Assembly (NCBI GenBank): GCA_046757165.1
Contig: JBHHXT010000125.1
Span: forward strand, 1-13,454
DNA from: a bacterium
GTDB lineage: Bacteria; Zhuqueibacterota; Zhuqueibacteria; Oceanimicrobiales; Oceanimicrobiaceae
DNA: 13,454 nt
Direction of reading: 5' to 3'
Under the pieces are notes generated by a model, which saw only the letters and a program-made list of their open reading frames with translations, was not told the DNA's origin and did no database searches. The position numbers were made by a program, and so were the translations under genes. Position 1 is the stretch's first letter, and every line of letters starts with the position of its first letter. Below, piece by piece: positions 1 to 13,454 of this stretch.

Positions 1-3000
1 CGGGATAACAGTGGAGTTCGACTTCTTGAACTTCCATTTACCCTTCTTGACCGTTTTGGTTCCGATGACCGGACCGCTGAGCGTTGGGCCGAGATGAATG
101 GTGACGATGTTGCCGGAGCCTTTGAAGCTGCTCCTGCCATAGACCTTCCATTGTCTTTTCTTTTGTTTGAAATCGACCTTTGTTAACGAGAGGGTGTCCG
201 GGCCACCGCCGCCGCCGCCACCGCCACCTGATGGCGTTCCGCTTATTGCGACCGGAACGGCGAGCAGAACACCGCCCTTGCTCGATTCAATACTGACCGT
301 ATCCCCCGCGCTCGGAATAACACTGGAGTGCGACTTCTTGAACTTCCATTTCCCCTTCTTCAGGGCCTTGGTTCCGATGACCGGGCCGCTAAGCGTTGGA
401 CCGAGGTGGATGGTTACGGTATGGCCGGAGCCCTTGAAGGTACTCTTACCATAGACCTTCCATCGATCCCTACCATGTTTGAAACTGACCTTTGTGGTCG
501 TGAGGGTATCCGGGCCAGCACCGCCGCCGCCACCACCGCCACCTGATGGCGTTCCGCTTATTGCGACCGGAACGGCGAGCAGAACACCGCCCTTGCTCGA
601 TTCAATACTGACCGTATCCCCCGCGCTCGGAATAACACTGGAGTGCGACTTCTTGAACTTCCATTTCCCCTTCTTCAGGGCCTTGGTTCCGATGACCGGG
701 CCGCTAAGCGTTGGACCGAGGTGGATGGTTACGGTATGGCCGGAGCCCTTGAAGGTACTCTTACCATAGACCTTCCATCGATCCTTACCATGTTTGAAAC
801 TGACCTTTGTGGTCGTGAGGGTATCCGGGCCAACATCACCACTTGACGGTGTTCCGGTTTCTTCGACAGGTACAGCCAGGAGGACACCGCCCTTGCTCGA
901 TGCGAAACTCAGGGTCTTGCTGGCATCGGGCACGATGCTGGAGACTTCCTTGAACTTCCACTTGCCGGATTTGCTAACCTCATCGGTGCCGATGACGGTA
1001 CCGGTGAGATCCGAACCCAGGTAGATGGTAACCGCGTTACCTGGTCCATCCACAGAAGTTTTGCCTTTGATGTTCCAGCGTCCTTTATTGTGCTCATATC
1101 GGGCCCGGCTGACCGTGATGACATCGTCGCCCGGGGGAGTATCTGGCTGGTCACTGATGATCACCAGGGCTTCCGCCACGCCTTCGAGCTCGCTGGGGCG
1201 AATCAGATCGCGGTACTCGACTCTAACCGTGTACTCGCCAGGTGCGAGGTTCTTCGCCAGGCACCCGGTGCGCTGCGCCGTCTCCATTTCTATGGGATCC
1301 CCGCTGTTGATGGCAAAGGGGTGTGCATACCCATGATTGGAATGCGAACCGCCGGTGGAGGAGGGGAATAAGGGCCGGCCGTCGATTTCGATCACTTCGA
1401 CGTCGAATGGAAACTCTATCAGCGCGATACAGTAGCACGCATTGAGCAGACGGAAGAGGATGATGTCGTCCGGTTTCGCGCGCGCCACCACCTTCGGGTC
1501 GGTCATGGTATTCGGATGCGGCACGCCGTTGATCATGAAGTATTTCGGGTTGAAGTTGTTCAAGCCCACGTCTTCGCCGCACATGCCCGCATTGTGGCCG
1601 CCCGGCAGGTCACGCCAGTCCGGGTCGACATCCGCAATCGCCCACGCGACTTCGACGTCGTAACGCGAAGCTGGATCCGAGCACAATTTACCCGGACCAT
1701 CCGGCGGATCGACGATCAGCAGACCAGACATGCCCATCTGAAAATGCAAGACGGTGTTTTTGTGGCAGTGGTAAAAAAAGGTGCCGGCCTGAGCCGCCTG
1801 CCACTGGTAGGTGTAGCGCGATTCGACCTCAAAGGAATTATGCGGCACACCGTCGTTGAAGGAAGTGGGCTCGATACCGTGCCAGTGAATGGTATGGGAA
1901 CCCTTTTTCACTTTTAGCTCACAATGAATCTTCTGGCCTTCCCGCACCCGGATTAAAGGCGCCGGAATGGAGCCCCGGGTACTCCGGTCGTCCGGGTCCT
2001 CAAATCCCCAGAAACGCACTTTCTTGCCGTCCGGCATCCGGATGTCACGGTTGCCGAAGAATTCCCGTTTGATGAAGACATCGACCTCGCTTTTCGGAAG
2101 CTTGTCCGGCGTACTCGGACTGATTTCCAGCGGCTTACACCCGAACTGCTCAAACGAGATGTCATGAGGCGTGTTGGTAAATGAACCGTCATTGCCAGGG
2201 TCGGCAGTCGTGGGCTCCGTTATGTGCCAATCATTCATGATCCCTTGCGGGTACATGCCGCCGGCCGCCGTAGTCGAGATCTCGTCATGGGGATGGATGG
2301 GCCACGTAAGAGGGAACCCTTCCTCCTTGGGAGGCCACAGCCCCTGAGGAACATCAGGTGGTCTCCTGAACGGCAGGAGCACATCGATGCATTTCAACGG
2401 CTTCACCGTCCAGGTATCGAGCTCGATGACATTATCCTGGGGCTCGTTCACGCCGCTGCTGTTGACCTTCGAGATCAGGTAGACATGGTTGCCGTGGATG
2501 TGCGGCGGTCGCGTTCCCAGGCCGGCCATCATGGTGCGGAGAACGGCCGGTTCGCCTTCTTTGCCGCGCGGTGAGGTGTTCAAATTATGGGCGATGAACC
2601 ATCCGCTGTCACCGTTGAGCGTAAAATAGCGCGGCAGAAAGCCGGCCACAAAGGCGGTGGGATTGATGACATCTCCCCTGTCTGCGCGCTCATTCCACTT
2701 GGGATCGATCTCATTGAAAACCCAGACCCAGGACCGGCCATTGGGATAGACTCGTTTGTCATCCCAGCCAATACCGGGAAACCCCTTCGAGGCGTCTCCA
2801 AGATCTTCAAACAACTTGGTGACCCGCGAGGTGGGATTGCTATAGGGGGTGACTTCGCTGGGGTCACTTGGCAGAACCACCAGGGCGCCGTGCAAACCGA
2901 GAACACGGTTCACCGGCGCGTTGAGGGGGTCGAGGTACATGTAGGTTCCGGCACGCGGGACATCGAATTCGATCAGCTTTGTCTGTCCCGGAGTGATGAC

Positions 3001-3327
3001 GCCGATGTCGATGATGGGCGGAGGCATGCCGTGGATGGCGAAGCCGTGGTTCTCTGCGGAGTTGTTGGTGATTCGACAGCGGATCCGGTCCCCTTCCACC
3101 GCCTCGATGACCGGGCCAGGGACCCGCGGGCCGCCGTTGTTAACATCGTTGTAAGCCCACATGAAAACGGTCGTCCCGTCGACCATCTCAACGTCTACCG
3201 CCTCGATGGTCAGGTCAAGATCGATCGTCCCGCCATAGGCTTTTCTCGTGGGCATGAGCGCATATCTGCCCACGGCCAGAGTCACAATTCCTGCCGTTCC
3301 ATACTTGATGAATTCTCGTCTTTTCAT
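1..3327 (-). CDS. Tat-exported multicopper oxidase-like protein: four cupredoxin-like domains plus at least 4 C-terminal Ig-like repeats; partial, at least 1109 aa, 3' end outside the window
   Basis: Not in the ORF track. Manual translation from ATG at 3327 (GGAG 7 nt upstream) is open to position 1. It starts MKRREFIKYGTAGIVTLAVG...AYG (twin-arginine motif). Copper motifs: H276-I-H278 (PPHIHGNH), H345-P-H347, H478-T-I-H481-W-H483, and H520-C521-H522...H528...M533 (YHCHKNTVLHFQMGM). Typical MCO segments PGPVIEAVEGDRI and PAPLIRVREGQKI are present. Confidence 0.93.
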   Translation of the reverse strand, partial: MKRREFIKYGTAGIVTLAVGRYALMPTRKAYGGTIDLDLTIEAVDVEMVDGTTVFMWAYNDVNNGGPRVPGPVIEAVEGDRIRCRITNNSAENHGFAIHGMPPPIIDIGVITPGQTKLIEFDVPRAGTYMYLDPLNAPVNRVLGLHGALVVLPSDPSEVTPYSNPTSRVTKLFEDLGDASKGFPGIGWDDKRVYPNGRSWVWVFNEIDPKWNERADRGDVINPTAFVAGFLPRYFTLNGDSGWFIAHNLNTSPRGKEGEPAVLRTMMAGLGTRPPHIHGNHVYLISKVNSSGVNEPQDNVIELDTWTVKPLKCIDVLLPFRRPPDVPQGLWPPKEEGFPLTWPIHPHDEISTTAAGGMYPQGIMNDWHITEPTTADPGNDGSFTNTPHDISFEQFGCKPLEISPSTPDKLPKSEVDVFIKREFFGNRDIRMPDGKKVRFWGFEDPDDRSTRGSIPAPLIRVREGQKIHCELKVKKGSHTIHWHGIEPTSFNDGVPHNSFEVESRYTYQWQAAQAGTFFYHCHKNTVLHFQMGMSGLLIVDPPDGPGKLCSDPASRYDVEVAWAIADVDPDWRDLPGGHNAGMCGEDVGLNNFNPKYFMINGVPHPNTMTDPKVVARAKPDDIILFRLLNACYCIALIEFPFDVEVIEIDGRPLFPSSTGGSHSNHGYAHPFAINSGDPIEMETAQRTGCLAKNLAPGEYTVRVEYRDLIRPSELEGVAEALVIISDQPDTPPGDDVITVSRARYEHNKGRWNIKGKTSVDGPGNAVTIYLGSDLTGTVIGTDEVSKSGKWKFKEVSSIVPDASKTLSFASSKGGVLLAVPVEETGTPSSGDVGPDTLTTTKVSFKHGKDRWKVYGKSTFKGSGHTVTIHLGPTLSGPVIGTKALKKGKWKFKKSHSSVIPSAGDTVSIESSKGGVLLAVPVAISGTPSGGGGGGGGAGPDTLTTTKVSFKHGRDRWKVYGKSTFKGSGHTVTIHLGPTLSGPVIGTKALKKGKWKFKKSHSSVIPSAGDTVSIESSKGGVLLAVPVAISGTPSGGGGGGGGGPDTLSLTKVDFKQKKRQWKVYGRSSFKGSGNIVTIHLGPTLSGPVIGTKTVKKGKWKFKKSNSTVIP
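218..832. repeat. Near-identical intragenic tandem duplication, period 315 bp (Ig-like repeats 2 and 3 of the MCO), flanked by more divergent copies at ~835-1131 and <1-~205
   Basis: 533-832 matches 218-517 with one mismatch seen (785 T vs 470 C, Lys/Arg). Units are joined by poly-Gly linkers (GCC/ACC runs at ~202-228 and ~520-543). Confidence 0.92.
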
Positions 3328-3424
3328 GACAATCTCCAACTTAACCTATTTTGTGAGTCACTTTGCTCTGATTTGGTGCTGTGTCGCACTGAGTTCTTAC
3401 GTGTGAGAGAGAACTGCCGTCTTT

Positions 3425-4396
3425 TCATCGTCTTCTTATCCGTTCGACCGTGACTCCACCATCTCGCAGCAGCCTTCCTCGAACTTCAACATAATTGCCA
3501 ATGGAGGGATTTTTCTTCAACCGCGTGTTTCCGTTTACCAGGAGCAGCAAGCCATCCAGCGTCCAGCGGCCATCGAGGTGGCCGCGCAATCTCACTTTAG
3601 CGCCTTGCGGAATCGGGGCTCGGTTCCCATTCGAGTCCGGAGCGCCTTGCCGAATCCACGCTGTGATCAGCGCAATCTCCTGGTCATTCAAATAGGGTGG
3701 CCCGTCTAAGGGCATCCTGGGTAAGGATTGACCGCGTATTTTTCGAACGAGTTCACTCGCTTCTGGATTTCCAGAAACGACCCGGGCCCGGTAGTCAGCC
3801 GTGATGATAGCGTCATAATCGTCTAAGTGCAAATTCTCTGGCGCGGGTCCCCTCAGACCCTTTCTCGCATGGCACTTGACGCACTTCACCTTAAAGATCG
3901 GCGCGACATCATCATAAGTGATGCTGCTCATCGTTGATGATGAATCTGCGCTCCCTCTTCTAACCTCGTCTTCTTTCGTTTGTTGAATGGCTGACTCGTG
4001 TGGTTCGGGCATGCCGGCGGTTATCCATCGCTCCAGCACAGCGATCTCTGCTTCAGACAGCCATGGCGGACCCGAAAAAGGCATCCTGGGCTCACTCAAA
4101 CCACGAACTCGCAAAATCAATTCGCTCTCTTGCGGTTTTTCTGCCACAACCACGGGGCCGTCTTCGCTTCCTGCTAGAACATCGCCGTAATTATCCAACC
4201 GTAAGTCAAGCGGAGCATTCGGGCCGTTATGGCAGGCGATACAGTGGAGGTCGAAAATCTCGGCTACCTCCGTGTAGCTGACATCGTCGCCTGTTAATAT
4301 CGGCATCCCTTCGATGCAAGTGAACGGAAAGAGAAGCTCGTTTGAACAAAAAAACAGAAAAACGATCAAGCCAGTTATGTACTCAGATCTTGTCAT
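3425..4396 (-). CDS. Di-heme c-type cytochrome (two planctomycete cytochrome C-like domains) with a C-terminal DUF5666-like beta domain
   Basis: Two CxxCH motifs (CIACH, CVKCH). Each sits in the pattern 'Y..VA.IF...CxxCH....L.LD.Y......V..P..SEL....G...PRMP..GPP.L...EI.....WI..G.P'. Hydrophobic N-terminus. The C-terminus 'LLVNGNTRLKKNPSIGNYVEVRGRLLRDGGVTVERI' resembles DUF5666. Confidence 0.88.
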   Translation of the reverse strand: MTRSEYITGLIVFLFFCSNELLFPFTCIEGMPILTGDDVSYTEVAEIFDLHCIACHNGPNAPLDLRLDNYGDVLAGSEDGPVVVAEKPQESELILRVRGLSEPRMPFSGPPWLSEAEIAVLERWITAGMPEPHESAIQQTKEDEVRRGSADSSSTMSSITYDDVAPIFKVKCVKCHARKGLRGPAPENLHLDDYDAIITADYRARVVSGNPEASELVRKIRGQSLPRMPLDGPPYLNDQEIALITAWIRQGAPDSNGNRAPIPQGAKVRLRGHLDGRWTLDGLLLLVNGNTRLKKNPSIGNYVEVRGRLLRDGGVTVERIRRR

Positions 4397-4462
4397 ACTC
4401 AGGTTACGAACCTATGCGGATTCGAGAGTATCAACTTATTATCGGCCATTATCGCAGGTGCT

Positions 4463-5266
4463 CTACTTGATGAGCATCATTTTCTTCGTTTCAACAAAAC
4501 GACCGGCTTCCAATCGATAGACATAGTAGCCGCTGGCATAACGTCTGGCGTCAAAAACAACCTTGTGCGCGCCTGCGGTTTGCCGTTCGTCGACCAAGGT
4601 GACGACCTCCTGGCCGAGAATATTGAATATCTTCAGCTTGACCCGCGTCTCCTTTGGTATCGAATAATTGATCGTGGTCGACGGGTTGAACGGATTCGGA
4701 TGATTCTGGCTCAGCTGGAAAGTCTCGATGGTCGTCTCGCTCTCCTGCCCAAGACTCTCCTCGCCTGCGACCGGGGCCATGCTGAGCGCATAGACCTCGG
4801 AACCGCCGGCCGAAAACGACAGCGTCCAGCCAGTGACAGCCAACTTATCCGAATTCTCAGCGCTGTAGGTTTTTTTCCAGAGAAGTTTGCGCCTGGCATC
4901 GGTTTTTCTCAGGTTGACCCGGTAATCGCCGGCTGCGGTCCGTTGGTAGGAAACAGTCATGATTCCTCCTGCGGGAGTCTTGATAACAGCCTGCCCTTTA
5001 CCGAATTCCGGCCCGCCAATGCGTTTGCTCCACAGCGGCACGCTGGTGGATCTTGGACGCGTGTGATAGTCCTCGAGCATGCGAAAGTCGGCCGGTTCGA
5101 CATAGTAGGCGCTCGACTTTGTCAGAGTCACTTCCAGATCCCCGGCAGCGTCATACCTGCCATATGTCGTTGTCCAGAGCGTATTGCCCCGGGCAAAACC
5201 GTCTGCACCGGCAGCAAGCATCGCTACGGTGAACAGCACTGTGATTGTTAACACATTTTTTAGCAT
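4463..5266 (-). CDS. Secreted protein with degenerate beta-propeller-type repeats and a T9SS type A/FlgD-Ig-like C-terminal sorting domain (267 aa)
   Basis: Start moved to ATG 5266: AAGGAG lies 8 nt upstream and a signal peptide MLKNVLTITVLFTVAMLAAGA follows. Repeats LWTTTYG, LWSKRIGG and LWKKTYS. The C-terminus is LSQNHPNPFNPSTTINYSIP...SGYYVYRLEAGRFVETKKMMLIK. Confidence 0.85.
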   Translation of the reverse strand: MLKNVLTITVLFTVAMLAAGADGFARGNTLWTTTYGRYDAAGDLEVTLTKSSAYYVEPADFRMLEDYHTRPRSTSVPLWSKRIGGPEFGKGQAVIKTPAGGIMTVSYQRTAAGDYRVNLRKTDARRKLLWKKTYSAENSDKLAVTGWTLSFSAGGSEVYALSMAPVAGEESLGQESETTIETFQLSQNHPNPFNPSTTINYSIPKETRVKLKIFNILGQEVVTLVDERQTAGAHKVVFDARRYASGYYVYRLEAGRFVETKKMMLIK

Positions 5267-5403
5267 TCTTTCATCTCCTTCTGTAGATAGAAGGCTCTCA
5301 GCCACCAAGTGAATAATTCTGTTTATTCAGACAGTCGTCCTTCTTTGTTTCGACTATCACCTCCTTCGCAGATGATTAAATTGCTTCTTTGGCCAACCAG
5401 TTC

Positions 5404-8400
5404 TTATTTAACCATTAACATTCTTCTCGTGCGAACAAAGTCTGCCGACTGCAACCGGTAGACGTAGACGCCGGACCCGACCTGTTCGCCGGCATCATTC
5501 TTGCCGTCCCAGTTCACGGTGTGCAGTCCAGCAGGCATGACGCCATGGACCAACGTGCGGACCCTCTGTCCCAGGACGTTGTAAACCTCCAGACGCGTCT
5601 TCACCTCTTTCGCCAGGGCGAAGTGGATGGAGGTGCTGGGATTGAACGGGTTAGGAAAGTTTTGCTCCAGCCCGAATTCTTTGGGAAGGGTGCCATTTCC
5701 GAGGTCCCCTTGTGCGCCCAGATTGACCGCCAGCAAGACCTTCTTTGACAGGAAGGGGTCCCCGTTCAGGAACGGTTGGATGGCCGGCCCACCCGCTGCG
5801 CCGACGGCCGGGATTTCCAGCAACAGGGTGACACCGCTATTCTCGTCATGTCCGTCCGGTGCGAAGAACTGCGGGCCGTCAAATGGCTTCTTTCTGAGAC
5901 GCACGCGTTCGTCGGTCAGGCTCAGCAGGAAGGCCACCAGATCGTCTTTGTCTTGTTCTGTCAGGCCCAGCGGTCTGATCTCGGGCGCTAACGTGCGCAG
6001 ATTTTGGTCTGAAAAATCGCCGCCCCGGTTGTAAAAATCGACCACCTGTCTCAACGTGGCCTGGCCGCCATTATGAAAATAGGGGCCGGTCAATTCGACG
6101 TTGCGCAGGGTCGGTACCTTGAAGGCCCCATCCGCAGCGTCGGCTTCACCCAGAGCGCCGATGGCTGGGGTGAACTCATGAGCGCCACCCAGACCGCCGC
6201 CCGGGACGCCTTTACGAATATCAGCACGGCCCGGCTGCAACAATTCCATCTTCGCAAGCGACAATGGATTGCCAAATGGATCGTTGCCGCCGTTGCCGAT
6301 GTCCTCGGCTATCGACCGAACGCCGATGTCATAATAACCGATGTCGTAGACCACATCGACGACAGCTTCCATCGTGCCACGTTTGACGCCGTCCACGAAG
6401 AAATCGTAGAACCCTGCCGGGAATCCTACCAGCTCGACGCTCAAGTCGACCGAACAATTCGAGAAAAAGTTCATCTCCACGCCAGCGAGCATGAGGGGAT
6501 CGGTGAGCACGCCAGTGCTAAAAAGCGGCACGATGATGAGGTCGTCCACACACGGTCCCGCGGGCGGCAGCGGGCCAGGCGTGCCAGGCATGTGGCCGAA
6601 AAACAGAACCGTTCCCGTGGCATCGCGGACCTCGAGCAGCTTCCCACGGGGATCGAAGCCCAGCGCCACCTGCTGCTCGCCGGCCGCAGGCCCGATCGCA
6701 TCACCGGCAACGAAAGCCAGCGAGGCCTTGCCGCCACCGAAAGCCCCGGGCATACGCTCGACGATGGTTTCTGCGATGTCTTCCGGCTCAAAGGGCTGCG
6801 GCGGCTCAATTGAGCCGATGAAACTGACGCTGGCCGAAGTAAACTCCGGGCCCACATGACAGTTGATACAAAAACCCGCCGGTACCGTGGGGTCCAGCCC
6901 AAAATTGGTGAAAATCCTGAACCCTCTCTTCTGCTGTTCTGTGAGAGCGTTCGCATCGCCAGACCTGAATCGGTCAAAGGGCGCGTCATCGGAGATCAAC
7001 GTGGCCTCATAGCACTGCACGGCCAGGCCAAAAATCATGGAAAAATTAGCCTCCATAAGCGTATACTGGTCCGTCGTCAGCGCGCCCACCGGGGGTGGAC
7101 CGATAGTGGCGATCGTGCCGTCCGGATTGAAGGTCATGATGTTATCGGAGTCCCACCATCTGGGATCGAAGGCCGCCTTGACCAGGTCTGCGTAGGAGGT
7201 GTTGAGACCCTTGGCCGGATAGTTGGACAGGAGCCCCAGCTCACTATCGCTCTTATCGACCAATTGCTTACCCAGGGGAACGATCGCGGGATGGAGCAGC
7301 TTCTTACCGAGCTTGGGCCAGATGCGGCCGGCCCCGGACATCTCGACATCACTCATTGGCGGACCCGTGGCTTGTGAAGCCGCGCTGGAAAGGGGCAGAC
7401 AGATGGACACGGCAGAGGCCGGTGTCCCACCCGGGCCATCGGTATCCATGAGCACCCTGGCGTTGGGGTCACGAGCGCCAAACGGATTGACGCCGTTGAA
7501 GTTGTTGAAGGCACGGCCGTCCCAGAAGTTGCGGAAATTAAACACCGCGTTGATCACAGGCGGAGCATTTCGCCCGGTCGTACGCCGGACATTAAAGTGG
7601 CCCGTGTTGAATGGATTATCCACGGCGATAGGCGTCGTGTTGTCTTCAGCGAATCCGGGAGTGATGTCGTTGAACACCGAGCCCAGCACCCCCATGGCGC
7701 CGGTGATGTCATCGGCGTCGGACACGACACGCGAAAACCGGTCATTCGGATTGGATAACTTGTGATATGGAAAATCACTTAGAGACAAAGTATGGTTGAC
7801 ATCCCCGACGTCGAACCTCCCGTTGCCTGCGGGGTGGAGCTCGTTGGTGACTCGGGTATCGGCCCCGGCATTGAAATGGCAGCTCGCACACGCCTGGATG
7901 CCATCGCTGCCCACCTGCATCTCCCAGAAAAGAGCCTTGCCGAGCTTGATGGCAGCCGCTTTGTCCACAATGAAATCGCTAAAAGGAACCGGATTCCCGT
8001 CTATTTCCGAGGAGAGGGCCCGGTCGATGGCGGCCAGATTATCCGGCCCCGGCACCGGGATGCTGGAAAGCGGACCGGGAAGCCGCCCCTGCCGCAAAAC
8101 CAGGATCTGGACGTCATCGAAAACTTCCACTTCTCCGTCGCTAACCTTGAGACGGAAGACATACAAGCCACGCTTGTTGAACGTCAGCGTGGGGTTCAAA
8201 ACATTTGCATTCGGAGCAAAAACCACCTGGTCCGGGCCACCATCCTCAGGAGGATGCGGGAATTCAGGCGGATGAAGGGGATCGATCGGCGTCAACACCC
8301 ATTCAAACGCAAGGGCGCCGGGTGGTACAGGCTGACCATCATCGCTGACCGTCGCCTGGAGCACCGTCGTGTTGGTTTCGCCAAGGTCGATGAGCTGAAA

Positions 8401-11349
8401 CCTGCCGGCATCGACGATAGGCGGCCTATTTGCGTTCGGGTCGTATTCGACAACCAATTCAGGCCTCGTCATTCCTTCTTTGGAGCTGTAGGCAAGGGTA
8501 TTCTTCGAGCCAGGCTGGATGCAGAAACTATAAACGCCATCTGCAACCACGGCTGAGGTCACATCGAATTCTACGATTTCGTCAACGGCGACAGGGCCAA
8601 TGGAACTGAGCGCGCCGCTTGTAATCGGCGGGGCATTGCCGAAGATTAAGCCCGCCTCATTCCAGAAAGCGTTGCTGCTCAGATAGGTGTTGGAAGTCAG
8701 GAAGATGGTGCCGCCGCTACCGCTTCGGTTCGTCACCTTGAGACGAACCTTAGCGCTCACGACAGGCCCACCGAGGCCGGTCACATTGAATTTCAAATAA
8801 GCGAGGTCTTTCGAGCTCCCTTTTTTCTTCAACTTGAGCTGAGTGCTGGCGCCGAAGTTTTTGGTCGGTTTTTTTGATCGAACATAGGCGTCATCTATGA
8901 CGTTGGCCGTGACGGTCTGTGGGCCGACTCCCGGCGCCGGGTCAACCGTCACATTTATCGGGTCGAGCGCAGTAGCGCCCTGGTCATCCATGACGGTGAG
9001 CGTGACATGATGCGTTCCAACCGTGAAGTTGTGGTTCGGATTGACACCCACTGCGATTTGATTTCCCCCTTCGCTCCAGACGTAGCTGACGATGTTGCCG
9101 TCCGGGTCAGAGGACTGAGAGCCGTCGAGGGCAACGTTTTCTGAGCCGCTATTGTCGGTATCGGTGACATTCTGGTCGGGGCCAGCGTTGGCGACCGGCA
9201 GGAAGTTTCCGTTCGCGTCGGTTTCGAGGACTAATCTGGGCTTGGTGGAGCCTTCCTTGGAACTAAAGATGAGCGTATTCCTAGAGCCATTCTCGAGACA
9301 GAAGCTATAAACGCCATCCGCAACCACCGCAGAGGTGACATCAAATTCCACGATATCGTCAACGGCGACAGGGCCAACAGAGCTCAGGGCAGGTCCGATG
9401 GTCTCAGGGGCATTGCTGAACGTGAGGCTCCCTTCGGTCCAGGGAACGCTGCTGCCTTGCGAGTTATTGGAAGCCGGGAAGATGGTGCCACCGTCGTCGC
9501 TTCTGTTGGTCACCCTGAGAAAAATCTTTGCACTCCGAACAGGTCCATTCAAGCCTGCGACATGGAATTTCAAATAAGAGCGGGTGGTCGACTGGCCCTT
9601 TTTCTTGAGTTTGAGTTGAGTTTTGAAGCCGTAGTTTTTCTTCGGTTTGGTTGACTTGACATAGGCGTCATCTATGGGCGTAACGGTCACGGTTCCCGGA
9701 CCGCCTCCGGCAGCCGCTTCAACGGTCACCGATACCTGGTCCTGTGCCACCGCGCCCTGGTTATCGGTAGCCGCGAGTGTGACATGATGCGTTCCAACCG
9801 TGAAGTTGTGGTTCGGATTGACACCCACTGCGATTTGATTTCCCCCTTCGCTCCAGACGTAGCTGACGATGTTGCCGTCCGGGTCAGAGGACTGAGAGCC
9901 GTCGAGGGCAACGTTTTCTGAGCCGCTATTGTCGGTATCGGTGACATTCTGGTCGGGGCCAGCGTTGGCGACCGGCAGGAAGTTTCCGTTCGCGTCGGTT
10001 TCGAGGACTAATCTGGGCTTGGTGGAGCCTTCCTTGGAACTAAAGATGAGCGTATTCCTAGAGCCATTCTCGAGACAGAAGCTATAAACGCCATCCGCAA
10101 CCACCGCAGAGGTGACATCAAATTCCACGATATCGTCAACGGCGACAGGGCCAACAGAGCTCAGGGCAGGTCCGATGGTCTCAGGGGCATTGCTGAACGT
10201 GAGGCTCCCTTCGGTCCAGGGAACGCTGCTGCCTTGCGAGTTATTGGAAGCCGGGAAGATGGTGCCACCGTCGTCGCTTCTGTTGGTCACCCTGAGAAAA
10301 ATCTTTGCACTCCGAACAGGTCCATTCAAGCCTGCGACATGGAATTTCAAATAAGAGCGGGTGGTCGACTGGCCCTTTTTCTTGAGTTTGAGTTGAGTTT
10401 TGAAGCCGTAGTTTTTCTTCGGTTTGGTTGACTTGACATAGGCGTCATCTATGGGCGTAACGGTCACGGTTCCCGGACCGCCTCCGGCAGCCGCTTCAAC
10501 GGTCACCGATACCTGGTCCTGTGCCACCGCGCCCTGGTTATCGGTAACCGCGAGTGTGACAAGATGTGTTCCGACCGTAAAGTTGTGGCTGGGGCTGATC
10601 CCGACTTCGATTGGGTTGCCTCCTTCGCTCCACACATAGCTGACAATGTTCCCGTCCGGGTCAAATGAACCGCTGCCGTCCAGGGTGACCGGCTCGTCGC
10701 CACCGTTATCGTTGTCGGTGACCGTTTGGTCATTGCCCGCGTTGGCCACGGGAGGCTGATTTCCGCCGCCACCACCGCCGCTGCCCGTGACGATGACCAG
10801 CTCGGGCCGGTGTAACGGTGCTGCCTCTTTGGAACTGTATTGTGCACTCTGGACTGCCGCTTTCTTCAATCCAAAGCTGAATGTGCCATTCCCCACAACG
10901 GCGGCCGTGACATCCAGCTCAACCCATTCACCCACTGAAACACGACCCAGAGAACTCAATGCAGCGCTGGTGATGGCCGGCGCGTTGTTCCAGTTGAGAG
11001 AGGCCTCATCCCAGGGAGTTGTCGTCCCCTGGAAAAAATTCGAGACTAAGAATGCCGAACCGCCCGCTTTGCTCTTGCGCACGACAAACAAACGCAACGT
11101 CGCCTTCTGCACCGCACCGGTGAGTCCGGTAACTTCGAATTTAAGATAAGAGCGCAGAATCGTCGTTCCGTTCACTGAGCCTTCTCGAAGCCTCAGGGTC
11201 GCTAAGGCACCATAGTTTCTCGTCGGCCGGCTGGATTTGACTTGCGCGTCGTCGGTAGGATGGAAAATAATCTGATTTTGAGCTAAACCAAACGATGGGC
11301 TTAGAATGGCCGTTACGATGGCGAGCCATACAATTCGCTGAAACCTCAT
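5404..11349 (-). CDS. Large secreted di-heme enzyme of the bacterial cytochrome c peroxidase/MauG superfamily with 4x(DNRLRE + PKD) N-terminal modules and a FlgD-Ig/T9SS-type C-terminal domain (1981 aa)
   Basis: Sec signal (aa 1-23), with GGGAG upstream of the ATG. DNRLRE-like modules (DDAYV...NYG...SYLKF...W.E..L....AP...SSKE...P.LV) at ~10786-11271, 9995-10465, 9218-9688 and 8445-8915, each followed by a PKD-like module (PVANAG.DQ...LDGS.S.DPDG.IVSYVW; the 4th is a PIVDAG variant). Heme motifs CASCH (7876-7890) and CINCH (6856-6870). Also LGKALFW, GRNAP, FWDGRA, FKVPTLRNVELTGPYFHNG and DLVAFLLSLTD. The C-terminus is QNFPNPFNPST...WDGKNDAGEQVGSGVYVYRL. Confidence 0.95.
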   Translation of the reverse strand: MRFQRIVWLAIVTAILSPSFGLAQNQIIFHPTDDAQVKSSRPTRNYGALATLRLREGSVNGTTILRSYLKFEVTGLTGAVQKATLRLFVVRKSKAGGSAFLVSNFFQGTTTPWDEASLNWNNAPAITSAALSSLGRVSVGEWVELDVTAAVVGNGTFSFGLKKAAVQSAQYSSKEAAPLHRPELVIVTGSGGGGGGNQPPVANAGNDQTVTDNDNGGDEPVTLDGSGSFDPDGNIVSYVWSEGGNPIEVGISPSHNFTVGTHLVTLAVTDNQGAVAQDQVSVTVEAAAGGGPGTVTVTPIDDAYVKSTKPKKNYGFKTQLKLKKKGQSTTRSYLKFHVAGLNGPVRSAKIFLRVTNRSDDGGTIFPASNNSQGSSVPWTEGSLTFSNAPETIGPALSSVGPVAVDDIVEFDVTSAVVADGVYSFCLENGSRNTLIFSSKEGSTKPRLVLETDANGNFLPVANAGPDQNVTDTDNSGSENVALDGSQSSDPDGNIVSYVWSEGGNQIAVGVNPNHNFTVGTHHVTLAATDNQGAVAQDQVSVTVEAAAGGGPGTVTVTPIDDAYVKSTKPKKNYGFKTQLKLKKKGQSTTRSYLKFHVAGLNGPVRSAKIFLRVTNRSDDGGTIFPASNNSQGSSVPWTEGSLTFSNAPETIGPALSSVGPVAVDDIVEFDVTSAVVADGVYSFCLENGSRNTLIFSSKEGSTKPRLVLETDANGNFLPVANAGPDQNVTDTDNSGSENVALDGSQSSDPDGNIVSYVWSEGGNQIAVGVNPNHNFTVGTHHVTLTVMDDQGATALDPINVTVDPAPGVGPQTVTANVIDDAYVRSKKPTKNFGASTQLKLKKKGSSKDLAYLKFNVTGLGGPVVSAKVRLKVTNRSGSGGTIFLTSNTYLSSNAFWNEAGLIFGNAPPITSGALSSIGPVAVDEIVEFDVTSAVVADGVYSFCIQPGSKNTLAYSSKEGMTRPELVVEYDPNANRPPIVDAGRFQLIDLGETNTTVLQATVSDDGQPVPPGALAFEWVLTPIDPLHPPEFPHPPEDGGPDQVVFAPNANVLNPTLTFNKRGLYVFRLKVSDGEVEVFDDVQILVLRQGRLPGPLSSIPVPGPDNLAAIDRALSSEIDGNPVPFSDFIVDKAAAIKLGKALFWEMQVGSDGIQACASCHFNAGADTRVTNELHPAGNGRFDVGDVNHTLSLSDFPYHKLSNPNDRFSRVVSDADDITGAMGVLGSVFNDITPGFAEDNTTPIAVDNPFNTGHFNVRRTTGRNAPPVINAVFNFRNFWDGRAFNNFNGVNPFGARDPNARVLMDTDGPGGTPASAVSICLPLSSAASQATGPPMSDVEMSGAGRIWPKLGKKLLHPAIVPLGKQLVDKSDSELGLLSNYPAKGLNTSYADLVKAAFDPRWWDSDNIMTFNPDGTIATIGPPPVGALTTDQYTLMEANFSMIFGLAVQCYEATLISDDAPFDRFRSGDANALTEQQKRGFRIFTNFGLDPTVPAGFCINCHVGPEFTSASVSFIGSIEPPQPFEPEDIAETIVERMPGAFGGGKASLAFVAGDAIGPAAGEQQVALGFDPRGKLLEVRDATGTVLFFGHMPGTPGPLPPAGPCVDDLIIVPLFSTGVLTDPLMLAGVEMNFFSNCSVDLSVELVGFPAGFYDFFVDGVKRGTMEAVVDVVYDIGYYDIGVRSIAEDIGNGGNDPFGNPLSLAKMELLQPGRADIRKGVPGGGLGGAHEFTPAIGALGEADAADGAFKVPTLRNVELTGPYFHNGGQATLRQVVDFYNRGGDFSDQNLRTLAPEIRPLGLTEQDKDDLVAFLLSLTDERVRLRKKPFDGPQFFAPDGHDENSGVTLLLEIPAVGAAGGPAIQPFLNGDPFLSKKVLLAVNLGAQGDLGNGTLPKEFGLEQNFPNPFNPSTSIHFALAKEVKTRLEVYNVLGQRVRTLVHGVMPAGLHTVNWDGKNDAGEQVGSGVYVYRLQSADFVRTRRMLMVK
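9002..10561. repeat. Near-perfect intragenic tandem duplication, period 777 bp (259 aa DNRLRE+PKD unit)
   Basis: 9002-9784 matches 9779-10561. By eye only one mismatch (9770 G vs 10547 A). The shadow ORFs 9335-9577 and 10112-10354 are identical and 777 bp apart. Confidence 0.95.
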
Positions 11350-12039
11350 GATGTCACTCCCTTTTGAATCGATGACCTTACAGGGACAAAAGGACTTATT
11401 CTTATGAAGGGTTGTACAGCCTTAGAGCCAGGCAAAGGATAGGGTCCCGTTTCTCTGATAACGCTTCTTGATTTCCCCCGGAGTGCATCCATTCTAAATT
11501 GTGGTTGCCCGAAAAGTCGATTCTTGATTTCGTCGTCCCGTATGCTTTCGGGACCTCTCAGCGAAACAATCATCATCTTAGGCACGGTAAGAGATTGCTG
11601 CGGCAAAAAATGCCTCACAATGACAGTGCGTTAGATGAGTTTGGGTCAAACACAAAATAGAAAAAAGCGGGGTTGGAACCTGAAAATCCCCGGCCATCTC
11701 GCTACCAGCAGGCGCGACAAGTGTGCACCAAGCCAGGAGCAAGACCTAAAGATCGTAGCTAACCAATCATAATAACTTCAATCCCCCGTTGCATTATGTT
11801 CGTGAAACCCAACCAAAAAAGATCTGGTACCTAGTCAGGTATAATTGGAGTGCAAAAATCAGTGAACCTAGTGAACGTATTTTTGCAGCATCACTGGCCG
11901 GATATGTTGCAAAAATACGTTTCTGGCGGAACTGATTTTTACACTCCGGCTTTTGGCCTGAATAGTTACACGAACTGTTTACTATCATTATGATAAATCA
12001 ACACTTACGTTTGCGTAGAGTTTGCTGCAAAAAAAAGGC

Positions 12040-12522
12040 TCAAAATATCAGCCGCACCAGCAGCGGATAGTCTACATGAGATGTTATTATCTCACAGTTG
12101 GCACAATCTACATCCCCCGGAAACCGGTCACAGTCGGCACATTCTTCCAGAATTGTGCGAGAGTTCTCCAAATCAGCTTTGATTCTTTGATACCTCTCAA
12201 TCTGCCTTTCCGCTTCTTCTGCATACTGGTCTAACTGGCTGAGTATCTTCTTTACAACCTGACCCATTGTCGTTCCGTGTTTCTTGGAGGAACACAACTC
12301 TTTTATTTCGACCAGGGGTAGATTCATGCTCTTCAGATAGTGTACCAGTTTTATTCTGTAGACATCATCTTTCGAAAACAATCGAAAACCACCTTCGCTT
12401 CGGTCAAAGGGTTCCAATAAACCCAATTCTTCATAATACCGAATCGTGCGAATGGTCAAGCCAGTTTCCCTGGCAAGTTCTCCTATCTTTATCGCTGTAG
12501 ACTGCCTAAAGCGTCTGCTCAT
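12040..12522 (-). CDS. MerR-family transcriptional regulator with a C-terminal four-cysteine motif
   Basis: N-terminal MerR HTH (KIGELARETGLTIRTIRYYEELGLL...RSEGGFRLF...LKSMNLPLVEIKE), a coiled-coil, then CADC-x8-CANC. Confidence 0.93.
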   Translation of the reverse strand: MSRRFRQSTAIKIGELARETGLTIRTIRYYEELGLLEPFDRSEGGFRLFSKDDVYRIKLVHYLKSMNLPLVEIKELCSSKKHGTTMGQVVKKILSQLDQYAEEAERQIERYQRIKADLENSRTILEECADCDRFPGDVDCANCEIITSHVDYPLLVRLIF

Positions 12523-12572
12523 CTAAACAATAGCCACGAGGAGAATCCCCGATACCTGGCAGGTGATGAATG

Positions 12573-12593
12573 CCTTCAACCCCCTATTGAAGG
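12573..12593. promoter_or_regulatory. Inverted repeat CCTTCAA-N7-TTGAAGG ~50 bp upstream of the merR start; candidate MerR-family operator
   Basis: Perfect 7-bp arms seen in the sequence. The CCTTC...GAAGG core resembles CueR-type operators but with a longer spacer. I found no convincing flanking -35/-10 pair. Confidence 0.5.
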
Positions 12594-13174
12594 TATCTAT
12601 TCTTGATTCAGGCGAAAGAAGGGGTGGAGACGACCGTTTCCCACCGTTTTATTCAAGAGACATTACAACTTTTTAATCTATCTAATACTACCTTAATTTC
12701 TCATCATTGCGGAAAACCGGGCGCTTTTTTTTGCAAGAAATGAGATTTCGGAGACAGGCTAAGAGCGGTTTGACTGGAGAGTGTGTTTCCAAGAGAAGAA
12801 TTCGTCTACTAAAAAACAAGTACTTGGAGGCATCTCACCCTCTCCTACTTGCATGTTGCGGCTACCTCTCCAGGATGCAAATTTTTCACTCACCGAAAGA
12901 AAGATGTCTCCGCAACGACAAAACAACAGACGAGGACCGCAAGCTGCCCAAAAAACAGAGCAAGAATTTGCGACAAACTCTGTGGAATTGAGTCAGGGAG
13001 ATTCAAGTGTGACAAGGGCATCGTACGAAGAGGACCAATATCCGCTCCAGAAACGGATCGAGTCTTCCCTGGTACAGATATTGCACCCCCCCCACTCAGT
13101 CTGTGTCCATCAAACAGGCCCTGCTCAATTGAACACAGCCAACGGACACGATGACTTAACTCGATACACTAACC

Positions 13175-13432
13175 ATGTCAGGGAAGAAGAAAATGGTCGA
13201 AATCGATGCAAGAGACGTCATGAGTCTCAGGAACGCCACCGGCAAGGAACTCATCCGGGCATTCATCAAGCTGGACTGGTATTTCGAATATGGCCCGAAA
13301 CGTCAACGGGAGGAATGCCTGGAGCGGATCAGCAACCTGCTTCTCGAAATCCGGGCACGGAAAATAATGGGGGAGCGGCTGACGGCGGCGGACGGCAAAC
13401 GTGAAACGGCAGACGTGAAACGGCAGACGTGA
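13175..13432 (+). CDS. Small hypothetical protein (85 aa, helical-looking); its stop codon falls inside the tandem repeat
   Basis: ATG start and protein-like amphipathic composition (GKELIRAFIKLDWYFEYG...EECLERISNLLLEIRARKIM). No family recognised and no clear RBS. Confidence 0.55.
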   Translation: MSGKKKMVEIDARDVMSLRNATGKELIRAFIKLDWYFEYGPKRQREECLERISNLLLEIRARKIMGERLTAADGKRETADVKRQT

Positions 13433-13454
13433 AACGGCAAACGTGAAACGGCAA
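13392..13454. repeat. Tandem repeat of alternating heptamers (ACGGCAR-ACGTGAA), 4.5 copies of a 14-mer, running off the window
   Basis: acggcaa acgtgaa acggcag acgtgaa acggcag acgtgaa acggcaa acgtgaa acggcaa, read directly from the sequence. Confidence 0.95.

Follow-up and report, generated by a model that had tools for sequence, protein, structure and literature searches.

A four-domain protein, probably a new architectural variant of multicopper oxidase and a likely fusion of a bacterial two-gene enzyme pair

The stretch of DNA analysed here, which we call the window, is a complete contig of 13,454 nucleotides (JBHHXT010000125.1) from a member of the Zhuqueibacterota. Its minus strand carries, from position 3327 to position 1, a single open reading frame of 1109 amino acids that starts with an ATG at 3327, has the sequence GGAG 7 nucleotides 5' of this codon, and encodes a candidate multicopper oxidase (MCO). 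The frame is still open at base 1 of the contig, so the C-terminus of the protein is incomplete, and the missing 3' part of the gene was on none of the genome's other contigs. A preliminary description of this DNA had reported a hidden ORF at 1140..3327. The plus-strand translation of 1140-3327 gave stops only, and the ORF is not hidden but an ordinary long one on the opposite strand; the residues described for it were correct, but its end at 1140 was not, as four repeats continue from there to the contig end. No RNA datasets holding the gene were listed.

The protein begins with a putative Tat-type signal peptide (aa 1-32, MKRREFIKYG..., 3232..3327, on the minus strand like all features below), recognised by its RR motif and modelled with a pLDDT of about 30. 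This N-terminus presumably fits the twin-arginine consensus, and aa 1-32 matched none of the Pfam and NCBIfam signal models. Four cupredoxin domains follow, in two modules of two domains each. Domain 1 (aa 34-152, 2872..3228) has a cupredoxin fold without copper ligands, gave 41.5 bits with PF07732 at 2866-3198, and was matched by single-cupredoxin folds at Z 11-12 over aa 34-153. Domain 2 (aa 199-372, 2212..2733), assigned by ligand conservation, contains four cluster histidines, in H276-I-H278 (codons 2494..2502) and H345-P-H347 (2287..2295), and is without a type-1 site. The inter-module linker (aa 373-416, 2080..2211), in a region with pLDDT below 50 across aa 350-404, has as its counterpart the N-terminal tail of separately encoded module-2 proteins, whose alignment begins at query aa 374-406. 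Domain 3 (aa 417-545, 1693..2079; best Cu-oxidase_3 stretch 452-542) holds the type-1 ligands and four further cluster histidines, in H478-T-I-H481-W-H483 (1879..1896) and H520-C521-H522 ... H528 ... M531, M533 (1729..1770). Domain 4 (aa 556-725, 1153..1662), again a cupredoxin fold without copper ligands, aligns jointly with domain 3 to two-domain MCOs. The remainder (aa 730-1109, 1..1140) consists of four tandem repeats of about 105 residues with Gly-rich linkers, the last one cut by the contig end.

The motif HxH occurs in the 1109 residues only at 276, 345, 481 and 520, and domains 1 and 4 therefore contain none, in agreement with the preliminary description, which had found no motifs in either. 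Its count of eight trinuclear-cluster histidines plus one type-1 site also held (four HxH pairs, plus H478, C521, H528 and M533), and each residue that it named (R273, H276, H278, H345, P346, H347, H478, H481, H483, H520, C521, H522, H528, M533) was found where it had been placed. The protein scored above the cut-offs of the MCO superfamily models Pfam Cu-oxidase_3 (93.5 bits, cut-off 21) and Cu-oxidase_2 (41.7 bits, cut-off 20.4) and has the ligand set of that superfamily, with eight histidines in four HxH pairs, a cysteine embedded in HCH, and a His-Cys-His-Met type-1 site.

In a scan of one genome per species we found at least 520 matching stretches, and the 80 best loci among the 520 confirmed ones were analysed. 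At 58 of the 80, a module-1 gene had a module-2 gene immediately behind it on the same strand, always in that order, and at 17 both modules lay in one fused ORF; at three loci, lying at a contig end, module 2 was the only one present, and in two the frames were broken. Adjacent split genes had been predicted by the preliminary description, which proposed searching the two halves separately, and these counts bear the prediction out. They also support its proposal that two differentiated two-domain subunits have fused, as does the placement of the fused forms in at least two separate clades of a quick tree, from which the Thermodesulfobacteriota-type fused proteins (P0012 group) were left out. 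Among the 150 best representatives, 145 matched one module only and five matched both, and cultured carriers include Sphingomonas, Arthrobacter, Microvirga and Methylobacterium. Beyond the four domains, complete relatives (713-934 aa) carried repeats only. The window gene likely arose through fusion of such a two-gene enzyme pair, which is widespread among bacteria.

Conservation of the ligands was counted in 70 module-1 and 76 module-2 sequences, taken from the 80 best loci plus the window. H276, H278, H345 and H347 were kept in all 70 module-1 sequences, and H478, H481, H483, H520, C521, H522 and H528 in all 76 module-2 sequences; the eight histidines together with H478, C521 and H528 were invariant in 28/28 fused relatives. 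This last count was made on the fused rows only, because an alignment that mixed fused, module-1 and module-2 proteins had mis-aligned the two homologous modules (identity about 20% over 2064 columns) and was set aside. The M533 position was occupied by Met in 64 and by Leu in 12 of the 76 sequences, and the M531 position by Met in 65 of them. At the R273 position 63 of the 70 module-1 sequences have His, and at the P346 position 60 have Cys. The ligand pattern as read from these sequences is far beyond chance.

The invariance spans several bacterial phyla, which argues against the protein being a decayed, non-catalytic relic or the fusion an artefact of assembly or frame. Such an artefact might be suspected because the contig is one of 531 in a metagenome bin and breaks off within the repeats of the MCO gene itself. 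At the module junction (window 2071-2211), however, there was no stop and no indel, and records 6/7, 13/14 and 19/20 tiled it with 0 gaps; positions 803-3500 were tiled without indels by contigs of three runs, although two of these runs may themselves be the source of the assembly. A stop or frameshift between the modules, which the preliminary description had named as evidence against its reading, was absent from the contigs of all three runs. Eight fused relatives from other assemblies, 62-78% identical, have the same layout as well. We regard an artefact or a relic as highly improbable, and consider the protein to be a real and likely functional new architectural variant of MCO.

The two modules differ in their export signals. 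An RR signal was present at the start of 17/17 module-1 relatives inspected, and a signal was absent from 26 of 28 module-2 proteins, clear in one (P0147) and doubtful in one. A module 1 with a Tat signal beside a module 2 mostly without one implies that the two are exported together in a complex. Where the genes are split, module 2, mostly having no signal of its own, would be taken along by module 1 on the Tat pathway, the two already folded and bound to each other.

An AlphaFold model of the whole protein (pTM 0.81, mean pLDDT 74.3) fitted as one body onto six-domain MCO folds, covering four consecutive domains of each, with rmsd 3.9-4.7 Å over 476-531 residues. These folds included rat ceruloplasmin (5n0k_A; Z 19.1, rmsd 3.9 Å, 497 aligned, model 33-729 on chain 1-695), 4bxs_V (Z 21.3, rmsd 4.2, 484 aligned) and MnxG (9bxa_A; Z 16.9, rmsd 4.3, 531 aligned). 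As the model superposes on four consecutive ceruloplasmin domains, it would represent two thirds of a six-domain ring, and the contact between domains 2 and 3 would fall where two modules meet in that ring. The segment with H345 and H347 was modelled at low confidence (pLDDT 51 for aa 341-350, 32 for aa 351-360), and a model of domains 2 and 3 alone was unusable (pLDDT 50.6, pTM 0.45). The four-domain arrangement came from a wide search, the first VIA list having been filled by two-domain matches. Foldseek ranked six-domain proteins first, and its figures were set aside because of their rmsd of 9-12 Å.

Module 2 (aa 415-729) superposed on the two-domain enzyme 2zwn with Z 25.9 and rmsd 2.5 Å over 260-261 aligned residues, and as modelled it is a type-C-like two-domain MCO fold. 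When a module-1 profile was compared with PDB sequences, domain 1 was matched and domain 2 had no match.

We also modelled a split pair, that of Sphingomonas sp. Leaf20. Each of the three runs gave an ipSAE of 0.94, against 0.00 for the best of three controls, a mark that 116 of 157 solved complexes and 2 of 215 mismatched pairs attain. These counts apply only approximately, since the alignments used were our own, and the score may reflect likeness to the solved homotrimeric two-domain MCOs rather than binding. At least 89% of the contacts were common to the runs, with a partner pLDDT of at least 90. The interface included H302, H304 and H371 of module 1 and H109 and H111 of module 2, equivalent to H276, H278, H347, H481 and H483 of the window protein so that five of the eight cluster histidines are represented; the counterparts of the other three, H345, H520 and H522, were not among the pair's listed confident contacts. 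Most of the module-1 interface residues (59 of 66) fall in its second domain, and the N-terminal tail of module 2, the counterpart of the linker, supplies 16 interface residues.

This position of the tail on module 1 fits a cluster formed in cis, as does the monomer model, which packs all four domains and matches four consecutive ring domains. The cluster might instead form in trans, from domain 2 of one chain and domain 3 of another, in a domain-swapped dimer or higher oligomer resembling the classical two-domain MCOs. The linker is long and modelled at low confidence, the split forms show that a covalent link is dispensable, and four domains leave a six-domain ring open in a genome where no other MCO module was found, all of which would suit a trans arrangement. 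Weighing both sets of observations, we think the trans arrangement unlikely.

Module 2 has the fold of the type C two-domain MCOs (mgLAC, 2zwn; the Nitrosomonas europaea blue copper oxidase, 3g5w) at 28% identity, has its type-1 site in the N-terminal domain as they do, and carries exactly the HTIHWHG and YHCH motifs of 3g5w and 2zwn; the H-D-H form of 2zwn domain 2 was also seen in domain 2 of module 1 in 5 of 70 relatives. In a type C homotrimer every chain supplies four histidines from each of its two domains. Here, in contrast, each module retains the cluster histidines of one domain only, so that two different modules would be needed and each pair would hold one cluster; in the window both modules form one chain. 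Neither module has eight histidines, and there are four domains in all. The passages on classification in PMC13151041 describe the known type C enzymes as two-domain homotrimers; the modules here are encoded by two unlike genes at most of the loci, and the modelled hetero-pair passed the ipSAE mark.

The six-domain folds (ceruloplasmin 5n0k, MnxG 9bxa, coagulation factors V and VIII), matched in one body, are 14-16% identical to the window protein. Ceruloplasmin keeps its trinuclear cluster at one inter-module contact only, and a single cluster-bearing contact is predicted here too. Unlike the six-domain enzymes, the window protein has four cupredoxin domains, which cover four ring positions and are followed by unrelated repeats, and its predicted cluster lies at the two middle domains rather than at the first and last. 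Three-domain MCOs (laccase, CueO, CotA, MoxA) likewise hold a single type-1 copper and a single cluster in each chain and have eight histidines in four HxH motifs, but these motifs lie at both ends of a chain of about 500 residues, unlike in the window protein. Scores with the NCBIfam models for three-domain enzymes were far below cut-off (CopA 86.9 against 478.95, CueO 53.9 against 525, laccase 41.5 against 558.9, ascorbate oxidase 61.3 against 614.8). MoxA of Pedomicrobium was considered as a named member and rejected as a three-domain enzyme, since the passages describing it in PMC3618234 place all four motifs in 476 aa, A and B N-terminally and C and D C-terminally. A further close fold match, the archaeal protein Nmar_1354 (9cck), combines a two-domain MCO core with added domains and superposed on module 2 with Z 24.3 and rmsd 2.5 Å over 250 residues. 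According to passages of PMC11761707, three like chains make up its core, with the clusters lying between chains, and an extra cupredoxin domain carries type-1 copper; the extra domains of the window protein, in contrast, are without copper ligands.

These ligand and fold assignments suggest how the protein may work. The ancestor of both modules would be a two-domain MCO resembling type C or type A. From this start, module 1 would have lost all ligands of its first domain and module 2 all those of its second. With these losses a cluster would be possible only where the second domain of module 1 meets the first domain of module 2. In the window's lineage the two genes would then have been joined through a linker of about 45 residues. 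The type-1 copper (H478, C521, H528, M533) would take up the electrons, which would reach the cluster by way of the H520-C521-H522 triad, the route known from other MCOs; as donor, we would guess at a metal ion or at the dihaem cytochrome c encoded next to the MCO. Taken together, sequence and model make it quite probable that this is a Tat-signal four-cupredoxin protein with a type-1 copper in domain 3 and a trinuclear cluster between domains 2 and 3, likely reducing O2 to water with a one-electron donor.

The copper site might be real and serve another chemistry, acting on nitrogen oxides as NirK does or oxidising hydroxylamine as does Nmar_1354. Both proteins were among the closest sequence and fold matches, and the dihaem cytochrome c gene lies directly upstream. 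However, domain 3 shows the MCO pattern HxxHxH...HCH with both flanking histidines, the cluster histidines total eight, where the type-2 site of NirK has three, and the NirK equivalog model TIGR02376 scored 79.8 bits against a cut-off of 296.3. Oxidation of NH2OH by Nmar_1354 is documented in passages of PMC11761707. We consider another chemistry distinctly improbable, more so than a cluster formed in trans.

The classification passages of a 2026 paper (PMC13151041) recognise two-domain trimers, three-domain monomers and six-domain monomers, and no four-domain or heteromeric MCO was described in the openly accessible literature searched. Both observations agree with the preliminary description, which had placed the protein outside the usual scheme of two, three and six domains. 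The Nitrospina genome paper (PMC3578206) was set aside as not relevant, the oxidase there being MnxG-like and its hitchhiker passage concerning NXR. Beyond the likely new variant itself, we give about even chances to a broader reading, that of a fourth MCO class, in which a heterodimer of half-disabled two-domain modules holds a single cluster at its contact and, by fusions that happened more than once, has given rise to a four-domain chain equivalent to two thirds of a six-domain ring.

MCOs are textbook enzymes, and the proteins found here would extend the family by a heteromeric form encoded by two genes and by a fused one of four domains. In them, duplicated subunits would have divided labour, each retaining one side of a metal site at their interface, and their genes would later have fused repeatedly. 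A similar path has been proposed for the origin of ceruloplasmin-type enzymes. If the fourth-class reading is true, these proteins would be a living step from homotrimeric two-domain enzymes with three clusters to single-chain enzymes with one. Counts of working enzymes would come out too high in genome surveys that take either half for a two-domain laccase, and either half expressed alone would likely be a protein without a complete trinuclear cluster.

The C-terminal repeats were detected by TRF with a period of 315, 2.7 copies and 91% matches, and have anchors at aa 750, 850, 955 and 1059. They matched no Pfam family, fell only into unnamed clusters in an atlas look-up (best score 0.87), and had no similarity to the DUF5666 of the upstream cytochrome. 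Among 56 hand-picked ORFs from 12 of the 80 loci, no neighbours were common to different phyla. The upstream cytochrome c gene (3425..4396, minus strand; Pfam PSCyt1 67.1 bits, Cytochrom_C 39.1 bits) encodes two haem motifs, CIACH and CVKCH, together with DUF5666, and its product is a possible electron partner of the MCO. The same cytochrome gene precedes the MCO gene at one other locus, L002.

Translation of positions 1140-3327 gave stops throughout the plus strand, and on the minus strand a frame that is open from an ATG at 3327 to base 1 (1109 aa), with GGAG 7 nt ahead of the ATG. The window is an entire contig of a genome in 531 contigs, so that this oxidase gene is truncated at the 3' side. 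Every residue named in a preliminary description was found at its position in the minus-strand translation, and HxH pairs occurred in the complete 1109-aa protein only at 276, 345, 481 and 520. In domain 2, R273 and P346 occupy the places of the type-1 His and Cys, and domain 3 carries the complete type-1 set (H478, C521, H528 and M533). The gene extent proposed in that description held for domains 1 to 4 but omitted four tandem repeats of ~105 aa with poly-Gly linkers, which lie C-terminal to aa 729 (1-1140, minus strand) and inside which the contig breaks. No Pfam family matched this repeat, and complete relatives have 0-2 of them; the number of repeats here is uncertain because contigs of three runs also contain an in-frame joint of 384 nt (45 to 430).

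The eight histidines of the putative trinuclear cluster, with H478, C521 and H528, were invariant columns in 28 fused proteins. When module profiles (module 1, domains 1 and 2; module 2, domains 3 and 4) were scanned over 80 related loci and the window, H276, H278, H345 and H347 were His in 70/70 module-1 sequences, and H478, H481, H483, H520, C521, H522 and H528 were conserved in 76/76 module-2 sequences, 64 of which had Met at position 533 and 12 Leu. The 70 module-1 sequences had His at position 273 in 63 cases (Arg in 5) and Cys at position 346 in 60 (Pro in 4, Asp in 5, Asn in 1), suggesting that the type-1-like remnant of domain 2 has been erased further in the window's clade than in most.

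Most module-1 relatives thus have type-1-like His and Cys in domain 2, yet without the downstream His, and could carry there the remnant of a site or a site of an unusual kind; at the His and Cys positions the window has Arg and Pro. E349 was present in 69/70 and T353 in 70/70 module-1 relatives. H94 and D133 of domain 1 and H578 of domain 4, domains with no known copper motif, were invariant in 28/28 fused proteins; over fused and split forms together, H94 was kept in 57/70 and D133 in 58/70.

We checked the junction between the modules for a stop or frameshift, and found no inserted or missing letters at 2071-2211 in contigs of three public runs, which tile 803-3500 and of which two may be the assembly's own source. 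The same layout was seen in eight fused relatives from other assemblies (62-78% identity), and these independent proteins weigh more than the run contigs in arguing that the fusion is real. One of these eight, L002, has two tandem copies on one contig.

The family occurs mostly as separate halves. A word-indexed search returned many proteins of 400-525 aa spanning only aa 1-373, and an exhaustive search returned 4278 proteins at E ≤ 0.001 (225 at E ≤ 1e-30); among its best 150 representatives, 5 spanned both modules and 145 matched a single module. In a scan that covered each species by one genome, 520 stretches were confirmed, of which the best 80 were taken for locus analysis. As the preliminary description had anticipated, the halves occur elsewhere as adjacent split genes: a module-1 gene was followed directly by a module-2 gene on the same strand in 58 of these 80 loci, a single fused ORF was found in 17, module 2 stood alone at a contig end in 3, and the frames were broken in 2 (L078 and L079). 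The family is scarce in the window's own phylum (3/167 genomes at E ≤ 1e-30, its own genome counted), and database names of relatives read only multicopper oxidase domain-containing protein or FtsP/CotA-like.

In a quick maximum-likelihood tree of 76 module-2 rows (fused proteins of the P0012 type left out), the fused forms made up two groups lying well apart. One is a 14-row Actinomycetota clade, with the split locus L043 as its sister, and the other is the window's clade of 4 rows. Three label changes were counted, one of them at a truncated L002 copy that was unlabelled because the contig start cuts off its module 1. Such a tree would require either two or more fusions, or a single one together with several splits.

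An AlphaFold model of aa 1-729, built from a 28-row alignment, had a mean pLDDT of 74.3 and a pTM of 0.81, with low confidence at 1-31, 328-343, 350-404, 488-501 and 575-590. In a wide structural search, which bears on the domain arrangement indirectly, aa 415-729 matched the two-domain multicopper oxidase (MCO) 2zwn (Z 25.9, rmsd 2.5 Å, 261 aligned). The whole model superposed as one rigid body on four consecutive domains of six-domain folds, namely ceruloplasmin 5n0k_A (Z 19.1, rmsd 3.9 Å, 497 aligned, model 33-729 on chain 1-695), venom factor V 4bxs_V (Z 21.3, 4.2 Å, 484 aligned, 30-727 on 318-1115), MnxG 9bxa_A (Z 16.9, 4.3 Å, 531 aligned, 30-729 on 440-1211) and factor V 7kve_B (Z 18.7, 4.2 Å, 490 aligned, 32-725 on 1-654), and it therefore resembles two thirds of a six-domain ring. 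Since no Cu-oxidase_3 match exists in the window's genome besides domains 1 and 3 of this ORF, no piece is at hand for the missing third, and the protein may be an open monomer or an oligomer whose sites form in trans. The predicted contact of domains 2 and 3 is an inter-module contact; by the pseudo-symmetry of the ring, it is of the kind that bears the cluster where domain 6 meets domain 1 in ceruloplasmin and where chains meet in two-domain trimers.

A complex test on the split pair from Sphingomonas sp. Leaf20 (L009) gave an ipSAE of 0.94 in three runs, while the best of three controls scored 0.00. The pair's mark was reached by 116/157 solved complexes and 2/215 mismatched pairs, counts that apply only approximately because the pair was modelled with custom alignments. 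At least 89% of contacts agreed between runs, and partner pLDDT was at least 90. The confident interface included H302, H304 and H371 of module 1 and H109 and H111 of module 2, which are five of the eight cluster histidines (equivalent to H276, H278, H347, H481 and H483 of the window), and the second domain supplied 59/66 of the module-1 interface residues. As this pair is similar to homotrimeric two-domain MCOs of solved structure, the pass may be partly memorisation by the predictor, and the predicted complex speaks for likeness, not binding.

By eye, 17/17 module-1 proteins inspected started with a twin-arginine (Tat) signal, and among 28 module-2 proteins 26 had no signal, one was clear (P0147) and one doubtful. 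This pairing of a signal-less subunit with one that bears a Tat signal fits Tat hitchhiker export, and would imply folding and binding before export. Fused Arthrobacter-type proteins (L035, L046, L052, L055, L066, L067, L075 and L080) start at domain 1, apparently without a signal peptide, and may be cytoplasmic, unlike the Tat-signal forms.

With the ligands and their invariance, the occurrence of split and fused forms and the export signals established, we propose that the one type-1 copper, in domain 3, would accept electrons from a donor, that the H520-C521-H522 triad would relay them to a trinuclear cluster of four domain-2 and four domain-3 histidines, and that this cluster would reduce O2 to water, as other MCOs do. 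The oxidase chemistry is most likely ordinary, but the architecture and its two-gene origin are without description in the literature searched.

Pfam recognised Cu-oxidase_3 (93.5 bits) and Cu-oxidase_2 (41.7 bits) in the ORF, with the best stretch at aa 452-542. Module 2 is like a type C two-domain MCO in workings and look, but the four histidines per domain that define that type are given by neither module. The ORF scored far under the cut-offs of the NCBIfam curated models for CopA, NirK, ascorbate oxidase, CueO and laccase, which sets it apart from three-domain MCOs and NirK, and its domain number separates it from six-domain MCOs. The suggestion that this architecture lies outside the two-, three- and six-domain scheme agrees with a 2026 classification, which, in the part available, has these three classes only (PMC13151041). 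Titles and abstract beginnings in the literature searched gave no description of a four-domain or heteromeric MCO.

In the window's clade the oxidase gene lies downstream of three genes, one of them for a dihaem cytochrome c (PSCyt1, Cytochrom_C, DUF5666). The second (4463-5308, minus strand) encodes 281 aa that end in a T9SS type A sorting tail and whose N-terminal part matches no family; it is conserved beside the oxidase in L002 and L003. The third, for a 1981-aa protein (5404-11349, minus strand), combines four CBM96 modules with PKD domains, two stretches of the dihaem peroxidase family CCP_MauG and an RHS repeat, and has FlgD_ig at the C-terminus; its counterpart adjoins the oxidase in L003, and L002 has a CBM96 fragment. 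This set of cytochrome, T9SS-tail protein and CBM96 protein is whole in L002 and partial in L003. Among the loci whose neighbours were compared, no neighbour gene was common across phyla. A MerR-family regulator (12040-12522, minus strand) resembles metal-sensing members, with scores for CadR/PbrR (69.8 bits), CueR (64.5) and ZntR (60.9) all under cut-offs. In Microvirga and Methylobacterium the split pair is immediately followed by genes for SCO1/SenC copper chaperones (L058:8527-9222, L054:8439-9799), of which L054 has two copies. In L009 the gene after the pair encodes a protein of 1649 aa (9327-14274, plus strand) in which RTX repeats accompany a domain of the animal haem peroxidase type, the same composition as in MopA, a peroxidase that oxidises Mn. 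Runs that contain the window carry the label hydrothermal vent metagenome.
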